From: a virus
Lineage: Duplodnaviria > Caudoviricetes
IMG/VR virus record: IMGVR_UViG_3300025401_000648
Reading direction: 5' to 3' (one strand)
DNA length: 64,000 nucleotides
Shown here: one piece after another, positions 1-64,000 of the stretch
How positions within the stretch are numbered: position 1 is the stretch's first letter
Layout: each line of letters opens with the position of its first letter
The notes under the pieces: generated by a model
Told to the model about the DNA's origin: nothing
What the model saw: the letters and a program-made list of their open reading frames with translations, nothing else
The model's database searches: none
Program-made: the position numbers and the translations under genes

Positions 1-450
1 AGTACTATATCAGGAGCCGTGGTGGTAACTGGCGGTGTAGGTATTGGTGGGGATGTCTATATGGCCGGTACCCTAAATGCGGAACATATCCAAATAGCTC
101 ACGCTGTTTTTGATACATCGGCAACTATAGTCACAACAGCATTGCCTGCCTTGATTGATTCTTATCCTGTAACACAATTTAGAAGCGCAAAATATCTAGT
201 CCAAATAGATGATACAAACAATAATAGTTACCAAGTAAGTGAACTATTGATGCTAGTGGCCAACACTGGCACAGGTTGGTATGGTACTAGCCTGCTTGAA
301 TACGGTATTAATACCAATGGAGGTGAAATCGGACAATTTAGTAGCCAGGTAAATACTGCTACGAACCCGCCGACAGCTGAATTATATATAACCATGTACG
401 GTCAATCATACAAAACTGTCCAGGTTCTAAGAACTGCGATTACACCTTAA
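1..450 (+). CDS. Tail-fibre/virion structural protein, C-terminal part (5' truncated by window)
   Basis: Frame open from base 1 ([17 protein letters not shown]...); GGVGIGG motif and C-terminal FRSAKYLVQ domain also seen at the end of the next ORF (YRTARYTVQ). Confidence 0.7.
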   Translation, partial: STISGAVVVTGGVGIGGDVYMAGTLNAEHIQIAHAVFDTSATIVTTALPALIDSYPVTQFRSAKYLVQIDDTNNNSYQVSELLMLVANTGTGWYGTSLLEYGINTNGGEIGQFSSQVNTATNPPTAELYITMYGQSYKTVQVLRTAITP

Positions 451-461
451 CGGAAAATACT

Positions 462-3362
462 GTGGCAATAATTCCTGCTAGTCAAGACTTTATAATTAAG
501 AACGGTTTAATTGTCTTAGGACAAAACCCTGTTACAGACTCACAAAATCAAATTGGAGCGTTGCAAGCCTATGGCGGCGCGGCAATTGCACAAAACTTAA
601 TTGTAGGAACAACTGGTACATTTGGCGATGCATTATTTGTAACTACAACTGCCACGATTGGTTTAGATTTATCTGTAGGTGCTGGTGCAAACATTAGTCA
701 AGGATTGATAGTAAGCGGCCCTGCATCTTTTGGTGGTACTGTTAGTGTACAAAATACTACAACACTACAAGATTTAACTGTACAAGGTGCATTAAATGTT
801 GCAGGGGGTATTTCTCTAACTGGCGCACTAAATTTTAGTGGGACTAGTACGTTCTCGCAAAATCTTATTGTCGACAGTACTTTATCTAGTATTACAACAA
901 TAACATCCAATGCCATATATGTAGCAGGTGGTATTGGCATTGAGAACAATTTAGTTGTAGGTGGGCCTGTTTTATTTAAAGACACTGTAACATTCAATGG
1001 TACTGCTACCAATGTACTGTCTTCAAACACTTACTATACTGATAACCTACTTGAACTTCATGTACCAAATGCGGGTGTATACACGCCGTGGGCGTTTGAT
1101 GACGGGAAAGACATTGGATTTAGGTTCCATTACTTTAACGGCACAGATACAAATGCCGCACTTGTGCTGGCCAATGATACAAAATATTTAGAATGGTATA
1201 ATACTGGTGCAGAAAGCACATTAAGTAATTTTACCAGTGCAACTTACGGCACATTTAAAACTGGTGCAATTAAACTTGTATCTGGAAAGCCAAGTTTAGG
1301 CAGTACTAATACTGGAGATTTAACTGTTGTTGGTGGCGTTGGCATATGGCGTGATTTAACTGTCGGATCAACTGCAACAATTTCTGGCCCACTAACTGTT
1401 AATAGTTCTGCAACAATAACAGGTAATTTAACAGTAAATGGTTCAATATTTGGTACAGTTACTACAGCTACATTTGCTAATTCTGCAAATACTGCAACAA
1501 ACTTGGCAGGTGGAGCCTACGGTAGTTTACCATATCAGAGTAATACTGGTACTACAGCATTTTTACCAATTGGTGCCAACGGTACTTTATTAACTGTTGT
1601 TGCGAATTCATTAACATGGGCAAGTGCTAGTGGATCCACTGTTGGATTTGCGTTAACTTCTACAAACTTATTAGCAGGTACCGCAGGTGCTGTGCCGTTC
1701 CAAGCATCGCCCGGTGTAACAGCATTTGATGGCGCTAACTTTTATTATACAAATTCTGGAACTACAACTGCTACGTTAAATGTAGAAAACTTATCTATAT
1801 TTGGTTCTACACCAGGCACATTTACCGGAACAGGCGCACTGTCTGTAACAGGCGGTGCCTATTTTGGCAAACAAGTTTATATCAACGGAACTAGTACAGG
1901 TGCGTTAACTGTTGTTGGAGCATCAAGTTTTGGTGGAACCGTTACCTTAACTGGCTCAATTAATGGAGTATCTACTGGCTTAGGTACATTAGTTTTAACA
2001 AACGGTGGTATATATGCACGCCAAGATTTGTATTCTGGCGGCACTGTTACTGGTGAAAATTTACAAGATAGAACACTGGGTGGTAATAATTTAGTTTATT
2101 CTGATGTTTCTGGATTCTTACAAAACGCACAGCCATACTATAACACATTAACAAACATTATTGTTGGTACAATTACACAAGCCAACAATTTAACCGGCGG
2201 CTCAACCGGAGCAATTCCTTTCCAAAGTACCTCATCATCAACAACATTTGATATCGGTAACTTGTATTATTCATCTAGTACATTGTTCACACCATCATTA
2301 AATGTAGCAACATCGGCTACAATTGGTGGAAACCTGTATGTTGATGGAACAATTTTTATTCAAGGCGTTGGCGTTGAAACAATTACCAGCACTACTGGAT
2401 CGTTTAGAGATGTAGTTTCTACTGGTACAATCTATGCAAATAATATCACTGCCACTGATGTTTTTGCAGTAATTGGTACATTTACTAATTTAACAATATC
2501 AAATACTTTAACATCTAATGATGTACAATCCACGACATTAGAAGTTAGCGGACAAACTACTTTAGGTAATACAACTGCTACCAACGTAACAGTTACCAAC
2601 TTAACTGTTACTGGGTTATCCACTATTGGATCCATTGGATTTACCAACGCTACTGCAAATAACTTAACTGTTACCAATGTATTGACTGTGGGTAGCTTGA
2701 TAACTGCAACTAATGCAGTGTTTACAGGTACTGTAAACATGTCAGGATTGACAGTTACAAACACAATCAACGGCAATTACATAATTGGCAATTACTTGCA
2801 GTCCAACGGCAGTGCATTAATTAACAATACATTATCTGTAGTGAATACTGCTACAGTTGGCAGTGTAATTTCTACCAGTACGCAAGATGCCATTTCTACA
2901 ACCACTGGCAGTATTGTAAGTTCTGGTGGAATTGCTATCGCAAAGAGCATATATGCCGGCGGCCCAATAACTGTTGGTACTACACTATCTGCCCCTGGAA
3001 ATGTAGTTCCTGCGTTATACAGCAATAATACCGTAGTAGCCAGTTATACAAGTAATACAATAAGCGGTTCAAGCCCTGTTAACTTGGATAGTTATAATGC
3101 AACTACATATAGAACAGCTAGATATACTGTTCAAGTAGTAGATCAAGTCAACGTCTCAACTACCAGCTGTCATATTACAGAATTAACTGTGTTCCACGAT
3201 GGTGTAAACGTCTATATAAACGAGTACGGTACTAGTACGAACAACGGGGAACTTGGCGGATTTGGTGCCAATTTAGTAAGCGGACAAGTTGTACTAACCT
3301 TTACGCCAGTCAGCGCAACGTCGATGACAATCAAAGTTGTTAGATTTGGTATAACAGCCTAA
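462..3362 (+). CDS. Large Thr/Gly-rich tail-fibre-like virion protein (966 aa)
   Basis: GTG start; DFIIKNGL N-terminus similar to NFKVKNGL of the next ORF; repeated GGxGI and GAxPFQS modules; YRTARYTVQ C-terminal domain. Confidence 0.75.
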   Translation: MAIIPASQDFIIKNGLIVLGQNPVTDSQNQIGALQAYGGAAIAQNLIVGTTGTFGDALFVTTTATIGLDLSVGAGANISQGLIVSGPASFGGTVSVQNTTTLQDLTVQGALNVAGGISLTGALNFSGTSTFSQNLIVDSTLSSITTITSNAIYVAGGIGIENNLVVGGPVLFKDTVTFNGTATNVLSSNTYYTDNLLELHVPNAGVYTPWAFDDGKDIGFRFHYFNGTDTNAALVLANDTKYLEWYNTGAESTLSNFTSATYGTFKTGAIKLVSGKPSLGSTNTGDLTVVGGVGIWRDLTVGSTATISGPLTVNSSATITGNLTVNGSIFGTVTTATFANSANTATNLAGGAYGSLPYQSNTGTTAFLPIGANGTLLTVVANSLTWASASGSTVGFALTSTNLLAGTAGAVPFQASPGVTAFDGANFYYTNSGTTTATLNVENLSIFGSTPGTFTGTGALSVTGGAYFGKQVYINGTSTGALTVVGASSFGGTVTLTGSINGVSTGLGTLVLTNGGIYARQDLYSGGTVTGENLQDRTLGGNNLVYSDVSGFLQNAQPYYNTLTNIIVGTITQANNLTGGSTGAIPFQSTSSSTTFDIGNLYYSSSTLFTPSLNVATSATIGGNLYVDGTIFIQGVGVETITSTTGSFRDVVSTGTIYANNITATDVFAVIGTFTNLTISNTLTSNDVQSTTLEVSGQTTLGNTTATNVTVTNLTVTGLSTIGSIGFTNATANNLTVTNVLTVGSLITATNAVFTGTVNMSGLTVTNTINGNYIIGNYLQSNGSALINNTLSVVNTATVGSVISTSTQDAISTTTGSIVSSGGIAIAKSIYAGGPITVGTTLSAPGNVVPALYSNNTVVASYTSNTISGSSPVNLDSYNATTYRTARYTVQVVDQVNVSTTSCHITELTVFHDGVNVYINEYGTSTNNGELGGFGANLVSGQVVLTFTPVSATSMTIKVVRFGITA

Positions 3363-3382
3363 CCACATTTTCCTTTTCACGC

Positions 3383-3423
3383 TAAATATAGCGTAACCAG
3401 CCGTTACGTGGAAAGGGAAACTA
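3383..3423 (+). promoter_or_regulatory. Late promoter TAAATA, leader hairpin and SD for the 2435-aa fibre gene
   Basis: TAAATA 3383-3388; GCGTAAC/GTTACGT stem 3391-3409; AAGGGA before ATG 3424. Confidence 0.55.
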
Positions 3424-6400
3424 ATGGCAACCATAGAAAATAATTTTAAGGTCAAAAATGGCCTTATCGTCAGTACCACAGCATCAATTTTAAGCACTGC
3501 TTCCAATGCCTTAACGGTCTCGGGCGGCGCAAATATAGGTGGGAATTTAGTTGTTCAAGGTTCAGTACAAGTAAATGGTACTGTAACTTCTATTGAAAGT
3601 ACCAGCGTTGACATCGGTACAAACGTAGTATATCTAAGTACACTATCCACTGTATCAGCATTACAAGCAATTGGATCAGGAATAGTAGTTGGTACAGATC
3701 CAAATAATACCACAAATACACAAACTTGGATAAGTTTAACCTTTGATGGATCCTCAAATTGGGCATCCAAGGGCGGAATTTATCCTAGCACAAATAATTT
3801 TTACGGATTAGGCTCAAATTCTAATGCCTGGTCTAGTCTTTATGTTCAAACCGTAGTAATTAAAGGGTTAACTACAACAACAAACGGGATAATGTACGTT
3901 GATGCCAGCGGAACATTACGTACAACCACTGCTACTTGGAACGCAGGAACTGGTCAAATTCAAGGTTCTATCACCACTGCTACAACTGCAACTTACGCAG
4001 GGAATTTACTGGGCGGTACTGTTGGTGCTGTTCCATATCAAAGTAATATTAATCAAACAACATTACTGCCAATTGGTATGGAAGGGCAAGTACTTGCTGT
4101 TAGCACCAGTACTGGATTACCATATTGGGCTTCTTTAGTTGGCGTTACAGTTAGTACAGCCACAAACTTTAGCGGTGGCGGTGTAGGAGCAATTCCTTTC
4201 CAGTTGGCATCTGGCCAAACAACATTTGATGATTTTTACTTTAGATATTCATATCCAGGTAGTACAGCATCTTTGTTAGTCACACAGAATATTACGGTAC
4301 AAAGTGGATCAAGTGCTACTAGTCAAGTAACGGGCGCACTACAAGTTACGGGTGGTGTAGGTGTCACAGGAGCAATATACGCAGGAAATATTTACAGCAA
4401 CGGTAGTGCTGTTCTAAGTAGTACAGGAACAAATACTGGCTATGTCAGTGCTGTTCTTGGCGGTGTAGATATTAGTGTTAGTACAACTACGGGTGTTGTA
4501 ACAGTCAGTGATACTAGCACTTTGCAAAGTGTTACTGGACGTGGAAATAGTACAACTAACGTTGTTAAAATTTTAAACACATCGGCAAGTTTTAGTACAC
4601 AATCTGGAGCATTAATTGTTACCGGCGGTGTTGGCATTGGTGGAACTGTTTATGCTGGAACAATGTACAGTAACGGCAACCAAGTTCTTACCAGCGGTGG
4701 TGGTGGAAGTGGCTATGTAAGTAGCGTAACTGCTGGTACAGATACAGCCGTGACTACCAGTACTGGTGCTGTGGTTGTGTATAGTACTGCAACATTGCAA
4801 AGTATTACTGGCAGAAGCAATACTACAACATTCCCTATCTATGCCGGACAATTATACGACAACAATAATAGAGTTGTTACAAACGTAAACCCAGTAAATG
4901 GCACAGCAATTAGTATCACTAACGTAACATCTACTGGTACAGCAACAACATTTACAATTAATAACTTAGGTGTAACAACTTTAACTACTGGTAGTACTGG
5001 TATTAGTGTTAGTACAAGCACTGGTTCTGTCTCAATTAGTAACACTGATACCTTACAATTAGTAACTAGTAGGGGTAACAGCACTAATCAACAAATTATC
5101 ATTACTAATACATTATCAAACACAAGTTCTGTTGCTAACAATGCGTTATACGTTGCTGGCGGAATTGGTGCTAATGGTGGATTTAACGTAAACGGAAACA
5201 GCGTATTAACTGGTAATTTGTATGTAACCGGCTTCATTACTGGTACTAATATCTCATTGAATACACTAGTTGCTACCAGTGGTACATTCTACGGAAATGC
5301 TATTGGTGCTAATGCGTTATATGCTGGGGTATTAAGCCCTTATGATCAGTTTAGTCAAACAATTTTCCAAGCCACTGCTAATTATAACGGTTACATGCAA
5401 ATTAGTGTTCAGAATGAAAATTCTGGAAACCAAGCAAGTACAGACATTGTAGCAAACGCTGATATTGGCACAGACAGTACTGGGTATATCGATATGGGTA
5501 TTACCAGCAGTTTATGGGACGGTACTCAATTATATAGCGTTGGAACTGCGGCGGGCAAAACAGACGGATACTTACTGGTTGGCCAAAATCCTACAGTTGG
5601 ACGTGGCAATCTAGTTTTAGCCACATCAACTACTGGCTCAAATATTAAATTTTTAGTAGCGGCGCCTAATACAGTAACAACACCAACCCCCGCGCAAGTA
5701 GCGATGGTCGTTAACTCCGTAGGTACCGCTAGCACAAGTACAAGTAACGGAACATTAGTTGTTTATGGCGGGGTTGGCATTGGCGGCACTGTTAACGTTG
5801 GCGGGAACATCTATGTCAATGGCAATGCTGTATTAACTGGCAGTGGAACTGGCACTTCCTATGTAACTAGTGTAAACGCAGGTACAGATACAGCAGTAAC
5901 TACAAGTACAGGAAATATAATTGTTTATAGTACTGCTACTTTACAAAGTTTAACCAACAGAAGTAACTCTACAACAAATGCAATCTATGCTAATGGGTTG
6001 TACGACACTAACGGTAGAGTTGTTACAAGCGTAACCCCGTCTGGTAGCACATACATTAGTGTTTCAAATGTAGTAACTACTGGCACAGCAACATCATTTA
6101 CAATTAACAATTTAGGTGTAACTAATCTTTCTGGAAGTTTGAATTTAGGAGCATCAAATAGTACTGGTTCTATTACATTAACTAACTTGGGTGTAACTGC
6201 TACCATAGCAGGAACAGCAATTAGTGTAAGTACAAATACAGGTTCAGTTACTATTACAAACTTGGGTGTGACTGCTACAATTGCAAGCACCTATATTGGC
6301 GTAAGCTCAAATACAGGTAGCGTAACTATTACTAACTTAGGTGTTCAAACACTGACAGCTGGTACAGATACTGTAGTAACATCAAATACTGGCACCGTAA

Positions 6401-9400
6401 CAGTTTACAACACAAGTACATTACAGAGTGTGACTAATCGTGGTGCAACTACTACTAACGCAATTAACATTACAAATGCTACACAAAGTACTAGCTCTAC
6501 CACAGGCGCATTGACTGTTACTGGTGGAGTGGGAGTACAGGGCAATATTTACGGTGGCTTAATTTACAGTAATGGGCAACAAGTATTAACATCTGGTGGT
6601 GGTGGCGGCACAGGATATGTCATTAGCATAGTTGCTGGTACTGATACAGCAGTTAGTACAAGTTCTGGTAATATTGTAATTTGGGACACAAGTACTTTTC
6701 AAAGTGTTACCGGTCGTGGAGCAACTACTACAAATATTGTTTATATTACTAATGCCACACAATCAAGCAGTTCACAAACAGGCGCTTTACAAGTAACTGG
6801 TGGGGTTGGGGTACAAGGTAATTTAAATGTTGGCGGAAGTATCACAGCGTCAACTATCACTGCTCAAACATTGATAGTTGCTTATACTACAGTAACACAA
6901 ACACTTGTTACCAGTCCAGATATATTCACAATCACCAATACTACAACATCTATTTCGTCAACAACAGGTGCTCTAGTAGTATCGGGTGGTGTTGGTGTTG
7001 GCGGTAACTTAAATGTATTTGGCACTATTACTAGAAATGGTATCACTGTTGGCTATGGTTATAGCGGAAGTTTTGGATACACGGGTAGTCAAGGATACAC
7101 TGGTAGCCAAGGTTACGCTGGCAGTGCCGGTTATAACGGAAGTGTTGGTTATTATGGATCTGTTGGATACACTGGAAGTCAGGGATACGCAGGTAGTCAA
7201 GGTTATGCCGGCAGCGCAGGATACACTGGTAGTGCTGGCTATAATGGTAGTGTAGGATATACTGGATCACAGGGCTATGCTGGATCAGCTGGATATAATG
7301 GAAGTGCTGGCTATAATGGTAGCGTAGGATATACTGGTAGTCAAGGATATGCTGGATCAGCTGGTTATAATGGAAGTGTTGGTTACACTGGTAGTACTGG
7401 GCCACAAGGACCACAGGGCTATACTGGATCAATGGGCTATTGGGGCAGTGTTGGCTACACAGGTAGTCTTGGATATTCTGGTAGTGTAGGGTACACTGGA
7501 TCACTTGGTCCACAAGGTCCACAGGGTTACAGTGGTTCAATGGGCTATTGGGGTAGTGTCGGATATACAGGTAGTGTAGGCGCACAGGGTCCACAGGGCT
7601 ATACTGGATCAATAGGACCACAAGGCCCACAGGGATATACAGGAAGTATTGGCCCGCAAGGACCGCAGGGATATACAGGAAGTATTGGCCCACAAGGACC
7701 GCAGGGATATACAGGAAGTATTGGCCCACAAGGACCGCAGGGATATACTGGTAGTATTGGCTATTCAGGTAGCGCGGGTTATTGGGGTAGTGTGGGTTAC
7801 ACAGGTAGCATTGGGTATGCCGGATCTGTTGGTTATTCAGGTAGTGTAGGCTATACCGGATCAATTGGTCCACAAGGACCACAAGGTTATACTGGTAGCA
7901 TTGGCTATTCAGGTAGTGCTGGACCAAGCAACATTATCAATGCTACAAGCACAGCTTCTGGCACCTTATATCCTGTGATGGTTGGCACAATTGGTAGCAA
8001 TCAAACCGCTTATGCTACAACAAACCTTTCATATAATGCCGCCACAAATAGCATTTATATTGCTGGTGATTTGTATATTGACGGACAACAAACTTACATT
8101 AATAAAACAAACTTAGCTACAGGCGATGCTACCTTAACATTTAGCACAAGTAGTGCTAGTGCGGCCACTGCGGCTAACAGCGGAATACAAGTTGGTACAA
8201 CAAGTACACCTTACGCATCATTCTTATACGATGGTAGTGCCAACTGGGTAGTTGGTGGCAGTGCGGCATCTGGATTAAAAGCTGCAAACATTACTGATAC
8301 AGGGTTGTCGGCCAACCAAGTTACTTATGCTGGCACAGGCGGCCTATTGAGCGGAAGTAATAATTTAACATGGAACGGGACCACACTAACAGTAACAGGA
8401 ACATTGAGTGTGGGCGGCACTGTGAGTCTTACACAGCCTACACCAATAAACTTTGCCAACGGTCAATACATAAAAGACAACGGCAGTGGTGGATTCGTTC
8501 AATATAGTGGTGCTGCATTTAATATCAATGCTGTTGGAGGCATCACAATGTCTCCAACATCCACCAGTTATGCTCAACAACAAGGGGCACTGCTCAGTGT
8601 AAATGGCGGTGCTTATGTTAACGGAACCACAACTTCTACAAATTTCTATTCTACAACTGGTGCTACAAACCCAGGTGCTAGTACAGCAGGTTTTGGTCAT
8701 GTTGCTAACGGCGCATACGGCGGTGGATATCTATTAGTTGACGGAACCTATAATTGGGGTATTTGGGACGTCACTGGTGTTTTAGAAATTGGTAATGGCA
8801 CATCAGGTGGTGCGCTAACACCAAGATTATATATCACGCCAACTGGTGGTATTGCATTCACTTCAACAACTGGTTATGGAACTGCTGGTCAGTACCTAAT
8901 GAGTAACGGCAATGCATCTCCTTCTTGGAACACAATCAGCGTGTCAACTGTTAACTTGACACAAACTTCCAGTGGCGCTACACCGCAATATATGGTATTT
9001 GCCAATACATCAACTGGTTCGGCAACACTAGAAGCTAACGGACCAACTGGATTAGTTTATATTCCTACTGGTAACAAGTTTGGTATTGGTACAAGTGCGC
9101 CTGCGGACACTGACAGTTACGGCGGCAATAATGTACTAGACGTCTACGGTCCCGTATACATGAGACAGAACGGCAGCGCTGGCAACCGTATGAGTATGGG
9201 TGTCAGCGGAGGTATTGCCTACGTTGACGTTACTACTGGTTTGGGTATGCAGACACAGATATCTGGTGGTACTGTGATGAATTTAGATACCAGCGGTAAT
9301 CTACAAATTAGTGCCAACTGGACAGCACCACAACAAGGCGCTAAACTCAGTGTTCAAGGTGGTGGTTATTTCAGTAGTATTGTTACTGCTACAACATTCG

Positions 9401-10731
9401 TTGGCGCATTTAGTGGCGGTGTCAGTCAAGTTCAAACTCAGGCCAATGCCGCTAACGCAACTAACTACTTGACGTTTGTTAGTGCTAATAACGCAAGTCC
9501 ATCAGCACAGTCAGTATATACTACTAGTACCCATGTTATCAACCCAAGTACTGGTTATATAGGTATTGGTACTAGTAATCTTGTTTCGCCATTAAACGTA
9601 TATGCCACTCAGGCATTGGGTGGCACTGCTGGCAACTATACTCCAGTATTGTCAACGCAAGCAAGTGGCGGTACTAGCAACAATGTGTACTTTCAAGAAT
9701 GGCGTACTAGAGCTAGTGCTGGTACAGATTGGACAACAGAAAAAATTACCCACGGAGTTTGGGTTGATGCTTCGTTCACTACTCCTGCTACAAGTTTAAC
9801 TTGGCACGAACGATATCCTAACGCAGGCACGCAGGCATGGGGTAATGGCGCATCTACCTTTATGTTCCTTAATGGCAGCGGGTATTTGGGTCTGGGTATA
9901 ACTAACCCAAGTTATCAATTGGTTGTATCTAATGCTGGTGCCGCTGGTATAGAAATCAGCCCAACTAGTGGTATTAACAGCGGCGGATTCGTACAGGCCT
10001 ATAATAGATCCACATCAGCGTATTTTGATTTAACATATTATGCTACGGCTCATCATTGGACCAATGGCAATACTGAAGTTTTACGATTAACTAGTGCTGG
10101 TCAATTAACCTTAGGAACTACTAGCCCATATACAACTGGCGGTACAGCGGCTCTAACAGTCTATGACGCAGGCGCAGGTAGCAGTCCTTCCATTGCTGTT
10201 GGCGCAAGTAGCAGTGATGAAATGTATGTGAGAAGATTGTCAGCTGGTAACTATCAACTACAATCTGTACAGTCTGGTGGCAATGCGGGTAGTATACAAC
10301 TACAGCCCTATGGCGGTGGCGTATTAATTGGTACAGCCACTCCTGGAAGTTACACACTACAGGTTGTTGGCAGTTTTGCGGCTTCAACCAAATCTTTCGT
10401 AATTGAACATCCAACACGTCCAGGATACGACCTACGTTATGGTAGTTTAGAAGGACCAGAAAACGGTGTTTATGTACGCGGCAGACTAAAGGGCAATAGG
10501 ATTGAACTTCCAGAATACTGGACTAAATTAGTCGATCCTGACTCAATTACTGTAAACTTGACCCCAGTAGGCAAACATCAAAAATTATATGTTGAAGAAA
10601 TTAAAGACAATGTGATTATCATAGGTAATGATAACTTGTTTGGTAAAACTGTAGACTGCTTCTACACAGTGTTTGGCGAACGCTGTGATGTTGAAAAACT
10701 GGTAGTTGAAATCCAAAAACCACAAGTTTAA
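3424..10731 (+). CDS. Giant tail-fibre protein with collagen-like segment (2435 aa)
   Basis: Repeated [12 protein letters not shown] and TITNLGVT modules; about 290-aa Gly-X-Y block; GIGT motifs; C-terminal SFVIEHP...[14 protein letters not shown] domain typical of phage fibres. Confidence 0.8.
7051..7923 (+). repeat. Collagen-like coding repeat (GYxGSx and GPQGPQ), including 3 x 36-nt tandem units at 7630-7737
   Basis: Gly every third residue; 36-nt units 2 and 3 identical, unit 1 differs by one base. Confidence 0.95.
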
Positions 10732-10767
10732 CTTTATGGTAAATATAAGACAATATGGAATTAACAA

Positions 10768-13700
10768 ATGGCACTGACCGATAAAGACATTGTAATAACC
10801 CCCAATAAAGGCGCATCTGCCACAACGCCATCCACAATTAACTTTGTGGGAGCAGATGCCAGTAATAGTGCTTCGATAACACTACAGGTATTCAATAATG
10901 GTACTACTGGTATACTGGGATTTTTAGGTAATACCACAGGTAACCCTGCGATGGCTATTACTGATACTGCTACGCAAAAAGTAGCAATTGGTAGCACAGC
11001 TACATCGGGGTCTTACACACTTACTGTGACAGGTACTGCTGGTGCTAGCACAGCCATGTATGCGCCGGTATATTATGATACCCTGGGTAGTGGAGCTTAT
11101 TACATTACATCAGCAGGTACTAGCCACGTACAGGCAATTAGTGCTTTAGGCACTGAAACTAGCACACATGATCCTTATGGTTTAATTGCAGTTACTCGTG
11201 GTACCGGCGCTAACTATTCATATTATGGTTTAACAAGACAATCAAGCGTTGGTATGGGTATAGGTATCGATACCAGCAATAACTTATGGTTTGGTGGAAC
11301 AAGTGGTGGTATTAATGCCACAAGATCCAGTATATATTTTTACACTGATCTTAGTGGTAACGTTTATGCTAACACCAGTTTCCGTGCTCCTACATTTTAT
11401 TCATCCAGCAACTCTGCTTATTATCTAAATCTTAACGCAGCCACTGGAACAATTTTAAGCACTGCGGCCAGCACAGATACATTAGGTTACAATCCCACAT
11501 ACGGCATTTATATTGGTGGCACCCCCAGCGGCGTTTACTTATACAACGGTGGAACTAGTGGTTATCCTAACAGTCCTGTTTGGGTCAAAGGTGGCACTGC
11601 TTATGCTGTGTTAACCAGCGGTAATGTTGGTAGCTATGCTATTGGTACTTCTGGCGGCACAATTACTGGTCAGTTAGATATTAGTTTTAATAACAGCACT
11701 GTTATTTCTACCTATGCCAACGTAGGTAATGCACAACTAAGATTAGATAACCCTACAGGCAGTCAGTCACACATTGTTTGGACTTACAATGGTTCTTTAC
11801 TAGGAACTCAGCGTGTTGATAGTTCAGGCAACATGGTTTTAAATGCCAATAGCAGTAACTTTTATTTTAACAATGATTTAGCAGTAGGGTCATCTATTAA
11901 ATTAGTTGCTGTAAACGCTACATTTTTAACTGCTAATAACAGCGGTAACGTAACATTCCCGCAAAACTTTTATGGCCCAAGATTTTACGATAGTAATAAC
12001 AATGGTTATTATGTAGTGCCTAGTGGAACTTCTGTGTTAAATGCCGCTAACTTTGGTGGCACTGTACAGTTTGGTCCAACTTCTGGTTCAAATTATAATG
12101 AAAACATGCGACTAGTTCGTAGTAGTGCTAACAGTTATGTTAGTATTGCCATGGCAGCAGACACCAGTGGAAGTGGCCAAACTTCTGGGCAATTTACACA
12201 TTTGGTTTATCCTAGCGGAACCAACGGCGGTGCGTTTGCTATTCGTGCTAATAGTACAGATGCTCTACAAATTAGCACGACACCAAACGTAACTATTCCC
12301 ACCGGCGGTTTATATGTATCAACAGGTAATAGCTATGTCTACGGTACAATGTATGATTATCAAAATGCCGCATACTATGTCAAACCCAGTAGCACCAGTA
12401 ACCTAAATATTGGTTATTTTGCTGGATACTTACAAGCATCCACAGTGCTACAGGTTAACGGCAGCGGATTGGCTGTACCAACCAGTTACAAAAACGTACC
12501 TGGCATAACCCCTGGTACAAGCGGCGCCAGTTGGATACGTGGTAGTAGTACTATCATTCAAGCAGGCGCATCAAACACGGACGGCACTGGTTGGGCTTAC
12601 GGCAGCAGATTTTCTAGTGTGGACTACGGTGACGGCTTAGCCACTAGTGTAGACGTATTATATGCGGGTCCTTCATGGACTAACGATGTAATGACATGGA
12701 GTGGTCGTAGCGGACGTATTGGCAACGTTGGTATTAATAACACCGCCCCTACACACAAATTACACATATATACAGGCAATACTGAAGACGGTATTATCAT
12801 TGATGCCAATACATATCCAGAAATCGTGTTTGCTACACAGGGTACCACTAGAGGTTATGTAGCATGGAGTAACGCAAACGGTGGTTATGGAGCAAGTAAC
12901 GCCGGCATGGTTATGCAGTCAACTGGTAACTATACTACATTTATCACGGGCAACGGCAGTTATCAACCATTGATATTAAGTACGAACAATGCCTACTTGA
13001 CTGGCACGCTATATGATAACTCTAACTCTGCTTATTATCTAAAACCCAGTGGTACCAGCAACCTCAGTACGTTATACACATACGAGTTCTTAAAGAGACA
13101 CAACAGATACAACACCGGCGAAGCATACCCAGTAAGCTATCACAGTGATGGTGATCTAGTATGGAGTCTTGATCCAACTTGGGACAACACTGAACTTCAA
13201 ACGTATTTTGGTAACAGCAATGTCAGCTGGGTAGCAGACAGCACAGCACCAGGCGGATATGCTATCAGTATTGTGGGTGGAGTCAACGTGGGTTCAAATA
13301 CCTACGGTTCTGGCTTCCCAATGATTCCAATTGACAGTGTGGACGATATGTTCTACATGGAAGTTTGGATCAGAAACGTTAGCGGCAGTAACGGCCACTA
13401 TATGGGTTCTATTGATTACAACGAAAGTTTTGGTAACCTAGGCGGTAACCCAGGTAGTTACGGTTATTGGGTTATGGTTGGTAATAACCCCGGCTCTAGC
13501 TGGACAAAATACTACGGATATATCACTGGATTCAGCAGTAGTACTTACGGTACATTTAAAACTGGCGCAAAATATTGGACACCACAGGCATTGTTCAATT
13601 ATACTGGTGGCGGAACAACTTATATCAGCGGATGGAAAGTCCTACGTGTAAACCGTCAAACTTCCATGGTTATTAACACACCTAACGGCAGTAGCTCGAC

Positions 13701-16700
13701 AGGTAGTAGTAACTCAATGGGTCAAACATTGACCATTAAACGTAGTAATACTTCTCTGTTGAATTTGGGATCATATCCAGGTGCTTGGACCAGTGCGCTA
13801 CAGATTCAGGACAACAACGCAAGTAACTGGATTTGGATGAGCCCGCTGACAGGCAATACCCCAACATTGGCCACAAACTACGGTAGCATGTATTTTTACA
13901 TGACTGGTCAAAACACAGGTTTTGCTGGCGCCATGTACAACAACAGTTTTAGAAGTCCAATATTCTATGACTGGAACAACACTGGTTACTATGCAATCCC
14001 AAGTGGTACGTCTGTCTTTAATGCGTTAACTATCAACTCTGGTAGTGTAAACAGCAACGGCCGTTGGCAGTTTGGTCCAAACAGTTCGTGGGGACAATAC
14101 TTATTGATTGGTGGAAACGGTATTGACGGTAGTTATGCGCAAATTGCGGCTACTAGTGGTAACCTACACTTAGAAAGTTTAAGTAGTAGTTATGGTACAT
14201 ACTTAAACTACTATCGTAATGGTCCTATATACTTAATGGGTACAATTTACGCTAACGGTACAATTTACGATAACAATAACACTGGTTATTATGTTGTTCC
14301 CAGGGGTACTAGTAACCTTAACGTATTGTACACTGTTACTCATTACAACTATGCTGATATTGTAACTAACCCTAACGGTAATAACAGTACTCGATATTAT
14401 GGTGGTATTAGTTTCTGGACCAGTGCTGGCGCAAGTACCAGTTACATGGCTTTCAAATACGGTCCATACTTAAACGGTACACACGGTTATCAGTCAGATG
14501 GCTATGGTACATACTTTAGTATGGATACTAGTGGTCGTGCTTGGGTATTCTACAACGCAAGTACAAATGCCAACGTGGCCAGTATTACCAACAACGGTGA
14601 GGCCTACTTCAACGGTAGATTATATGCTGGTACTAGTACAACAAGTCCTATTTTCTACGATGCCAACGATAGTACTTATTTTGTAGATCCTAATAGCCGT
14701 AGCCGTTTAAGCAGTATCGACTACGGTAACAGTGGTTACTATTTTGCCAGCGGTGATTGGGGATGGAGACATAATACTCCCTACGGTTGGATTGAATTTG
14801 GTCCTGCTAACGGTAGCTACGCACACATTTACTCTAACAGTGCTCCATTCTACTTCAACAACAACGTATTCCACGGTGTATTCTATGATTATAACAATAG
14901 TGGATATTATTGTTCTCCAGCTGGTACTTCAAACTTCAGTACGTTATATATGCAGGGTAACTTTATCCCAGCCAGTAGCAACGGTGGCGGTGGTAACTTC
15001 TACTTTGGTAACCAATGGGGTGGAAACGTAGGTGGGAATAACTCTGTAACTGGTATTGGCTACAATGGCGGAAGTGGAAGTCAATTGTTCACATTCAGTT
15101 CGGGTCCTGGGCAACTGTCTGTCCAAGTAGACGGAAGTTTGTTTGCCGGTGACAACGCCAACAGCTGGAACCCCATAGGCATGAACGCCAGCTCCAACGG
15201 TTATCTCAGTATTGCCAACAGTATGCAGAACGGGGGCAGTTCATATACCAACGGAAGTCACTACGTAAGTGGTTACTATTACGACTATGCCAACACTGGA
15301 TATTACCTAAAGGCCAGCGGACAATCTGTATTAAGTTATCTATCTACACGCAGTGGTGCTATGGGTATATATCTAGGTTACTCAGACGAAGGCTCCATCA
15401 GTACCTACAACTTGGTGGGCTTGGGCTATAACGGCAACGACACCAACTACGCGATCTTCAAACCCACGGGTGGTTGGACACAGCCCTTATACATCCAGTT
15501 TTATACTGGTATAAGACACTACAGTCACCATGCTTATGACTCTGGCACCAGTTTCTGGAACATAGCCACTGGTACAAGAATGATGTGGATTGGAGGTGGT
15601 GATGACAACGTGCGTATACAAAGTAGTTTATTCATGTACGGTGCCCACTATGACTACAACAACACAAGCTATTACGTACAACCAGCCGGTGACAGCTACA
15701 TGTATTCAATATTTTCCGGTGGTGGTGTTCGCTTTGCCAGTAGTCAAGGTGACAGAGTCAGTGGCGCACCATGGTACGGTATAGGTCAAAGCAACGTGGG
15801 TGGTTGGATTGGCGCTGGTATGGTACAAGTGGCCAGCTACTATGGTCTGCGACTACGTGGTAATGCCACAGTATTGGATCTAGATGGTCCTAACTATGGT
15901 AACAGCTGGATGTATGCCAGCGGTACTAACTTTGCCATTGACAACCAAATTCGTGCCAACATCTACTACGATATTAATAATACTGGCTACTATATGCAGC
16001 CACGTGGTACTAGTGTGTTCTCTTACATACAGGCCAACAACTATATGTATAGTGCCAATCAGATATATGCCACTATCATGTATGACACCAATGATAGTGG
16101 TTACTTCTGCGACCCTAACGGTAATAGCAGATTAAATTATATTAATGCCAACGCCTTGGGTGGGCCAACTTCCAGCGGAGCACAGCTTGCGGGATCCTAT
16201 GGCGGTGCTTACAACTACTACAGTGATTTCTACAACACTACTGCTGAACGCTATAGCTATGTGGGAGATATTCCAGGCGGCACAGCCAACCCAGGCAATA
16301 CATGGTGGTTCAATACCAACTATCGTCATACCAACGGCGGCGGCTATTGGGGCACACAGGTAGCATGGGGTTGGGAAGATAACGCCAATAGACTGGCACA
16401 GCGTAACGTTAGTAACGGTAACTGGAGTGGTTGGGTCTACTACTTAAACAGTGGCAACTATACGGGCTATAACAGCTATGGCAGCATCTATTTTACCATT
16501 GGTTACGATAATAATAACAGTGGTTATTATATTGACCCAAATAGCACTAGCCAGTTAAGTTATGTTTTGGCAGACAACTGGTTTAGACCACAGGGACAGA
16601 CTGGACTGTACTTCCAAAGTTATGGTTATGGGCTAGTATCAGTCAACGGCTATGGAAGTTATGGTAATGTATCCACATACGGCGGTGGAGTAAACGGCTG

Positions 16701-17226
16701 GCAAGGCTATAATATCCAGTATGGTAATACCACATTCATGGGTAATGGCGGTACATGGGGTATCTATAATGCCGGCGGCGGCTGGGCAATCTACGGACAA
16801 CCCGGTAATTCCACTGTGGGTATTAATGGTGGTAACAACAGTAGCTATGCGTTATTTGTCAACGGTACAGTATATGCCACCAGTAACGTGTATGCTTATT
16901 CTGATGCTCGTAGTAAAGAAAATATTATCACAATTGATAATGCTCTAGGAAAAGTTACACAACTTCGCGGGGTATACTACAACAGAACTGATCGACCAGA
17001 GGGCGAAGAATCAGGATACACTAGTACTCTAAATTCTAGAGAATTAGGTGTTATTGCTCAAGAAATAATGGCGACAGTTCCAGAAGTAGTTTCATACTCT
17101 AAAAATACTGATAGATATGGAGTTAACTACGGTAACTTGGCTGGACTTTTCATTGAAGCTATCAAAGATTTGAAGAAAGAAATTGAGGATCTGCGATCTG
17201 AGTTAAATATGCTTAAAGGAAATTAA
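10768..17226 (+). CDS. Giant tail-fibre protein with C-terminal peptidase S74-type intramolecular chaperone (2152 aa)
   Basis: C-terminal YSDARSKENI...LRGVYYN...GVIAQE...VNYGNL plus coiled-coil end; TAAATA at 10740-10745. Confidence 0.85.
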   Translation: MALTDKDIVITPNKGASATTPSTINFVGADASNSASITLQVFNNGTTGILGFLGNTTGNPAMAITDTATQKVAIGSTATSGSYTLTVTGTAGASTAMYAPVYYDTLGSGAYYITSAGTSHVQAISALGTETSTHDPYGLIAVTRGTGANYSYYGLTRQSSVGMGIGIDTSNNLWFGGTSGGINATRSSIYFYTDLSGNVYANTSFRAPTFYSSSNSAYYLNLNAATGTILSTAASTDTLGYNPTYGIYIGGTPSGVYLYNGGTSGYPNSPVWVKGGTAYAVLTSGNVGSYAIGTSGGTITGQLDISFNNSTVISTYANVGNAQLRLDNPTGSQSHIVWTYNGSLLGTQRVDSSGNMVLNANSSNFYFNNDLAVGSSIKLVAVNATFLTANNSGNVTFPQNFYGPRFYDSNNNGYYVVPSGTSVLNAANFGGTVQFGPTSGSNYNENMRLVRSSANSYVSIAMAADTSGSGQTSGQFTHLVYPSGTNGGAFAIRANSTDALQISTTPNVTIPTGGLYVSTGNSYVYGTMYDYQNAAYYVKPSSTSNLNIGYFAGYLQASTVLQVNGSGLAVPTSYKNVPGITPGTSGASWIRGSSTIIQAGASNTDGTGWAYGSRFSSVDYGDGLATSVDVLYAGPSWTNDVMTWSGRSGRIGNVGINNTAPTHKLHIYTGNTEDGIIIDANTYPEIVFATQGTTRGYVAWSNANGGYGASNAGMVMQSTGNYTTFITGNGSYQPLILSTNNAYLTGTLYDNSNSAYYLKPSGTSNLSTLYTYEFLKRHNRYNTGEAYPVSYHSDGDLVWSLDPTWDNTELQTYFGNSNVSWVADSTAPGGYAISIVGGVNVGSNTYGSGFPMIPIDSVDDMFYMEVWIRNVSGSNGHYMGSIDYNESFGNLGGNPGSYGYWVMVGNNPGSSWTKYYGYITGFSSSTYGTFKTGAKYWTPQALFNYTGGGTTYISGWKVLRVNRQTSMVINTPNGSSSTGSSNSMGQTLTIKRSNTSLLNLGSYPGAWTSALQIQDNNASNWIWMSPLTGNTPTLATNYGSMYFYMTGQNTGFAGAMYNNSFRSPIFYDWNNTGYYAIPSGTSVFNALTINSGSVNSNGRWQFGPNSSWGQYLLIGGNGIDGSYAQIAATSGNLHLESLSSSYGTYLNYYRNGPIYLMGTIYANGTIYDNNNTGYYVVPRGTSNLNVLYTVTHYNYADIVTNPNGNNSTRYYGGISFWTSAGASTSYMAFKYGPYLNGTHGYQSDGYGTYFSMDTSGRAWVFYNASTNANVASITNNGEAYFNGRLYAGTSTTSPIFYDANDSTYFVDPNSRSRLSSIDYGNSGYYFASGDWGWRHNTPYGWIEFGPANGSYAHIYSNSAPFYFNNNVFHGVFYDYNNSGYYCSPAGTSNFSTLYMQGNFIPASSNGGGGNFYFGNQWGGNVGGNNSVTGIGYNGGSGSQLFTFSSGPGQLSVQVDGSLFAGDNANSWNPIGMNASSNGYLSIANSMQNGGSSYTNGSHYVSGYYYDYANTGYYLKASGQSVLSYLSTRSGAMGIYLGYSDEGSISTYNLVGLGYNGNDTNYAIFKPTGGWTQPLYIQFYTGIRHYSHHAYDSGTSFWNIATGTRMMWIGGGDDNVRIQSSLFMYGAHYDYNNTSYYVQPAGDSYMYSIFSGGGVRFASSQGDRVSGAPWYGIGQSNVGGWIGAGMVQVASYYGLRLRGNATVLDLDGPNYGNSWMYASGTNFAIDNQIRANIYYDINNTGYYMQPRGTSVFSYIQANNYMYSANQIYATIMYDTNDSGYFCDPNGNSRLNYINANALGGPTSSGAQLAGSYGGAYNYYSDFYNTTAERYSYVGDIPGGTANPGNTWWFNTNYRHTNGGGYWGTQVAWGWEDNANRLAQRNVSNGNWSGWVYYLNSGNYTGYNSYGSIYFTIGYDNNNSGYYIDPNSTSQLSYVLADNWFRPQGQTGLYFQSYGYGLVSVNGYGSYGNVSTYGGGVNGWQGYNIQYGNTTFMGNGGTWGIYNAGGGWAIYGQPGNSTVGINGGNNSSYALFVNGTVYATSNVYAYSDARSKENIITIDNALGKVTQLRGVYYNRTDRPEGEESGYTSTLNSRELGVIAQEIMATVPEVVSYSKNTDRYGVNYGNLAGLFIEAIKDLKKEIEDLRSELNMLKGN
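11060..16560 (+). repeat. Dispersed protein-level linker repeat YDxxNxxYYxxPxxxS (about 14 copies)
   Basis: Counted in the translation, e.g. FYDSNNNGYYVVPSGTS, IYDNNNTGYYVVPRGTS, GYDNNNSGYYIDPNSTS; the first two copies are degenerate. Confidence 0.85.
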
Positions 17227-17229
17227 CAA

Positions 17230-17574
17230 ATGGCGATTACTAAAACTTCAGAAGTAGTGGGTATTAGATTCCACGCTGCATCAACACAGCCTACAATAGG
17301 CTTGGTTGCTGAAAAAGAAGATGTATTTTTTGTAGATAGTCTAGTTAGTTATACGGACTCTGATACCAATGTTACAACAACACAGCTAGTATCAAATAGA
17401 TTGAAAGCAAACAGTGATATTTCCAGTGAATCCACTGTAACTCAAGCTGTTTGGGGTATATTTTTTGCGGATACAGCACAAGAACAAGCGGCAATTGCCT
17501 TGGCGGCAGCGGCAGCTTTGGCTGCGGCAACCAGTGCTACAAACACAGTTACCAACATAACTACATCTACATAA
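17230..17574 (+). CDS. Hypothetical tail-fibre-associated protein
   Basis: Follows the fibre gene by 3 nt with an AAGGA SD; Ala-rich C-terminus. Confidence 0.55.
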   Translation: MAITKTSEVVGIRFHAASTQPTIGLVAEKEDVFFVDSLVSYTDSDTNVTTTQLVSNRLKANSDISSESTVTQAVWGIFFADTAQEQAAIALAAAAALAAATSATNTVTNITTST

Positions 17575-17614
17575 ATAAACAATAATAAGCCAACATATCT
17601 TTAGGAGACAAATA

Positions 17615-18025
17615 ATGGCAACTGATATTCCATCATCAACAGTATTAACTTTCACTGACGGGTCAACCAGCACCGTTACGTACAGTTGGTCTGTTCACAC
17701 ATTAAAAACCAAAACAGAAGGTACTAATACCAATTCTGTAATTCATGCTCAGTGGAATCTAACTGCTACTGATCAACACGGAAATGAAGGCAGTTTCCGC
17801 GGAGCAACACCATTTACCAGCATTGGATCTCCAGATCCGTTCATTCAATTCAGTGATCTAGATGAAGATACTGTATTGAGTTGGGTTAAAGATATAGTAG
17901 TTGGCAGTTATGCCGAACACATCCAAGAGCAAATTTTTAAAGCCTTAGATGAAAAAGTTAATGCCACTGCTGAACCAACATTGCCATGGGCAAGTACATC
18001 TACAGTTGCTCCTCCTCCAGTTTGA
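17615..18025 (+). CDS. Probable tail-fibre assembly/accessory protein
   Basis: TAAATA 17572-17577 and AGGAG SD; YSWSV...HAQW...PFIQFSDLDEDTVLSWVK pattern typical of small proteins next to phage fibre genes. Confidence 0.6.
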   Translation: MATDIPSSTVLTFTDGSTSTVTYSWSVHTLKTKTEGTNTNSVIHAQWNLTATDQHGNEGSFRGATPFTSIGSPDPFIQFSDLDEDTVLSWVKDIVVGSYAEHIQEQIFKALDEKVNATAEPTLPWASTSTVAPPPV

Positions 18026-18102
18026 TAACTCAAGATATTAAATCTGGCCAATCCTAAAGTATAAGTATTGTTACCTATTTTGCAAAATAAGGAGAAAAAG
18101 GT

Positions 18103-18318
18103 ATGAATGATCAAATGATCGAATTAAGTGTTGACATCAACACATTTAACATTATCATCCAAGGTTTGGATGAAATGCCTCACAAACTAAGCCGTCGTGT
18201 AATCGACGAACTAGCTCGTCAGGCACAACCACAAGTTCAACAACAAGGTGGCGCAATGGGCATGGCCCCAAATGCTGATGCTCCTCAAGGTCCATTGGGT
18301 AGCAAAGTTGTTAACTAA
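18103..18318 (+). CDS. Hypothetical protein (71 aa)
   Basis: AAGGAG SD; last gene before a terminator. Confidence 0.6.
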   Translation: MNDQMIELSVDINTFNIIIQGLDEMPHKLSRRVIDELARQAQPQVQQQGGAMGMAPNADAPQGPLGSKVVN

Positions 18319-18338
18319 TCAGTGATTGACTGAAAACT

Positions 18339-18366
18339 AAAAAGCCCCATTCATTGGGGCTTTTTT
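18339..18366. terminator. Bidirectional intrinsic terminator
   Basis: AAAAAGCCCCA-TTCAT-TGGGGCTTTTTT between convergent genes. Confidence 0.9.
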
Positions 18367-19552
18367 ATTTGTCAAAATAATTATATCCTAATTCTCGATC
18401 AAATATTCGCCATACATAGACATCAAATGGCGCAATGATCATATTACCGCCTTGTCTTTTTAAATCTTCATAATTATTTTTGTAGTAATCGACGGCTGTT
18501 TGAAATTGGGGTGTGTTCTTTAAATAATAAGATGTTTTTTCTTTGGTTGTTTGCCAAAATTTGGTATCATAAGTAGACCCACCGTGATATATGAATCGAT
18601 AAAACATAATCAATGATTCCATATCTTCTCTAGTGTATTTTATCAAGGCTTTTTTGGATACTTTGCCATTAATCATCAATAGATATCTCATGTTTAGGCT
18701 AGTGTAATATTCCATTGACATAGCTTCCATGGGTTCAAAGAACATAAATCTATTGCCATTTTTTAATATTCTACCATCTATCAAATTATCAGTGGCATAA
18801 TAAGGATTGAATGCGTACTCTCTAAAATTAGTTTCTTCAGGATCTAATTGTAAAATATCACAAACGTCTTCAATAGCATCATTCTTAGATGTTATGTCGC
18901 TGTTGTACATATATCCCCACCCTTGTCTAGATTGAAGTGGGATGCCAAACATCCATCCATGTTTGTGTGCCCAATGATGTGTGTAGTTCCAATCTCCAGG
19001 CTTCTGTATAGCAGTGACCAGTGCGCTATTCAGCGGTAGATCAATCATGGTATACCCCTTATAGTCTTTGGGGAACCCACCGCAGTCAATAACATAATCG
19101 TATTGACTTATTTGATTATTGATGGAAACTTCAACAGATCGTTCAGTGTTTTTAAAATAATCCACAGTACCTTCATGAATAACAAATCTAGTAGGATACT
19201 TTTCTTTAAACCTCATGAAGGCAAAATCTTTAAGACGTGTATTATCAAAATGCAACGCATAGGCCTGGGGGATTAACCAACTATGAAAACTATGCTCACG
19301 CCAATTTGAATATTTGACACTGAATTTTACCGTGGCATCTAAATGATGACTGTCCCTAGCAATAATAAAATCTGTGCCTTTGAATAGAGCATTGGGCGCA
19401 AGAGTACTGGTTGCTTCACCAACCCCTAAGATTGGTATTTTTGGATCATGTACAGAATGTATTTCCCAATCGTCACCCAACCCTTCTAGCATTTGACTCA
19501 GTGTCAAAATACCAGCAGAGCCTACTCCAATTACTAACATTCTTTTTTTCAT
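18365..19552 (-). CDS. Flavin-dependent tryptophan-halogenase-like oxidoreductase
   Basis: N-terminal GxGxxG (IGVGSAG), GVGEATS, YVIDCGG, GWMFGIP (WxWxIP-like), FFEPMEA. Confidence 0.75.
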   Translation of the reverse strand: MKKRMLVIGVGSAGILTLSQMLEGLGDDWEIHSVHDPKIPILGVGEATSTLAPNALFKGTDFIIARDSHHLDATVKFSVKYSNWREHSFHSWLIPQAYALHFDNTRLKDFAFMRFKEKYPTRFVIHEGTVDYFKNTERSVEVSINNQISQYDYVIDCGGFPKDYKGYTMIDLPLNSALVTAIQKPGDWNYTHHWAHKHGWMFGIPLQSRQGWGYMYNSDITSKNDAIEDVCDILQLDPEETNFREYAFNPYYATDNLIDGRILKNGNRFMFFEPMEAMSMEYYTSLNMRYLLMINGKVSKKALIKYTREDMESLIMFYRFIYHGGSTYDTKFWQTTKEKTSYYLKNTPQFQTAVDYYKNNYEDLKRQGGNMIIAPFDVYVWRIFDRELGYNYFDK

Positions 19553-19565
19553 AGTTAATTATAAA

Positions 19566-20006
19566 TTAAATTAAGTCCAAGAGCAATTCTAATTTGGCCT
19601 TGACCACTCGATTGTTGAGACTGTTTTTTACCCCCGAATGCAAGGGTTTGGGCCACGCACTGTAACTACACCAAGCATAGCTAGTATGTTCGTCATTTAG
19701 TACAGGAATAAACTCCTTTTCAACAATCAACACATAGGTATTGTATTGAAAATTATCATCGCTGGACACAAATAATTCTAACGGAACTATTTTTTTTATT
19801 TTAGGGGGTTTGCCCACTTCTTCCAATATTTCTCTATGTAGCGCATCAACAGCAGTGACATCGGTGGGTTCTTTTTTGCCACCAACTAGTCCCCAAGTAC
19901 CAGATGTTTTACCTTGATTTCTTAACAGTAATAGAAACCTTTTGGTGTCCTCAGCAAGGAATAGTCCGCCACTACAAATAATTTGATTTAAAGGATTAAC
20001 CGCCAT
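19566..20006 (-). CDS. NUDIX hydrolase
   Basis: Nudix box GGKKEPTDVTAVDALHREILEEVG. Confidence 0.9.
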   Translation of the reverse strand: MAVNPLNQIICSGGLFLAEDTKRFLLLLRNQGKTSGTWGLVGGKKEPTDVTAVDALHREILEEVGKPPKIKKIVPLELFVSSDDNFQYNTYVLIVEKEFIPVLNDEHTSYAWCSYSAWPKPLHSGVKNSLNNRVVKAKLELLLDLI

Positions 20007-21352
20007 GATGCCTTATCGTATACACCATCGTAACTCTTGCCCCACTCGGTGCCGTTCCACATGTATTGTATACCCGTATAAGCATTAGTTATGTATGTTA
20101 CAGTAGTGCTGGCAGCAGAATTGAATATAACACTCCATGATGATCCATTCCACTGTATAATGTCATTGGCATGAGCAACAAATCCTGACCCATCACTGTT
20201 TAACCATGCTGACGGACCTATCACAGGCACAGAGTGTATATCCTCTAAAATTAGATATCTAGTGCCTGCTACTTTGACACTGGGGTTAAATGTATCTGGA
20301 TTAATAACAGCATCCACTGAACCTCTTCCATCAATAATAGTATTTTCAGGTATGGTGGCTGCATCAAAATTTAATATCATCTTTGTTTCATCTGTTGGAC
20401 TTAGAGTCATGAATGCCACAATTTCTAAACCGTTGGGTTTCTTTAATCTTAGTTGACTCAACCCTGCTGTAAATTTTCCTGGATACAAGCCTAATACTGC
20501 GTTCCAAGAAATTGGCGGCTGATTGGCATTTATATCTAAATTAGTAAATGTGTTGGCCTGCAAAGTAGCAACACCATCTAAAACCAGCAAGTTGTAATCA
20601 GTTGGTGTAACGACCACACTGACATCTGGGGTGCCAAATATTTGAGCACCATAACCTGCTTCTAGTCCAGATATCAATCCCTGTGTATCATCAAATACAT
20701 TGGAAATAATTTGTGTAACAATGTTTAGTTGTGTGACATTGGCTGGGGGTGAAATCCATATAGGGCTTTCAAAAACCAATGATGATATATCAATATCTTG
20801 TTCCAGTCCTTGAGGAATTTGTCTGCTGGACCAATTACCTTGATCAGTCAATGTTAACGTGATAAGACTGGTCCAGTCCACATAGTTATCGGTAGTTTGT
20901 AAATTTAAACTAGGATTGAACACCATGGCAATTTGTTCAATTATTTGAAATTTTTGATCAGTATTACTGGTCCAGATATCTGCGGCAAAAGTTACCTTAT
21001 AGGGACTGGGCATGATTCTTTCCACAGTGTAATTATTACCCTGTGTGTTTAGCAAATTCCCATTGGCATCAATAGCACGTTGTTGCAGATTGACTGTACT
21101 GACAAATGTTGGATCCTGTAGTCTAGTGCGATCATACTTCATATCCTTGATGTAGCAGGCAATCAAAGGTGCGCTGGGCACTGTATTTTCACTGTTCTTT
21201 CTCAGTATTTGACCCACTTGTCTACTTAGGTCGCCGTAACGTACTGGTACCTGTGTAATTTTACCTGTGGCATCTTTATAACTGAAATTACTCATCAGTC
21301 GAATAAATTGAGTGATATATCGGCGCAGTTGGCCATCATAAAAATATTGAAT
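19988..21352 (-). CDS. T4 gp15-like tail terminator/sheath stabiliser (proposed ATT start; ORF track starts at 21295)
   Basis: PSPYK..F..DIWTSNTDQK.QI.EQI...FNP core; reading frame extends upstream as IQYFYDGQLRRYITQFIRL with no ATG/GTG/TTG before an in-frame TAA. Confidence 0.7.
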   Translation of the reverse strand: MQYFYDGQLRRYITQFIRLMSNFSYKDATGKITQVPVRYGDLSRQVGQILRKNSENTVPSAPLIACYIKDMKYDRTRLQDPTFVSTVNLQQRAIDANGNLLNTQGNNYTVERIMPSPYKVTFAADIWTSNTDQKFQIIEQIAMVFNPSLNLQTTDNYVDWTSLITLTLTDQGNWSSRQIPQGLEQDIDISSLVFESPIWISPPANVTQLNIVTQIISNVFDDTQGLISGLEAGYGAQIFGTPDVSVVVTPTDYNLLVLDGVATLQANTFTNLDINANQPPISWNAVLGLYPGKFTAGLSQLRLKKPNGLEIVAFMTLSPTDETKMILNFDAATIPENTIIDGRGSVDAVINPDTFNPSVKVAGTRYLILEDIHSVPVIGPSAWLNSDGSGFVAHANDIIQWNGSSWSVIFNSAASTTVTYITNAYTGIQYMWNGTEWGKSYDGVYDKASWRLIL

Positions 21353-21356
21353 AATA

Positions 21357-21404
21357 TTACAACGGCGTTAAGCCGTAGCCTCCTTTAAATTTATAGATAT
21401 ACAT
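21357..21404 (-). pseudogene. 15-codon mini-ORF MYIYKFKGGYGLTPL, probable collapsed GIY-YIG endonuclease relic
   Basis: ATG 4 nt after the gp14-like stop; MYIYK resembles GIY-YIG N-termini; contains AAAGGAGG and an ACGGC/GCCGT hairpin. Confidence 0.5.
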
Positions 21405-21408
21405 ATTT

Positions 21409-22626
21409 TTAGAGATCCGCTTTAGGTTTTAATACTTTACTCAATGGTTGACGTTGTGGATATGTTAATCCATCATTCAGTGTTATAGTAGCAGTATTAT
21501 TAATGAATCCAGTTTTTTCTGTTAGTCTAACTTGTTGTCCAGCAAACACTGTACCTGGCGCAACATCACTGCTACTGAAATTATTCATGGTCATTCTAAC
21601 ATCTTTTTGCCATTGTATCCAATGTTTACCATCAAATCTATAAAGTACATTTGGCAAATAGTCTGTTCTTAAAAAGAATTGACCTACCACTGCTCCGCCT
21701 GGAAATTCAATACCAGCGCTAAATGGTGCGCCATCAGGAGGTTGAGTACCACCTCCGTTGGGATAAGAAACATATTCAATCTTGCTGGGACTATGTAGCA
21801 CAATACTGGCATCATAGGCAGGTTGTTCAATACTAGCATCTTGATCCATTGTTGATGCGTCGGCAACGTCTAATAGCCCAGCATCTGTAAGAGGTACGAT
21901 GTACAAAGGGGTAGTGTCAAATCCACTTTGTGGCGCATCCAGTGTTGCTTGGGCGATAATTTGATTATTAATATCAACACTTTGTTGATATGTACTCAGT
22001 AGGTCTCGCAATGTGCTGCCGTCTCCATTACCAGCATCTTGATCAAAGATTTGTTTGTATTCTTGACTATCTACTAGAGGTACACATTTAGCACGTAGTA
22101 AGTGCGGGTACCATGTAGGGCTATATCCAGCCGCTGGACGAGTAACGTCTTGAACAACATAAAATCTTTTTAAGGCCACCAACGATTCGTCTAGTCCATA
22201 CTCGTCTTTTAAGTGAGGTAATTCAATGACATCGCCAGGCATAATTTTTCTAGACAGCGCATCTACAGTGCCGCGTAGGTGAAACATGATAAAAATATTA
22301 TCGTTACTTAAAAACATACCAAACTGACTTAGATTAAAATCCAAATCCTGCATGGTATAGATTCCACGGATAACATAAATGTCAGGAGCATAGTTTCTAT
22401 CTCTATTTTCCATTAAAAGCACATCTTGGATACTTAATTCAGGAATAGGATTAGCACTAGTATCTGGAACTGCCGGGGTAGCAGTCCCCTCTGCTGGATT
22501 TACAGGTCCTAGATATTTGTGAACAAATACATCAGTCCCACCAACTTGGAATTCTTCATTGATAATTCTATCAAGGAATCTAAAATCATTGCCCTTTTCG
22601 GGTTTGTATAAACTTAGACGAGGAAT
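21409..22626 (-). CDS. T4 gp14-like neck protein (proposed ATT start; ORF track starts at TTG 22653)
   Basis: PRLSLYKPEKGNDFRFLDR N-terminus, GGTDVFVHKYLGP, DLDFNLSQFG, GDVIELPHL; AAGGAG lies 7 nt before ATT. Confidence 0.7.
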   Translation of the reverse strand: MPRLSLYKPEKGNDFRFLDRIINEEFQVGGTDVFVHKYLGPVNPAEGTATPAVPDTSANPIPELSIQDVLLMENRDRNYAPDIYVIRGIYTMQDLDFNLSQFGMFLSNDNIFIMFHLRGTVDALSRKIMPGDVIELPHLKDEYGLDESLVALKRFYVVQDVTRPAAGYSPTWYPHLLRAKCVPLVDSQEYKQIFDQDAGNGDGSTLRDLLSTYQQSVDINNQIIAQATLDAPQSGFDTTPLYIVPLTDAGLLDVADASTMDQDASIEQPAYDASIVLHSPSKIEYVSYPNGGGTQPPDGAPFSAGIEFPGGAVVGQFFLRTDYLPNVLYRFDGKHWIQWQKDVRMTMNNFSSSDVAPGTVFAGQQVRLTEKTGFINNTATITLNDGLTYPQRQPLSKVLKPKADL

Positions 22627-22769
22627 TTTAATTCTCCTTTGACAACCTTGCAATTATCAATATGATGTTTTTCTGTGTAATCGCTGGTTATTCTGCTCTG
22701 TGCGTTGGCAACAATTGCATAATACCAGCGAGTGTACTTGTTGGTCAAAAATGAATTTAGTATTGGCAT
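22614..22769 (-). pseudogene. 51-aa mini-ORF, internally deleted HNH homing endonuclease relic
   Basis: MPILNSFLTNKYTRWYYAIVANAQSRITSDYTEKHHI|DNCKVVKGELKFLV: typical phage HNH N-terminus joined directly to a DNCK-type C-terminal end; not in the ORF track. Confidence 0.7.
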
Positions 22770-22776
22770 AGTAATG

Positions 22777-22803
22777 TATTTATGGCTAGCACACGGCTAA
22801 ATA
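22777..22803. promoter_or_regulatory. Divergent pair of late promoters (TAAATA on each strand)
   Basis: Minus TAAATA 22777-22782 (7 nt to ATG 22769); plus TAAATA 22798-22803 (5 nt to ATG 22809). Confidence 0.7.
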
Positions 22804-22808
22804 TTATC

Positions 22809-23567
22809 ATGAACGAAAATGAAAACGCCCGCCAACAAGTTATAGATTACATTAAGACTTTCCTAGGTGATGGGATGGTTGATGTAGAACTGGATCCCAA
22901 GCACTATAATGTTGCTATAGATCGAGCTCTTGCCAAATATCGTCAGAGAAGCAGTAATGCTCAAGAAGAAAGTTTTGGATTCCTAACGCTACAGGTTAAT
23001 CAGAATGATTACACCATGCCCAAAGAAGTAACAGAAATTCGACAGCTATTTAGACGTAGTATTGGTAGTAGAAGCGGTGGTGGCGATGGCGGCAGTTTGT
23101 TCGAGCCCTTTAACTTGGCCTATTCCAACACCTATCTATTGGCATCAACCAACATGGGCGGCTTGGCTACTTATTACGCATTTGCTAGTTACCAAAAACA
23201 AGTTGGTAAAATGTTTGGTAGTGATATCAATTTTACCTACAATAGGACCAATAAAGTATTGACTATTATGCAACGTCCGCAGTCTGAAGAAGAAGTACTG
23301 GTTTGGATGTACAACTATCGTCCAGATTTTGACATTTTAGCGGATAATTTTGCTGGACAATGGATCAAGGACTTTGCCCTGGCCAGTTCTAAAATTATAT
23401 TAGGCGAGGCTCGTGAAAAATTTGCCACTATTGCCAGTCCACAAGGCGGTATTCAACTAAACGGCACTGCTCTTAAAAATGAAGGCAAAGCTGAATTAGA
23501 AGTTTTAGAGCAAGATCTAATTAACTACAAAGAAGGCGGAACACCGTTGACATGGGTAACCGGCTAA
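22809..23567 (+). CDS. T4 gp13-like neck protein
   Basis: LGDGMVDVELDPKHY, W.KDFALA..K.ILGEAREKF...PQGG..LNG; start moved to the ATG just after TAAATA. Confidence 0.8.
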   Translation: MNENENARQQVIDYIKTFLGDGMVDVELDPKHYNVAIDRALAKYRQRSSNAQEESFGFLTLQVNQNDYTMPKEVTEIRQLFRRSIGSRSGGGDGGSLFEPFNLAYSNTYLLASTNMGGLATYYAFASYQKQVGKMFGSDINFTYNRTNKVLTIMQRPQSEEEVLVWMYNYRPDFDILADNFAGQWIKDFALASSKIILGEAREKFATIASPQGGIQLNGTALKNEGKAELEVLEQDLINYKEGGTPLTWVTG

Positions 23568-23576
23568 TGCTATACT
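23547..23576 (+). promoter_or_regulatory. sigma70-type promoter (TTGACA-N18-TATACT, extended -10)
   Basis: TTGACA 23547-23552; TGcTATACT 23568-23576; ATG 6 nt later with no SD. Confidence 0.6.
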
Positions 23577-23582
23577 AGTTCA

Positions 23583-24323
23583 ATGAAACCTATTGAACTA
23601 TTTTACCATGTTTTTATTCCCGCTGATACTAGATACACCATGTGGAATTGGTGGATTGATCAGCAACTACAGCTAATCCAGCAAAGCAAATTACACACCA
23701 TAGCCCGTAAGGTCAGTATGGCGGTGACCATGCCACAGCATTATGGAGAAATTTCTCCTGGTACTGGCATTCCATTTAGATTGAACCGCAATAAATCTTC
23801 AGCGGTGACATTTATTTCAAAACTACGAGAATACGTCAGTGTTCGATATCCGTGGGTTGAAATTATTGACTTTAGAGATACCGGTGAAGTCAATATATTC
23901 GAAGGGCAGACGCTCCATCTACTATGGCTTAAATCTCAAACAGATGATTTTGATGTATTATACCTACATACCAAGGGTGTGGTCAGTGCTACTCCACAAG
24001 TGGCCTGCTGGCGAGAAATATTAAATCACTACTGTGTAACTGAGTGGCCCACTTGTATCAAAATGTTAGAAAATTGTGATCTTGTGGGAATTAAGGATCT
24101 GCGCTCTGATGAAAATAATACAGTTAGCGGTAATTTTTGGTGGTCCAAGGCAAGTCATATACGCACACTACCAGATCCACTAGCAGGTAACGATTCTGGC
24201 AGATATTATTACGAACACTGGATCAAATTAACAGATCCGTCAACACAGTTCATTGTAGATACTGAAACCGATCATCACGATGATTATTGTTTCCTGGAAA
24301 ATTTACTGAAAAAAAATCCTTGA
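23583..24323 (+). CDS. Hypothetical protein, possibly glycosyltransferase-related
   Basis: VLYLHTKGV, WREILNHY, SGNFWWSKASHI motifs resemble a family seen in large-virus glycosylation regions; function inferred only. Confidence 0.45.
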   Translation: MKPIELFYHVFIPADTRYTMWNWWIDQQLQLIQQSKLHTIARKVSMAVTMPQHYGEISPGTGIPFRLNRNKSSAVTFISKLREYVSVRYPWVEIIDFRDTGEVNIFEGQTLHLLWLKSQTDDFDVLYLHTKGVVSATPQVACWREILNHYCVTEWPTCIKMLENCDLVGIKDLRSDENNTVSGNFWWSKASHIRTLPDPLAGNDSGRYYYEHWIKLTDPSTQFIVDTETDHHDDYCFLENLLKKNP

Positions 24324-24373
24324 CTGGTTTAACATTTCTGTAATAAAATAAATTATTAACTGGGGGATACTAT

Positions 24374-25081
24374 ATGATCATTGGTGTGTGTGGTTTTATT
24401 GGGTCAGGTAAAGATACTATTGCTGACTATTTGACAAATTTTCATGGTTTTCGAAGAGAAAGTTTTGCCGGTAGTTTAAAGGACGCAGTAGCACAAGTGT
24501 TTGGTTGGGATCGAACTATGTTAGAAGGTCGAACTAATTCTGCCCGTGAATGGCGAGAACAAGTGGACACTTGGTGGGCTGAACGGTTAGACATGCCACA
24601 CCTAACCCCACGTTGGGTATTACAATATTGGGGCACAGAAGTTTGTCGCAATGGTTTTCATGATGATATTTGGATTTCTGCTCTGGAAAACAAACTACGC
24701 AACAGTAAGGACGATGTTGTTATCAGTGATTGTCGATTCCCTAACGAAATTAAATCAATCCGTGATGCGGGCGGTATTGTTATTCGGGTAAAGCGTGGCC
24801 CAGAGCCTGACTGGTATCGAGATGCCGCAGACATGAATGCCGGAGATCACTGTATAAATTGGGCACTTGCTTCAAATCGAATGAGACAGTTGGGCATACA
24901 TGCGTCAGAGACTGCTTGGGTAGGTACCAAATTTGATCATGTTTTAGAAAATGACAGCAGTATAGACAATTTATATGCTCAGGTTAGATCATTGATTAAA
25001 AGTCCGGAGTTAGAGCCCCTTGACGCCAGCGAACGCCCTCTTTATGTAGGACTCGTTGACAATTGGCACACACCGTCTTAA
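24374..25081 (+). CDS. Deoxynucleoside monophosphate kinase (T4 gp1-like)
   Basis: GFIGSGKDT P-loop, TPRWVLQYWGTE, VISDCRFPNE, HASE. Confidence 0.9.
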   Translation: MIIGVCGFIGSGKDTIADYLTNFHGFRRESFAGSLKDAVAQVFGWDRTMLEGRTNSAREWREQVDTWWAERLDMPHLTPRWVLQYWGTEVCRNGFHDDIWISALENKLRNSKDDVVISDCRFPNEIKSIRDAGGIVIRVKRGPEPDWYRDAADMNAGDHCINWALASNRMRQLGIHASETAWVGTKFDHVLENDSSIDNLYAQVRSLIKSPELEPLDASERPLYVGLVDNWHTPS

Positions 25082-25331
25082 GATTCAAGACGCTGTTGTT
25101 CATTAAATTTCCATCAATATGGAACACATCAAACTGTTCCATATGTTTGCTACTGAATCCACATTTATCACAGGCATTCTTCTTTTTATAGCCTGCTAGA
25201 GCCCATAACGGGTTTCCTTGTTCACGGCTTCGGCTACAGTGATCACACTTAGACCTATAATAAGGTCTTCCTTCTTTATAGTAGTTGACTGCTACTGGTC
25301 TTTGTCGACATATCTTACATAAATTTCTCAT
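24996..25331 (-). CDS. Zn-finger HNH endonuclease
   Basis: CxxC pairs, VFHIDGNLMNN...NLKTVCANC. Confidence 0.8.
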   Translation of the reverse strand: MRNLCKICRQRPVAVNYYKEGRPYYRSKCDHCSRSREQGNPLWALAGYKKKNACDKCGFSSKHMEQFDVFHIDGNLMNNSVLNLKTVCANCQRVLHKEGVRWRQGALTPDF

Positions 25332-25431
25332 ACCCGCCCTTTTCGTGCCCTTTTGTCATGGTATTTACCCTGGTTTTTTTCTAATATACAGCTAAATAAA
25401 ACAAAGTAATCCAATTAAGGAGATTTAAAAC

Positions 25432-28400
25432 ATGGCTACAGTATTAGGTTCCCCAGGCGTAAGCGTAACGGTAGTAGACGAGAGTTTCTACACACCGGCA
25501 GCCCCTGGCAGCACTCCAGTTATTTTCGTTGCTACCGCGGCGAACAAACAAAACGCCAGCGCAACAGGCACAGCACAGGGTACTTTAAGTTCCAATGCTG
25601 GTAACGTGTATGTGCTATCAAGTCAACGCAACTTAACCGATACATTTGGTACACCGCGTTTTTACACAGATGCGTCAAGCAATCCTATTAACGGCGACGA
25701 ATTAAACGAATATGGATTACAAGCGGCATACAGCTTATTAGGTATTAGTTCAAAAGCCTATGTTGTTCGTGCTGATATTGACCTAGGACAACTTGTTCCT
25801 ACAACTACTGCTCCAGAAGGTACGCCAGTAGCAGGCACTTACTGGGTGAATCCAGTAACTAGCTCATTTGGTATTAACCAATGGAGTAGTTCAACACAGA
25901 GTTTTAGTGTAATAACTCCATTAATCATTGACAATGATAATTTTGACGCAACTACTACAGTAGCAGGTCTTCCAGCTGATAGTTTTGGCAAACCAGGCGA
26001 CTATGCTATGATTGTTACATCAGACAACGGCGCAACAATGACTCCTGATGCTTTATATTACAAGACATCAGCAAACAGCAATGCTTGGGTAGAAGTAGAA
26101 TATGGTTTTGATGGTGGAAAACAATTAGTAATTGGACCACACACAAGTTACCCAGATTTTACCACATCAACTGGATCAAGCGCAGATACTGGTAGTGTAT
26201 GGATTAAAACAACTACTCCTGGTATGGGCGCAAATTGGGTGGTAAAATATTACAATGGTGCTACATCTAGTTGGACTAGTGTAACAGCCCCATTATACAA
26301 CAGCAACCTACAAGCTCTATATAATTATGATTTTGCCGGTGGCGGATCAAACATCGCTGTAGGTACAACCTATGTTGAAACTGATCCTGATCATTATGGA
26401 ATAACAACTGCTACAACAGCGGTTGCTGAATTCAAAGTTAAGAGATACACAAGTAATGGTCCAACTTCTATTGTTAGTCCAGCAACTACCTTCAAGAGCA
26501 CATTAACTAACAAAACTTTTGTTATCAGAGAAACATTACAAGGTTCAGCACAGTGGGCCAATACAGCAACTATCACTGTTCCGTCAGATTTTGTAAACAC
26601 ATTGGCGGCTAACATTGCTACAGCAATTAACGTATCTGGTATGACTAATGTCAGTGCTAGTTACAATACACTTACAAACAAATTAACTATTACCCACGCA
26701 TTGGGTGGTGATTTTGAATTGTATGACTACGCAGGTACTCCGTTGGCCGATGTTGGATTTAGTGCTTACAGCTACGATTCAGCAACAATGACAGCTACTG
26801 GAACTCCTAATTTGTACACAGCTCCTATGGCTGATTTAACCACAGTATCAGGAAATCCTCCTTATACATTTATTGCCAGTAACTGGGCTCCATTGGTTTA
26901 CGAAGCATCCGCTGTAGCACCAAGTACTGCTCCAGCAGATGGTACACTATGGTTTGACAGCAGTATCAGTTCAGTTGATATTCTATACAACAACGGCAGT
27001 GCTTGGGTTGGTTATTTAAACGCTTTCCCAAGTACAGATCCAAACGGTCCAATTGTGTCAGCACTAGCTCCAACAACACAGAGCAATGGTAACGCATTGG
27101 TAACTGGTGATATTTGGATCAGTACAGCAGTCATTGACAATTATGGTCAAGTAATTTATGTTTACAACAGCGTAACTGGTGGCTGGGTATTACAAGATAC
27201 CACCGACCATCATACCCCAAATGGTTGGGTTTACGCAGATGCTCGCTGGACATCAGGAGTTGATACTAATTATCAACCAGCTACAATTTCAGCACTATTA
27301 AACAGCAACTATGTTGATAGCGACTGTGTAAGTCCATTACTATATCCAAAGGGTACACGTTTGTATAACCTACGTTGGAGTGGTAACAATGTTAAGAAAT
27401 ACATGATGAACTATATCACCGGAGTTGAAGGTGATGTGGGTGATCGTTGGGTTTCTGTTAGCCCTAATAATGCGCTTGGTCAAGGCCAATTTGGTCGTTT
27501 AGCACAACGCAGTATTATTGTTGAATCACTAAAAGCAACAATTGATACAAACACAGCAATCCGTGATACTGAAACATTGACATTTAACTTGATTGCCTGC
27601 CCAGGATATCCTGAAGTAGTACAAAACCTAGTTAACTATAATACAGATGTTGGTAACACAGCATTTGTCATTGGTGATACACCATTCCGTTTACCGGCAG
27701 ATTCTAACTCATTGAATAACTGGGGTAGCAACGCTGCACTTGCCGCAGATAACGGTGATCAAGGTGCGGTAACATATGATGACTATTTGGCATTCTTCTA
27801 TCCAAGTGGGTTGACCAATGACAATACTGGTAACAAAATTGTTGTTCCGCCAAGTCACATGATGTTAAGCACAATCGTTAACAGTGATGCCGTAAGCTAT
27901 GAGTGGTTTGCTCCAGCTGGTTTAAATCGCGGTGGAATTATCAATGCTACTTCAGTAGGCTACATTGATAGTACTACAGGCGAATTCCAAACAGTAAGCC
28001 TATATGAAAGCCTACGTGATATAATGGCCAGTGTTAAAGTTAATCCAATCGCAACACTAAAAGGTGCTGGCATTGTTAACATGGGTCAATACACACGTTC
28101 AAAGGTTTCTAGCGCATTAGATCGTATCAACGTAGCTCGCTTAGTAGGTTACCTACGTAGACAGTTAAGCATATTATCTAAACCATATTTGTTTGAGCCA
28201 AATGACAATCAAACACGTGGTGAAGTTAAAAATGCTGTTGAAAGTTTGCTATTAGAATTGGTTGGTCAACGTGCTTTGAATGACTTCATTGTAGTATGTG
28301 ATACAAGTAACAACACACCTGCTACTATTGATAGAAATGAATTGCATGTAGACATTGCTATTGAACCAGTTAAAGCAGTTGAATTCATTTACATACCGCT

Positions 28401-28473
28401 ACGTATCCTTAACACTGGTGCGATTGCGGCTGGTAACCTTGGGGCAGGATTTCCTGGCTCTGGAAGCAAATAA
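25432..28473 (+). CDS. Tail sheath protein (T4 gp18-like)
   Basis: SPGVSV N-terminus, WFAPAGLNRG, INVARL, LFEPND, EFIYIPL; TAAATA 25393-25398 and AAGGAG. Confidence 0.93.
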   Translation: MATVLGSPGVSVTVVDESFYTPAAPGSTPVIFVATAANKQNASATGTAQGTLSSNAGNVYVLSSQRNLTDTFGTPRFYTDASSNPINGDELNEYGLQAAYSLLGISSKAYVVRADIDLGQLVPTTTAPEGTPVAGTYWVNPVTSSFGINQWSSSTQSFSVITPLIIDNDNFDATTTVAGLPADSFGKPGDYAMIVTSDNGATMTPDALYYKTSANSNAWVEVEYGFDGGKQLVIGPHTSYPDFTTSTGSSADTGSVWIKTTTPGMGANWVVKYYNGATSSWTSVTAPLYNSNLQALYNYDFAGGGSNIAVGTTYVETDPDHYGITTATTAVAEFKVKRYTSNGPTSIVSPATTFKSTLTNKTFVIRETLQGSAQWANTATITVPSDFVNTLAANIATAINVSGMTNVSASYNTLTNKLTITHALGGDFELYDYAGTPLADVGFSAYSYDSATMTATGTPNLYTAPMADLTTVSGNPPYTFIASNWAPLVYEASAVAPSTAPADGTLWFDSSISSVDILYNNGSAWVGYLNAFPSTDPNGPIVSALAPTTQSNGNALVTGDIWISTAVIDNYGQVIYVYNSVTGGWVLQDTTDHHTPNGWVYADARWTSGVDTNYQPATISALLNSNYVDSDCVSPLLYPKGTRLYNLRWSGNNVKKYMMNYITGVEGDVGDRWVSVSPNNALGQGQFGRLAQRSIIVESLKATIDTNTAIRDTETLTFNLIACPGYPEVVQNLVNYNTDVGNTAFVIGDTPFRLPADSNSLNNWGSNAALAADNGDQGAVTYDDYLAFFYPSGLTNDNTGNKIVVPPSHMMLSTIVNSDAVSYEWFAPAGLNRGGIINATSVGYIDSTTGEFQTVSLYESLRDIMASVKVNPIATLKGAGIVNMGQYTRSKVSSALDRINVARLVGYLRRQLSILSKPYLFEPNDNQTRGEVKNAVESLLLELVGQRALNDFIVVCDTSNNTPATIDRNELHVDIAIEPVKAVEFIYIPLRILNTGAIAAGNLGAGFPGSGSK

Positions 28474-28495
28474 TTAAGAATAAGGAGCATTTAAC

Positions 28496-29128
28496 ATGCC
28501 AGTTTCAAGTTTAAGTAATTTTTCAGTACCGTTAGCAAACAACGCGGGATCAAGTTCCCAAGGTTTGTTGATGCCAAAACTAAGGTATCGTTTTCGCGTT
28601 ACTTTAAATGGCTTTGGCGTGGCTGGTAATCCTACAACAGAATTAACCAAACAAGTCATGAACGTGACTCGTCCAGAAGTTAGTTTTGAAGAAATTAAAG
28701 TGGCTGTTTATAACAGCACAGTAAAATTAGCAGGACGTCATAGTTTTGCTGATATTAAACTAAATGTTCGTGATGATGTTACTAATGCTGTTAGTAAAAA
28801 AGTTGCTGAACAAATGCAAAAACAATTTGATTTCTTTGAACAAGCCAGTGCAGCTTCAGGTATTGACTACAAGTTTGCCACACTAATTGAAATATTAGAT
28901 GGTGGTAACGGTAGCTTTACTCCAAATGTATTGGAAACATTCCAATTGGACGGATGCTGGATTAAAACTGTTACATACCAAGGTGGGGATTACACAAACA
29001 ATGATCCATTAGATATTGCTATGACAATTTGTTACGATAATGCTACACAAGTTGATGGAGCAGGAAACGTAACTGGTCTAGGCGTAAATATTGGACGTAC
29101 AGCACGTACTCTAGCCATAGGTGGTTAA
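28496..29128 (+). CDS. Tail tube protein (T4 gp19-like)
   Basis: Directly after the sheath; LMPKLRYRFRV, VTRPEVSF, GCWIK, ICYDNA. Confidence 0.85.
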   Translation: MPVSSLSNFSVPLANNAGSSSQGLLMPKLRYRFRVTLNGFGVAGNPTTELTKQVMNVTRPEVSFEEIKVAVYNSTVKLAGRHSFADIKLNVRDDVTNAVSKKVAEQMQKQFDFFEQASAASGIDYKFATLIEILDGGNGSFTPNVLETFQLDGCWIKTVTYQGGDYTNNDPLDIAMTICYDNATQVDGAGNVTGLGVNIGRTARTLAIGG

Positions 29129-29145
29129 TTTTAACTAAAGCAGGC

Positions 29146-29176
29146 AAAGCCAGGAGTAAAAATCCTGGCTTTTTTT
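29146..29176 (+). terminator. Intrinsic terminator
   Basis: AAAGCCAGGA-GTAAAAA-TCCTGGCTTT followed by a T-run. Confidence 0.85.
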
Positions 29177-29193
29177 ATTGACTAAATAATTTT

Positions 29194-30423
29194 ATGAGTA
29201 ATGCGTTCACTAATTTTCTAGGAAATGTAACTGACGGGTTTTTAGGCAATCCATCGCCTACTATGAAAGACCGTGTACATGCCAGCAATTTATATGTTGC
29301 CAACACGTATGCTAGAGCACCAAAGTTAGGATTTCTATATTTTTTATCTTTTAACTACAATCAAAATGTTGTAAGAGATGCCGCCTGGGCCAAGACAGGC
29401 GAAACAGATGTTGGACTATTGGCTAAAAAAGTGGATCTCCCTAGATTTAAAATTTCCACTGATACGTTAAATCAATACAATAGAAAAACCAAGATACAAA
29501 CTAAGTTAGACTACGAACCTATTAATATTGAATTTCATGATGATAACAGTAACCTTACTAGTGGGCTTTGGAGAAATTATTACAAGTATTATTACACAGA
29601 TAGTACTTATGGCGGATCTAATGATTTTACAGTGGCTAGCTCTCCAGCAAAATCAAGTGTTGTAAAACAACTATTTGGCGGGTTGAGCGCTCCTGGCAGT
29701 AAAAAGAATAAAGGATCTACAGCTAAACCAGCTATGAGTCAAGCATATAGTGATACAAAATTTAGTTCTTCAAATTATCTCTATGGGTTGAGCAGTTTCC
29801 AAAAAGATCCGTTTTTTAGTAGCATAGATATCTATGTGTTACACCAACACAAATTTACACAGTTTACACTAGTAAATCCACTGATAACAGAATGGGCACA
29901 CGACAATTTAGATCAAGACCAGGGCGGCAAGATTTTACATAATCGAATGACAGTGACCTACGAAAATGTGTTTTATCAATCTGGAAAAATTACCAAGGGT
30001 TCAGATTCTGGTGCGTTCACAAATTATTATTATGATACCACCCCTAGTCCATTAAGCATTGGTGGTAAAGGATCTAATTCATTGTTTGGCCCTGGTGGTA
30101 TTGTCGCTGGTACTGAAGCAATATTTGGTGAAAATGGCGCAATCGCAGAAGGAAATTATCTAGGGGCCGCACTTCAAACTGTTACCTTACTTAAAAATGC
30201 GGCAAATATCACCAAGTCAAGTTTAGTATCAGAAGGTTATAGTATAGCCAATGGAGCATTGAACAGCATAGCAAGTGGTGGAAATCAACCAGGTGGTATT
30301 GGAAGTCAAGCGGCTGCGGCAATTAGTCAAACTAATCCAGGCGCGGCAATATTCTTTTCAGGTTCAAATAATTCCAGCGTAAATGGAAATATTGTAGCTT
30401 CACCAGTTAACACACGAAAATAA
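29194..30423 (+). CDS. Tail-tube-like baseplate protein (gp48/gp54-like)
   Basis: VDLPRF, LNQYNRK, YEPINIEFHDD, LVNPLITEWAHD, MTVTYE; position after the tube gene. Confidence 0.6.
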   Translation: MSNAFTNFLGNVTDGFLGNPSPTMKDRVHASNLYVANTYARAPKLGFLYFLSFNYNQNVVRDAAWAKTGETDVGLLAKKVDLPRFKISTDTLNQYNRKTKIQTKLDYEPINIEFHDDNSNLTSGLWRNYYKYYYTDSTYGGSNDFTVASSPAKSSVVKQLFGGLSAPGSKKNKGSTAKPAMSQAYSDTKFSSSNYLYGLSSFQKDPFFSSIDIYVLHQHKFTQFTLVNPLITEWAHDNLDQDQGGKILHNRMTVTYENVFYQSGKITKGSDSGAFTNYYYDTTPSPLSIGGKGSNSLFGPGGIVAGTEAIFGENGAIAEGNYLGAALQTVTLLKNAANITKSSLVSEGYSIANGALNSIASGGNQPGGIGSQAAAAISQTNPGAAIFFSGSNNSSVNGNIVASPVNTRK

Positions 30424-30425
30424 TA

Positions 30426-30803
30426 ATGGCAAATACCACATATAATAATATACCCTTTGAATCGGTACTCAGTTCAAACAGTACAGTACAGTCTTTTGAC
30501 AGCTATTATAGTAAGCCTGTTGAATTAAATTCAGGAGTACTAAATGCTGTGACGGCATTCTTTACCAAGAGAGGATTCGATCCACAAGCCGCACAATCAA
30601 TAGCTGTGATAATTATCAAACAGGCCAAAAAAGACAATTACAATCCAATGACTATTTTGGATACTATTTCAGGCTATGATTCAGCACAGATCAGCGCACT
30701 GGTCACTGAAATCCTAAACTACAATAGATATAAATCCAGTTTCCTTGGATATGCTTTGGCATTTGTTACCAATCCAGAAGTAGCACGTAATATTTTAGCA
30801 TGA
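30426..30803 (+). CDS. Hypothetical protein
   Basis: Compact ORF, translationally coupled to both neighbours. Confidence 0.6.
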   Translation: MANTTYNNIPFESVLSSNSTVQSFDSYYSKPVELNSGVLNAVTAFFTKRGFDPQAAQSIAVIIIKQAKKDNYNPMTILDTISGYDSAQISALVTEILNYNRYKSSFLGYALAFVTNPEVARNILA

Positions 30804-31237
30804 AATTTAGTCAAGGTGTATATCAGGTAAAGAACCCTGAAAAATATATGGGTAATAAGGCTCCTACATATCGTAGTGGCTGGGAATATACCTTTATGAC
30901 ATTTTGTGATAATAATCCTAGTATACAGCAGTGGTCCAGTGAAAGTGTTAAAATTCCCTACAGGGATCCGCTGACAGGAAAAAATACAATTTATATTCCT
31001 GATTTTTTAATCAGCTATGTGGATAAAAAATTAAAGAAACATGTTGAACTTATTGAGATAAAACCTTCAAATCAAACACTAGCTGAAAAAGTTGGAAAAA
31101 ATCCCTATAATCAAGCTCAGTATGTTAAGAACATGGCCAAGTGGGAAGCTGCCAGCGCATGGTGTCGAAGTCAAGGAATCAAATTTAGAATATTGAATGA
31201 AACCGATATCTATCAAAATACTAAGAAAGTGAAATAA
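30800..31237 (+). CDS. Head-completion nuclease (T4 gp4-like, TnsA-type)
   Basis: YRSGWE, WSSE, YIPDF, ELIEIKP, KWEAA motifs. Confidence 0.85.
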   Translation: MKFSQGVYQVKNPEKYMGNKAPTYRSGWEYTFMTFCDNNPSIQQWSSESVKIPYRDPLTGKNTIYIPDFLISYVDKKLKKHVELIEIKPSNQTLAEKVGKNPYNQAQYVKNMAKWEAASAWCRSQGIKFRILNETDIYQNTKKVK

Positions 31238-31245
31238 GTAAGAGT

Positions 31246-31725
31246 ATGACAAAGAAACTAGAAGAAATATTTGATTTACCCGAAGACAATGGTCCTGTTA
31301 TTGAGCCGCCATCGGGTCCAACAAACACACAGGTTATTAATCTAGAAGAAAAACTAGAAGAGTTTGATAAAATTGCTGCCGCCTTGCCTCGAGTAAAGGG
31401 CTTAGGCGACATCAGCGATTCGGAATTAGATGCCTTGGCCGCAAAAGCAGAACAGGCCTATGATGACCTAATGGACTTGGGCATGAATGTTGAAGCACGT
31501 TACGGAGCTCGTATGTTTGAAGTAGCCGCTAACATGATGAATGCCGCTATCACAGCTAAAACCAATAAAATAGAAAAGAAGTTAAAGATGGTAGATCTGC
31601 AGCTCAAAAAGCTGGCAATTGATAAGAAACACGGGAATGAGAGTGGGGAAACAGTTGAAGGTGAGGGTTATATACTTACAGATCGCAACAGCATCCTAGA
31701 AAAAATCAAAAATATGAATAAATAA
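31246..31725 (+). CDS. Hypothetical helical protein, candidate terminase small subunit
   Basis: Size, coiled-coil character, ILTDRNSILE C-terminus and proximity to terL; inference only. Confidence 0.4.
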   Translation: MTKKLEEIFDLPEDNGPVIEPPSGPTNTQVINLEEKLEEFDKIAAALPRVKGLGDISDSELDALAAKAEQAYDDLMDLGMNVEARYGARMFEVAANMMNAAITAKTNKIEKKLKMVDLQLKKLAIDKKHGNESGETVEGEGYILTDRNSILEKIKNMNK

Positions 31726-31731
31726 ATTACT

Positions 31732-32331
31732 ATGAAAACTTTTAAAGAATATCTATCTGAATCTGTTGCTACACGCAAACACGAATTTCGTGTTAAGGTG
31801 GCTGGAGAATTTAGCGCGGATCAAGAATCAAAATTAAAATCAATGCTTGAACGTTTCCAAGTAGATGCTTTTAAAAAATTAAAAACTACCCCCGTCCAAA
31901 GTCTTCCACTAGACTTCCCGCAAGTACGTAACTGTGAAGTTACAATTTTTGAAGTTACATTGGATTATCCAACAACGCAACAGGAACTTAGAGAATATCT
32001 AAGTTCTGGTTTACAGATTAATCCAAAAATGTTGGCTGTGGTTCGTCCAGGCGAACCTAGCGAGCAATATCAAGAACCCGTAGTAGAACGCACTACTGCT
32101 TTGCTACATGATCCTGATTACAAAGAAGCCGGCAATCCAAATTTTGACGACTACTATGGTAGCAAATACAATAGTGGATTTGTAAAAGAATTGAATGACC
32201 TTTTAAAATTACAACGCAAAGTTCGTGGAGAAGTTATTCCTGAAGGTGAAGTCAGTCCTATCATGAGTAACGAAGAACAGCCATCGCACAGTCCAATCGC
32301 ACAAACGGACTATGATCCAAGGAAGAAATAA
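31732..32331 (+). CDS. Hypothetical head-region protein
   Basis: TAAATA 7 nt upstream; MKTFKEYLSES N-terminus resembles T4-type internal head protein leaders. Confidence 0.55.
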   Translation: MKTFKEYLSESVATRKHEFRVKVAGEFSADQESKLKSMLERFQVDAFKKLKTTPVQSLPLDFPQVRNCEVTIFEVTLDYPTTQQELREYLSSGLQINPKMLAVVRPGEPSEQYQEPVVERTTALLHDPDYKEAGNPNFDDYYGSKYNSGFVKELNDLLKLQRKVRGEVIPEGEVSPIMSNEEQPSHSPIAQTDYDPRKK

Positions 32332-32332
32332 T

Positions 32333-33403
32333 ATGCAAATGATCGACGTACTAAAGCGTTTGGCCGAACTAGACGCAAATAATCCAAATATAATTAAAGA
32401 ATCACAGGCCGTTGAAGAATGTGGCCCAATGGGAATGATGAGTTCTCCAGAAGCTCCTAAAACTCCTGCTACTATCAACATTACTGCTGGCAGTGGTGAA
32501 GAATTGAGTGGTATGTTGGCTGCTATCATGAAACTTGCTGGTGTAGAGAAAGTCGGCGACGAACACATGGGCGTGGAACATGAGCCAGCAATCATGACAG
32601 CTGAGCCAAGTGTGGGTGTTATGCCTTCCGCAGGTGATGACATGCGTAGCGTATTGGATAAATTAAATCCAGAAGATAGCGAAGAGGAAACAGACGAAGG
32701 TATCGCAGACCGTATGTTTGACAACAGCCCTGATGAAGAAGTCGAAGGTCCAAATGCCTTTACTGATCACGGCGACTTAGATAAGAATCCAGCAATGGGT
32801 GGCGATACTGCTAAAAATCATGATACTCGTAGCCGTGTACGCAATCAACCAACTGCTACAATGGAAGAAATCACAGCCAATTTGTTTGATGAATACAAAC
32901 AGTTCATGACTGAAAATATGGACAGCGAAGAATATGTAGCTTGTATTGTTGACTTCAACCGTTCGGGCCGAGCTATAGTAAGAAGAACCAAACCAATTAG
33001 CAAAGAAAGAGCGGAAGAAATTATTGCAAATACTAAGGCAAAAAATACATTTGTACATCCACCATTTATGACGATCTATCCAGCAAGTGCTGGAAATTTA
33101 GATGGTAGCACTATTATGAGACAGTTTCCAGACATGAGTAAAGAAGACAGCAAAACAGGCACAATGGAAGGCGAAGAATTAGATATTGATAGTTTTACTA
33201 ACGGAAATGAACCAAACTTTACAGGTCGTGACGAAGAAGATTTTGATAAAGCTCAAAAAATGTTTGTAAACTTTCTTAAGAAAAAAGGTAAGGCAGTAGA
33301 TTCAATTAACGATGATGCTTTTCCCGTACTTATAGCAATGTGCCAAGGTCAACCTTGTGCTTGGTATGATCTAGAAAATGCTCATGGATATCTTGCTCCA
33401 TAA
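32333..33403 (+). CDS. Acidic head-region protein (scaffold/internal-protein-like)
   Basis: Very Asp/Glu-rich; start placed at MQMIDVLKRL just after the previous stop. Confidence 0.5.
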   Translation: MQMIDVLKRLAELDANNPNIIKESQAVEECGPMGMMSSPEAPKTPATINITAGSGEELSGMLAAIMKLAGVEKVGDEHMGVEHEPAIMTAEPSVGVMPSAGDDMRSVLDKLNPEDSEEETDEGIADRMFDNSPDEEVEGPNAFTDHGDLDKNPAMGGDTAKNHDTRSRVRNQPTATMEEITANLFDEYKQFMTENMDSEEYVACIVDFNRSGRAIVRRTKPISKERAEEIIANTKAKNTFVHPPFMTIYPASAGNLDGSTIMRQFPDMSKEDSKTGTMEGEELDIDSFTNGNEPNFTGRDEEDFDKAQKMFVNFLKKKGKAVDSINDDAFPVLIAMCQGQPCAWYDLENAHGYLAP

Positions 33404-33425
33404 TCATACTTTAGGATATAATCCC

Positions 33426-33452
33426 AATAGCCTCTTTGGAGGCTATTTTTTT
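33426..33452 (+). terminator. Intrinsic terminator
   Basis: AATAGCCTC-TTTG-GAGGCTATT plus T-run; TAAATA follows at 33456. Confidence 0.85.
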
Positions 33453-33466
33453 CAGTAAATAACATT

Positions 33467-35056
33467 ATGGGCTCAAAGAATCTCGATGGCGTTTTAATAA
33501 AAAAAGCGAATACAACACAAAAATGGACTGAAAAAGATATTCAGGATTTGATGCTATGTCAAGATCCTGTTGAAGGTCCTAAGTATTTTTTAAAAAACTT
33601 TTTCTATATTCAACATGCTACCAGAGGGCAGATAAAATACGATGCCTTTGAATATCAAGACGAACTGTTAGAAAGTTATCATACACATCGTTTCAGTGTA
33701 AACATGCTGGGACGACAGATGGGCAAAACTACCACTGCGGTGGGTTACCTATTATGGTATGCCATGTTTAATGCGGATAGCACTATTTTAATTTGTGCTC
33801 ACAAGTTCTCTGGTGCTCAGGAAATTATGCAACGCCTACGCTATGCCTATGAAACTTGTCCTGACTGGATACGTGCTGGTGTTACCAGTTACAATAAACA
33901 AAGTATTGAATTTGAGAACGGTTCGCGCATTGTGGCACAAACAACCACAGAAACAACAGGTCGTGGTATGTCTATATCCCTGCTATACTGTGACGAGTTT
34001 GCCTATGTTGCTCCTAATATTGCCAGCGAATTCTGGACTTCTATCGCTCCTACACTGGCAACTGGTGGTAAGGCTATTATTACATCAACACCAAATAGTG
34101 ATGAAGACCAATTCGCACAAATTTGGAATGAAGCAAACAAACGCATTGATGAATACGGTAATAGCACAGAATTAGGACGCAACGGCTACTATCCTTATAT
34201 GGCTATTTGGAATCAACATCCAGATCGAGACAAGGTATGGGCTGACGAAATGCGTAGTCAGTTAGGCCCTGAAAGATTCGAACGTGAGCATGAATGTAAA
34301 TTCTTGATCTTTGATGAGACGTTGATCAGCTCAATGTGTTTGTCAAATTTGGAAGGTGAAGAGCCTAAAATGAAAATGGGCCAAGCTCGTTGGTACAAAA
34401 AGATCAATCCGTCAAGCACCTATATCTGTAGTCTAGATCCCAGTTTAGGTACCGGTGGTGACTATGGCGCAATTGAAATAATAGAAATACCCAGTATGGA
34501 TCAAGTGGCAGAATGGCATCATAATCTAACCCCTGTTCAAGCACAGGTTAGAATCATGCGCGACATGCTATTACATATTGACGAAAAATGTAAGAGTGCC
34601 AATGTAACCCCCAGCATTTATTACAGTGTTGAAAATAACACATTAGGGGAAAGTGCCCTAATGGCCATAGAAGCGCTGGGTGAAGAAAGTTTTCCAGGAC
34701 TATTTTTGAGCGAGCCAGTCAAACGTGGGCATGTTCGTAAGTTTAGAAGAGGATTTAATACAACGCACGGCAGTAAAATATCCGCTTGTGCCAAGTTAAA
34801 ACAATTAATTGAAACTAAAAAACTTAAAATTCGTAGCAAGGCATTAATTAGTGAATTAAAAACCTTCATAGGTGAAGGCGTGACATTCAAAGCCAAAGGC
34901 GGCCAGCACGATGATTTGGTTTCCAGCTTACTTTTGGCCATTAGAATGATCATGACCCTACAGGATTGGGATCCAGCAATCTACGACAAAATGCGTGATC
35001 AGGAGGGCTTGGAGGAACATGACTTGCCCATGCCTATTTACATATCCACATATTGA
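33467..35056 (+). CDS. terL: Terminase large subunit (T4 gp17-like)
   Basis: GRQMGKTT Walker A, LLYCDEFA Walker B, TSTPN, SLDPSLGTGGD nuclease start, HDDLV. Confidence 0.95.
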   Translation: MGSKNLDGVLIKKANTTQKWTEKDIQDLMLCQDPVEGPKYFLKNFFYIQHATRGQIKYDAFEYQDELLESYHTHRFSVNMLGRQMGKTTTAVGYLLWYAMFNADSTILICAHKFSGAQEIMQRLRYAYETCPDWIRAGVTSYNKQSIEFENGSRIVAQTTTETTGRGMSISLLYCDEFAYVAPNIASEFWTSIAPTLATGGKAIITSTPNSDEDQFAQIWNEANKRIDEYGNSTELGRNGYYPYMAIWNQHPDRDKVWADEMRSQLGPERFEREHECKFLIFDETLISSMCLSNLEGEEPKMKMGQARWYKKINPSSTYICSLDPSLGTGGDYGAIEIIEIPSMDQVAEWHHNLTPVQAQVRIMRDMLLHIDEKCKSANVTPSIYYSVENNTLGESALMAIEALGEESFPGLFLSEPVKRGHVRKFRRGFNTTHGSKISACAKLKQLIETKKLKIRSKALISELKTFIGEGVTFKAKGGQHDDLVSSLLLAIRMIMTLQDWDPAIYDKMRDQEGLEEHDLPMPIYISTY

Positions 35057-35070
35057 TATAAATACTGGAT

Positions 35071-37194
35071 ATGAAACCTATTCAAATTATTAGCCAAGAT
35101 TTATTCGACAAAGTTCGTAGCCGTTTCTCAAATTTAGAAATGGGCGATGAAACTGGCGCAGTGACTATTGATCCTGCAGAAGCACGTTTCTTTGATTTTG
35201 ACTTTGTTATCGAAGGCAATAACATGGGCCGTGTTAGCATTAGTCTAAACGACCTAGGTAGTTTAAAAGTTTATTACAGCCAAGGTATTACTGAAAATCA
35301 AGATGATCCAATCAAACAACAGTGGTTCCATTTTTTAAAAGAAATGAGATTTTTTGCCATGCGTAGATTGCTACGTTTTGACACACGTGACATTGCCAAA
35401 ACAAATCTTGATAAAAACGATTTTCAACATTTGGCCCAGACACAAGGCCCCAAGGAACAAGAAATGACAACTATGAACGAATCTAGATGGAACAGCAAAA
35501 GTTCTAAAAAAACCAGTCGTGCTGTTCAAGGACGCACAGAAGTTATTGTACGACATGCTCGTCCAGTAGATGAAGAATATGCGGGCAGTCGTTCACAACG
35601 TAAAAATATTAAGGCAATTTTTATTCAAAACGCAGACGGCGAACGTTTTAAATATCCATTTATTCACCCAGCCGGTGCGTTTGCCATGGCACAGCACGTA
35701 GATCACGGTGGAATCCCACATGATGAAGCAGGCAAAGCAATTATTAAAATGAGTGAGCAGATAGCTCAATTAGGCGAATTCCAACGTAAAGTCCACAGCG
35801 CAACGCTACACGATGATGCCACTGGCATCAAAGAACGTGCCTTAGGCCGACTAAATGAATTGAAGGCGCAAGTGGAATGTTTGGGAAAAAGAAACCATTA
35901 CGAAAAATGGATGGAGACTTTTGAAGCTGATCAAGATGCCAGCACCATGATGGAACTTGACAGCGTGACAATGGAAGAATACAAACAAAAATTCACACAA
36001 ACAAAATTTGAAGAAGAACTAACACAATATTTTCCACTTCTACATAGAATTATGAGTGAAACAAATACTGTTGATCTTGAAGATTATGTAAAAGAAGAAA
36101 AAGATGAGGAGTGTGATACATGTCACAAAGCCCCATGTGAATGTGATGACGAACAAGTCAAAGAAGATATTGACGCATTTGAAGAATGGGCCGACGCAAC
36201 TGAGCAAGGCAAATTAACTGATGATGAAATTGAAACATTGAAAACAGCAGTCGAAGATTTACCAGATGGCAAACTACAATTAGGTCCACAAGGGCAAACA
36301 GCATGGCAATTTTTTAGCGAATTAGGTTTAGACTCAAGTGATTTAAAAGATAAATTTTCTAAAATGGCAGATGTAGATGATACCACAAATGCCATGGAAG
36401 TATTCAAAGCATGGGCACAAGAAGATTATCCAGAATTATTGGTAGCATTGGGTATGAGTGGCACTGAGCAACAACCACAATCTAACAAAGAAGAACCAAC
36501 TGCAGAAAATGAAGAAATGGGTGGCATGCCTAACAAAACTATGCCAACTCGTGAAGCAGTTGTTAAAGAAGTTGCCAAATTGGTCAAGAGTCGTTTTAAC
36601 GAAGACAATCCAGATGTAGGTCCATTTAACGGAAAAGAAAATATTGCCTTGGATGTTAAAAAGAAATGTGCCGAAATGTTTGGTGAAGAAGTTGGCGATC
36701 AATGTGAACAGCTAGCAATGGAATTCATGGAAAAACTTTCCAAGAAATGGCAAGAAAAACACGGCAAAGTTGAAGATGATGGTTTGGCAAGATTGAAAGA
36801 ATTGTTGAACAGCGTCAAGGCAAAAGTAGAAAGTATTGGCGACAAAACTGACAACGGTCATGCTCCTGGCAATAATATAATGCCAGCTGAAGAAGGCCTA
36901 GGTGGTAAAATTGCCGCAGGTGCCGCACTATTGGCAGCATTATGGGGTGTTAACAATCACATGGCTAACCAAGCCTATGAAGCAAGCCCACAATTACAAA
37001 AATTAACACAATTTTATCAACAAGCAGAAGCACACCATGATGTGGCCAAAATGAAAGAACTTGAACGTAGAATTGAAGATCACAAACTTCGATTAGATTT
37101 GGGGCATGGCGAAGTTATGGGCAAAGATGGAAGACCAAAAGAAGTCGTTCCAGAAATGGCAGATATTTTGAAGTTATCCGGTTTGGCAAAATAA
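35071..37194 (+). CDS. Large acidic hypothetical protein (707 aa)
   Basis: TATAAATA 35057-35064; conserved-looking N-terminal half and modular acidic C-terminal half ending in ILKLSGLAK. Confidence 0.6.
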   Translation: MKPIQIISQDLFDKVRSRFSNLEMGDETGAVTIDPAEARFFDFDFVIEGNNMGRVSISLNDLGSLKVYYSQGITENQDDPIKQQWFHFLKEMRFFAMRRLLRFDTRDIAKTNLDKNDFQHLAQTQGPKEQEMTTMNESRWNSKSSKKTSRAVQGRTEVIVRHARPVDEEYAGSRSQRKNIKAIFIQNADGERFKYPFIHPAGAFAMAQHVDHGGIPHDEAGKAIIKMSEQIAQLGEFQRKVHSATLHDDATGIKERALGRLNELKAQVECLGKRNHYEKWMETFEADQDASTMMELDSVTMEEYKQKFTQTKFEEELTQYFPLLHRIMSETNTVDLEDYVKEEKDEECDTCHKAPCECDDEQVKEDIDAFEEWADATEQGKLTDDEIETLKTAVEDLPDGKLQLGPQGQTAWQFFSELGLDSSDLKDKFSKMADVDDTTNAMEVFKAWAQEDYPELLVALGMSGTEQQPQSNKEEPTAENEEMGGMPNKTMPTREAVVKEVAKLVKSRFNEDNPDVGPFNGKENIALDVKKKCAEMFGEEVGDQCEQLAMEFMEKLSKKWQEKHGKVEDDGLARLKELLNSVKAKVESIGDKTDNGHAPGNNIMPAEEGLGGKIAAGAALLAALWGVNNHMANQAYEASPQLQKLTQFYQQAEAHHDVAKMKELERRIEDHKLRLDLGHGEVMGKDGRPKEVVPEMADILKLSGLAK

Positions 37195-37206
37195 AATCAA
37201 AATGTA

Positions 37207-37324
37207 GCAAGATAACTCTTGCGGAGATAAATAAAAACGCATATACTAGTTGTATGCGTTTTTTCTTTTATAAGCAGTGTCTTATAAAAGAGTGGCATAA
37301 CATTTATTATTAAGGAAAAACATT
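37207..37324 (+). promoter_or_regulatory. Structured leader of the ssDNA-binding protein gene (three hairpins, nested sigma70 and late promoters)
   Basis: Stems at 37207-37222, 37233-37263 and 37264-37291; TTGCGG-N17-TATACT at 37219-37247; TAAATA at 37228-37233. Confidence 0.6.
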
Positions 37325-38326
37325 ATGGCAACTTTAGCAGAAATCCGCGCGAAGCTTCAAGCTTCATCTCAACAAAACACTGGTAGCGGCGGTGGTGACA
37401 ACGCAATTTTCGCACATTGGAACATTGCAGAAGGACAAACAGCAACAGTCAGATTCCTTCCTGACGCAGACCCAAATAACACTTTTTTCTGGATTGAACG
37501 AGCAATGATCAAATTGCCTTTCGCCGGTGTTAAGGGTGACACAAATTCTAAACCTGTAACTGTACAAGTTCCTTGTATGGAAATGTGGGGTGAGGCTTGT
37601 CCAATTCTACAAGAAGTTCGTCCATGGTTTAAGGACAAGAGCTTGGAAGAAATGGGCCGTAAGTACTGGAAAAAGAAGTCTTACTTGTTCCAAGGTTTGG
37701 TAGTTGATAGCAAACTACAAGAAGACAAAGTACCAGAAAATCCAATTCGCCGCTTTATTATGAGTAGCCAAATCTTCAACATTGTCAAAAACGCATTAAT
37801 GGACAGTGAAATTGAAGAATTGCCAACTGATTATGTTCGTGGCTTGGATTTCAAGATTGCTAAGACCAGCAAGGGCGGTTACGCAGATTACACGACTTCA
37901 AACTGGAGTCGTCGTGAACGTGCTCTAAGCGAACAAGAATTGGCTGCAATCAAGCAGTATGGCTTGTTTGATTTGAAGAGCTTTTTGCCTAAGAAGCCAA
38001 CTGATGTTGAACTCAAGGTTATCAAAGAAATGTTTGAAGCGTCAGTAGACGGTGAAGCATTTGATATGGATCGTTGGGGTCAATACTACAAGCCAGACGG
38101 TATGAAGGGTAACTATGGTGGTAATACTGCCAGCGCACCAGCTAATACTGCTCCAGTGACTAAAGCGGCTCCTGCCCCAGTAGCAGATGACGAAGACGAT
38201 GCTCCGTTTGATGTTGAGCCAACTCCAGTACAAACTAAAGCAAGCGAACCAGCAAACGAACCAGCAAACGGCAATCGTGCGGCAGACATTATCGCAATGA
38301 TTCGCAAACGCAACGAAAACAAATAA
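37325..38326 (+). CDS. Single-stranded DNA-binding protein (T4 gp32-like)
   Basis: VRFLPD, VPCMEMWGEACPI, KYWKK, GLDFKI, YTTSNW and an acidic tail. Confidence 0.88.
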   Translation: MATLAEIRAKLQASSQQNTGSGGGDNAIFAHWNIAEGQTATVRFLPDADPNNTFFWIERAMIKLPFAGVKGDTNSKPVTVQVPCMEMWGEACPILQEVRPWFKDKSLEEMGRKYWKKKSYLFQGLVVDSKLQEDKVPENPIRRFIMSSQIFNIVKNALMDSEIEELPTDYVRGLDFKIAKTSKGGYADYTTSNWSRRERALSEQELAAIKQYGLFDLKSFLPKKPTDVELKVIKEMFEASVDGEAFDMDRWGQYYKPDGMKGNYGGNTASAPANTAPVTKAAPAPVADDEDDAPFDVEPTPVQTKASEPANEPANGNRAADIIAMIRKRNENK

Positions 38327-38371
38327 TTAGGAGATAGACCGTTTAACTAAAAAAATTAAGGAAAGAAAAAA

Positions 38372-39433
38372 ATGGCAAGTCGTTCGTTTGACATTAGTAA
38401 GTTTAGAAAAAGTATCACCAAGTCTATTGATGGGCTTGGTATAGGCTTCAATGATCCGACTGATTGGATCAGCACTGGAAACTACGCTCTTAACTATCTT
38501 ATCTCAGGGGATTTCTTCAAAGGAATTCCTTTGGGTAAAGTAACAGTTTTTGCTGGTGAAAGTGGAGCAGGTAAATCATATATCTGTAGCGGAAATATTA
38601 TTCGTCACGCACAAGAACAAGGCATTTATGTTATCTTAGTTGATAGCGAAAACGCTCTTGATGAAAAGTGGTTACATGATTTAGGTGTAGATACCACTGA
38701 AGAAAAACTACTTAAACTCAACATGGCCATGATTGATGATGTAGCAAAAACTATTTCAGAATTCATGAAAGAGTACAAGGTAATGCCAGAAGAAGAACGT
38801 CCTAAGGTGTTATTTGTGGTTGATTCATTGGGCATGTTGCTTACTCCAACTGATGTAAATCAATTTGAAGCAGGCGAAATGAAAGGTGATATGGGTCGTA
38901 AGCCCAAAGCACTGACCAGTCTTGTTCGTAATTGTGTAAACATGTTTGGCAGTTATAATGTTGGGTTGGTTGCTACAAATCACACATACGCTAGTCAAGA
39001 TATGTTTGATCCAGATGATAAAATCTCTGGAGGACAAGGATTCATTTACGCAAGTTCCATTGTGGTTGCCATGAAGAAGTTGAAGTTGAAAGAAGATGAG
39101 GATGGCAATAAGGTGTCCGAAGTATTAGGTATTCGATCAGCTTGTAAGATCATGAAAACTCGTTATGCTAAACCATTTGAAACTGTACAAGTTAAGATTC
39201 CCTATTCAACAGGTATGGCGCCAACAAGTGGACTAGTTGATCTATTTGAAGCAAAAGGTATATTGACAAAATCAGGTAACAAGTTACAATATACAAGTAA
39301 GGCAACAGGTGAGATCCATGCGTTTTTCCGTAAAGGATGGACTGAGGATAAACTCATGACCATTATGCAAGAATGGGACGAAACCGCATTAACTCCTGCT
39401 GTCGATACAACAAATGAAACTGAGGAAGCATAA
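38372..39433 (+). CDS. uvsX: RecA/UvsX recombinase
   Basis: AGESGAGKS P-loop, VVDSLGML, GDMGRKPKAL, SGGQGFIYASS. Confidence 0.95.
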   Translation: MASRSFDISKFRKSITKSIDGLGIGFNDPTDWISTGNYALNYLISGDFFKGIPLGKVTVFAGESGAGKSYICSGNIIRHAQEQGIYVILVDSENALDEKWLHDLGVDTTEEKLLKLNMAMIDDVAKTISEFMKEYKVMPEEERPKVLFVVDSLGMLLTPTDVNQFEAGEMKGDMGRKPKALTSLVRNCVNMFGSYNVGLVATNHTYASQDMFDPDDKISGGQGFIYASSIVVAMKKLKLKEDEDGNKVSEVLGIRSACKIMKTRYAKPFETVQVKIPYSTGMAPTSGLVDLFEAKGILTKSGNKLQYTSKATGEIHAFFRKGWTEDKLMTIMQEWDETALTPAVDTTNETEEA

Positions 39434-39685
39434 ATGGAAGAAGATTTAATCATTGAAATATGGGATATTTTTAAGGAATATATTTCTGATAAAAATAAAG
39501 AGGTAGCGGCAAATCATTTTGTAGATTTTTTACTGGGCAAAGATGTTGAAACCAGTGTGCTACAATCTGTAATGGGGTATGACTCAAATCTCGATGATGC
39601 TATCAAACTTGTCTTGGAAGATGAAGAAGTAGACGAAGACGAAGGAGACGACAGCGACTACGGATACGAAGACGAGGAATATTAA
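39434..39685 (+). CDS. Hypothetical acidic protein
   Basis: Coupled to uvsX; 83 aa. Confidence 0.6.
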   Translation: MEEDLIIEIWDIFKEYISDKNKEVAANHFVDFLLGKDVETSVLQSVMGYDSNLDDAIKLVLEDEEVDEDEGDDSDYGYEDEEY

Positions 39686-39687
39686 TT

Positions 39688-40143
39688 ATGACTTGGTATG
39701 CTAAAGTCAGTCAAGACATAGCACACCTTCCAGACTGCTTAGACCATTTTTACAATGAACTAGAAAGCGCAAGATCAGAGGTCAAAATCTACGGAAACGT
39801 GGAAAAGGCCTCTGCGTCTTTGCCTGGAATAGTTGAACAAAGATTTAATCAACTTCAAGAAATTGAAGCCATATTGGAATATCTTAACATTGAGCTACGT
39901 AGAATTCGTACAAAAACTTTTAGAAAATATCTAGAACATTATAATCGAGATCTAAGTAGTAGAGACTGTGAAAAGTTTGTAGAAGGTGAAGCAGACGTTA
40001 TTGACATGGAAAAAGTCATCAACGAATTTGCTATGTTGAGAAATCAATGGCTAGGAATCATCAAAGGTTTGGATATTAAACAATGGCAATTGGGTAATAT
40101 CATCAAACTACGTGCGGCAGGTCTTGAAGATATTTCACTGTGA
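39688..40143 (+). CDS. uvsY: UvsY recombination mediator
   Basis: YLEHYNRDLSSRDCEKFVEGE, KGLDIKQWQLGNIIKLRAAG. Confidence 0.85.
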   Translation: MTWYAKVSQDIAHLPDCLDHFYNELESARSEVKIYGNVEKASASLPGIVEQRFNQLQEIEAILEYLNIELRRIRTKTFRKYLEHYNRDLSSRDCEKFVEGEADVIDMEKVINEFAMLRNQWLGIIKGLDIKQWQLGNIIKLRAAGLEDISL

Positions 40144-40152
40144 GTGTATAAT
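40124..40152 (+). promoter_or_regulatory. sigma70-type promoter TTGAAG-N17-TATAAT
   Basis: Lies in the end of uvsY; ATG 40159 is 6 nt after the -10 box. Confidence 0.6.
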
Positions 40153-40158
40153 AATATT

Positions 40159-41343
40159 ATGTATATAGAAGACCTAATTCAAGCTCTAGTATCTTGTCCA
40201 GCAAGGTTAAATTTGTGGGATCACAAAGTAGCCGTTAGCTTTTCTGACCAAATTTTTCAACTTACAGGGTTTACTGAAAAGCAAGCCGCTCTTGCTTTGA
40301 AGATTTTACAAAAACATACGGGTGCGCTATCTGCTTTTATGAATACCGATGTAAAACCACTTATTGAAAATCCAAAATACAGATTGACAATTAGAAAAAC
40401 CGTAACAGCTCGTAGTATTAAAATTATAGACCATGAAACTTTGAATAAATCTATTGAAGTTAAGTTTCCCTACGATGAATCATTAATAGATAAAATTAAA
40501 AAGTTCAAAAGTGTGGCTGGAAATACCGCAACTTGGGATAAAGACAGTACTGCCTGGATTTTTCCACTAAATGAAAATAATATCAGTTTTTTATCGTCAC
40601 TAGCATCTGATGTAAATTTTGATTTTGATGAAGATTTTCAAAAATATGTAGACGAGGCAGATAAAATTGTTAACGAAATGGAAAAATATGCTCCTACGTT
40701 AGCAATACATGACGGAGACTTAAAAATACTGAATTCTCCAAAAAATATGCCAGAAATTGATACCGACGATATCGTTGAAGCAATTTTCCAAGCAAGGAAA
40801 TATGGTGTTACACTATGGGATGAATATATCGACCAGTATATTTCCAGTGAAGAATTTGATCCTGTACTACGTGATTTTTTAAAAAATAATTACGCTTTTC
40901 CAACCCGGTTGAAAGCTGAAAATACCGACATTTTTTGTCTGGAACAGATCGTAAAATATCTATCTCCGTGTTTATTCATCATTCCTGGTGGAAATGAACT
41001 GGCTAAAATTACACAGGCACATACCCTACTAAAGGGTATGAATGTGGATAGTAAAAACATGAGTGTTTTGTTCAGATTATCGACAGAAAATGGGCGAAAT
41101 TTTAACGATTTTGTCAAAAATCAGGCAATAAATGGGCCAATTCATGACGATACTAAAATAGTGTTTGTTAGCGGTAAACTACCAAAAACAGTTATTAAAT
41201 CAGGAATTAAATTTAATAGTATTATTAACATGGGATATACCATGGCGCATTATACTCTTAAAGAATTCACAAAAAATCATCAAAATTCCATATATTTTGA
41301 TGTTAAAATAAAAGCACAGGGATTTGACTTTGACGACTTGTAA
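40159..41343 (+). CDS. Hypothetical protein upstream of uvsW
   Basis: Long AT-rich ORF; IEVKFPYD and WDKDSTAW resemble helicase-associated N-terminal domains. Confidence 0.55.
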   Translation: MYIEDLIQALVSCPARLNLWDHKVAVSFSDQIFQLTGFTEKQAALALKILQKHTGALSAFMNTDVKPLIENPKYRLTIRKTVTARSIKIIDHETLNKSIEVKFPYDESLIDKIKKFKSVAGNTATWDKDSTAWIFPLNENNISFLSSLASDVNFDFDEDFQKYVDEADKIVNEMEKYAPTLAIHDGDLKILNSPKNMPEIDTDDIVEAIFQARKYGVTLWDEYIDQYISSEEFDPVLRDFLKNNYAFPTRLKAENTDIFCLEQIVKYLSPCLFIIPGGNELAKITQAHTLLKGMNVDSKNMSVLFRLSTENGRNFNDFVKNQAINGPIHDDTKIVFVSGKLPKTVIKSGIKFNSIINMGYTMAHYTLKEFTKNHQNSIYFDVKIKAQGFDFDDL

Positions 41344-42787
41344 AATCATTATCAAGGATGAAGTAAATGTTAAGATTGAAAATTTAGATCTTGACACACG
41401 CAAAGCCTTGGTTAAAAAATTCAAGTATGAAGACCCCACTGCTCGCTTCAGACCAGCCTATAAATTGGGTCGATGGGACGGCACAGTGAGCTTCTTTGGT
41501 CTTGGCGGAACAACCTACATGAGTATGCTTCCGCAGGTCTTAGAATACCTTGAGAGTAAGAATTTTTATATTGAATTAGAAGATCAGAGGTCTCCCATCT
41601 CCCTAGGATTTGACGAAATTTCCACGGATTTTTGGGGTGATTTGACATGGCCCGAAGGACATAGATTTGCTGGTCAACCCATACGACTTAGAGAAGACCA
41701 AGTTGAAGTCATAAACATATTTTTAAAAAATCCACAATGTATTCAGGAAATTGCCACTGGTTTTGGTAAAACAATTACCACCGCAACTTTGAGTAAAATT
41801 TGTGAAAAATATGGTCGAACAATAACCATTGTGCCTAATAAAAGTTTGGTAGAACAAACACTAGAAGATTTTGTCAACTGTGGTTTAGACGTAGGCGTTT
41901 ATTATGGTGACAAGAAAGATTTAGATCGAACACACACAATTTGTACTTGGCAAAGTCTTAATATTTTAGATAAAAATACCAAAAATTGGGACGAAGTAGC
42001 CTCGGCAAAATTAGAGCTATTATTGGACAATGTTCAAACAGTCATGGTAGATGAAGTACACATGGCCAAGGCAGAAGTGTTGAAAAATCTATTGACACGC
42101 AATCTAGCCAAAGCACCAATACGTTGGGGTTTGACTGGTACTATACCCAAGGCCGACCACGAATTTCAAAGCATCAAGGCCAGCCTAGGTGAGGTGGTTA
42201 ACCATGTACATGCTCATGAATTACAGGAAGCAGGTGTATTAAGTAACTGCCATGTGAACATTGTACAAACTGCCGAATGGAAAGAGTTTGGCGCATACGC
42301 AGAAGAATTAAAATATTTGGTCACTGATGATAATCGTATCTCTTATATCTGTGATCTAATACAAGGAATAGCGGAAACTGGGAACACCCTGGTACTAGTT
42401 GGTCGAATAGAGTCTGGAAAGACCATGGTCGAAAAAATGCCTGGAAGTGTTTTTATTAGTGGTGAAGTAAAAACCAAAGATCGAAAGGCAGAATATGACG
42501 AAGTTAAGACTGTTGACAACAAGATTATTGTGGCAACTTACGGTGTGGCCGCTGTGGGTATTAATATTCCTCGGATTTTTCATCTGGTTCTCATTGAGCC
42601 CGGTAAGAGCTTTGTCCGCGTTATACAATCAATTGGACGCGGTATTCGGAAAGCCGACGACAAAGACTTCGTACAGATCTGGGATATCACGGCGGCGTCA
42701 AAATATGCCAAGAGACACCTCACTGAACGCAAACGCTATTACAAGGAAGCGAAATATCCTTTCACAATTCAAAAGGTCAAATATTAA
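41324..42787 (+). CDS. uvsW: UvsW-like SF2 DNA helicase
   Basis: ATGFGKT, VDEVH, GLTGT, QSIGRGIR; TTG start (41324 or 41330). Confidence 0.92.
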   Translation: MTLTTCKIIIKDEVNVKIENLDLDTRKALVKKFKYEDPTARFRPAYKLGRWDGTVSFFGLGGTTYMSMLPQVLEYLESKNFYIELEDQRSPISLGFDEISTDFWGDLTWPEGHRFAGQPIRLREDQVEVINIFLKNPQCIQEIATGFGKTITTATLSKICEKYGRTITIVPNKSLVEQTLEDFVNCGLDVGVYYGDKKDLDRTHTICTWQSLNILDKNTKNWDEVASAKLELLLDNVQTVMVDEVHMAKAEVLKNLLTRNLAKAPIRWGLTGTIPKADHEFQSIKASLGEVVNHVHAHELQEAGVLSNCHVNIVQTAEWKEFGAYAEELKYLVTDDNRISYICDLIQGIAETGNTLVLVGRIESGKTMVEKMPGSVFISGEVKTKDRKAEYDEVKTVDNKIIVATYGVAAVGINIPRIFHLVLIEPGKSFVRVIQSIGRGIRKADDKDFVQIWDITAASKYAKRHLTERKRYYKEAKYPFTIQKVKY

Positions 42788-42789
42788 TA

Positions 42790-43293
42790 ATGCAAATACT
42801 AACAATAGAAAACGAAACGTTTTATCTGAATGAACTTCCAGACGAAATAGATGAAGACATGCGATTTGCTGTTATGGATAACAGCGATAGCTCCAATCCA
42901 GATCACTTGTTTGTACCACTGATCTTTTTAGAAAGTTTTACAGGGCCAGCTGTGGTGTTGAAGATTGGACCGCATGAACTTACCATGCCATTAGATTGGT
43001 GTACCATCGTAGGTGATCCAGAAGGTCCAGAAATGGAAGTGTTGCCATTGACTAGTCTTAACGATCGAGGGTTTAAAACATTTTGTTTCAATCCACGCAG
43101 TAGTTTTAGACCAGAATTTTTAGACATTGATATTATTGATGTTTATCAAGACGTCAAATGGTACTTTCCTAAAATGCGTCCGGGACAACTGCTGTGTACG
43201 CCATTGGAAAAAGGCCCCAAACCACGCTGTGCTTATTTTGTCAAAGAAGTTAGTCGTCAAAGTGAGATTGTAGATTATACTAAATGTTGGTAA
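42790..43293 (+). CDS. Hypothetical protein
   Basis: Coupled to uvsW; 167 aa. Confidence 0.65.
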   Translation: MQILTIENETFYLNELPDEIDEDMRFAVMDNSDSSNPDHLFVPLIFLESFTGPAVVLKIGPHELTMPLDWCTIVGDPEGPEMEVLPLTSLNDRGFKTFCFNPRSSFRPEFLDIDIIDVYQDVKWYFPKMRPGQLLCTPLEKGPKPRCAYFVKEVSRQSEIVDYTKCW

Positions 43294-43294
43294 T

Positions 43295-43603
43295 ATGGGA
43301 AATCTTAAACCAGGCGCAACGTATATTCATGAACGTGTAGGTGATGTTGTCTACAGCAGAGAATTTGGTGCCGATCCCAGCACCAGACAGGTAGCTGGCT
43401 GGGATTACAATAAAGATGATCCAAATTTTGATCCCAGGACATCGGATGGCCGTACATTGATTGATCAGATGCGAGAAGACCAGTTATGGGGAGAAATTAG
43501 ACGTGCGGCGAAATCCAATCCCACTATACAAGAAGCCCTGGAACGTGTTAAAATAACTTATTACCTTAGCAAAGAATATGATGATCGATATGGCAGAAAA
43601 TAA
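43295..43603 (+). CDS. Hypothetical protein
   Basis: Coupled ORF, 102 aa. Confidence 0.6.
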   Translation: MGNLKPGATYIHERVGDVVYSREFGADPSTRQVAGWDYNKDDPNFDPRTSDGRTLIDQMREDQLWGEIRRAAKSNPTIQEALERVKITYYLSKEYDDRYGRK

Positions 43604-43799
43604 TTCAGTATTTGTTGTTGGCGACAATGAAGTAATTCATATCGATGCCTCCGGCAATATAGGTGTTAGTACTTGTAGTCCTGGAAAATATTTTACCGTG
43701 ACATTTCCGCCAGATCCAGAACCTTTGACTGAATGGTATAAAGATGCTGTAAAACAAAAAGGACTTGTTCCACATAAAAAGGAAAGAGATGGCAACTAA
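43590..43799 (+). CDS. Small hypothetical protein carrying a tail-fibre-type IDASGNIGVST motif
   Basis: Fills the gap between two genes and overlaps both slightly. Confidence 0.4.
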   Translation: MAENNSVFVVGDNEVIHIDASGNIGVSTCSPGKYFTVTFPPDPEPLTEWYKDAVKQKGLVPHKKERDGN

Positions 43800-44280
43800 A
43801 AAGACAGCTAAACCAAAAAAAGAAAAATTACTGGAAATTGGTCGAGTAATGTCTGCCATTGACACTAAAAATTATGAATTTTACAACAACCTAACTCCGG
43901 AAGAACAAAAAGAGTTTAGCCCTTATCCCTTACTTCGATCTGTCAGCAACACCACAAGTAAAAATAGAGACCTACAGGAATGGTATGTAGAAATGACCAA
44001 TGAAATGGTCAATAAAAATTTCTTTGAACTAAATCATAAGCATCCTGGATTGATGTATAAGCTATACGCAACAGTAGGTACCGGCGGTACTACTTTTCAC
44101 GGATACTTACCATCCCTTAAGTATAAGTTTGATAAATTTGAAAAACTATTGGGTGAAATATACCCTGCTATGAAAGCTGATGAGATCAAAATGCTAGCCA
44201 GCATGATGGATAAAAATGACCGAGAAGAGTTGTTTGACAGCATGGGATTTGATAAGAAACAAAGGAAAGAATATGAGTAA
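43789..44280 (+). CDS. Probable clamp-loader small subunit (T4 gp62-like)
   Basis: EFSPYPLLRSVS, YVEMTNEMVNKNFF, HPGL pattern and replication context. Confidence 0.55.
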   Translation: MATKKTAKPKKEKLLEIGRVMSAIDTKNYEFYNNLTPEEQKEFSPYPLLRSVSNTTSKNRDLQEWYVEMTNEMVNKNFFELNHKHPGLMYKLYATVGTGGTTFHGYLPSLKYKFDKFEKLLGEIYPAMKADEIKMLASMMDKNDREELFDSMGFDKKQRKEYE

Positions 44281-44467
44281 AGAATTATGGACTGTATCAG
44301 TAAATAAAAATCATGAAGTTTACATCGTGTCAGATGATCACACTCATGACATAACAATGAAGGTTGAAGGTACTTTTGTCGAACTAGATGACCTTGTTTG
44401 GTTTGCCAGCAATTTGGCAAGAAAATTAAACGGAACATTAAATGATAGCGTTGGTGAATCAGTCTAA
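44273..44467 (+). CDS. Small hypothetical protein
   Basis: ATG overlaps the previous stop; 64 aa. Confidence 0.45.
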   Translation: MSKELWTVSVNKNHEVYIVSDDHTHDITMKVEGTFVELDDLVWFASNLARKLNGTLNDSVGESV

Positions 44468-45137
44468 TAAGTGCGCTCATTGTGGCAAGGCATTTGTACA
44501 AGAAAAAACTCTTGTGGCTCATATGTGCGAAAGAAAACGCCGTGCGCTTCAAAAAAATGAAAAGAGAGTACAAGCTGGCTACATGGCATTTAATAGATTC
44601 TGGCAGTTGGCCCAAGGCGGAAAAAAGCTCAAAACCTATGAAGAATTTTGTGATACTGCCTACTATAATGCTTTTGTTAAATTTGGTTCTTTTATAAACA
44701 ATACTAATCCACTATATCCAGACAAATTTGTTGACTATGTGATTAAAAGCGGAATCAAATTGGATCACTGGTGTAGAGACGACTTATACGAAAAATATCT
44801 GTATGACACAATAAAGACAGAGCCGGTGGAATCCGCAGTACAACGAACCATACAAAATATGATGGAATGGGCCGACGAACACAAAGCACAATTTGAACAT
44901 TATTTCAATTATGTTAGTTTAAACAAAGCAGTACATGATATTAGAAACGGCAATATTAGCCCGTGGGTAATTTTAAATACCAACACTGGTAAAAAAATGA
45001 TACAGACAATGAGTGACGAACAGTTGGATATGATTGCTCCGGCTTTTGATGTTCCGTATTGGTTAAAAAGATTTAAAGAAGTGCCAGCAGATGTTGCGCT
45101 GGTAAAAGAAATTTGCGAAGAGGCAGGTATTATATGA
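44442..45137 (+). CDS. Hypothetical protein with N-terminal C2H2-like Zn finger
   Basis: CAHCGKAF...HMCE. Confidence 0.65.
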   Translation: MIALVNQSNKCAHCGKAFVQEKTLVAHMCERKRRALQKNEKRVQAGYMAFNRFWQLAQGGKKLKTYEEFCDTAYYNAFVKFGSFINNTNPLYPDKFVDYVIKSGIKLDHWCRDDLYEKYLYDTIKTEPVESAVQRTIQNMMEWADEHKAQFEHYFNYVSLNKAVHDIRNGNISPWVILNTNTGKKMIQTMSDEQLDMIAPAFDVPYWLKRFKEVPADVALVKEICEEAGII

Positions 45138-45493
45138 CACAATTAAAAGGATTAGTTCCAAAAGGATGGGGCTCGGAATATATTTGGGCTACCAATGACA
45201 AGTACTGTGGAAAATTTATGAACTTTAACACAGGTGCTAAGTTTAGCATGCACTTTCATAAAGACAAAGAAGAAACATGGTATATACAATCAGGCAAGTT
45301 TATTATCCGTTGGATTGATACTATTAACGCAGAAGTTTACGAAAAAGAAGTACATGACGGTGCTGTGTGGCATAATCCTCCATGTATGCCACACCAAATT
45401 GAATGCCTAGAAGCGGGTACTGTCATTGAAGTAAGTACTCCGGACTCTGTTGAAGACAACTATCGTGTGGGTAAAGGTGACAGTCAAAAATGA
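45134..45493 (+). CDS. Cupin-fold protein (sugar isomerase-like)
   Basis: VPKGWGSE, SMHFHKDKEETW, PHQIECL, EVSTPD. Confidence 0.8.
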   Translation: MTQLKGLVPKGWGSEYIWATNDKYCGKFMNFNTGAKFSMHFHKDKEETWYIQSGKFIIRWIDTINAEVYEKEVHDGAVWHNPPCMPHQIECLEAGTVIEVSTPDSVEDNYRVGKGDSQK

Positions 45494-46257
45494 AAATTTT
45501 AATCACAGGATATAAGGGATTTATTGGCCAAAATATGGTCAATGCGCTCAAAGATGAACATGAATTAAGTTTTTATGAATGGGGAGATCAAGTTCCAGAA
45601 TTTGAAGGTCTTGACTGGTGTATTCATCTTGGTGCTATCAGTAGTACCAACGAAAAGAATGTGGAAAAGGTCATGCGACAAAATCATGACTTCAGTTGTA
45701 TGTTGCTTGTGGCTTGCCAAATCAACAAGGTAAATTTACAATACGCATCCAGTGCCAGTGTATATGGCATGGGTCCAAACTTCAGCGAGGATGGCGAACT
45801 AAGTCCGCAAAGTCCTTATGCTTGGAGCAAATATTTGTTTGATAGACATGTCAAATCACAAAAATTTGACAACATTATTGTACAAGGGTTTCGATATTTT
45901 AATGTCTACGGTCCACACGAAGATCACAAGGATCAACCGAGCCCGCATCACAAATTTACCAAGCAAGCAGAAACAACTGGTGTGATTAAATTGTTTGAAG
46001 GTAGCGAAAATTTTAAACGTGATTTTGTGCCAGTGAGTGAAGTAATCAACATACACAAGAAATTTTTTGATGTTAAAGAAACTGGTATATGGAATGTGGG
46101 CACTGGCAAACCTCAATCATTTCAGCATATAGCAGAAACTATTGCTGAAGGTATGGAAGCACGGATTGAATATATTCCAATGCCTGATGATATCAAGTCA
46201 CAGTACCAAAAATACACCTGTGCCGACTTAACCAAGTTACGGAAATATTATCCATGA
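45490..46257 (+). CDS. hldD: ADP-L-glycero-D-manno-heptose 6-epimerase-like NAD-dependent epimerase
   Basis: TGYKGFIG, HLGAISST, YASSASVYG, YAWSK, RYFNVYGPHE, RDFV. Confidence 0.85.
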   Translation: MKILITGYKGFIGQNMVNALKDEHELSFYEWGDQVPEFEGLDWCIHLGAISSTNEKNVEKVMRQNHDFSCMLLVACQINKVNLQYASSASVYGMGPNFSEDGELSPQSPYAWSKYLFDRHVKSQKFDNIIVQGFRYFNVYGPHEDHKDQPSPHHKFTKQAETTGVIKLFEGSENFKRDFVPVSEVINIHKKFFDVKETGIWNVGTGKPQSFQHIAETIAEGMEARIEYIPMPDDIKSQYQKYTCADLTKLRKYYP

Positions 46258-46655
46258 CCACGGTAATGGTTAACGGAACATTTGATATTTTGCATCCTGG
46301 ACATGTGGCGTTGTTAAACACTGCCCGTAGTTATGGTGATTATCTTGTTGTGGCAATAGACACAGATCGACGTGTTAAAGAACTTAAAGGCCACAAAAGA
46401 CCAATCAACAATCAAAATTTTAGACGTACTATGTTATCAAATCTTAAAGCTGTGGATGTTGTAGAATTTTTTGATAGTACAGAAGAATTAATTGAACTGA
46501 TGAAAATGTATAAACCAGATGTGTATGTCAAGGGTAGTGACTGGAAAACGGACACACAATCCACAGCACATCAATATTGTAAGGAAGTAGTTTATTATGA
46601 CAGAGTTGGCGACTATTCAACCAGCAAGATCATTCAAGATATTATTATTGGGTGA
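46254..46655 (+). CDS. HldE/RfaE-type nucleotidyltransferase (stand-alone domain II)
   Basis: NGTFDILHPGH (HxGH), RPIN, VKGSDW, YSTSKII. Confidence 0.85.
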   Translation: MTTVMVNGTFDILHPGHVALLNTARSYGDYLVVAIDTDRRVKELKGHKRPINNQNFRRTMLSNLKAVDVVEFFDSTEELIELMKMYKPDVYVKGSDWKTDTQSTAHQYCKEVVYYDRVGDYSTSKIIQDIIIG

Positions 46656-47382
46656 CAGTTGTACTGACGAGTACTATATAGGTACTTGCGATAGACTAAA
46701 TCCCGAAGCACCTGTTCCCATTATGAATATTCGGGACCACTATACCACACCGGGTATGGCCAGTAATGTATATAAAAATTTAACCACATTAGGTTGCAAA
46801 GTTGATTTTATTACCAATGCGGAAACAATTACAAAGACACGTTACATTGATAAAAAATCTGGTCAACATTTATTAAGAGTAGATAATGACTGTGAACTAA
46901 CTCCCTGGAGTGGCCGCACTACACTACCTTTAGAAACTTATGATGCCATTGTAATGAGCGATTACAATAAAGGATTTTTAACATATTCAGAAATGCAACA
47001 TGTATGTAGATCGTTTGATGGCCCAATTTTTATTGACACCAAAAAAACAGACCTAAGACGATTTAATCCTGCTTTTATCAAAATTAATGAATTAGAATAT
47101 AGCAAACGAACTAGCGAAGCCAGTAATATGATTATTACTCTAGGTGGACGAGGTGCTATGTATAAAAAAGATTTTCTAACAGCGGTTTACGATGGATACC
47201 CTGCCGAAATAGTGGATGTATGCGGATGTGGTGATACCTTTTTATCAGCATTGACTTATCAATACCTAATGACAAAGGATATAGATAGTGCTATAATATT
47301 TGCTAATGCCGCGGCCAGTATCACAGTACAACACCGAGGAAATTATGCCCCAACATTGGACGAAATAAATGCCAGACATTGA
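46597..47382 (+). CDS. HldE/RfaE-type PfkB heptose kinase (stand-alone domain I)
   Basis: GDSCTDEY, RLNPEAPVP, SDYNKG, DVCGCGDTF. Confidence 0.85.
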   Translation: MTELATIQPARSFKILLLGDSCTDEYYIGTCDRLNPEAPVPIMNIRDHYTTPGMASNVYKNLTTLGCKVDFITNAETITKTRYIDKKSGQHLLRVDNDCELTPWSGRTTLPLETYDAIVMSDYNKGFLTYSEMQHVCRSFDGPIFIDTKKTDLRRFNPAFIKINELEYSKRTSEASNMIITLGGRGAMYKKDFLTAVYDGYPAEIVDVCGCGDTFLSALTYQYLMTKDIDSAIIFANAAASITVQHRGNYAPTLDEINARH

Positions 47383-47938
47383 TATCGATTTTGCCGATAG
47401 AACGCAGATACTTGATGTAATTAAACATGTACCAGCAACCATCGACGGAGTCAAAAAACACAATACAGGAATTTATGTACAGGAGATTCCAGTTAATCCA
47501 TTGACTGGACAATCCAGTATTGAATATAAGATCGCTGAAGCAAGGGGCTATTTTAAGATAGATTTTTTGAATGTCAGCATATATAAAGACATCAAAAATG
47601 AAGAACATTTAAACACATTACTATCAACGGAGCCATTATGGGATCTACTAGAACAAGAAGAATTCACGAATCTCTTATTTCACGTGAATGGTCACGGGCA
47701 CATCTTGAAGACGCTGAAACCGAAAACAATAGAAGAGCTCGCGGCCTGCTTGGCAATAATACGCCCAGCAAAAAAACACCTCTTAGACAAGAGCTGGAAC
47801 GACATATTCGCAGAAGTATGGACGAAGCCGACGACTGACGACTATTATTTTAAAAAAGCACACGCTGTGGCCTACGCAATGGCTATAGTTGTTCAAATGA
47901 ATTTGATCTGTGAGAGAATTAGCTACGAATACTCTTAG
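47369..47938 (+). CDS. Miniature DnaE (Pol III alpha)-like catalytic fragment (189 aa)
   Basis: PDIDID, KHNTGIY, KIDFLN, YFKKAHAVAYA correspond to DnaE palm/finger motifs. Confidence 0.75.
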   Translation: MPDIDIDFADRTQILDVIKHVPATIDGVKKHNTGIYVQEIPVNPLTGQSSIEYKIAEARGYFKIDFLNVSIYKDIKNEEHLNTLLSTEPLWDLLEQEEFTNLLFHVNGHGHILKTLKPKTIEELAACLAIIRPAKKHLLDKSWNDIFAEVWTKPTTDDYYFKKAHAVAYAMAIVVQMNLICERISYEYS

Positions 47939-48302
47939 GAGTTCTAACCAGTTGAATTGATTTGCGTTTGATCCGCTTTTCCGCAATCTCTCTTAAATTA
48001 ACACTGGGTCCAAAGATTAGTTCAACATCTTTGCTGTTAAAAGTTTTAATGGTATACTTGAACAACTGCATTTGTTGTTTAAGGAAAATATTAATGGGAA
48101 TTCTACGATTGCTTTCCCACCACCAAGTTTCTCCCATTTCTAAAAAAAGCTGTCGTTCTGCGGAGGTTTTGATCAGTGAAATGTCGTAGATAGTGGCCAC
48201 GTATTCGTCAAAATTTATTATGATTCCGACATACTCTGTATTATTTGATTTGATACAGGAAACAAAGGGATAGTTTTCTTGGAAGGTTTCTGGGGTTACC
48301 AT
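47919..48302 (-). CDS. Hypothetical protein
   Basis: 127 aa; WWWESNRRIPINIFL and KRKSIQLVR look like a genuine protein; convergent with the DnaE-like gene. Confidence 0.65.
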   Translation of the reverse strand: MVTPETFQENYPFVSCIKSNNTEYVGIIINFDEYVATIYDISLIKTSAERQLFLEMGETWWWESNRRIPINIFLKQQMQLFKYTIKTFNSKDVELIFGPSVNLREIAEKRIKRKSIQLVRTPKSIRS

Positions 48303-48319
48303 TATTAATAAATACTCTT

Positions 48320-49363
48320 ATGCAAAGTTTACCAATCTATTTATATCCAAATATACTCGAGGTCATATTAGATTTGGATCCAACTACTCGAGGAGTCAAT
48401 CAGGTTATGTATCAACGTGAACTAACAATACAAAAAGGTATTAAAAACAATATAAGAATACAATTTAAGAACAGCGACCAAAAATTGGTAACTGTGTCTA
48501 GTAGTTCCGTGTTTGTGTTTAACATGTTTGATGCCACAACTCAAAGACAGTTGTTGAGAAAACAATTAACAATCTTAGATGATACAATGTTGGCAAATAC
48601 TTCAGCAGATCAACCTGTGACTGGCAATACATTGACATTTACCAACACCAATGGCATTGCTATAGGACAGACTGTAAGTGGTTTTGGAATAACACCAAAT
48701 AGCACAGTGGTCAACGTATCAACTAACACTGTCACCTTGAACCATTTGACAACCTATCCAGTATCTTCCTCAACTTCATTGACTGTTGCAACTCTAGCTC
48801 TACGTGGGACCGCACAACTATCACTAACTGAAAGCGACACATTAGGTTTAGATATAGGGCCTTATCAGTACTCGGTGACCTACATGGATATGACTGATGG
48901 CACATTTTTACCCACATATTCTAACACCTATTACAATGTTGCTGGTATAGTAAATGTGGCACAAGATGCGTACCCTGTACTTCAGCCCAGTCAGGAAATC
49001 ACTGCTTTCTTAAAAACCTATAATTCTCATACTCAGTTATATGAATGGAAAAGCGGCAATGTCTATGCCTATCCAGAGTATAATTCAAACTCAGCTCTTC
49101 AAACCGCGGCCATGTACATGACCAATTTCCGAGGACAAGTGTTTATCCAAGGCACATTAAGCAATCAACCAGACAGTTACAACAAATACTTTACCATCGC
49201 TGCCAATACCTATAATGGGTTCAGTGGAGTTGACTATGTGAATTTCAACGGTATCTATTCTTATATTAGAATCATGTATATCCCTACCAAAGGCCCTTTG
49301 GATTCGGACAACACAGACACTGCTTACTCCGGAACCTTTGACAAAGTCCTATATAGAAGTTAA
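48320..49363 (+). CDS. Probable virion structural protein (beta-rich)
   Basis: TAAATA 5 nt upstream; Thr-rich GIAIGQTVSGFGI module; GPYQYSV segment. Confidence 0.45.
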   Translation: MQSLPIYLYPNILEVILDLDPTTRGVNQVMYQRELTIQKGIKNNIRIQFKNSDQKLVTVSSSSVFVFNMFDATTQRQLLRKQLTILDDTMLANTSADQPVTGNTLTFTNTNGIAIGQTVSGFGITPNSTVVNVSTNTVTLNHLTTYPVSSSTSLTVATLALRGTAQLSLTESDTLGLDIGPYQYSVTYMDMTDGTFLPTYSNTYYNVAGIVNVAQDAYPVLQPSQEITAFLKTYNSHTQLYEWKSGNVYAYPEYNSNSALQTAAMYMTNFRGQVFIQGTLSNQPDSYNKYFTIAANTYNGFSGVDYVNFNGIYSYIRIMYIPTKGPLDSDNTDTAYSGTFDKVLYRS

Positions 49364-49372
49364 ACTTAATAG

Positions 49373-50371
49373 ATGAATGACATACAGTCGACTCTATTAA
49401 CATTACTGCCTCCAAAAAGAAAATCTACACCCAGTGGATGGACTAGCTTTGATGCTGTGTGTTGCCATAACAATGGAAATACTCGAGACACTAGAAAACG
49501 TGGCGGAGTACTAATAAATTCAGATGGCGGATTTCAGTATCACTGCTTTAACTGTAATTTCAAAGCGGGCTGGACTCCGGGCAAACTATTAAGTAAAAAT
49601 ACCAAAAATTTATTCAAGTGGTTGGGCCTATCTGAATCTGATATTGGCAAGTTAGGGTTGGCCGCTCTTAAAATCAAAGACGATCAACCTGTAATCAAAC
49701 GTCCGCTAAATTTTGTATTGGAAGAAAGACCGCTACCTGATGATTGTTTATCCATCGATACCTGGGTAGCAGAAGATTGTCAAGATCCAGAACTGCTGGC
49801 TGTAATTGAATATATTGTATCAACTCGCAAAATGTCTTGGGATTGGTATGATTGGCATTGGAGTGCCACCCCCGGTTATAGAGACCGTGTGATTATTCCG
49901 TTTTATCATGAAGGTAAAATTGTGGGTTATACTGGGCGCAAAATAACAGACGGTAAGCCCAAGTATTTGACTGATGCTCAACCAGGATATGTGTTCAATA
50001 TAGATGCTCAGATCAACAATAGGCAGTATACTATAGTTGTAGAAGGACAGTTTGATGCTATTGCTATTCAAGGATGTGCTATAGGTCATAATGAGCCTAA
50101 CGAAACTCAGATCATGCGGATTAACGCATTGAATCGTGAAGTTATAGTTGTGCCAGATCGAGATCGCCCAGGTGCCAAGATGATAAAAACAGCCATTGAA
50201 CAAGGATGGAGTGTGAGCTTGCCCCCTTGGGAAGATGACATCAAGGATGTGGCTGATGCTGTAAAAAGATATGGAAGACTGTATACCTTAACCACAATTT
50301 TAAAGTACAAAGTGTCAGGCGAGATAAATTTACATCTATTAAAGAAGAAACTAGAGAATGTCGAAGAATAA
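49373..50371 (+). CDS. DNA primase (T4 gp61-like)
   Basis: N-terminal Zn finger (CCH...HCFNC), GYTGR, TOPRIM VVEGQFDA, PDRD. Confidence 0.88.
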   Translation: MNDIQSTLLTLLPPKRKSTPSGWTSFDAVCCHNNGNTRDTRKRGGVLINSDGGFQYHCFNCNFKAGWTPGKLLSKNTKNLFKWLGLSESDIGKLGLAALKIKDDQPVIKRPLNFVLEERPLPDDCLSIDTWVAEDCQDPELLAVIEYIVSTRKMSWDWYDWHWSATPGYRDRVIIPFYHEGKIVGYTGRKITDGKPKYLTDAQPGYVFNIDAQINNRQYTIVVEGQFDAIAIQGCAIGHNEPNETQIMRINALNREVIVVPDRDRPGAKMIKTAIEQGWSVSLPPWEDDIKDVADAVKRYGRLYTLTTILKYKVSGEINLHLLKKKLENVEE

Positions 50372-51806
50372 ACAACCAAAACCCAATTACGATTACAACA
50401 TGCAACGGCTCTACTTGGAAATGTTTCTAAGTGATGCTGAAACTTTTATCAGATGCCAAAATATTTTTGATCCTGAAAACTTTGATCAAAAATTACAAAC
50501 AGCCGCTGAATTTATTACCAAATATGTAGATGAATATAAGGTCATGCCTGAAGTCAGTATTGTTAATGCCAGTACAAGAAGTGACTTTGCCTCAGTGACT
50601 TTGGAACGTGAAAACTATGACTGGCTGTTAAATGAATTTGAGCAGTTCAGTAGACACAAAGGCTTAGAGCGAGCAATTATTGCTTCTAGCGATTTATTGG
50701 AAACTGGTGATTATGGCCCAGTGGAAAAATTGATCAAAGATGCTATACAGGTTAGCCTTAGCAGAGACATGGGCACTGACTATTTTGCTGATCCTAGAAG
50801 CCGACTGAGCAAGCTCAAAGACAATAATGGACAAATTAGCACAGGATGGCCCAGCATTGATAAGAAATTGTATGGTGGATTTAACCGTGGCGAGTTGAAT
50901 ATTTTCTGTGCTGGATCAGGTGGCGGTAAGAGTTTGTTCTTGGCCAATATGGGTGTTAACTGGGCCTTGGCCGGATTAAATGTTATCTACTTGACATTTG
51001 AATTGAGTGAAGGCTTGGTCAGTATGCGATTAGATAGTATGACTACTGGCATTAGTACTAGAGACATTTTCCGTAACATTGATGATGTGGAACTCAAGGT
51101 TAAAATGCTGGAAAAACGCAGTGGACACCTACAAGTTAAGTATATGCCTAGTGGTAAAAATTGTAACGATATTCGGGCCTATTTGAAGGAATATCAGATC
51201 AAAACAGGGGTAAAACCAGACGTTTTACTCATAGATTACCTCGATTTAATGATGCCTTTGTCAGTGAAGGTAAGTCCCAGCGATTTGTTTGTTAAAGACA
51301 AATATGTGTCAGAAGAGATTCGTAATTTGGCCATGGAAACACAATGTATTACGGTAACGGCTAGTCAGTTGAATCGTAGTGCTGTGGAAGAAATTGAGTT
51401 TGACCATAGTCATATTTCGGGTGGTTTGAGTAAGATCATGACAGCAGATAACGTGATTGGTATCTTTACAAGTCGTGCTATGAAGGAACGTGGACGCTAT
51501 CAAATCCAGTTTATGAAGACACGTAGTTCAAGCGGTGTGGGACAAAAAGTTGAATTAGAGTTTAACTTGGATACATTACGCATTACTGACTGTGAAGAAG
51601 AACAGGAAGGCAGTTTTAATCAACAGCGTCAGAACAGTCCATCAAATAGTGTTATTGATGGGCTAAAACGTACTAGTCAAGTCAGCACTAGCACTGAACG
51701 AAGTGATCCTAAAGAAGGCTTTGATTTTAGTAAGTTGCCCAAGCCGCGGACAAATGCTCCAGCAATTAGAAGTATGATCAGTAGTCTAAATCCAGAAAAG
51801 GATTAA
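50358..51806 (+). CDS. Replicative helicase (T4 gp41/DnaB-like)
   Basis: AGSGGGKS, LLIDYLD, TASQLNR, MKTRSS. Confidence 0.93.
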   Translation: MSKNKQPKPNYDYNMQRLYLEMFLSDAETFIRCQNIFDPENFDQKLQTAAEFITKYVDEYKVMPEVSIVNASTRSDFASVTLERENYDWLLNEFEQFSRHKGLERAIIASSDLLETGDYGPVEKLIKDAIQVSLSRDMGTDYFADPRSRLSKLKDNNGQISTGWPSIDKKLYGGFNRGELNIFCAGSGGGKSLFLANMGVNWALAGLNVIYLTFELSEGLVSMRLDSMTTGISTRDIFRNIDDVELKVKMLEKRSGHLQVKYMPSGKNCNDIRAYLKEYQIKTGVKPDVLLIDYLDLMMPLSVKVSPSDLFVKDKYVSEEIRNLAMETQCITVTASQLNRSAVEEIEFDHSHISGGLSKIMTADNVIGIFTSRAMKERGRYQIQFMKTRSSSGVGQKVELEFNLDTLRITDCEEEQEGSFNQQRQNSPSNSVIDGLKRTSQVSTSTERSDPKEGFDFSKLPKPRTNAPAIRSMISSLNPEKD

Positions 51807-52381
51807 AACCAAAGACTGGCTTGATGATACGCACTGGCATCAATAGCCTGTTGCCATTGATGTTCGCCACCATGCGAACTTAGTACTAGATCAACAGTAG
51901 CAGGTACAGTTTCCCAACTCATACTGTTACGCATGATTTTTTTACTGGGACGGACTGATAGGCTTTGTGCTAGCTCAATTCCTTCCCAACTCCAGTATCC
52001 AGCACATGCCCTAAACATGCTAGGGCCTTCTCCAGCACTCAGCGCAGTGAGTACTGATATATCGTTGGTTATGGATAACTCATCATTGATAGACACTGTT
52101 GAGCGACCTGACCAATCTTTACTGTGTATGACATGTACTCGATCTTGACCATTTGGGCCACCAAACCATATGGGATCATGGCCGTCAATATCTATACCAA
52201 TTCTACTACTGATTTCTTGAAGTGTTTGGTTAGGGATGGCTTGATTAATTTGTATACCAATAGCAATGTCAGGAGTATGACTTACCACTAATATTACACC
52301 ATGTTCAAGCGCATGGTGGCTGGTTCTAGGACTAGAACATAATAAGTAGCCAAAATAAGTTTTATTTTTAACTGTTGTCAT
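51803..52381 (-). CDS. YqgE/AlgH (DUF179)-like protein
   Basis: GIQIN, WFGGP, VIHS, AGYWSW, W..VPAT...V pattern; start moved to the ATG 6 nt after TAAATA. Confidence 0.7.
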   Translation of the reverse strand: MTTVKNKTYFGYLLCSSPRTSHHALEHGVILVVSHTPDIAIGIQINQAIPNQTLQEISSRIGIDIDGHDPIWFGGPNGQDRVHVIHSKDWSGRSTVSINDELSITNDISVLTALSAGEGPSMFRACAGYWSWEGIELAQSLSVRPSKKIMRNSMSWETVPATVDLVLSSHGGEHQWQQAIDASAYHQASLWF

Positions 52382-52387
52382 ATCCAA

Positions 52388-52405
52388 TATTTATTGGAAT
52401 AAATA
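52388..52405. promoter_or_regulatory. Divergent pair of late promoters
   Basis: Minus TAAATA 52388-52393 and plus TAAATA 52400-52405. Confidence 0.65.
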
Positions 52406-52412
52406 TCCAGTC

Positions 52413-53108
52413 ATGATATCAAACGAAATTTCTAAACCCATAGAGTATCACAAGGTGCTTAATCCCAAACTGTGGGATCACAATCGTTTAAAAAGCAATG
52501 TTAGGGGTGCCTTGTTACGTATTGCTGAAGATTTTAAAAATTATATTGAGACTCCATTTCGTGTGGTAGACATAGTGATCACTGGTGGTAATGCCAATTA
52601 CAATTACACGACGCATAGCGACATTGATCTACACCTCATAGCAGACTATGATAGTGTGGAATGCGACAGTACTGCGGCTGAATTATTTGACACCAAGAGA
52701 TTATTGTACAAACGTGATTATGATATCAATATTCACGCTGTGCCTGTAGAGTTATACGTGGAAGATAAAGATCATCCTGCTGTTAGTGGAGGGTGCTATA
52801 GTGTGTTACATGGTCGTTGGATCAAACAACCCAACTCCAATCTTCCCGACTATGACAAAGAAAAACTAGAGCATATGGTTGCTGTATGGCATGAAATACT
52901 GAAAAATGCCACAAAGACAGGTTCTTTGGATGCATGTAGAAATGCGGTACAGCTACTACGCAAATACCGCAAGTTGGGATTACAAACTAAATCAGGAGAG
53001 TTTAGTATTCCCAATCTAGTGTACAAGAGTTTACGAAACGATCACACACTGGCAGGAATCACAATCTTAATTGATCGACTACACGATCAAGAATTAAGCC
53101 TAAAATAA
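52413..53108 (+). CDS. Pol-beta-superfamily nucleotidyltransferase-like protein
   Basis: ITGGNANYNY...SDIDLH motif, PVELYVE, GEFSIPNLVYK. Confidence 0.6.
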   Translation: MISNEISKPIEYHKVLNPKLWDHNRLKSNVRGALLRIAEDFKNYIETPFRVVDIVITGGNANYNYTTHSDIDLHLIADYDSVECDSTAAELFDTKRLLYKRDYDINIHAVPVELYVEDKDHPAVSGGCYSVLHGRWIKQPNSNLPDYDKEKLEHMVAVWHEILKNATKTGSLDACRNAVQLLRKYRKLGLQTKSGEFSIPNLVYKSLRNDHTLAGITILIDRLHDQELSLK

Positions 53109-54155
53109 TTATTTGTGTTGGCTTACAATTTCAGGCTTAATTATGGCCTGTATGCCGTAAGCATCGTTAGTCCATACAACTAGGTTTTTCAGGGCTGTTA
53201 TAGTCAACATACTGTCTAATCTCTTTTGTGCTTGTCGAACTTCGTCGCCCACTAACCAAGGATATGCTCCAACTCTGCTGGTAATAATTTGTTGACTTTC
53301 TGGATCAGCAATCATCTTTCGGGCCGCGGCAATCAATCTATCCTTGTTGGGGTTATTTTTATTGACCCAAATAACTTTTTGTAATACGTCCCTATAGCTT
53401 TTGACCAATAGCCAAGCATCGTAAAACTCGCCACTAGGATCTTTGCCCCATTTGGCCTTATATGCTTCGTTAAATGTACTTTGGCCCTTGGGAAAGTTTG
53501 TATCTGAAATTAACTTGCCTGTCTTAATGTCCATGAGTCCTGCTGAGAACCATGTTTGATTAAATGCCAATGGTTCAATTTGTTGTTTGTAGAGAAAGGG
53601 ATTTTCTCTAGTAACATTTAGCTCGCCTCTGATAAATCCCAGTGCTGTTTCAGAATTTTTCATACCCCGAACATAGATAACATGTTTACGAAAACAATCC
53701 AAATAGTCTGCCATCTTGGGCAACGGTCCACAAACCATCATGGTTATGGCCATGGCATCAGGATTCATACCAGACCCTGCGGCAAACTTGATGATGTTTT
53801 TGTAGGGGTCCTGTGTTTTATTATAGCTCACAATGATAGTTTGATTTTGTGCTAGGATAGGTTCATAGTCGTTAAAATTAAACTTAACATCTTCTAGTAG
53901 GTATGCTTCTGCTTGCCCGCCGTTGCTGTACCACATATAGGAGTCATCATAACGATATTTTTCTGCCCATTTGTTGCCGGCAGGAATATCTCGAGCGCCC
54001 TGTATAATTTCTGATCGAATAGGCTCGCCCAAGGCCTTGGCCAGTTCTGGAATAACCACAGTGGGCCACCCGGTGGCGCTGGGTACTACCACAGTCATAT
54101 CTGCCAGTGCCAAATTACAGGCACAGAATAAAATAATTAGTAAAAGTTTCTTCAT
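53109..54155 (-). CDS. TctC/Bug-like periplasmic substrate-binding protein
   Basis: Signal peptide (MKKLLLIILFCACNLALA), VVVP, IQGA, RGELN; adjacent to tctA; divergent. Confidence 0.6.
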   Translation of the reverse strand: MKKLLLIILFCACNLALADMTVVVPSATGWPTVVIPELAKALGEPIRSEIIQGARDIPAGNKWAEKYRYDDSYMWYSNGGQAEAYLLEDVKFNFNDYEPILAQNQTIIVSYNKTQDPYKNIIKFAAGSGMNPDAMAITMMVCGPLPKMADYLDCFRKHVIYVRGMKNSETALGFIRGELNVTRENPFLYKQQIEPLAFNQTWFSAGLMDIKTGKLISDTNFPKGQSTFNEAYKAKWGKDPSGEFYDAWLLVKSYRDVLQKVIWVNKNNPNKDRLIAAARKMIADPESQQIITSRVGAYPWLVGDEVRQAQKRLDSMLTITALKNLVVWTNDAYGIQAIIKPEIVSQHK

Positions 54156-54161
54156 TTGTCC

Positions 54162-55619
54162 TCAATGATAGTTAATGGTTGTGCGGTTAAAAAATAACCC
54201 GTATACTAGTATTATTACACCAAAAGCAAGCAGACACAAACTAATTGGATGATGCAGGAGATCTTGAAATTTATACAGTGCCAAAAATTGCCCTGTGGTT
54301 AGTTCCAATCTATGACTAAGAGTAAAGCCTATGATAAAACTGATCCTACTGATTTTGAAATATTTAAAACATAGTCCCACTGCGGTCATTATGGACAATA
54401 TGGCATAATCCTCCCAGCCGCCTGTATAGTCGACGCAGGACCAAACAATCAAGGCAATCAAAGGGGCCGCCCAATACTTAAAGGGCACACGGGTTATTGC
54501 TGTGGCATATTTTATGAACGCTATACTGATAAAAAATGTTAGAACCAAACTTAGCATGAAACCAAAACTCAAGGCATCAAAAAATTTGTGATTTGACAGC
54601 AGTGTTTGGCTTCCTAGATCCAATCCCACATAGGCCAGTAGGCTCATAACCACTGCTTCAAAAGGAGCCGCAGGTACACCAAACAATACCGTGGGCACAT
54701 AGGCAGTGGCCTTTTGAGCCAGTGTGGCACCCTCAGGACCAATTACACCTTTGACATTGCCTGATCCAAAAGGCATGGTTTCATTTTTGTTTGTGGCCAC
54801 AGTTTGTCCATAGCTTAACCAATCCACAATAGCCCCGCCTATACCAGGCAGTATACCAATTACCCCACCTATGATTCCACCTCTGACACTGATCCATCGG
54901 TTCGCCCACCAATCCCCAAATCCTTGTCGTATTTGTAGCCAATTATCTTGAGATGACTGTAGGTATGTGGTTTTAATTCTAACAGCGTTTATGATTTCAG
55001 GCAGTGCCATCAACCCTGCCATGACTGGAGCAAATTGTATACCATCGGCTAGATAAAACCAGCCACCAGTAAATCGTTCAGCGTTAGTCACAGGATCAGT
55101 ACCAATCGATCCAGCAAATATACCCAATACCAGTCCCAGTATACCTCTTGCCCAATACTGACTGCTTAAGAAACAGATGCTGGTAACAGCCAAGATTAAA
55201 AATGCCCACTGTTCAGGTATACCAAAACTCAACACCACATTGGCATAGTAGGGCAATAGTAAAATAGTTAACGTTCCCCATACTACGCCCTGACTCACTG
55301 AACTAAACACACTGGCACTCATGGCTCTGGCAGCTTCACCGCGTTGAGCCATGGGATATCCATCCACCATGGTGGCAGCACTACCCCCGCCTCCTGGTAT
55401 GTTCATGACCACACTGGCAAACAGATCGCCCACACTGGCTGATACAACCACGGCAGTGGTAAACACAATAAGACTGTAGGGGTCGCCTCGGAAATAGGAT
55501 ATAAAACTATAGATAGTCAGCAAGGCTGTGCCGGCACCTGCCACAGGAATAATGCCAAACACAAATCCATATAGAGTGCCCAATAACAGCCAAGGTGTAT
55601 ATTGAATTACAAAGTCCAT
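54162..55619 (-). CDS. tctA: Tripartite tricarboxylate transporter large membrane subunit
   Basis: GIIPVAG, MNIPGGGGSAATMVDGYPMAQRGEA, GTDP...RFT, LPGIGG, VPTVLFGVP; many TM helices. Confidence 0.85.
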   Translation of the reverse strand: MDFVIQYTPWLLLGTLYGFVFGIIPVAGAGTALLTIYSFISYFRGDPYSLIVFTTAVVVSASVGDLFASVVMNIPGGGGSAATMVDGYPMAQRGEAARAMSASVFSSVSQGVVWGTLTILLLPYYANVVLSFGIPEQWAFLILAVTSICFLSSQYWARGILGLVLGIFAGSIGTDPVTNAERFTGGWFYLADGIQFAPVMAGLMALPEIINAVRIKTTYLQSSQDNWLQIRQGFGDWWANRWISVRGGIIGGVIGILPGIGGAIVDWLSYGQTVATNKNETMPFGSGNVKGVIGPEGATLAQKATAYVPTVLFGVPAAPFEAVVMSLLAYVGLDLGSQTLLSNHKFFDALSFGFMLSLVLTFFISIAFIKYATAITRVPFKYWAAPLIALIVWSCVDYTGGWEDYAILSIMTAVGLCFKYFKISRISFIIGFTLSHRLELTTGQFLALYKFQDLLHHPISLCLLAFGVIILVYGLFFNRTTINYH

Positions 55620-56155
55620 TATCTAAGACGCCACTCAGCGTAGATTCGATTGGTTTGATCCCATCGCAATTCCACAATTTTAAAACCAAACACATCGGCA
55701 AGTCTAATATGTTCTTCAAAAGACCAAGGATAAAAATCAATTAGTTCAGTTTCCACAGCACCGTGGTCTTGGACTCCAGGATTACAACGCCAATATATTC
55801 TTCCCTTGGGTAACAGTAGATTTTTTACTAGGCCAATTTGATTTTCTATGGTTTCCCTTGATCCAAAGTTTATGCTGCCAAGACAAAATGCCACATTGAA
55901 CTGCTCTCGATTGACTCGAGCAAATTCCTCCAAGGTCAGTCTATGATCTGCCTCATCAAAAGCAGGATCTATGCCTATTAGATTAGGTATAAGTTTTTTG
56001 AAATGATTTCGACCACAACCAATGTCTATAACTTGCTCATTGGCGTTAATACGACTGGCCAGTTGTAGCCCAGAATAAATGACCCTGTCTATGTTGCTGA
56101 TAGGCAGTGTGCTCCAGACTTCTCTGAAATAATGTGTTAGTTCCTGTTGATTCAT
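55619..56155 (-). CDS. Class I SAM-dependent methyltransferase-like protein
   Basis: VIDIGCG, GIDP, AFCLGSINF. Confidence 0.75.
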   Translation of the reverse strand: MNQQELTHYFREVWSTLPISNIDRVIYSGLQLASRINANEQVIDIGCGRNHFKKLIPNLIGIDPAFDEADHRLTLEEFARVNREQFNVAFCLGSINFGSRETIENQIGLVKNLLLPKGRIYWRCNPGVQDHGAVETELIDFYPWSFEEHIRLADVFGFKIVELRWDQTNRIYAEWRLR

Positions 56156-56754
56156 GCAATCCGTACATGTGTGTCATTGGCAATGAAATCTAAAAATTCT
56201 TTTGGCGGGGTGATGCCAAGAATTCGGCATAGTTCATGATTGTCCCTGATGTCATTACCTGTCCAATATTTTAACAGACAATAGTTCTGAAGAGCAATAT
56301 GTTTGGACATCGTGTCTAAATCTCGATAGAATTGATAGTTGGGATAGGTGATATTGAATTCACCGCATTTTATCCACCAATCCAAACAATCGCGGTCATT
56401 ACGGTAGACTAGAACTATGGGGCAGTCGGGCCAGTTAGCCCTCAAAAAATCTATATGATAAACAAAATGATGACAGCGTATGATGCGTATACCCTGTCCT
56501 GAGAAGGGGCGATCAAATTCTGCCTCGCACTGTTCAGGCGTACGATCACTGAGTCGATCAAACCATTGCCCAAATTCCATGCCTGGATCAAAGTATGAAC
56601 CACCATGAAACCCCGAAATAATTTCGGTACCCGCATGACTGTAGGTGCGATCCTCAGTATAGTCGGTGCTGTCAATGTCCACACTGTCTTTGATCAGTCG
56701 TGGTATACTGCTCCACCTAGAGCCTGGGGCGCCGGTTACAAAGATATATTTCAT
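56152..56754 (-). CDS. P-loop/sulfotransferase-like protein
   Basis: FVTGAPGSRWS, IIRCH, IVLVYRND. Confidence 0.45.
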   Translation of the reverse strand: MKYIFVTGAPGSRWSSIPRLIKDSVDIDSTDYTEDRTYSHAGTEIISGFHGGSYFDPGMEFGQWFDRLSDRTPEQCEAEFDRPFSGQGIRIIRCHHFVYHIDFLRANWPDCPIVLVYRNDRDCLDWWIKCGEFNITYPNYQFYRDLDTMSKHIALQNYCLLKYWTGNDIRDNHELCRILGITPPKEFLDFIANDTHVRIA

Positions 56755-56762
56755 ATCTTTAC

Positions 56763-58043
56763 TTATTGCGGGGTATCAGCTGTGGGTAAATTATCTGGAA
56801 GGGTTAGGCTACGATCTAATTCAGATCCACGTTTATGCTGACTGAGAATTTCAGGAATATTGAACACACTGTAACTATATTGTTTGACCGTGGTCTTCAT
56901 GGTTGTGTAAGTAGCACATTCAGTTTGATAAAGAGTTTCAAAATTTGTCATGGCCCAACGTTGAAAATCTTCAGTGTTATAAAATGCTTGAAAATTATTG
57001 CCCAGAGTGTTTTTATTCATACGGACTAGATTATCCAAGTGCATTTGGTATTTGAATATGAATCTAAAGTAGCCGGCCAGTTGATATGCGTATTCAACTG
57101 TCATAGGAAACTGACTTAATTTTGGAGCCACAGCAGAATTATACAGTGCTTGACTCACTGCGGTATCACATTGATGTATTCTAGAATGATTACTTACAAA
57201 ATAGTCTTCTGCGGATAGATATTTGTCCGAATCATTCACGGGTGATTTATAAAAGTCATCAATTCTCGAATCGCCCACACTGCCTTGATGACATTTAAAA
57301 AATCTCTTGCCCAAACTAAAATTGTGCTGTAGTACGGGAAACAGTTGATCATTACAGTCACCAGTGATCACAGTCCTATTGCTTACCGGTTGTTTTAAAA
57401 AGTCAAAATGTGAGGGCATTGCATCATTAATAAGATAATTGTTCAAAGGCAGACAATCAAAATTTTGTCGTACATGGTCGTACATCTCAGGAAATTCTCT
57501 TTGGCTGTTGGCATCAAAGGCCACACTGAATTTAATATTGTTTTTGACCAAGGCAGCAAGTATGGCTGTGGAGTCAATACCTCCGCTCCACATGACCACA
57601 GGATTCAAATTAGCATAGCTACCAGCAGTCTCATCCATGATCTCTGCGTAGGTCTTGGCAGTGTAAGTGTCAGACGGTATGGTAATTGGTGATCCGGATA
57701 AAAATATTCCTGAACGGTCAGTGAAATTATCAGCAGGGTATCTACGCACAGGCAACAAGATCAAGGACCTATAGATTTGATTGAATTCTGAATCATTTTG
57801 AATACATTCAGCATCTAATGCCAAATCTGACATTTCTCTGTCGTCAGTGACGTCATATATGCTGACCAACTGTGTTCTTGGATCCTGAAGATCTCCCAAT
57901 AATACCAAATCCACAGGATCAGTGAGTACAGTGGCAGCAGGTACATAGGTCAAAATATTACCCATATAGACCTTGATTTCGTAGTCCTGGGCATTGGATA
58001 GTGACGCAACCTGCTGACGAAGAAGATCTAATGTATCTGACAT
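56763..58043 (-). CDS. Asparagine-synthase-like adenine nucleotide alpha-hydrolase
   Basis: VMWSGGIDST PP-loop and ITGDCNDQLF; no recognisable glutaminase domain. Confidence 0.65.
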   Translation of the reverse strand: MSDTLDLLRQQVASLSNAQDYEIKVYMGNILTYVPAATVLTDPVDLVLLGDLQDPRTQLVSIYDVTDDREMSDLALDAECIQNDSEFNQIYRSLILLPVRRYPADNFTDRSGIFLSGSPITIPSDTYTAKTYAEIMDETAGSYANLNPVVMWSGGIDSTAILAALVKNNIKFSVAFDANSQREFPEMYDHVRQNFDCLPLNNYLINDAMPSHFDFLKQPVSNRTVITGDCNDQLFPVLQHNFSLGKRFFKCHQGSVGDSRIDDFYKSPVNDSDKYLSAEDYFVSNHSRIHQCDTAVSQALYNSAVAPKLSQFPMTVEYAYQLAGYFRFIFKYQMHLDNLVRMNKNTLGNNFQAFYNTEDFQRWAMTNFETLYQTECATYTTMKTTVKQYSYSVFNIPEILSQHKRGSELDRSLTLPDNLPTADTPQ

Positions 58044-58054
58044 AATTTAATTTT

Positions 58055-58609
58055 TTAATTGTATCTAAAGGTTTGATAGCCGGAACCATTAGAATATGCG
58101 GGAGCGTATAATAGCCCTGTATTGGAAAATCCTCCCCATTGATAATAACTGTAACCGCCACCTTGGTAATAATAATATGCGCCGCCAGGAGTGGCTGTGT
58201 AATTATAACCAGTGAGTGAGTTGAAAAAATATCTAGGTGGATAGCCATTCATGATCAAGCCACTATAATAATAGGGGTAATAGTTGTAAACATAAATATT
58301 GAACACACTATAGCCGTTGATTGTAAAGCCAGGATTGTTATAGGTTTGAGATTGGGTGGTGGGGTTGGTGTTGCGATCACTGGTGTAATACCAATTCCAA
58401 CTATAGTATAGAGTGGTACCATAACTGCGTCCGTAGAATTGGCCCATGTTGATGGCTTGGTTGGCGCTCTGCCCCACCAGTTGCTCTGGGAAGGTGTCTC
58501 CCATGGCAATACCTCCGTGATAGGCATAGAAAGCACCCAGCTCATAGCCGATGCCATTGGAGGCACCGTCGTTGCCTAATCCCAGTGTTCCGCTTGATGG
58601 TAATGTCAT
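58055..58609 (-). CDS. Tyr-rich gp38-like adhesin/receptor-binding protein
   Basis: MTLPSSGTL...ELG...INMGQFYGRS N-terminal module; Tyr/Gly/Asn-rich C-terminus; TAAATA 5 nt upstream. Confidence 0.55.
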   Translation of the reverse strand: MTLPSSGTLGLGNDGASNGIGYELGAFYAYHGGIAMGDTFPEQLVGQSANQAINMGQFYGRSYGTTLYYSWNWYYTSDRNTNPTTQSQTYNNPGFTINGYSVFNIYVYNYYPYYYSGLIMNGYPPRYFFNSLTGYNYTATPGGAYYYYQGGGYSYYQWGGFSNTGLLYAPAYSNGSGYQTFRYN

Positions 58610-58634
58610 AGCAGTATTTAGCTGTGTCAATTAG

Positions 58635-58663
58635 TTGATTTTGTTCATGGGGCCCAGTATAAT
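58635..58663 (+). promoter_or_regulatory. sigma70-type promoter TTGATT-N17-TATAAT
   Basis: Upstream of the nucleotidase gene; GGGCCC in the spacer. Confidence 0.6.
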
Positions 58664-58698
58664 TACAGTATATAACCAAGAGAAAGAACACACAAAAT

Positions 58699-59208
58699 AT
58701 GCCCACAATCTACATAGACATGGACGGAGTGGTTGCAGACTGGGAGACCGCTGCCGAACAATTTATCCAACAGCAAAAAGACATCAACAGCCTATGGCCC
58801 GACGAGGAATGGCAACGAATACGCAGTCAAGATCATTTTTATCGGCACTTGCCAGAAATGCCCCGAGCACATGAGCTCATGGCTCTGGCTCGTAGATTTA
58901 GAGACGAATTGGGTTGGCAGTTGTGCATGCTCACAGCCATACCACACAAAAATGACATGCATGAAGTGTTCCATGATAAAATTGATTGGATGGCCGAACG
59001 CTGGCCCGAGGTACGTGTACACTTTGGTCCCTACAGCTATGACAAACAACATCACTGTGAACCCGGGGACATCTTGGTGGATGACCGAACCAGCAACTGT
59101 TTAGAATGGCGTGCCCGGGGTGGCACGGCTGTTCAGGTCACCAAGGACTACGATCTAGCGCTACTAGAGCTGGCGGAATTATTTAGAATCATCAGGCTCG
59201 GTGCCTGA
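58699..59208 (+). CDS. 5'(3')-deoxyribonucleotidase (HAD family)
   Basis: IDMDGV, LTAIP, K..W, ILVDDR. Confidence 0.85.
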   Translation: MPTIYIDMDGVVADWETAAEQFIQQQKDINSLWPDEEWQRIRSQDHFYRHLPEMPRAHELMALARRFRDELGWQLCMLTAIPHKNDMHEVFHDKIDWMAERWPEVRVHFGPYSYDKQHHCEPGDILVDDRTSNCLEWRARGGTAVQVTKDYDLALLELAELFRIIRLGA

Positions 59209-59442
59209 TATTATGGCCGTGCTGGTGTCACGGTCTATTGTCATATAACCTTCACAGGTCATATTCCAGTCGTCACCACCCCCACCTGATCCTGTGACGG
59301 AATCTGTGACCGTGAGCCCTTCTATGCGGAAGTGCTTGAACAAGAACTCCCTACCGTTCTCAAACACACGCCACACATGTTCGGCAGTGCCACGTCCCGC
59401 CTGTCCACGACTCTTGTTGAATCTTATGTGATAGGTGTTCAT
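59179..59442 (-). CDS. Hypothetical protein
   Basis: 87 aa; IRFNKSRG...HVWRVFENG; coupled to the upstream gene. Confidence 0.65.
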   Translation of the reverse strand: MNTYHIRFNKSRGQAGRGTAEHVWRVFENGREFLFKHFRIEGLTVTDSVTGSGGGGDDWNMTCEGYMTIDRDTSTAIISGTEPDDSK

Positions 59443-60152
59443 ATGATCTCAGGCGGCTCGGGTGGGGGCAAAGGCGCCACAGCGAGATTGAAGTGTATGA
59501 AGCGTAGAGGCTTCTTACCACCGTGACGTGTAAAGCTGTGGGGCACATAGCTGTTGGTAAAGAACAACAAGCCTTCACGGGGAGCAAATATGATACTGCC
59601 ACTGGCCATGGTGGCATCACGCCCATTGCGTTCAGGGAGATTGGTCATGTTCTTGCCTGGACGTGGATCGTGTAGCTGTATGATACTGGAATCCTTGGGC
59701 ACGTCTAGGAAGTAAAAGCCCGATAGTTGACTGCCATGCCCATGTGTGTGATATTCCATACTGCTGTGCAGGTGATGTTCCTGGCACCATACCTCGGTCA
59801 TGGCAATCTGTAGATGATCCATGGCATAGCCCTGACTGTTTAATATGTTCCAGCCAGTCTGTGCCACATAGTCCAAGAAGGGCCGTAGTGCCTCCTCGCC
59901 AGTGAGATTGGCAGTTTGATACACGGGGTATAGGGGATTGAGCTTGGTGCTCTTCCTAGTCAGTGACAGATGCTGTAGACTGATTCCTCGCAATGTGTCC
60001 AGGAAATCCTGTTTGACTATGGTATAGGCTCCGGTGACAAAGTGCTGATGTAGACTCAGTAGATCACCCTGCGGAGGTATTGTGGCCTCGGCTGCAGGTG
60101 TTTCACCCATGATGACTTCTGCGGTATGGTCAGTGGCAGTGGTTGATGTCAA
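59439..60152 (-). CDS. 2OG-Fe(II) oxygenase-like protein
   Basis: HTH...LSGFYFL...DPR...FTNSYVPH...RFIHFN. Confidence 0.8.
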   Translation of the reverse strand: MTSTTATDHTAEVIMGETPAAEATIPPQGDLLSLHQHFVTGAYTIVKQDFLDTLRGISLQHLSLTRKSTKLNPLYPVYQTANLTGEEALRPFLDYVAQTGWNILNSQGYAMDHLQIAMTEVWCQEHHLHSSMEYHTHGHGSQLSGFYFLDVPKDSSIIQLHDPRPGKNMTNLPERNGRDATMASGSIIFAPREGLLFFTNSYVPHSFTRHGGKKPLRFIHFNLAVAPLPPPEPPEII

Positions 60153-60445
60153 AGTGTGGGCTCTTGAGGTGGTGTGAGTTGACTGCGATGATAGGCCGCG
60201 GCTTCAGCTGCCGCTCTAGCTTCAATGGCTAGGTTGGCCGCATCCTTGGCTGCGCGATTGGCTGCAGCTTCAGCAGTGATCCTTGCCTGTTCAGCTAGAT
60301 CCGCGGCTGCTTGAATCTTGGCTTCTAACTCCGCACGAGCCCGATCCACAGCAGTGGTGGCCATGACTGATTGTTTTTTGGCCTGAGCAAACAGCTCCTG
60401 CTCAGTTTGTTCAATGCGTTGATATAAGGTACTAAACCATCCCAT
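60149..60445 (-). CDS. Ala-rich coiled-coil hypothetical protein
   Basis: AGGAG SD before MGWFSTL; TAAATA at 60487-60492. Confidence 0.6.
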   Translation of the reverse strand: MGWFSTLYQRIEQTEQELFAQAKKQSVMATTAVDRARAELEAKIQAAADLAEQARITAEAAANRAAKDAANLAIEARAAAEAAAYHRSQLTPPQEPTL

Positions 60446-60568
60446 GAGATATCTCCTAATGTGTATATACAGCAATTATATAGGTATATTTACCCCAGGT
60501 CAATGTGCATGGTAAAAAATTTCTGTAAAAAATTTCGTCCAGGGGATCTTTAGAACGCTAGATAGTTT

Positions 60569-60832
60569 TCAAGCGCCAAATCTCAGTAGAAACAAGCTGA
60601 CACTGCTTTCACGACGAAAAGCCACACCACAGTAAAAGGCCTGCTTGAGAGTCCACATATCCCACGTCCAATCCCGATAGTGTGGGCCAACATGACGTTC
60701 TAACCATGACTCCACACAGTTGACCTGTTCAATCCAATCGCCCTGTCCTTGGTGTCTAGGATCTTCTATATAGGGCCATGGAGCAACAGCATGATAGGGT
60801 AATACGGGATACTTATCCCAAAGCATGTGCAT
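60569..60832 (-). CDS. Trp-rich hypothetical protein
   Basis: TAAATA 5 nt before ATG; VAFRRESSVSLFLLRFG C-terminus. Confidence 0.6.
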   Translation of the reverse strand: MHMLWDKYPVLPYHAVAPWPYIEDPRHQGQGDWIEQVNCVESWLERHVGPHYRDWTWDMWTLKQAFYCGVAFRRESSVSLFLLRFGA

Positions 60833-60967
60833 AGAAATATTTACGCCAAAACGGAAAAAGGGCCGAGAGTTCCAAGGGCCAGAGCGAAGCGCGGAGCGCG
60901 AAAAATTTTAGGGAGAAGATTTTCCGGAGTGGCCGAGGGATAATATCCATAATACTGAACACGGTAC

Positions 60968-61024
60968 AATCCACAGCGCAGTCTACTGTAAAATCTACAG
61001 TGGATCTACAGTGAATCTACAGTA
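60968..61024. repeat. Tandem 11-12-nt repeats ATCTACAGT(G/A), iteron-like
   Basis: Three near-exact copies at 60992-61024, preceded by two degenerate copies. Confidence 0.75.
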
Positions 61025-61036
61025 TGCCCACTGACA

Positions 61037-61486
61037 TCAAAACTGCCAAGACCATCCAAAGCGTAGAACATTATTAGTCACAGCAATGCCCTCTACAATA
61101 GTGGTCACAGTGAGTATGTCCCTACGATACTGGGGCAATTGATCAGCTAGTATAAAGATCAAAGGACTTAGCATAAAATGAAGATCCAAGGCCTGAGTAG
61201 TGGGATATCTACCTAATAGGGGATTGGTTTCAAAACAGGCATGATGACACCACCCCGTTTGAGCTATAGTACGAGTAGTGTGCCAATCCATGAACAAGAG
61301 AGCGCCTGCCGTATAAGCTAGATGTCGATCCTGAGGTGTCCAAGATTCTGCGGCGTTGAGCGTGAGATTTAGGGTGCTAGTGGGTTCTAATGTAGCGTCT
61401 ACAGTGGTATCCCCAGTGTCAGCATGGGCAAACACGCTAGCACAAGTGAGTAGGAAGATTATGACGTAGCGTAGATATGGCAGCAT
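61037..61486 (-). CDS. Membrane/secreted hypothetical protein
   Basis: TAAATA 5 nt before MLPYLRY; signal-peptide-like start; FETNPLLG motif and hydrophobic segments. Confidence 0.6.
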   Translation of the reverse strand: MLPYLRYVIIFLLTCASVFAHADTGDTTVDATLEPTSTLNLTLNAAESWTPQDRHLAYTAGALLFMDWHTTRTIAQTGWCHHACFETNPLLGRYPTTQALDLHFMLSPLIFILADQLPQYRRDILTVTTIVEGIAVTNNVLRFGWSWQF

Positions 61487-61701
61487 GTCTATATTTACTC
61501 TTAGGGGCCGGTCTATGCATGCATGAAAACCTGTGATAAAAAATAAAAACAACCTGGTGATCTAGATCTGGCGGGTTCTAATATAAGTCGGGTTTTTTTG
61601 ATGAAATTTTTGGCATTGCTTTTGTTGTTTTTATACAACAGTTTAATATGCATACCAGGCCCCACCAACCAACCCACCGGTGACCCACCATGCCACCAGT
61701 C

Positions 61702-61736
61702 AAAAAAAAGCCCCGTCAACGCCAGCTCAACGGGGC
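61702..61736 (-). terminator. Intrinsic terminator of the early minus-strand genes
   Basis: GCCCCGT...ACGGGGC stem followed by T8 on the minus strand. Confidence 0.85.
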
Positions 61737-61758
61737 CCAAACGCTCTACGCTAGACTC

Positions 61759-62103
61759 TTAGTCCATACGGCTACCGCTGTAGATCTTAGCCTCAGGGAA
61801 TATGCTACGGAAGTAGCGAGCAAAAGCTTCTGCTCCTGCTTCCTTAACAGAGATGCTCTGCGTGGGCAAGCCTGCTGGATCCCACAAGGTCAACGTCTTA
61901 GGCCTGTAGCTCTTACGGAAGCCTGCAGCCATAAGCGCCTTTGCTTCCCGGCTGTTAGTACGCTCTACGAAGATGTCCACCCAGCCAAAGCCACAAGCGT
62001 CACGCTCGCCTACCTGCGCATACATCTGCTGGGCAGCCGCCACAGCTTCTTGTTGAGCACCCGCCACAGCAGAGATGATCTGCTCTTTAGTAAAACCTTT
62101 CAT
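61759..62103 (-). CDS. Early hypothetical protein
   Basis: TAAGGAG SD and a sigma70 promoter directly upstream. Confidence 0.75.
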   Translation of the reverse strand: MKGFTKEQIISAVAGAQQEAVAAAQQMYAQVGERDACGFGWVDIFVERTNSREAKALMAAGFRKSYRPKTLTLWDPAGLPTQSISVKEAGAEAFARYFRSIFPEAKIYSGSRMD

Positions 62104-62134
62104 ACTAGCTCCTTAGTGTGTTGTGTAAGTCTAT

Positions 62135-62163
62135 ATTATAAGGCCCTTTCGGGCCTTTGTCAA
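62135..62163 (-). promoter_or_regulatory. Early promoter TTGACA-N17-TATAAT
   Basis: Exact consensus; spacer AAGGCCCGAAAGGGCCT. Confidence 0.9.
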
Positions 62164-62987
62164 CCGCAGATTGCGTACTCAGCCAGCTCAGCCCAGTTAC
62201 GACTGCCTGCCCGGCGGATCTTGACGCATTGGATCAGAGTACGCAGGCTCAACTCTTTCACACGGTCCTGTACCTCGGCGATCAAGTCCATGGCGTCCTC
62301 TTTGTGGACCTGTTCGTACTCGGGCATGAACTCACCACTGGTCAGTAGGTGACGCATACGTTCAACCTTTTGCTCTGTGGTCATGCTCAAGTCCACACAC
62401 AGGCTTCGTGTCACAACGGCTTGATCCAATTGTGAGGAGCTCATGTTACTGATGAAGACCACACGACCTTTGAAGAGGAATGAGTTAGGCAGGTCCTCGT
62501 CCTTAAAGTCCGCACGCCATGTCACCACTCGCTGGCTGTATGAATCCAATGCTGTCTTCAGCAGGCTCAAGCTCACTGGATCTTTGAGTACGCTATCACA
62601 GTCGTCGAACACTAAGACTGAGTCCTTGTTTTCATACAGCAAGCGGAACAGACCCTTTGCTGTACTGTAGCCTTTGACCACTGTATAGCTCTTACGAGCG
62701 CGGATCTCACCTGCCTCTTGTAGGGTCACGTCCGTGAAGCCCCGGGCTCGGAGTGCTTGGACCACAGTATGGCTCTTGCCAAGTCCACCGGGACCGCAGA
62801 TGATCACTGACGCTTGATCACCACCAGCCACCATGTTCACCATGTCAGTGACAAAGCCAAAGCGCTGATTGATTGTGAACTTACTGGGCACCACCACATT
62901 CTTGGGTGCTGTATAAGTGATAGAGACTGGACCGCTACCATCTCTGCGTTGACGGGGTGAACCATCGTTTTTGTAACCTCTTGGCAT
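62160..62987 (-). CDS. P-loop (AAA+-like) ATPase
   Basis: GPGGLGKS Walker A, VFDDCD Walker B, FISN, TRS. Confidence 0.8.
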   Translation of the reverse strand: MPRGYKNDGSPRQRRDGSGPVSITYTAPKNVVVPSKFTINQRFGFVTDMVNMVAGGDQASVIICGPGGLGKSHTVVQALRARGFTDVTLQEAGEIRARKSYTVVKGYSTAKGLFRLLYENKDSVLVFDDCDSVLKDPVSLSLLKTALDSYSQRVVTWRADFKDEDLPNSFLFKGRVVFISNMSSSQLDQAVVTRSLCVDLSMTTEQKVERMRHLLTSGEFMPEYEQVHKEDAMDLIAEVQDRVKELSLRTLIQCVKIRRAGSRNWAELAEYAICG

Positions 62988-63014
62988 ACTTGCTCCTAGT
63001 GTGTGTAAGTGTAT

Positions 63015-63043
63015 ATTATACGGCCTTAGGCCGCTTCTGTCAA
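63015..63043 (-). promoter_or_regulatory. Early promoter TTGACA-N17-TATAAT
   Basis: Exact consensus; spacer GAAGCGGCCTAAGGCCG. Confidence 0.9.
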
Positions 63044-63742
63044 CCGAATTACGAAGCCTGTGTAGTCTTTTTTGGCACGTCCCTTGGCCTTCAAACCAGC
63101 GATGCTGCCTTGGGGATCTAGGAAGCGGAGGTCATGCTCATCAGCATTGATCACTGGGAGACCCATGTGTTCTTCAGGCAGACGATCAAACACCGCCGCA
63201 ATATTGAGGCCTTGCTCGATGGCTTTGGCCACATCCGCATCGTTGCCGTCGGCTTTGGAAAATGTCAAGTGGTAGTTCTTGTACTGGCCGACCTTACGAC
63301 CCAGGACCTTAGTGTAGTCATAGAACTGTACAGTAGGGAACAGTTCAAAAATGTTCTTGCCCGCTTCAGCTTCGTACTTCTCCCAGCTCAAGTCTGAGGT
63401 ACCATTCAAGCGGAACACGGGAGTCAAGCCCTGCCGTTCTGCGAACTTAATACCCCGACGGATGTCTGCGACCAAGTTGGTCATAAACTCTTCACGATTG
63501 AAGAAGAACTCCACTGTCTTGCGGATACGAGCCTTTTGGATTGTATTGGTATTCTCACCGCGCTTGAACATGCCACCTCTGCCTGCTGTATTAAGGCAAG
63601 CGGATGCGCAACCTGCTGTGGCCTTGGGGCAGGTGTTGCGCCCGCTAAGGGTGGATGGGGCAAGGTGTAGGATGAATGATAGGTAGCCAAGTTTCGTTCC
63701 CTTTTGGATCTTGGGATTCGCTGTACTTAAGAGCTTGAACAT
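63026..63742 (-). CDS. GP88-family phage protein
   Basis: NPKIQKG, TCPKATAGCASACL, RLNGTSDL, FYDYTK, DEHDLRFLDP. Confidence 0.7.
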   Translation of the reverse strand: MFKLLSTANPKIQKGTKLGYLSFILHLAPSTLSGRNTCPKATAGCASACLNTAGRGGMFKRGENTNTIQKARIRKTVEFFFNREEFMTNLVADIRRGIKFAERQGLTPVFRLNGTSDLSWEKYEAEAGKNIFELFPTVQFYDYTKVLGRKVGQYKNYHLTFSKADGNDADVAKAIEQGLNIAAVFDRLPEEHMGLPVINADEHDLRFLDPQGSIAGLKAKGRAKKDYTGFVIRLTEAA

Positions 63743-63773
63743 AGTGTGTGTCCTTTAGTGTGTGTAAGTCTAT

Positions 63774-63802
63774 ATTATAAGGCCTTAGCCTAGGCTTGTC
63801 AA
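63774..63802 (-). promoter_or_regulatory. Early promoter TTGACA-N17-TATAAT
   Basis: Exact consensus; spacer AGCCTAGGCTAAGGCCT. Confidence 0.9.
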
Positions 63803-64000
63803 CCATTCCTTAACATCAGGATCAACTTCCATCATGCGATCAAACTGGGCCGCAACCAGCATGTCACGCATGGCATAGTATTCGGCGCCACCCGCACGGC
63901 AGAGATCTTCCACGGCATGCATGGAAGGCATGCGCCATAGCATCTCGCAGATGAACTTTTGGTTGGGTGTGAGACCAGTGATAGTCAATTCGTCGTCGTC
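63785..64000 (-). CDS. Early hypothetical protein (5' truncated by window)
   Basis: Frame stays open to the window edge (DDDELTITGLTPNQK...). Confidence 0.6.
   Translation of the reverse strand, partial: DDDELTITGLTPNQKFICEMLWRMPSMHAVEDLCRAGGAEYYAMRDMLVAAQFDRMMEVDPDVKEWLTSLG

Follow-up and report, generated by a model that had tools for sequence, protein, structure and literature searches.

Split ribosome-binding sites of phage T4 were reportedly described by Nivinskas et al. in 1999 and by Malys and Nivinskas in 2009 and, to our knowledge, the only standard examples are T4 genes 38 and 25 for split sites and, for AUU starts, two E. coli genes. In T4 genes 38 and 25, hairpins bridge the stretch between a split Shine–Dalgarno sequence (SD) and the start codon, shortening it from 22 to 5 nt and from 27 to 11 nt, respectively (PMC3014915). 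The near-cognate codons AUA, AUC and AUU (AUH) reach approximately 0.1–3% of AUG initiation in E. coli, where infC and pcnB start at AUU (bioRxiv 10.1101/063800), and in vitro, AUA matches AUG when the initiation region is optimised (PMC5499595). Among mobile elements, the Seg/Mob genes of T-even phages provide GIY-YIG enzymes that are located between two conserved genes and are variably present, and at mobE/nrdA the endonuclease ATG overlaps the upstream stop (TAATG) (PMC2988022). An insert of about 50 nt in T4 gene 60, linked to a homing endonuclease, forces non-standard translation of this essential phage gene (bioRxiv 10.1101/2022.08.31.505936).

The window, i.e. the whole analysed stretch of 64,000 nt from the virus record IMGVR_UViG_3300025401_000648, holds on its minus strand the junction of a gp14-like neck/structural gene (21409..22626; assigned from the ORF list and from synteny with PA5oct, GAP32 and IMG/VR relatives) with a downstream gp15-like gene for a tail sheath stabiliser/tail completion protein; all features below lie on this strand. 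The gp14-like stop TAA (21411–21409) is followed by 4 nt (AAAT), an ATG (21404–21402) and a 52-nt insert (21401–21350), after which gp15 continues with CAA TAT TTT TAT GAT GGC from 21349, and this arrangement, noticed beforehand in a sequence-only reading, matched the sequence base for base. The ATG opens a mini-ORF of 15 codons, MYIYKFKGGYGLTPL (21404–21357, with the stop TAA at 21359–21357), in the +1 frame relative to gp15, and the gp15 frame was confirmed to hold no ATG, GTG or TTG before an ATG at 21295–21293. An SD, AAAGGAGG (21386–21379), a hairpin with the core ACGGC/TTAAC/GCCGT (21376–21362) and two in-frame ATT codons, all noted in the same reading, were present as well. The hairpin comprises 19 nt (21378–21360) with a C-G closing pair, a U·U mismatch, a 5-bp stem ACGGC/GCCGT and the loop UUAAC, and it is part of the MFE fold. 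A TAA inside its loop (21370–21368) closes the gp15 frame upstream, leaving only CGC CGT TGT AAT ATT ATT before gp15 codon 2. The 7-nt spacer TAATATT (21359–21353) holds the mini-ORF stop and the first in-frame ATT (21355–21353), and the second ATT (21352–21350) corresponds in position to the ATG of plain alleles.

We assign a probability of roughly 0.7 to the reading that a GIY-YIG scar lies behind the gp15 ATG and that gp15 is translated from AUU by means of a hairpin-bridged SD. A free-standing GIY-YIG gene would have inserted immediately behind the gp15 ATG in a clade of uncultured jumbo phages and thereby captured an ATG whose translation is coupled to the stop of gp14. With its 3′ end, the endonuclease gene would supply gp15 with a replacement initiation region of an AAGGAGG SD, a 19-nt hairpin and a 7-nt A/U-rich spacer, in which a near-cognate AUH stands in for the lost ATG. 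In the window, nearly all of the endonuclease would have been lost through an internal deletion that is out of frame, with its first six codons and the cassette remaining, and gp15 (re-annotated to 19988..21352, 454 codons from AUU plus the stop at 19990–19988) would be translated as (f)Met-QYFYDGQLRRY from AUU 21352–21350, which the sequence marks as the most likely initiation codon. Hairpin folding had been proposed earlier to leave 8 or 11 nt between SD and ATT; as the helix extends to the pair C21378–G21360 and begins directly behind the SD, these distances are refined to 4 and 7 nt for the two ATT codons. By the split-site principle of T4 genes 38 and 25, folding would cut the distance between GGAGG and AUU 21352 from a linear 26 nt to about 7 nt, and the weak codon may set a low gp15 level.

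The likeness to T4 genes 38 and 25 lies in an SD too distant in linear form, with a hairpin that would restore the spacing, and in the affected gene, which in both cases is a late gene for a structural protein in a tail module of T4 type; unlike there, the start is AUH and not AUG, no sequence similarity was found, and the element, whose hairpin role is predicted from sequence, is mobile, patchy and descended from the 3′ part of a gene for a homing endonuclease. With infC and pcnB the locus shares a near-cognate AUU with an SD, the lack of a canonical alternative and, presumably, a low or IF3-sensitive expression, whereas the third base varies between A, C and U among the relatives (G is absent), the codon arrived with a mobile element, and autoregulation is not implied for gp15. 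The gene 60 cassette is matched in size, in its linkage to homing endonucleases, in the presence of an SD and hairpins, in repeated insertion at the same site and in persistence after 'hit and run', yet the gp15 insert is placed at the very gene start, has neither take-off and landing codons nor a stop after a take-off codon, and would lead to new initiation instead of bypassing. With the Seg/Mob genes the gp15 element shares a GIY-YIG enzyme flanked by two conserved genes, an ATG that overlaps the stop upstream (TAATG) and variable presence in relatives. The Seg/Mob genes differ in being placed between complete genes, whereas the gp15 element sits behind the start codon of its target; gp15 is therefore deprived of its own ATG and relies on what the element supplies at its 3′ end.

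The cassette, defined as GGAGG, the 19-nt hairpin, 7 nt and AUA, AUC or AUU, was found in 70 or more viral contigs, and a cassette-pattern scan found 70 IMG/VR contigs with it, from approximately 60 datasets, as counted from contig names. In each of these contigs gp15 followed downstream, and the geometry was fixed, with exactly 10 nt from the hairpin end to gp15 codon 2 in 69 of 70 cassettes. The GGAGG columns were (nearly) invariant in the 44 distinct cassettes. The codon at the start position was ATA in 26, ATC in 18, ATT in 15 and TCG in 10 of these 69 contigs, with the remaining one (L104) having ATT one nucleotide later; AUH thus occupied the position in 59 of 70 cassettes (60 with L104), and ATG, GTG or TTG in none of the 70. 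Nine of the ten UCG cases read AUCG (L025 type), and since UCG is not near-cognate, codon–anticodon pairing at the start triplet cannot explain everything. Hairpin-less relatives keep the same spacing (AAGGAG-7 nt-ATT in L057, GGAG-7 nt-ATC in L056), and the gp14-like gene of the window probably starts at ATT 22626–22624 in the context AAGGAG-7 nt-ATT. The earlier view of SD, hairpin and AUU as a restart cassette is supported by the recurrence of this cassette at fixed spacing, with the AUU start as a prediction.

Hairpin energies ranged from −6.9 to −8.9 kcal mol−1, and the closing C-G pair was part of the MFE structure in 41 of the 44 variants. The core pairs were invariant; pair 17/23 occurred as U·G, U-A or C-G, pair 13/27 as five pair types, and most variants had two U·U mismatches in the outer helix. 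Hairpin cells were paired in 78% of cases vs. 27–72% for slid controls. Covariation of the helix was modest, with double-sided changes at 2 pairs only and the observed values reached by 13–25 of 500 shuffles, and the stability of the folded 81-nt region did not significantly exceed that of shuffles (z = −1.2). Pairing of the loop UUAAC with the spacer into a pseudoknot was not conserved. At the 3′ end of the helix, T and G of an NTG triplet were invariant, though the T is usually unpaired, and this triplet could have a role of its own. The NTG frame reaches TAA after 1–2 codons in many variants and is open further in others; inspection of the cassette variants revealed no common site for a +1 frameshift or a hop behind the triplet.

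The origin of the insert was traced by comparing the upstream regions of related phages, among which alleles with a bare ATG, with a full GIY-YIG ORF and with a collapsed ORF were all found. In every allele class the gp14 stop TAA is followed, after 0–4 nt, by the ATG that is the relict ATG of the window; this site is the gp15 start in plain relatives and the endonuclease start codon in endonuclease-bearing relatives. Full-length alleles (L025/27, L057, L074/75, L102, L104, L117, L120, L121, L132, L137 and L152) encode at this exact site a GIY-YIG ORF, which in L025, L057, L104, L152 and others comprises 170–190 aa and begins MYIYKFTH..CYIGQT. Three of the full-length alleles scored 24.1, 25.1 and 20.9 bits against Pfam PF01541 (GIY-YIG; cutoff 22.6), i.e. 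two of three above the cutoff. In the window, the first 18 nt of the mini-ORF (MYIYKF, 21404–21387) equal the 5′ ends of L104, L152 and L120 and cover the 'GIY' motif in six codons, too short for a profile, and the part from 21386 onwards aligns with the (K/R)EASV-stop end of full-length alleles, the deletion between the two being out of frame. This comparison identifies the 52 nt as what is left of a collapsed GIY-YIG homing endonuclease gene of approximately 180 aa, as had been supposed from the window. A TATAAATT box is located at 21395–21388, inside the insert. Insert lengths form a decay series of 583–529 nt, 272–77 nt and 68–34 nt, and at its lower limit of 34 nt nothing but SD, hairpin and spacer is left, directly abutting the gp14 stop. 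The phylogenetic distribution is patchy: in the gp15 tree, cassette and plain alleles are interleaved, well-supported branches require at least 13 changes, and near-identical gp15 pairs differ in insert state (full vs. minimal). No intact endonuclease paralog was detected in the window by tblastn of full-length endonucleases.

The 'restart' of gp15 could also be a termination–reinitiation relay, in which ribosomes pass from gp14 to ATG 21404, translate the 15-codon ORF to UAA 21359–21357 and resume at an AUU 1–4 nt further on, the SD merely tethering the 30S subunit and the hairpin being incidental in the window. The local geometry suits such a relay, with TAA-4 nt-ATG at the entry and UAA 1 nt before the first and 4 nt before the second AUU, and in T4, coupling or scanning only a few codons from a stop is common for free-standing endonuclease genes and the genes next to them (PMC2988022). 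As the mini-ORF would be translated through SD and hairpin to a stop 4 nt before AUU, reinitiation could dominate in the window; in full-length and many collapsed alleles, the upstream ORF ends at the hairpin-loop TAA, 19 nt before AUH. Across the family, however, the relic ORF varies in frame, length and stop position, and it is SD, hairpin and 7-nt spacing that are conserved. In at least 13 contigs a minimal cassette is placed 0–3 nt past the gp14 stop, with inserts of 34–37 nt and no ORF ending near AUH. Reinitiation after the mini-ORF may take place in the window, yet it is not what the family conserves; we regard the relay as rather unlikely, and it is compatible with initiation through the hairpin-bridged SD, the same start codon resulting from both.

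Far less probable is a recoding event from the relict ATG, either as a gene-60-like bypass of the 52 nt or as a +1 frameshift from the mini-ORF into gp15. An insert of about 50 nt that is linked to a homing endonuclease, contains SD and hairpin and is in +1 to gp15 superficially resembles T4 gene 60 (bioRxiv 10.1101/2022.08.31.505936), and type B sister alleles (GTG-U7; L034/L074 type) seem to need a −1 slip. A bypass is contradicted by the absence of matched take-off and landing codons, of a stop after the ATG and of a nascent peptide: TAT comes after the relict ATG, and a matching in-frame landing codon is missing ahead of gp15 codon 2. Moreover, full-length alleles place 530–580 nt, an uncrossable distance, between ATG and gp15 with the same cassette, and several minimal cassettes lack any upstream ATG. 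For a +1 frameshift, the loop TAA 21370–21368 would confine the shift to CCG TTG TAA, where no tRNA re-pairing is available, and a prfB-type shift is at odds with the differing frame and stop of the relic ORF among relatives.

Hardly any credence is due to an N-terminally truncated gp15 that starts at ATG 21295–21293 (MSNFSYKD), with the upstream codons as a fossil, even though this is the first canonical start and the choice of the ORF finder. The window gp15 matched Pfam PF16724 (E = 5.9 × 10−27, 94.9 bits, cutoff 25) over profile positions 1–211, with position 1 at YFYDG, and the T4 gp15 structures 3J2M/4HUD (E = 1.3 × 10−7) from T4 residue 4, so that both alignments begin 17 residues upstream of this ATG; the N-terminus of T4 gp15 reads MFG-YFYNSSFRRY. 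The gene order structural protein–gp15–NUDIX is common to the window, PA5oct, GAP32 and Vibrio phage 2.275.O. Plain relatives follow the pattern M-(D/Q/N)-[YHWF]FYDGQ directly after the gp14 stop, either as TAAT ATG GAT TAT TTT (MDYFYDGQ) or, in L050 and L053, as TAATG CAA TAT TTT TAT GAC, and these two read exactly MQYFYDGQ, the ancestral start proposed in the earlier reading. The sequence at the gp15 start of PA5oct is MNYFYDEQLRRY. For gp15 codons 2–18, pS was 0.82 and pN 0.24 in the gp15 frame (ratio 0.29), compared with ratios of about 1.2 in the other two frames; these ratios indicate that, among cassette-bearing phages, purifying selection acts at the protein level on the 17 codons that precede the first ATG. 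The upstream residues are conserved, homologs do not normally start at MSNF (plain relatives start at the YFYDG end, and many cassette alleles have Leu, Phe or Val at the Met position), and no SD precedes ATG 21295.

Errors of assembly or sequencing are effectively excluded, and so is a dead gene, as the junction is identical in the independent contig L138 from a different metagenome, which differs elsewhere (99.5% identity over 4.6 kb, 10 mismatches, 5 gaps), a homologous cassette is found in seventy further contigs, and the 453-codon gp15 ORF is unbroken, with conservation along its entire length; the 30-nt core had 0 matches in shuffles of the window, which speaks against chance.

More tentatively, and with the odds against it, the homing endonucleases of this phage clade may form a class that settles directly behind the ATGs of essential virion genes, takes over the initiation signal there and imposes a deliberately non-standard restart on the invaded gene. 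Here gp15 would be taken by a GIY-YIG and gp14 by an HNH enzyme, with at least three forms of restart: split SD plus AUH, AUCG read as AUG plus an extra base, and GUG with an obligatory −1 slip on U_UUU_UUU. Avoidance of an in-frame AUG would be selected because the allele stays immune to re-cleavage, like the 50-nt gap of T4 gene 60. If this holds, the scars would be a natural collection of minimal signals for recoding and initiation in bacteria.

For the GIY-YIG scar itself, the findings suggest that a free-standing homing endonuclease can enter an essential gene at the first codon boundary without intron or intein, and that a 34-nt scar becomes irreversible after decay of the nuclease gene, in parallel to the gene 60 cassette but with a different translational solution. 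Selection appears to have kept a strong SD, a bridging hairpin and AUH in dozens of lineages, and the 44 distinct variants, the hairpin-less versions and the UCG exceptions provide a natural series for the interplay of split ribosome-binding sites with non-AUG starts. Gene finders place the start of gp15 too far downstream, at Met25, and truncate gp14 in the same manner, and this is expected in every scar-bearing phage; a simple cassette rule would therefore correct many virion-gene starts.

A nucleotide search with the junction gave no match in 50,697 phage records, the nearest virus record (G001) lacks the junction region, the cassette consensus returned only chance matches (E ≥ 2) from cultured phages, and Rfam gave nothing at E ≤ 1 for 21250–21500. 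In the open-access literature, neither a paper linking homing endonucleases with AUU/ATT starts nor a description of the gp15 AUU scar was found. A tRNA scan of the window revealed no unusual initiator-like tRNA. A survey of the window for further SD plus ATH starts ahead of the first ATG gave convincing cases only at the junctions of gp14 and gp15, and AUH use is therefore not genome-wide.

On the minus strand of the window, the gp14-like gene (neck/structural) ends with TAA at 21411-21409, and 4 bases past this stop lies an ATG (21404-21402), separated by 52 nt from the codons CAA TAT TTT TAT GAT GGC (from 21349) of the gp15-like gene, which encodes a tail sheath stabiliser; the distance from the gp14-like stop to codon 2 is 59 nt. 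A relic ORF of 15 codons, MYIYKFKGGYGLTPL*, begins at this ATG and is offset by +1 from gp15. Upstream, TAA 21370-21368 closes the gp15 frame, and between this stop and ATG 21295 neither the window sequence nor the ORF list holds an ATG, GTG or TTG in that frame. Located in the insert are a Shine-Dalgarno (SD) sequence, AAAGGAGG (21386-21379), and two ATT codons in the gp15 frame (21355-21353 and 21352-21350). Re-read on the minus strand, the junction was as the sequence-only reading had described it in every statement. A 30-nt core of the insert was present as a single copy in the window, with 0 expected in shuffles. The junction was identical in L138, an IMG/VR contig from a different metagenome, which otherwise differed from the window by 10 mismatches and 5 gaps in 4.6 kb; an assembly error, named earlier as a possible refutation, was therefore ruled out. 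The SD (GGAGG), a 19-nt hairpin, a 7-nt spacer and an AUH codon (AUA, AUC or AUU) ahead of gp15 are together termed the cassette, and relatives with an ATG directly ahead of codon 2 are termed plain alleles.

The ORF read through from 21367 matched Pfam T4-gp15_tss (E 5.9e-27), with profile position 1 at YFYDG, 17 residues ahead of the first ATG (21295), and solved T4 gp15 (4HUD, 3J2M) aligned from residue 4 (YFYNSSFRRY). In cultured jumbo-phage relatives, gp15 starts 2 to 4 residues ahead of the YFYDG-type motif; the PA5oct junction reads TAATG AAC TAT TTT TAC (MNYFYDEQLRRY), and the Phosso protein begins MALDYFYDGQFRAY. Among 80 IMG/VR relatives (45-61% identity), the usual junction is TAA(T)ATG GAT or TAATG CAA followed directly by [YHWF]FYDGQ, and two of them (L050, L053) read MQYFYDGQ, the start obtained by deleting the window's insert, in agreement with the ancestral start previously proposed. 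Over codons 2-18 of 49 distinct cassette-bearing sequences, pS was 0.82 and pN 0.24 (ratio 0.29) in the gp15 frame, vs. a pN/pS of about 1.2 in the other two frames. With this ratio, and with Pfam and T4 gp15 alignments beginning upstream of MSNF, the residues ahead of MSNF were assigned to gp15. A start at ATG 21295 was rejected, as it would remove a segment conserved back to T4; it is no general solution, because the position of this Met is occupied by Leu, Phe or Val in many cassette-bearing phages. A pseudogene or truncated gp15 was excluded by the Pfam match, the T4 gp15 alignment, pN/pS and the L138 junction.

Between gp14 and gp15, an ORF of 170-190 residues was found in L025/27, L057, L074/75 and eleven further contigs. 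It begins MYIYKFTH..CYIGQT at an ATG overlapping or following the gp14 stop, and of three alleles scored against the Pfam GIY-YIG catalytic domain (cutoff 22.6 bits), two reached 24.1 and 25.1 bits and one 20.9 bits. The window's ATG TAT ATC TAT AAA TTT exactly matches codons 1-6 of alleles such as L104, L152 and L120, and from AAGGAGGC onward the window aligns with the 3′ end of full-length endonuclease genes, which end ..(K/R)EASV* with the stop located in the hairpin loop. Since both ends are shared with full alleles, the insert is, judged from this comparison, a homing endonuclease gene after an out-of-frame internal deletion, the gene having once been inserted immediately after the start codon of gp15. 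The collapsed GIY-YIG element postulated before was thereby recovered, with plain ATG, full GIY-YIG ORF and collapsed forms all present upstream of gp15 in relatives; the window holds no intact endonuclease paralog.

The same 3′ piece also occurs in several endonuclease-free relatives. When IMG/VR was scanned by pattern, the cassette turned up in 70 contigs (about 60 datasets, counted from contig names), directly followed by gp15 in 70/70; no match was found among cultured phages and no Rfam family for the region. The distance from gp14 stop to codon 2 is 583-529 nt in full genes, 272-77 nt in partial remnants and 68-34 nt in most copies, the shortest insert (34 nt) being exactly GGAGG, helix and spacer abutting the gp14 stop. 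The SD-hairpin-spacer-AUH unit would thus be the part always retained by selection, and that it is never lost is expected if gp15 depends on it. In a tree built from 100 distinct gp15 proteins, sampled partly by cassette presence so that allele frequencies mean little, cassette-bearing and plain alleles were interleaved, with at least 13 changes forced by well-supported branches alone. Near-identical gp15 was found with a full gene vs. a minimal scar (L137 vs. L090; L102 vs. L092/L134). The allele distribution is that of an element that homed repeatedly and whose nuclease gene then decayed rapidly.

The MFE structure of the window's RNA includes a 19-nt helix (C21378-G21360) made of a closing C-G pair, a single U.U mismatch, a 5-bp stem (ACGGC/GCCGT) and a UUAAC loop; at -6.9 to -8.9 kcal/mol it is among the most stable in the cassette family. 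GGAGG abuts the helix, and the SD-to-AUH spacing is 26 nt linear and 7 nt with the helix formed. The hairpin-bridged SD of the sequence-only reading was supported, its spacings of 8 or 11 nt being refined to 4 or 7 nt. Across 44 distinct cassettes, the three central G-C pairs and the closing C-G were essentially invariant, pair 17/23 was U.G, U-A or C-G, pair 13/27 was U-A, A-U, G-C, G.U or U.G, and pair 12/28 was a U.U mismatch in 40; the closing pair was present in the MFE fold of 41. Helix cells were paired in 78% vs. 27-72% with slid partners, and double-sided changes occurred at two pairs, the observed values being reached by 13-25 of 500 shuffles; covariation support for the helix is moderate, limited by low diversity. 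In the NTG triplet closing the helix, T and G are invariant, though T is usually unpaired. As an independent check, hairpin-less starts all keep about 7 nt from SD to start (AAGGAG-AACGACA-ATT in the relative L057, GGAG-AGATAAA-ATC in the relative L056, AAGGAG-AATTAAA-ATT at gp14 of the window itself). The same hairpin-shortened arrangement is demonstrated for T4 genes 38 and 25, where the SD distance is brought from 22 to 5 nt and from 27 to 11 nt, respectively (PMC3014915).

From helix end to codon 2, exactly 10 nt (7 nt plus one codon) were counted in 69 of 70 cassettes. The start-position codon was ATA (26 contigs), ATC (18), ATT (15) or TCG (10), and never ATG, GTG or TTG in the 70 contigs. 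By homology of position, the window's gp15 start is predicted to be the second ATT (21352-21350), giving (f)Met-QYFYDGQLRRY; the first ATT is only 4 nt from the helix, at a position that is not consistently ATH among family members. The AUU restart proposed earlier fits the AUH that most cassettes have at this position. AUA, AUC and AUU are near-cognate codons with roughly 0.1-3% of AUG initiation in E. coli, infC and pcnB being confirmed AUU genes (bioRxiv 10.1101/063800); in vitro, AUA can match AUG when the initiation region is optimised, with AUU weaker and context-dependent (PMC5499595). A third-base G was absent in 44/44 distinct cassettes, though this single change would yield AUG; possibly the lack of AUG makes the allele immune to the endonuclease, or gp15 output has to stay low. 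In the TCG cassettes (L025/L027, L063, L073, L090, L105-L107, L109, L112, L114, L119, L131), the preceding base is A in 9/10, giving AUCG ahead of codon 2, i.e. ATC one base early plus G, and no in-frame near-cognate codon lies between upstream stop and codon 2 except in L107 (ATC one codon upstream). They look like AUC alleles with one spacer base lost and one G gained, whose frame would be set either by SD spacing alone or by reading AUCG with one base skipped.

Taken together, the strong SD and the folded hairpin (26 to 7 nt) would direct gp15 initiation at AUU 21352-21350, a mechanism well supported by comparison with relatives; the earlier interpretation as a whole is supported. Reinitiation at the AUU after the relic ORF, for which the window's geometry is attractive, may contribute in addition to SD-led initiation; however, the relic ORF is conserved neither in frame nor in end point, and minimal cassettes lack it. 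Bypass or frameshifting from ATG 21404 into gp15 is opposed by the absence of matched codons and of a shift-prone site, and by full-length alleles in which more than 500 nt separate this ATG from gp15. The cassette combines known principles. In the open-access literature no link from homing endonucleases to AUH restarts was found, the nearest published analogue being T4 gene 60, where an endonuclease-linked cassette forces unusual translation.

The same design, with a different nuclease and without hairpin, is present at the gp14-like gene (22769-22614, minus strand), where an SD (22640-22634) and ATT (22626-22624) form AAGGAG-AATTAAA-ATT CCT CGT (I-P-R-L-S-L-Y; about 7 nt spacing). Relatives have ATG CCA AGA CT (MPRL) 6-7 nt past an ATAAATA box that resembles a late promoter; in the window, the promoter-proximal ATG CCA A.. 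is the start of a 51-aa HNH-like relic ORF (..YTEKHHIDNCK..). AGGAG-7/8 nt-ATT/ATA/GTG replaces the plain ATG in 5 of 64 distinct gp14 contexts among the fetched loci, and the spacer ACTAAAAT(T/C) is common to direct-SD gp14-type modules and some hairpin cassettes. Plain-allele gp14 (L008-L033 etc.) starts 6-7 nt after the conserved ATAAATA box without SD, and plain gp15, likewise without SD, overlaps with the stop of gp14 (TAATG); the late transcript of this pair is suggested to be leaderless or nearly so.

TATAAATT (21395-21388, minus strand) is made up of the relic's codons TAT AAA TT, immediately ahead of the SD, and matches the T4-type late promoter box in 7/8 positions; this putative promoter, if active, would yield a transcript from about the SD without the relic ATG. 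Other collapsed alleles have this box too, again from endonuclease I-Y-K codons, but minimal cassettes lack it.

The endonuclease family at gp15 has a second 3′ end, type B, seen as 5 distinct variants in 18 contigs (L034-L038, L040, L074/L075, L156-L166; e.g. L034:2520-2610). It reads GGAGGG-6 nt-GTG GAT TTT TTT ATG A.. with a T run of always 7; the GTG frame closes after 8 codons, with gp15 (FFYDGQ) offset by -1. Slipping by -1 on U_UUU_UUU would yield MDFFYDGQ, identical to plain alleles, and the SD is 11 nt ahead of the slippery heptamer, a geometry like that of dnaX. Programmed -1 frameshifting or transcriptional slippage may occur at codons 2-4 of type B.

Directly 3′ of gp15, a NUDIX hydrolase gene (20006-19566, minus strand) is followed by a 395-aa ORF (19552-18365, minus strand); the gp15-NUDIX synteny is common to the window, PA5oct, GAP32 and Vibrio phage 2.275.O.

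Follow-up and report, generated by a model that had tools for sequence, protein, structure and literature searches.

The closest described systems are the seg (GIY-YIG) and mob (HNH) genes of phage T4, where, as at the locus reported here, both enzyme families occur in a T4-related phage outside any intron or intein (PMC2988022). These cases of 'intronless homing' show presence/absence polymorphism between close relatives and late-promoter or coupled expression, and both properties recur below. The T4 genes are intergenic or overlap the preceding gene at its end, the start of mobE for instance overlapping the nrdA stop codon in UAAUGA (PMC2988022), and the downstream gene retains its own start. 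A mobile HNH cassette within an essential gene, tolerated through a splicing-free translational device as proposed here, is known from T4 mobA with the gene 60 bypass and from the mobE-split nrdA of Aeromonas phage Aeh1 (bioRxiv 2022.08.31.505936; PMC2988022). In the mORFs of fungal mitochondria (Allomyces atp6; Glomus atp6, atp9, cox2 and nad3), an endonuclease ORF travels with a recoded gene end that displaces the native one and makes the gene a hybrid, again as here (PMC3630166). Finally, T4 genes 38 and 25 have split translation initiation regions, in which the Shine-Dalgarno (SD) sequence is too distant from the start codon and an intervening hairpin shrinks the distance from 22 to 5 nt and from 27 to 11 nt (PMC3014915).

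The DNA analysed here (64,000 nucleotides; the window) derives from an uncultured freshwater giant phage related to T4, and the two genes and two start sites under study all lie on its minus strand (Table 1). A first-pass annotation had described one design shared by these adjacent virion genes, namely an insert right after a canonically placed ATG, an out-of-frame mini-ORF, an internal AAAGGAG and a terminal in-frame ATT, and we confirmed that every one of these elements is present at both start sites. A search of deposited phage genomes for near-identical DNA gave no match, and the closest named relatives (Atu_ph07, Phosso and PA5oct) share 33-37% amino acid identity. In both genes the Met of their homologues aligns with the window ATT, which lies exactly at the position of the ATG in all relatives free of a homing endonuclease gene. 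The ATT codons are not an assembly error, since contigs from four public freshwater runs (possibly of one sampling campaign) cover both sites with zero differences.

Table 1. Features at the two start sites, in positions of the window.
Feature	Position	Strand	Remarks
T4-late-type TAAATA box	22777..22782	-	7-nt spacer to ATG 22769-22767
HNH homing endonuclease relic, 51-codon ORF	22614..22769	-	phrog_655, E 2e-7
Shine-Dalgarno AAAGGAG	22634..22640	-	within the relic's last codons; 7 nt before ATT
ATT, homology-defined virion-gene start	22624..22626	-	aligns with Met of every empty-site relative
Virion structural protein gene, 405 codons from ATT	21409..22626	-	phrog_11591
GIY-YIG homing endonuclease relic, 15-codon ORF	21357..21404	-	MYIYKF (first 6 codons) plus 3' tail
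Site-2 initiation cassette	21362..21386	-	AAAGGAGG at 21386-21379, then short hairpin
Putative hairpin ACGGC-TTAAC-GCCGT	21376-21362	-	loop TAA is the intact endonuclease's stop codon
ATT ATT	21350..21355	-	in frame with gp15-like gene
gp15-like tail sheath stabiliser / tail completion gene, from second ATT	19988..21352	-	PF16724, E 4e-20; phrog_11196

At site 1, the virion gene's native promoter is the TAAATA box, which now drives the relic ORF; with equal spacing the box precedes ATG-PRLSLY in 73 relatives. The enriched motif TAAATA-N5-8-ATG occurs 14 times where 6.5 occurrences are expected, a count that 0 of 100 shuffles reached, and transcripts from TAAATA-N7-ATG would be near-leaderless. 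The ATG of the 51-codon ORF occupies the place of the virion-gene ATG in empty alleles, and the ORF runs out of frame with the virion gene to a stop at 22616-22614. This ORF is a relic and not a nuclease. It corresponds to residues 1-37 (100% identical) plus 232-247 of a 247-aa enzyme encoded by an intact HNH gene at site 1 of L004, whose virion gene is near-identical, and an in-frame internal deletion has removed 196 codons (L004 residues 38-233), with the junction between 22659 and 22658 and the sequence breaking off immediately after EKHHI. Retaining residues 1-37 and the last 14, the window ORF has neither the HNH core nor the DNA-binding modules; it gives no Pfam match and matches phrog_655 over 31 residues only. 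The cassette tail, GGAGAAYTAAA-ATT, is conserved in about 20 cassette alleles. The virion gene itself ends at TAA 21411-21409; P2, R3, L4, S5, P9 and K11 are invariant at the N-terminus of its product, and the PA5oct homologue was, according to its annotation, detected by ESI-MS/MS. The gene's position corresponds to that of a gp14-like neck gene, a label taken from gene order only. A profile search of PDB sequences gave no match for this protein, and its AlphaFold model (19 sequences) was poor (mean pLDDT 52).

At site 2, the 15-codon ORF begins at ATG 21404-21402, four nt past the virion-gene TAA and thus stop-start coupled, and stops at 21359-21357. Its first residues match those of intact enzymes, which read M[YHV]IYKFTH at the equivalent coupled ATG; the GIY-YIG catalytic domain is absent from the window ORF, which is far too short for scoring alone. 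The two relics belong to different nuclease families, HNH (phrog_655 and the L004 enzyme) and GIY-YIG (MYIYKF), as the first-pass annotation had suspected. The motif GGAGGC..CGGYTTAAYRCCG, comprising GGAGG, a short hairpin and a fixed spacer, was found in 104 IMG/VR contigs, in every case ahead of gp15. Between hairpin and codon 2 the spacer has a constant length. The SD lies 26 nt from the start, too distant as in T4 genes 38 and 25, and the putative hairpin between them might bring the two close enough to function. In 58 of 59 distinct copies its inner pair is U-A, U-G or C-G. Mismatches are frequent in the outer pairs, and the invariance of most stem positions limits covariation; folding stability was no better than in shuffled controls (z -0.3 to -1.8).

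The second ATT is probably the start of the gp15-like gene, judging from its alignment with the Met of empty-site gp15 alleles. An in-frame TAA (21370-21368) lies six codons upstream, with no canonical start left between. The 19 codons upstream of the first gp15 ATG (21295) carry a coding signature, with entropy at third codon positions far above that at second positions (25.8 vs 7.3; 24.4 vs 4.5) and zero stops in 64 distinct alleles. These observations bear on the possibility that both genes use conventional starts (the virion gene TTG 22653, gp15 ATG 21295), which an ORF finder returns as the first canonical in-frame starts, and that the alignment of the ATT codons is coincidental. We regard this as very unlikely, because the TTG is part of the nuclease-derived sequence, lacks an SD and does not recur in other cassette alleles, while initiation at ATG 21295 would cost the protein 19 residues that are under coding constraint and conserved as far as T4 gp15. 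Moreover, the Met encoded there is a conserved internal residue, also in empty alleles.

Full-length endonuclease genes were found at the respective sites in relatives, in line with the proposal that the short ORFs had decayed from them. Genes for HNH+NUMOD3 enzymes of 236-253 aa occupy site 1 in L004, L188, L195 and L197; the L004 enzyme scores 36.6 bits for NUMOD3 (cut-off 20.4) and a borderline 21.3 bits for HNH (PF01844; cut-off 21.4). These genes start at the promoter-proximal ATG and their ends run across the ATT. In many relatives, intact GIY-YIG genes (169-194 aa) begin at the coupled ATG of the virion-gene/gp15 junction, and all 13 full-length ORFs tested exceeded the Pfam PF01541 cut-off of 22.6 bits, with scores of 24-37 bits. 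All GIY-YIG copies in the collected loci are at site 2. Separately, HNH copies lie just upstream of the site-1 promoter in L029 and L091, where the host ATG is retained.

Empty alleles show what preceded the insertions. A 94%-identical relative has an empty site 1 with TAAATA-N7-ATG directly joined to codon 2; in L006 the sequence joined to codon 2 reads TAAATA-cattact-ATG, and its promoter stretch is identical to that of the window. Site 2 is empty in both L004 and L006 (TAAAATG-CAA), and empty site-2 alleles in general are classic TAATG or TAAAATG couplings. L006 and L004 have the native ATG where the relic ORFs begin, in agreement with insertion right after a canonical ATG. The insertion point is ambiguous by 3-6 nt, and the element could just as well have carried in an ATG of its own, the native one having been disarmed. 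Presence and absence are sporadic among close relatives at both fixed sites. Mapped on the host-gene tree, occupancy is scattered and has changed state at least 11 times at site 1 and at least 16 times at site 2, and near-identical host genes differ in state (L024 and L025; the window, L004 and L006; L059, L048 and L034). The recurrence proposed by the first-pass annotation was thus borne out by many relatives at both sites; its wider notion of a general route into essential genes so far extends to these two sites. A scan of the window for genes with an SD and an Ile start found the virion gene alone.

The endonuclease ORFs are either out of frame with the host gene or separated from it by a stop, and both elements are free-standing, outside any intron or intein. 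The splicing-free character ascribed to them agrees with the Rfam search, which gave no family or intron at E up to 1 in 21200-22900 or in four loci bearing endonuclease genes. A group I intron was rejected, as there is no Rfam core and scars of 38-143 nt have no room for a ribozyme. Rejoining of the native ATG to codon 2 by gene 60-type bypass, frameshift, read-through or a small intron is, in our estimate, extremely improbable. At site 1, take-off and landing could use the matching Pro codons of ATG CCA ... ATT CCT; in L042 and L060 the nuclease ORF shares the reading frame of gp15, with a single TAA between them; and a stop within a hairpin together with an SD are also features of the gene 60 element (bioRxiv 2022.08.31.505936). 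Nevertheless, the gaps at site 1 span 143-731 nt against the known 50 nt, reading frames differ between alleles, L026 and L116 have extra in-frame stops, and fusion of a whole nuclease to the protein is implausible. A gene 60-like hop at site 2 was rejected, since take-off and landing codons do not match there, and with no Rfam intron and scars as short as 38 nt, which cannot be ribozymes, the intron variant fares no better.

Taken together, we put the probability at roughly 75% that HNH and GIY-YIG endonuclease genes invaded the two 5' boundaries and decayed into initiation-cassette scars with an AUU start. This reading builds on the identity of the relics, the series of empty, full and scar alleles, the site specificity and the almost complete lack of ATG in cassettes, all of which are established. 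Two free-standing homing endonuclease genes would have entered the 5' boundaries of adjacent late virion genes, homing into empty alleles by cleavage and repair copying. The nuclease ORF would take over the host's native start signal, TAAATA-N7-ATG at site 1 and the coupled TAA..ATG at site 2, while the 3' end of the cassette would supply a replacement consisting of a strong SD, a fixed spacer, a non-AUG start and recoded first codons, with a short hairpin in the spacer at site 2. In the window, both nuclease bodies have been deleted and the two ends left, because the old start lies at the 5' end and the 3' end would be the host gene's sole ribosome-binding site. The virion proteins would then most likely be made by SD-directed initiation at AUU, the codon we infer by exclusion of other in-frame starts, and ribosomes terminating on the short relic ORFs beside the AUU may assist.

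How far such assistance goes can be judged from the scars, which keep the tail in every case. Conceivably, although we lean against it, the AUU is reached mainly by termination-reinitiation from the relic ORF, which would make the scar an obligatory coupling device. The window relic ORFs do end beside the ATT, the site-1 ORF 10 nt past it and the site-2 ORF 1 nt short of it, and empty site-2 alleles are already coupled. Four independent deletions at site 1 (51, 37, 25 and 21 codons) retained the natural frame and stop, and in most site-2 scars an ORF still runs from the coupled ATG as far as the natural TAA of the hairpin loop. In addition, the site-1 SD could be hidden by a predicted AGGAG/UUCCU pairing until this is unwound. 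Against obligatory coupling, scars lacking any upstream ORF exist at site 1 (L107 and L093, which consist of TAAATA, a leader of about 25 nt, SD and ATT) and at site 2 (L091), the ORFs of L203 and L136 are tiny and lie in other frames, and frame retention at site 1 (4 of 6 vs 2 expected) is not significant. We therefore dropped retention of an in-frame relic ORF as proof of coupling. The poor translation usual for intact endonuclease ORFs would, moreover, starve the essential gene. Since ORF-less scars exist, SD-directed initiation at AUU is the simpler reading; of the AUU re-initiation cassette first envisaged, the SD and ATT tail stand, whereas obligatory re-initiation does not.

The start codons of the relatives separate sharply by occupancy. 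In a protein-based sample of 79 IMG/VR relatives, the site-1 codon was ATG in 73, ATT in 5 and GTG in 1. Across all collected loci, which were partly gathered with cassette patterns and are thus enriched in occupied alleles, all 139 empty site-1 alleles have ATG, while the 25 occupied alleles have ATT (21), ATA (1) or GTG (2 to 3) and never ATG. No site-1 cassette tail with NTG replacing ATT was found at the virion gene. Some scars have drifted, to ATA in L136 and to GTG in L137 and L032. Among approximately 117 cassette copies at site 2, 86 (about 74%) have an Ile codon, 30 (about 26%) no recognisable start and one an ATG; at the third base of the start codon T, C and A interchange freely, while G occurs once. 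The first codons of occupied site-1 alleles are recoded as well (CCT CGN YTA AGT vs mostly CCA AGA/CGC ... in empty ones).

Retention of ATT could reflect common descent of one cassette, spread by homing, and not selection. Alternatively, selection may keep the weak start, for dosage or for nuclease immunity, and a reset of neck-protein stoichiometry, as the first-pass annotation suggested, would be one conceivable outcome. The immunity version holds that the non-AUG codon is kept for protection and not for tuning expression: the G of the native ATG would lie in the recognition site, so that ATG revertants would be cut and re-converted. It is a tentative idea, and we would not bet on it. Targeting of the start region by both nuclease families, the early recoding of occupied site-1 alleles and the rarity of G at the third base in site 2 agree with it, but insertion alone already splits the recognition site, the GTG of L137 and L032 likewise ends in G, and the nuclease's need for a stop codon explains part of the recoding.

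Initiation at AUU, our preferred reading, may not be the simple mechanism at site 2, because about one quarter of the cassettes there (the 'TKS type', e.g. L034 and L116) have no near-cognate in-frame start. Start-less GIY-YIG cassettes include intact, presumably active copies. The sole constant of these alleles is ATCG, which ends exactly where the Ile start of other cassettes ends; of all ATNG words, ATCG alone occurs. It is conceivable, though quite unlikely, that an initiator tRNA reads AU(C)G by skipping one base, or that a +1 shift takes place at initiation. If so, the protein would begin M-D-Y-F-Y-D, as in the nearest empty-site relatives, and the mobile element would carry a natural four-base or frame-shifted start codon. 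Two other candidates were rejected. For a phage initiator-like tRNA for UCG/AUY, a 221-kb relative with 41 tRNA genes has none with anticodon CGA; one of its two Ile(GAU) tRNAs, checked by eye, has 1:72 paired, unlike an initiator. A prfB-like +1 shift at a two-codon minicistron xTG-NNN-TAA fails in L084 and L122, where the stop is missing.

If the proposed invasion and decay are correct, homing endonucleases have, beyond introns, inteins and intergenic gaps, a new niche at the start codon of a conserved essential gene, one that would offer free expression and a target unable to drift. It would also act as a ratchet: once the native start is taken, the tail is the sole initiation region, and decay deletes the nuclease while a permanent scar stays. 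Such scars would explain essential phage genes that seemingly lack a start codon and are truncated or mis-started by gene callers. The allele series (empty, intact and independent scars, with ATT, ATC, ATA, GTG, ATG or no start) provides natural variants for studying non-AUG initiation, split ribosome-binding sites and coupling.

The infC gene starts with AUU, and initiation is low and IF3-sensitive where a strong SD meets a weak near-cognate start; the present sites, where the codon arrives on a mobile element, would share this combination. A GTC start provides a further comparison case of a non-canonical start (PMC5472188). In the published literature, we found no description of an arrangement that occupies the start signal, or of its scars. 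T4 genes 38 and 25 use AUG and are resident, whereas site 2 carries a mobile cassette with an Ile codon or no recognisable start and a short putative hairpin. The mORFs replace the C-terminus, in phase; here the 5' end is replaced, and the endonuclease uses the displaced native start. In gene 60 and Aeh1 nrdA, the device lies inside the coding region and entails a 50-nt hop or two polypeptides, while the replacement initiation region found here sits at the extreme 5' end and would alter the protein at residue 1 only. Unlike in seg and mob of T4, the nuclease ORF is placed on the host's own start signal and brings with it a substitute SD and a non-AUG start.

The source of the window is an uncultured freshwater jumbo myophage (matching runs are labelled freshwater or lake metagenome). 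For the gene in question, protein identity to its closest named relatives, Agrobacterium phage Atu_ph07, Sinorhizobium phage Phosso and Pseudomonas phage PA5oct, is 33-37%. All three conserve the order structural protein to gp15, and the annotation of the PA5oct homologue of the window virion gene records its detection in particles by ESI-MS/MS. At the 5' ends of the virion gene (site 1) and of gp15 (site 2), the first-pass annotation had listed a relic ORF, an internal Shine-Dalgarno sequence (SD) and a terminal in-frame ATT; inspection of the minus strand showed every element to be present. The ATT is also the homology-defined start: in alignments of both genes it falls exactly opposite the Met of the PA5oct, Atu_ph07 and Phosso proteins. 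An assembly error was excluded, with contigs of four public freshwater runs (possibly one campaign) spanning both sites with zero differences.

Features of the two start regions and their genes in the window
Feature	Position	Strand	Remarks
TAAATA box, site 1	22782-22777	minus	7 nt, then ATG at 22769
51-codon ORF, site 1	opens at ATG 22769	minus	frame differs from virion gene
AAAGGAG (SD), site 1	22640-22634	minus	within last codons of 51-codon ORF; 7 nt, then ATT
ATT, site 1	22626-22624	minus	in frame with virion gene
Virion gene TAA	21411-21409	minus	4 nt later, ATG 21404
15-codon ORF, site 2	opens at ATG 21404	minus	contains AAAGGAGG at 21386-21379
ATT ATT, site 2	21355-21350	minus	in frame with gp15; in-frame TAA six codons upstream
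Virion structural protein gene		minus	phrog_11591
gp15-like tail sheath stabiliser gene		minus	directly after virion gene; PF16724, E 4e-20
Head-tail adaptor-like gene		plus	diverging from virion gene and gp15

A protein-based IMG/VR scan returned 589 related stretches, the best 80 of which were taken as loci. The start was covered in 79 of these, with TAAATA, 5-8 nt and ATG followed by PRLSLYKPEKG in 73, SD plus ATT in five and GTG in one. Locus L006 (protein 94% identical) is the empty allele of the window, in which ATG CCA CGC follows the same promoter stretch without interruption. In L004 and L005 (virion protein 99.75% identical) a full 247-aa ORF with NUMOD3 and HNH matches opens at the promoter-proximal ATG and runs across the ATT to end KGELKFLV-stop. 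The window 51-aa ORF is this L004 protein without residues 38-233, residues 1-37 being 100% and the last 16 94% identical. A DNA scan for the cassette tail gave 26 stretches, ~20 of them at the virion gene, with intact HNH ORFs of 236 aa (L188), 246 aa (L195, L196) and 253 aa (L197); independent scars are 37 (L199), 25 (L007) and 21 codons long (L190), and those of L107 and L093 have no upstream ORF, consisting of promoter, ~25-nt leader, SD and ATT. ATG is the start in 139/139 empty alleles; tails with NTG in place of ATT were not found at the virion gene, and other codon variants at the occupied site are ATA (L136) and GTG (L137, L032). Occupied alleles also have recoded codons 2-5 (CCT CGN YTA AGT), which provides the nuclease TAA stop. 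A related 213-aa HNH gene lies just upstream of the virion-gene promoter in L029 (513-1196) and L091, with its stop codon within a TATAAATA box and the host gene ATG retained; this is a second, conventional occupation of the same intergenic site.

At site 2, most relatives (L004 and L006 included) join the virion gene to gp15 by TAATG, TAAATG or TAAAATG, which is classic stop-start coupling. Other relatives have a GIY-YIG ORF of 169-194 aa from the coupled ATG, starting M[YHV]IYKFTH...YIGQT, and 13/13 tested were above the Pfam cut-off. They terminate in EA[ST]V-stop, for which the coding sequence is GGAGGCTTCGGTTTAA; this stretch combines an SD, an arm of a short hairpin and, in the hairpin loop, a TAA. 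The window 15-codon ORF is MYIYKF fused to this tail, and the proposed origin of the two relics from different nuclease families, HNH and GIY-YIG, was upheld. Among IMG/VR contigs, 104 contain the tail motif, without exception directly before the gp15 N-terminus; the conserved Phe-Tyr-Asp codons lie 19 nt from the hairpin in nearly all copies and 20-22 nt from it in a few. The expected recurrence in relatives, with full-length endonuclease alleles, was found at both sites. In one clade (L077:2877-3131, L078:1518-1772) a hydrophobic, Cys/His-rich 84-aa ORF, not an endonuclease, lies between virion gene and gp15, coupled by TAATG at its start and by ATG to gp15 at its end.

Across ~117 locus copies of the site-2 cassette (66 distinct sequences), the codon at the Met position is ATT, ATC or ATA in 86 and ATG in one (L144), and 30 have no canonical or near-cognate in-frame start. 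ATG is retained in L033, which has a second hairpin type, and is present in one scar type (L007). The third base varies freely among T, C and A with G only once, which speaks for selection against ATG. Candidate explanations for the near-absence of ATG in cassettes are selection for a weak start that matches originally weak leaderless or coupled initiation, protection of the cassette-bearing allele from the nuclease, and simple co-inheritance with the cassette.

Both nuclease genes sit where the host gene's own start signal was, both cassettes supply an SD, a non-AUG codon and recoded first codons, and decay removes the middle of the nuclease gene while both ends are kept. Gain and collapse, mapped as proposed on a tree of 104 virion-gene sequences, amount to at least 11 occupancy changes at site 1 and at least 16 at site 2. 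Several near-identical host genes differ in occupancy: L025 has a cassette and L024 none; of L006, L004 and the window, the first has neither site occupied, the second only the intact HNH gene and the third two scars; for L059, L048 and L034 the states are empty, intact GIY-YIG gene and scar, respectively. Pattern scans enriched our sample for cassette-bearing loci; in the protein-based sample ~8% of site-1 and ~25% of site-2 alleles were occupied. The junction can be placed only to within 3-6 nt (ATG CCA ... ATT CCT at site 1, ATG ... ATT at site 2), so that insertion of the element may have taken place after the ATG or before it; in the latter case its own ATG would be used and the native one disarmed, with the same functional outcome. 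Elsewhere the window and L004, otherwise near-identical, differ at 15-19% of nucleotides in 23000-24100 (adaptor 3' half and next gene) and at 0% in the flanking 22500-22900 and 24100-25900, which indicates recent recombination. A 111-aa ORF at 24996-25331 (minus), oriented away from the tail sheath gene, has weak HNH matches (phrog_2255, E 1e-8; Pfam below cut-off) and may represent a further nuclease gene, small or decayed.

In gp15, the 19 codons that precede the first canonical start have entropies of 25.8 at third versus 7.3 at second positions in 50 Ile-type alleles, and 24.4 versus 4.5 in 14 start-less alleles, with no stops in any of these 64; their residues are also common to T4 gp15 family members. 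Judged by this coding signature, the region is translated. The host proteins would begin at AUU via ordinary SD-directed initiation. The site-1 spacing of 7 nt is canonical; the 26 nt at site 2 would have to be shortened by the hairpin, on the model of T4 genes 25 and 38, the precedent for a hairpin between SD and start (PMC3014915). The site-2 hairpin is short, and folding statistics give it no support. As for the suggested AUU re-initiation, SD and ATT are in place and coupling to relic ORFs may help initiation, but it is not obligatory, because scars without an ORF exist. The site-1 AGGAG can also pair with UUCCU, the last two AUU bases plus the CCU codon (22624-22640, minus); with ATG, or with the CCA found in empty alleles, the pairing would be weaker. 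Such pairing, of small predicted energy, could keep the SD masked until ribosomes translate the relic ORF. Transcripts from TAAATA boxes would carry leaders of 0-3 nt; TAAATA-N5-8-ATG occurs 14 times versus 6.5 expected, a number reached in 0/100 shuffles. A second such box (22798-22811, plus) lies 5 nt ahead of ATG 22809 (MNENENARQ...), placing two late boxes back to back with 15 nt between. The adaptor gene in relatives begins MTENENARQ at the equivalent of 22809, and the ORF finder's start at 22782 is therefore probably wrong.

Start-less junctions (L034, L035, L087, L091, L113, L114, L116, L119, L134, L138, L142) make up about 26% of GIY-YIG cassette copies and include intact endonuclease genes (L114, L142, L119). 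They read ...ACT AAA TCG GAY... or AGT ACA TCG.... In many an in-frame stop lies three codons upstream (L116), most have a two-codon minicistron xTG-NNN-TAA just upstream, and the codons downstream continue to evolve as coding sequence. The ATCG word does not vary; its end coincides with that of the Ile codon in other cassettes, and its ATC is one base out of frame with gp15. AU(C)G read as one start step would give M-D-Y-F-Y-D, the same residues as in L059 and L045, the nearest empty alleles. Most start-less alleles, but not all, are compatible with a +1 shift at the minicistron. This start-less puzzle could turn out more unusual than the main finding. A relative (L245, G002:C1:5000-19000, on the 221-kb contig of L154) has a cluster of 41 tRNA genes; three of them have anticodon CAU (a U1-U72 mismatch in one), two are Ile(GAU), and an odd Ile(UAU) gene is 90 nt long.

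Altogether, the data support the view that the feature is real and that the first-pass annotation was right in its main points, with the translation mechanism inferred. The parent kind of both cassettes is found in the free-standing seg and mob genes of T4-like phages. As mobE overlaps the nrdA stop as UAAUGA (PMC2988022), nuclease coupling to an upstream gene is already known. In the literature we found no description of a nuclease that takes the host start signal and supplies a replacement SD and non-AUG start, nor of the scars left by such cassettes. Conceptually closest are the mobA / gene 60 bypass cassette (bioRxiv 2022.08.31.505936) and the mORFs of fungal mitochondria, which carry replacement C-termini (PMC3630166).

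Follow-up and report, generated by a model that had tools for sequence, protein, structure and literature searches.

A collapsed homing endonuclease gene at the start codon of a jumbo-phage neck gene probably supplies its Shine-Dalgarno sequence and an AUU initiation codon

The start codon of a neck-position structural gene in an uncultured jumbo phage is probably occupied by a decayed, free-standing, Mob-like HNH/NUMOD3 homing endonuclease gene (HEG), which would supply the gene with a Shine-Dalgarno (SD) sequence and an AUU start. The locus was identified on the minus strand of the window, that is, the whole 64,000-nt stretch of DNA analyzed (Table 1). A TAAATA element is separated by 7 nt (CATTACT) from ATG CCA (positions 22769 to 22764), with which a 51-codon mini-ORF begins. 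Its product reads MPILNSFLTNKYTRWYYAIV...TEKHHI fused directly to DNCKVVKGELKFLV; codons 1 to 37 correspond to the HEG N terminus as far as the first HH of the HNH motif, and codons 38 to 51 correspond to the C-terminal HEG tail. The neck gene opens as ATT CCT CGT CTA AGT from position 22626, and the distance of 143 nt between the ATG and the ATT is not a multiple of three. All of the sequence statements made in an earlier note on this DNA (TAAATA, ATG CCA, the 51-amino-acid ORF, AAAGGAG-N7-ATT, the stop overlap, and the 143 nt) hold on the minus strand. No paralogues of the 51-mer were found within the window. The true start of the divergent adaptor gene is probably ATG 22809 and not ATG 22782. 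The promoter-like elements of the two genes are back-to-back, with just 39 nt between the adaptor and mini-ORF ATGs, and this CAT-N5-TATTTA...TAAATA-N7-ATG layout recurs in relatives.

Table 1. Features of the neck-gene locus in the window
Feature	Position	Strand	Basis or remark
TAAATA, late-promoter-like element	22777..22782	-	Promoter function predicted from sequence
51-codon mini-ORF, collapsed Mob-like HNH/NUMOD3 HEG	22614..22769	-	PHROG 655 match and alignment to parent
Deletion junction with TG microhomology	22658..22659	-	BLAST of window against L004 and direct sequence comparison
Shine-Dalgarno sequence AAAGGAG within the last HEG codons (KGE)	22634..22640	-	7 nt 5' of ATT
ATT, putative AUU initiation codon of the neck-like gene	22624..22626	-	Predicted from sequence
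Neck-position virion structural gene, 405 codons from ATT	21409..22626	-	PHROG 11591
Stop codon TAA of the relic ORF, from neck codons 4 and 5 (CTA AGT)	22614..22616	-	10 nt 3' of ATT
Tract without mismatch to the full-allele contig L004, centered on the HEG relic	22541..22891		Sequence comparison
TAAATA-N5-ATG of the divergent adaptor gene	22798..22811	+	Context

The neck-position gene matches PHROG 11591 (E = 7e-78), and its homologues in PA5oct and Atu_ph07 are annotated as virion structural proteins, with ESI-MS/MS noted for PA5oct. Its neighbors are a gp13-type adaptor gene (PHROG 211) and a T4-gp15-type gene (gp15_tss, PF16724; E = 4e-20). The earlier note had called the gene gp14-like, a description that stands with respect to this gene order and the PHROG match but not with respect to sequence, there being no sequence match to T4 gp14. 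Sequence and profile searches of the neck protein against Pfam, NCBIfam, and the PDB gave no match to gp14 or to a solved structure, and an AlphaFold2 model built on a 14-sequence alignment had a mean pLDDT of 40, too poor for comparison.

Two IMG/VR contigs, L004 and L005, are 92% to 96% identical to the window and carry an intact HNH+NUMOD3 (Mob-like) HEG of 247 amino acids at the same site (L004:2270-3013). This HEG begins at the same TAAATA-N7-ATG and finishes in the same AAAGGAG-N7-ATT junction, and its two ends are identical to the window relic at 156 of 156 nt (111 nt at the 5' end and 45 nt at the 3' end). The window allele is the L004-type allele shortened in frame by 588 nt (196 codons), the loss falling between ...CATCATATTG and ATAATTGC... 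at a 2-nt TG microhomology. What was deleted is the remaining HNH core, the NUMOD3 repeats, and a Cys-rich C-terminal module, which bears out the earlier suggestion that the element had lost its middle.

The L004 HEG scored 36.6 bits with Pfam NUMOD3 (cutoff, 20.4) and 21.3 bits with Pfam HNH, just under the gathering cutoff of 21.4. The profile of the HEG family matched the McrA HNH domain (E = 0.002), and annotated Mob-like HNH endonucleases of T4-type phages, among them those of RB16 and Aeromonas phage 25, align with 91% to 96% of the L004 protein at 33% to 37% identity. The L004 protein has a complete HNH motif (HHIVPKSLGG..ENLV..REH), as well as a CxxC...H..C module just before the tail; the intact HEG is predicted to have nuclease activity and to be capable of homing. 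In the window 51-mer, the HNH motif is incomplete (only ...TEKHHI is kept), and since the N and the distal H have been deleted, the window copy is a relic and not a functional member of the HNH family; the NUMOD3 repeats and the C-terminal Cys-rich module are also absent. The similarity of the 51-mer to HNH endonucleases, as claimed earlier, is real (PHROG 655, "homing endonuclease"; E = 2.2e-7). A Pfam search with the 51-mer gave no match, nor did tblastn against cultured phages, for which the query is too short, whereas the full-length parent does match. The sole match of the region to cultured phages in a nucleotide search was a weak 100-nt one to Pectobacterium phage CBB.

The mismatch-free tract shared with L004 has flanks that are ~3.5% (neck gene) and ~13% (adaptor gene) diverged. 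At 13% divergence, 110 nt would be free of mismatches by chance with a probability of ~2e-7, and the tract resembles one left by gene conversion or co-conversion.

Empty, full, and collapsed alleles had been predicted for the 5' region of the neck gene, and all three are present in related contigs. The empty alleles comprise ~45 distinct neck sequences with TAAATA-N7-ATG-CCN-CGN (MPRLS...) and no SD. Their codon pattern is elsewhere given as TAAATA-N7-ATG CCN MGN. In one of them (L006; 94% amino acid identity), ATG CCA CGC (MPRLS) is found exactly where the window has the mini-ORF ATG (22769 to 22767), which is the position of the neck-gene start codon in the empty alleles. In L004, L086, L088, L089, L091, L099, and L100, an intact HEG begins at TAAATA-N(4-7)-ATG, and this ATG position, common to the seven intact-HEG contigs and the empty alleles, supports the original proposal of a free-standing HEG at the start codon. 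The shared ATG CC(A/T) is lineage specific, codon 2 being Q, S, L, or A in other HEG lineages, and the insertion point can therefore be placed only to within ATG|CC.

At the other end of the insert, AAGGAGAAYTAAA-ATT does not vary, either among HEG lineages whose proteins are 37% to 100% identical or in scars that lack a HEG. The AAGGAGAAYTAAA motif occurs in 52 distinct alleles, every one of which has ATT and none ATG; among neck-linked matches, ATT was found in 63 of 63 (IMG/VR) and 26 of 26 (metagenome), an invariance that favors the idea, also put forward earlier, that the SD and the AUU derive from the HEG 3' end. Rarer junction variants have GTG or TTG in place of ATT, and in the occupied alleles, whose neck proteins are 39% to 100% identical, the SD is always paired with a non-ATG start. 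ATT is not obligatory for HEG carriage, since the HEG lineages L029 and L030, located upstream of the promoter, keep ATG and others use GTG or TTG.

The relics form a series from 247 amino acids through 113, 51, 37, 27, 21, 14, and 11 amino acids to a bare 13-nt scar without an upstream ORF, and such minimal scars (TAAATA-N7-AAGGAGAAYTAAA-ATT) occur in at least three clades. On the neck-protein tree, the start type changed at least 13 times, with at least 7 of the changes forced by well-supported branches. Close relatives are of unlike state, as in L031 (empty) and L224 (full) or in L006 (empty) and L004 (full) together with the window. The locus combines presence/absence polymorphism at one site among close relatives with an exchange tract, as a mobile element would.

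The SD-ATT allele could also predate the HEG and have been its insertion site. In this reverse direction, the SD-ATT neck allele is old and HEG independent, the HEGs insert between the promoter and the SD, and the 13-nt "scars" are preinsertion sites. Such a history would account for the identical boundaries of minimal SD-ATT alleles in several clades, for the most distant clade sampled having SD-ATT alleles only, and for the leadered SD-ATG starts in cultured relatives; the lack of the GELKF tail in non-neck relatives of the HEG fits either direction. We nevertheless regard it as unlikely, given the graded series of relics down to the bare motif and the mixture of SD-ATT and leaderless-ATG alleles in close relatives, the pattern that a motif carried by a mobile gene should give. 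For the window, the direction from HEG to relic is unambiguous because the relic retains HEG coding sequence at both ends.

It is very improbable that the neck gene starts instead at the in-frame TTG 22653 (MQGCQRRIKIPRL...), with the ATT as an internal isoleucine codon. TTG is a canonical start codon, this one was called by the ORF finder, and the resulting ORF aligns by tblastn with Atu_ph07 and Phosso from its residues 6 to 8 onward. However, no SD precedes the TTG, and few lineages other than that of the window and L004 have it. Of the 52 distinct ATT alleles, 45 lack any other in-frame canonical start upstream, and many have a TAA four codons before the ATT. In addition, all neck homologues, including those of cultured phages, begin M-x-R-L/F/M-S. 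The TTG start, which the earlier note had named as evidence that would count against it, thus fails on its lack of conservation and on the in-frame stop found before the ATT in most relatives. Residues P1, R2, L3, and S4 of the neck protein are invariant, with synonymous variation, and the next canonical start 3' of the ATT in the window is 68 codons in. With an SD 7 nt upstream, no alternative start in most alleles, conserved coding of P-R-L-S, and an invariant ATT, the locus has the sequence features of AUU initiation, and AUU is the predicted initiator of the neck gene.

Recoding would join the relic peptide, or its Met-Pro, to PRLS..., either by a -1 slip on A-AAA or by a bypass of the 143 nt like that of T4 gene 60. 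Across the four-A run after the SD, the relic is read in frame -1 with respect to the neck gene, ATG CCA and ATT CCT resemble take-off and landing sites, and the HEG frame is kept in 10 of 14 collapsed alleles (p ~0.004), with none fused to the neck frame. Yet the minimal scars, which have no upstream ORF, still have an intact and conserved neck gene, the HEG ORF of the GTG alleles ends ahead of the start codon, and the remaining collapsed alleles are in the other frame (three) or stop before the SD (one). Moreover, no stop codon follows the CCA, gene 60-like signals are not evident, and fusion in the full alleles would put ~240 extra residues on a structural protein, all of which makes recoding a highly unlikely explanation. 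Since bare 13-nt scars exist without an upstream ORF, AUU initiation would be independent of coupling or frameshifting. The stop at +10 (TAA or TGA) recurs in every full HEG and in 10 of the 14 collapsed alleles, whose bias to the HEG frame suggests that ending translation beside the AUU is at least favored. Strict translational coupling as a requirement was ruled out by the scars without any upstream ORF.

We give equally little credence to an assembly artifact or a dead-end pseudogene context in which the neck gene is unexpressed. The collapsed junction was seen in the window alone, a junction-specific scan of metagenome contigs, which may not have covered the record of the window itself, having given no match. 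However, at least nine further independent collapsed alleles were found in other samples, and repeat-driven misassembly is unlikely because the deletion is flanked by only a 2-nt microhomology. A second contig, L040, is a 100% match to the downstream part of the window, including the relic on the gp15 side. The neck gene differs from that of L004 by 39 synonymous codons and 1 nonsynonymous codon, and by this measure it is intact and under purifying selection.

A present or former self-splicing intron or intein whose splicing restores MPRLS, an alternative raised in the earlier note and in keeping with the frequent encoding of HNH endonucleases in introns and with the ancestral reading regained by removal of the 143 nt, can practically be dismissed: Rfam gave no match at E <= 1 in positions 22300-23000 of the window or 2150-3150 of L004, neither 143 nt nor a 13-nt scar could accommodate a group I or II ribozyme, an intein is incompatible with an insert that is not a multiple of three and lies before codon 2, and splicing leaves the conserved, ideally spaced SD unexplained.

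For the decayed HEG, the reading that we favor, the following course of events is proposed. In the ancestral empty state, the neck gene would have started, without an SD, at the ATG 7 nt past TAAATA. The HEG cassette would then have occupied this ATG, its ORF taking the promoter and the 5'-proximal ATG, and its last codons (KGELKF..) contain a strong SD (AAGGAG), an A/U spacer of 7 nt, and the ATT that replaces the neck ATG. The HEG stop is built from neck codons 4 and 5, and the neck protein would be produced by SD-directed AUU initiation. TAAATA, which would drive the neck gene in empty alleles, would in the window drive the relic ORF together with the neck gene that follows. In the window lineage, the in-frame deletion between the TG microhomologies took the catalytic and DNA-binding parts, and the 51-codon remainder keeps just the two ends of use to the phage: promoter with ATG and SD with AUU. 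The relic would persist because the neck initiation signals lie inside it and its loss would require precise restoration of the leaderless ATG; the phage probably could not simply delete it. In other lineages, the relic would have decayed to the 13-nt SD scar with the ATT.

Many late genes of this uncultured jumbo-phage group appear, from their upstream sequences, to be leaderless behind a T4-like TAAATA. In the window, TAAATA-N5-7-ATG precedes 11 other long ORFs, and ATAAATA is depleted (10 found; 23 expected). These ORFs and the empty alleles, which keep TAAATA-N7-ATG without an SD, are in agreement with the suggestion that a leaderless-type start was taken over. The arrangement in the empty alleles implies a leaderless or 2-nt-leader mRNA, and by analogy with T4 late promoters the transcript would be leaderless; TAAATA could, alternatively, be a translational rather than a promoter signal, with transcripts starting further upstream. 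IF3 discriminates against AUU starts and antagonizes leaderless translation (PMC4611024). Our guess is that AUU is kept because AUU and leaderless AUG, both antagonized by IF3 and dependent on IF2, belong to the same translational class. Alternatively, ATT may shield the site from re-cleavage.

A broader reading, to which we lean slightly less than halfway, is that a portable SD-N7-AUH cassette at HEG 3' ends enables insertion at codon 1 of essential late genes. Such insertion would need no splicing, and the cassette would outlast the nuclease as the 13-nt scar. It would act as a ratchet, a leaderless AUG gene being permanently turned into an SD-led AUU gene, and the weak AUU would be actively maintained (0 of 52 alleles are back to AUG), either through the IF3-sensitive, IF2-dependent class shared with leaderless late mRNAs or through immunity to re-cleavage. 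This logic would have arisen twice in neighboring genes, through an HNH enzyme at the neck gene and a GIY-YIG enzyme at the gp15-like gene next along, which has its own, parallel GIY-YIG relic and a putative AUU start.

The L004 parent shares the N-terminal HNH motif and the NUMOD3 repeats with the Mob-like HNH HEGs of T4-type phages (MobA to MobE; RB16), which, like the neck HEG, are free-standing, lie between conserved genes behind a late-type promoter, and are present in some close relatives but not in others. Late translation is likewise a feature of T4 HEGs (PMC2988022). However, T4 mob genes are located between genes or overlap the end of the upstream gene, whereas the neck HEG occupies the start of the downstream gene, and none of them has been described as taking the promoter-proximal start and supplying an SD and a noncanonical start to the gene downstream. 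The window copy also differs from Mob-like HEGs in having lost all but 51 codons.

HEGs that split host genes without splicing are known from mobE in Aeh1 nrdA ("genes-in-pieces"), mobA with T4 gene 39/60, and seg43(25) in gene 43 of phage 25 (PMC2988022). As at the presumably essential neck gene, a free-standing HEG there resides in the expression unit of an essential gene, and a translational fix, not RNA or protein splicing, maintains host function. At the neck gene, in contrast, insertion is at codon 1, nothing is split, and the whole protein is preserved, and the fix would be a portable SD-N7-AUU initiation region in place of separate polypeptides or ribosomal hopping. Bonocora et al. in 2011 reportedly described mobA and the gene 60 bypass element as one mobile cassette. 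The AUU start of Escherichia coli infC is similarly preceded by an SD and would face IF3 discrimination (PMC4611024). However, the infC AUU serves autoregulation by the gene's own product, whereas the neck AUU would be a mobile-element inheritance replacing a leaderless AUG.

The homing cycle of Goddard and Burt is said to run through invasion, fixation, degeneration, loss, and re-invasion, and the coexistence of empty, intact, degenerate, and scar alleles, with many state changes on the host-gene tree, resembles it. Complete loss, however, appears to be blocked here: decay halts at the 13-nt SD and ATT needed by the host gene, and for this reason the cycle would leave a permanent change in translation. 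In the literature, we found no description of a HEG supplying the start codon of a host gene or an AUU.

Taking start signals and returning a replacement would be a third route for selfish nucleases, beside splicing (introns and inteins) and splitting or bypass. The rare AUU, AUC, and AUA starts of phage structural genes could then be mobile-element scars, and annotation pipelines will miss such starts, as the ORF finder did in choosing the spurious TTG at the neck gene. The >50 alleles, ranging from intact to a 13-nt scar, offer a natural experiment on noncanonical initiation, on leaderless versus SD-led translation, and on HEG decay. RNA folding of the relic mRNA is given no weight here: the minimum free energy structure pairs the SD with nucleotides 15 to 28 of the relic ORF, but the centroid structure is without that pairing, and z is only -2.2.

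The sequence at the start of the neck gene is summarized in the table, and the statements of the earlier note about it (TAAATA, 7 nt, and ATG; a 51-aa ORF; AAAGGAG, 7 nt, and ATT; an overlapping stop) were all correct on re-reading. The ATG and the ATT are separated by 143 nt, and the stop codon of the 51-codon ORF, here called the relic, overlaps codons 4 and 5 of the neck gene.

Features at the neck gene start and related elements in the window
Feature	Position	Strand	Detail
TAAATA	22782-22777	-	then 7 nt, then ATG CCA at 22769
51-codon relic ORF	ATG 22769 to TAA 22616-22614	-	stop overlaps neck codons 4 and 5
SD AAAGGAG near relic 3' end	22640-22634	-	then 7 nt to ATT
ATT CCT CGT CTA AGT	from 22626	-	opens 405-codon neck ORF ending 21409
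TAAATA-N5-7-ATG sites (ATG positions)	22809, 29194, 31732, 33467, 35071, 48320, 52413	+	
TAAATA-N5-7-ATG sites (ATG positions)	61486, 60832, 58609, 52381	-	
Extra nucleotides at the gp15-like gene	21350-21408	-	after ATG following neck stop
Cys-rich ORF	24996-25331	-	111 aa

The neck ORF matches PHROG 11591, "virion structural protein" (E=7e-78), and has homologues with 30 to 37% identity in the jumbo phages Atu_ph07, Phosso, and PA5oct and the Rak2/121Q group; those of PA5oct and Atu_ph07 are annotated as virion structural proteins, and the PA5oct entry notes ESI-MS/MS. On one side of the gene lies a head-tail adaptor gene (PHROG 211), transcribed divergently, and on the other a sheath-stabiliser gene of the T4 gp15 type (PF16724, E=4e-20). 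These neighbors agree with the earlier designation "gp14-like," but neither sequence nor structure could tie the protein to gp14, and the term is thus a positional label only. The neck gene is under purifying selection; the window and the related contig L004 differ in it at 43 nt, affecting 39 codons synonymously and 1 non-synonymously. In cultured relatives, the neck proteins start with M-A/T-R/H-L/F/M-S-L-W behind an ordinary leader and SD.

Scanning IMG/VR with the neck protein yielded 80 loci (48 to 100% identity), and the relatives include empty, full, and collapsed alleles. About 70 of these loci are empty, with TAAATA-N7-ATG CCN CGN/AGA ... (MPRLSLYKPEKG) and no SD; one of them, L006, encodes a 94% identical protein and is nearly identical to the window in its upstream DNA as far as ATGCCA. 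In the full-allele contigs L004 and L005 (92 to 96% nucleotide identity to the window), the same ATG opens an intact 247-aa ORF. The product scores 36.6 bits for NUMOD3 in Pfam (above the cut-off) and 21.3 bits for HNH (cut-off, 21.4), the profile of its family matches the McrA HNH domain, and it shares 33 to 37% identity, across >90% of its length, with T4-type phage proteins annotated as Mob-like HNH homing endonucleases. This parent allele places the enzyme in the Mob-like HNH family. The 51-mer itself gave no match in Pfam; however, it matched "homing endonuclease" PHROG 655 (E=2.2e-7) and consists of residues 1 to 37 plus the last 14 of the 247-aa ORF, supporting its identification as an HNH endonuclease remnant. 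The proposed loss of its middle corresponds to an in-frame deletion of 588 nt (196 codons) relative to L004/L005, with the junction ...CATCATATTG|ATAATTGC... at 22659/22658 in a TG microhomology. What remained of the HNH core was lost in the deletion together with the NUMOD3 repeats and a Cys-rich module, which rules out nuclease activity of the relic. In the window itself, the change went unambiguously from full to collapsed.

Junctions between the homing endonuclease gene (HEG) and the neck gene, gathered by searching with the HEG and then with the junction motif, recur in numerous lineages, with identities to the window of 39 to 100% for the neck protein and HEG identities of 37 to 100%, and every one found pairs an SD with a non-ATG neck start. 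Most lineages have AAGGAGAAYTAAA-ATT; rarer forms are TAGGAGTATAAC-GTG in L088 and L090 and TTG in a distant clade. The 17-nt junction motif is identical even between HEGs with just 37% protein identity, a sign that selection acts on the nucleotide sequence itself. When the scan pattern did not specify the start codon, all neck-linked matches read ATT (63/63 in IMG/VR and 26/26 in a metagenome collection), and the few matches with other codons were unrelated sequences. The invariance of ATT at these junctions across diverged HEGs upholds the suggestion that the HEG 3' end supplied both SD and AUU. As to deep history only, the SD-ATT allele might be older than the HEG and have served as its insertion site.

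Of 52 distinct ATT alleles, 45 have no in-frame ATG, GTG, or TTG between the preceding stop and the ATT, and a TAA often occurs 4 codons 5' of the ATT. Downstream of the ATT, the first canonical start of the window lies 68 codons into the gene. Residues P1 R2 L3 S4 are invariant across the neck family, with synonymous variation among the ATT alleles. The TTG at 22653, which an ORF finder picks as the start and which had been raised as an objection to AUU, is disfavored: it is not conserved, lacks an SD, and is followed by in-frame stops in relatives. Predicted AUU initiation 7 nt past a strong SD is the sole reading compatible with all alleles.

Besides the 51 codons of the window, independent collapsed alleles retain 113, 37, 36, 27, 25, 21, 21, 14, and 11 codons; they stem from differing HEG lineages, and their junctions also differ. 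Several lineages are reduced to a scar, TAAATA-N7-AAGGAGAAYTAAA-ATT, that lacks any upstream ATG or ORF, so AUU initiation does not require coupling to an upstream ORF, frameshifting, or bypass. Fourteen collapsed alleles have an ATG close to the promoter, and 10 of them keep the HEG frame, with the stop 10 nt past ATT; three are in the frame ending at a TAA inside the spacer, one ends before the SD, and none runs into the neck frame. Each bias (HEG frame kept; no neck-frame fusion) has p ~0.004; termination near AUU seems favored and fusion disfavored. Frameshift or bypass fusion of the relic to the neck protein is also disfavored by the scars and by the GTG alleles, whose HEG ORF stops first. 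An intron or intein is disfavored by the absence of an Rfam match and by inserts and scars that are too short. An assembly artefact is disfavored, since the microhomology is just 2 nt, further collapsed alleles exist elsewhere, and the gene is intact.

In empty alleles, the ~30 nt between the divergent adaptor and neck genes contain only CAT-N5-TATTTA ... TAAATA-N7-ATG. The window has 16 TAAATA-N3-9-ATG sites, and 11 of these open ORFs of 87 to 707 codons; two pairs are arranged divergently, near 35031/35071 and 52381/52413, and ATAAATA is depleted (10 observed versus 23 expected). The 11 TAAATA-N5-7-ATG sites leave no room for an SD, so leaderless late genes may be numerous in this phage. On the established pattern of the T4 late promoter, transcripts would start 0 to 2 nt 5' of the TAAATA-linked ATGs. 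The adaptor ORF called from ATG 22782 (+) reads MASTRLNII..., and this ATG overlaps the neck promoter element. ATG 22809 lies 5 nt past the adaptor's own TAAATA, relatives start at the equivalent ATG, and from the promoter analogy and this layout it is probably the true start.

In the proposed mechanism, a leaderless late transcript using the promoter and ATG of the neck gene would express the HEG, and the SD in the last HEG codons would direct neck protein initiation at AUU; the phage's need for both ends could keep them after nuclease decay. AUU and leaderless AUG starts are both IF3-antagonised and IF2-dependent (PMC4611024), and SD-AUU could therefore keep both the translational class of the gene and a similarly modest output. 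A second, non-exclusive idea is that the G-to-T change may protect the occupied site from re-cleavage. Neither idea is proven, since neck genes with an HEG 5' of the promoter retain ATG (L029/L030).

The nearest known behaviors are those of HEGs that split essential genes without splicing, namely, mobE in Aeh1 nrdA, mobA with T4 gene 39/60, and seg43(25) (PMC2988022). Compared with these, codon-1 insertion, promoter-proximal start takeover, the portable SD-AUU cassette, and a scar permanently altering the initiation mode of the host gene are new. Full-text literature searches found no description of an HEG with such a start takeover and SD-AUU cassette.

The relic shows no differences from L004 over 156 nt, within a mismatch-free tract from 22541 to 22891; outside it, divergence is ~3.5% in the neck gene and ~13% in the adaptor gene, a pattern resembling a conversion tract centered on the HEG. 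Start type, scored as leaderless ATG or SD/non-ATG, requires at least 13 changes on a maximum-likelihood tree built from 86 neck proteins, and well-supported branches force at least 7 of these changes; sampling came from two different queries, so the interspersion is meaningful but allele frequencies are not. Near-identical neck pairs have opposite states (e.g., L031, empty, and L224, full).

Related HEGs in L029/L030 (about 1000 to 1210 of L029), L170, L093 to L096, and L109 share the intergenic region but lie 5' of the TAAATA element, so the family has at least two insertion geometries. There, the neck gene of L029/L030 keeps its leaderless ATG, and that of the other contigs follows a separate leader with an SD and starts at ATT (L170) or TTG (L093 to L096 and L109). 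HEG relatives away from the neck gene (L111, L120, L125, L130, L136, and L144) have a common leader, ...CTCTAAC...AAGGAGCAnCAGCA-ATG, and several end in an ATGA overlap with a downstream gene starting MTRKLEDLF..., suggesting that gene-start insertion may be a family habit.

The next gene, the gp15-like one, repeats the design of the neck gene, though with another type of nuclease, and its relic is a second one, independent of that at the neck gene. In L004 and L006, its ATG directly follows the neck stop (TAAAATG), with no insert and the start ATG CAA. The window has 52 to 54 extra nt, which open with ATG TAT ATC TAT AAA TTT (MYIYKF), a GIY-YIG endonuclease N terminus, and contain AAAGGAGG and an ACGGC/GCCGT hairpin ahead of ATT CAA TAT (IQYFYDG). 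Intact GIY-YIG HEGs of 169 to 194 aa (MHIYKFTH... start; Pfam GIY-YIG, 33 to 35 bits) occupy this site in relatives, among them L044, L048, L175, and L090 with 169 to 176 aa, and the gp15-like genes behind them start at ATT, ATC, or ATA. Elsewhere in the window, an HNH-like motif (...FHIDGN...N...CANCQ) occurs in the 111-aa Cys-rich ORF, which has no relation to the relic family and may encode another small HNH nuclease.
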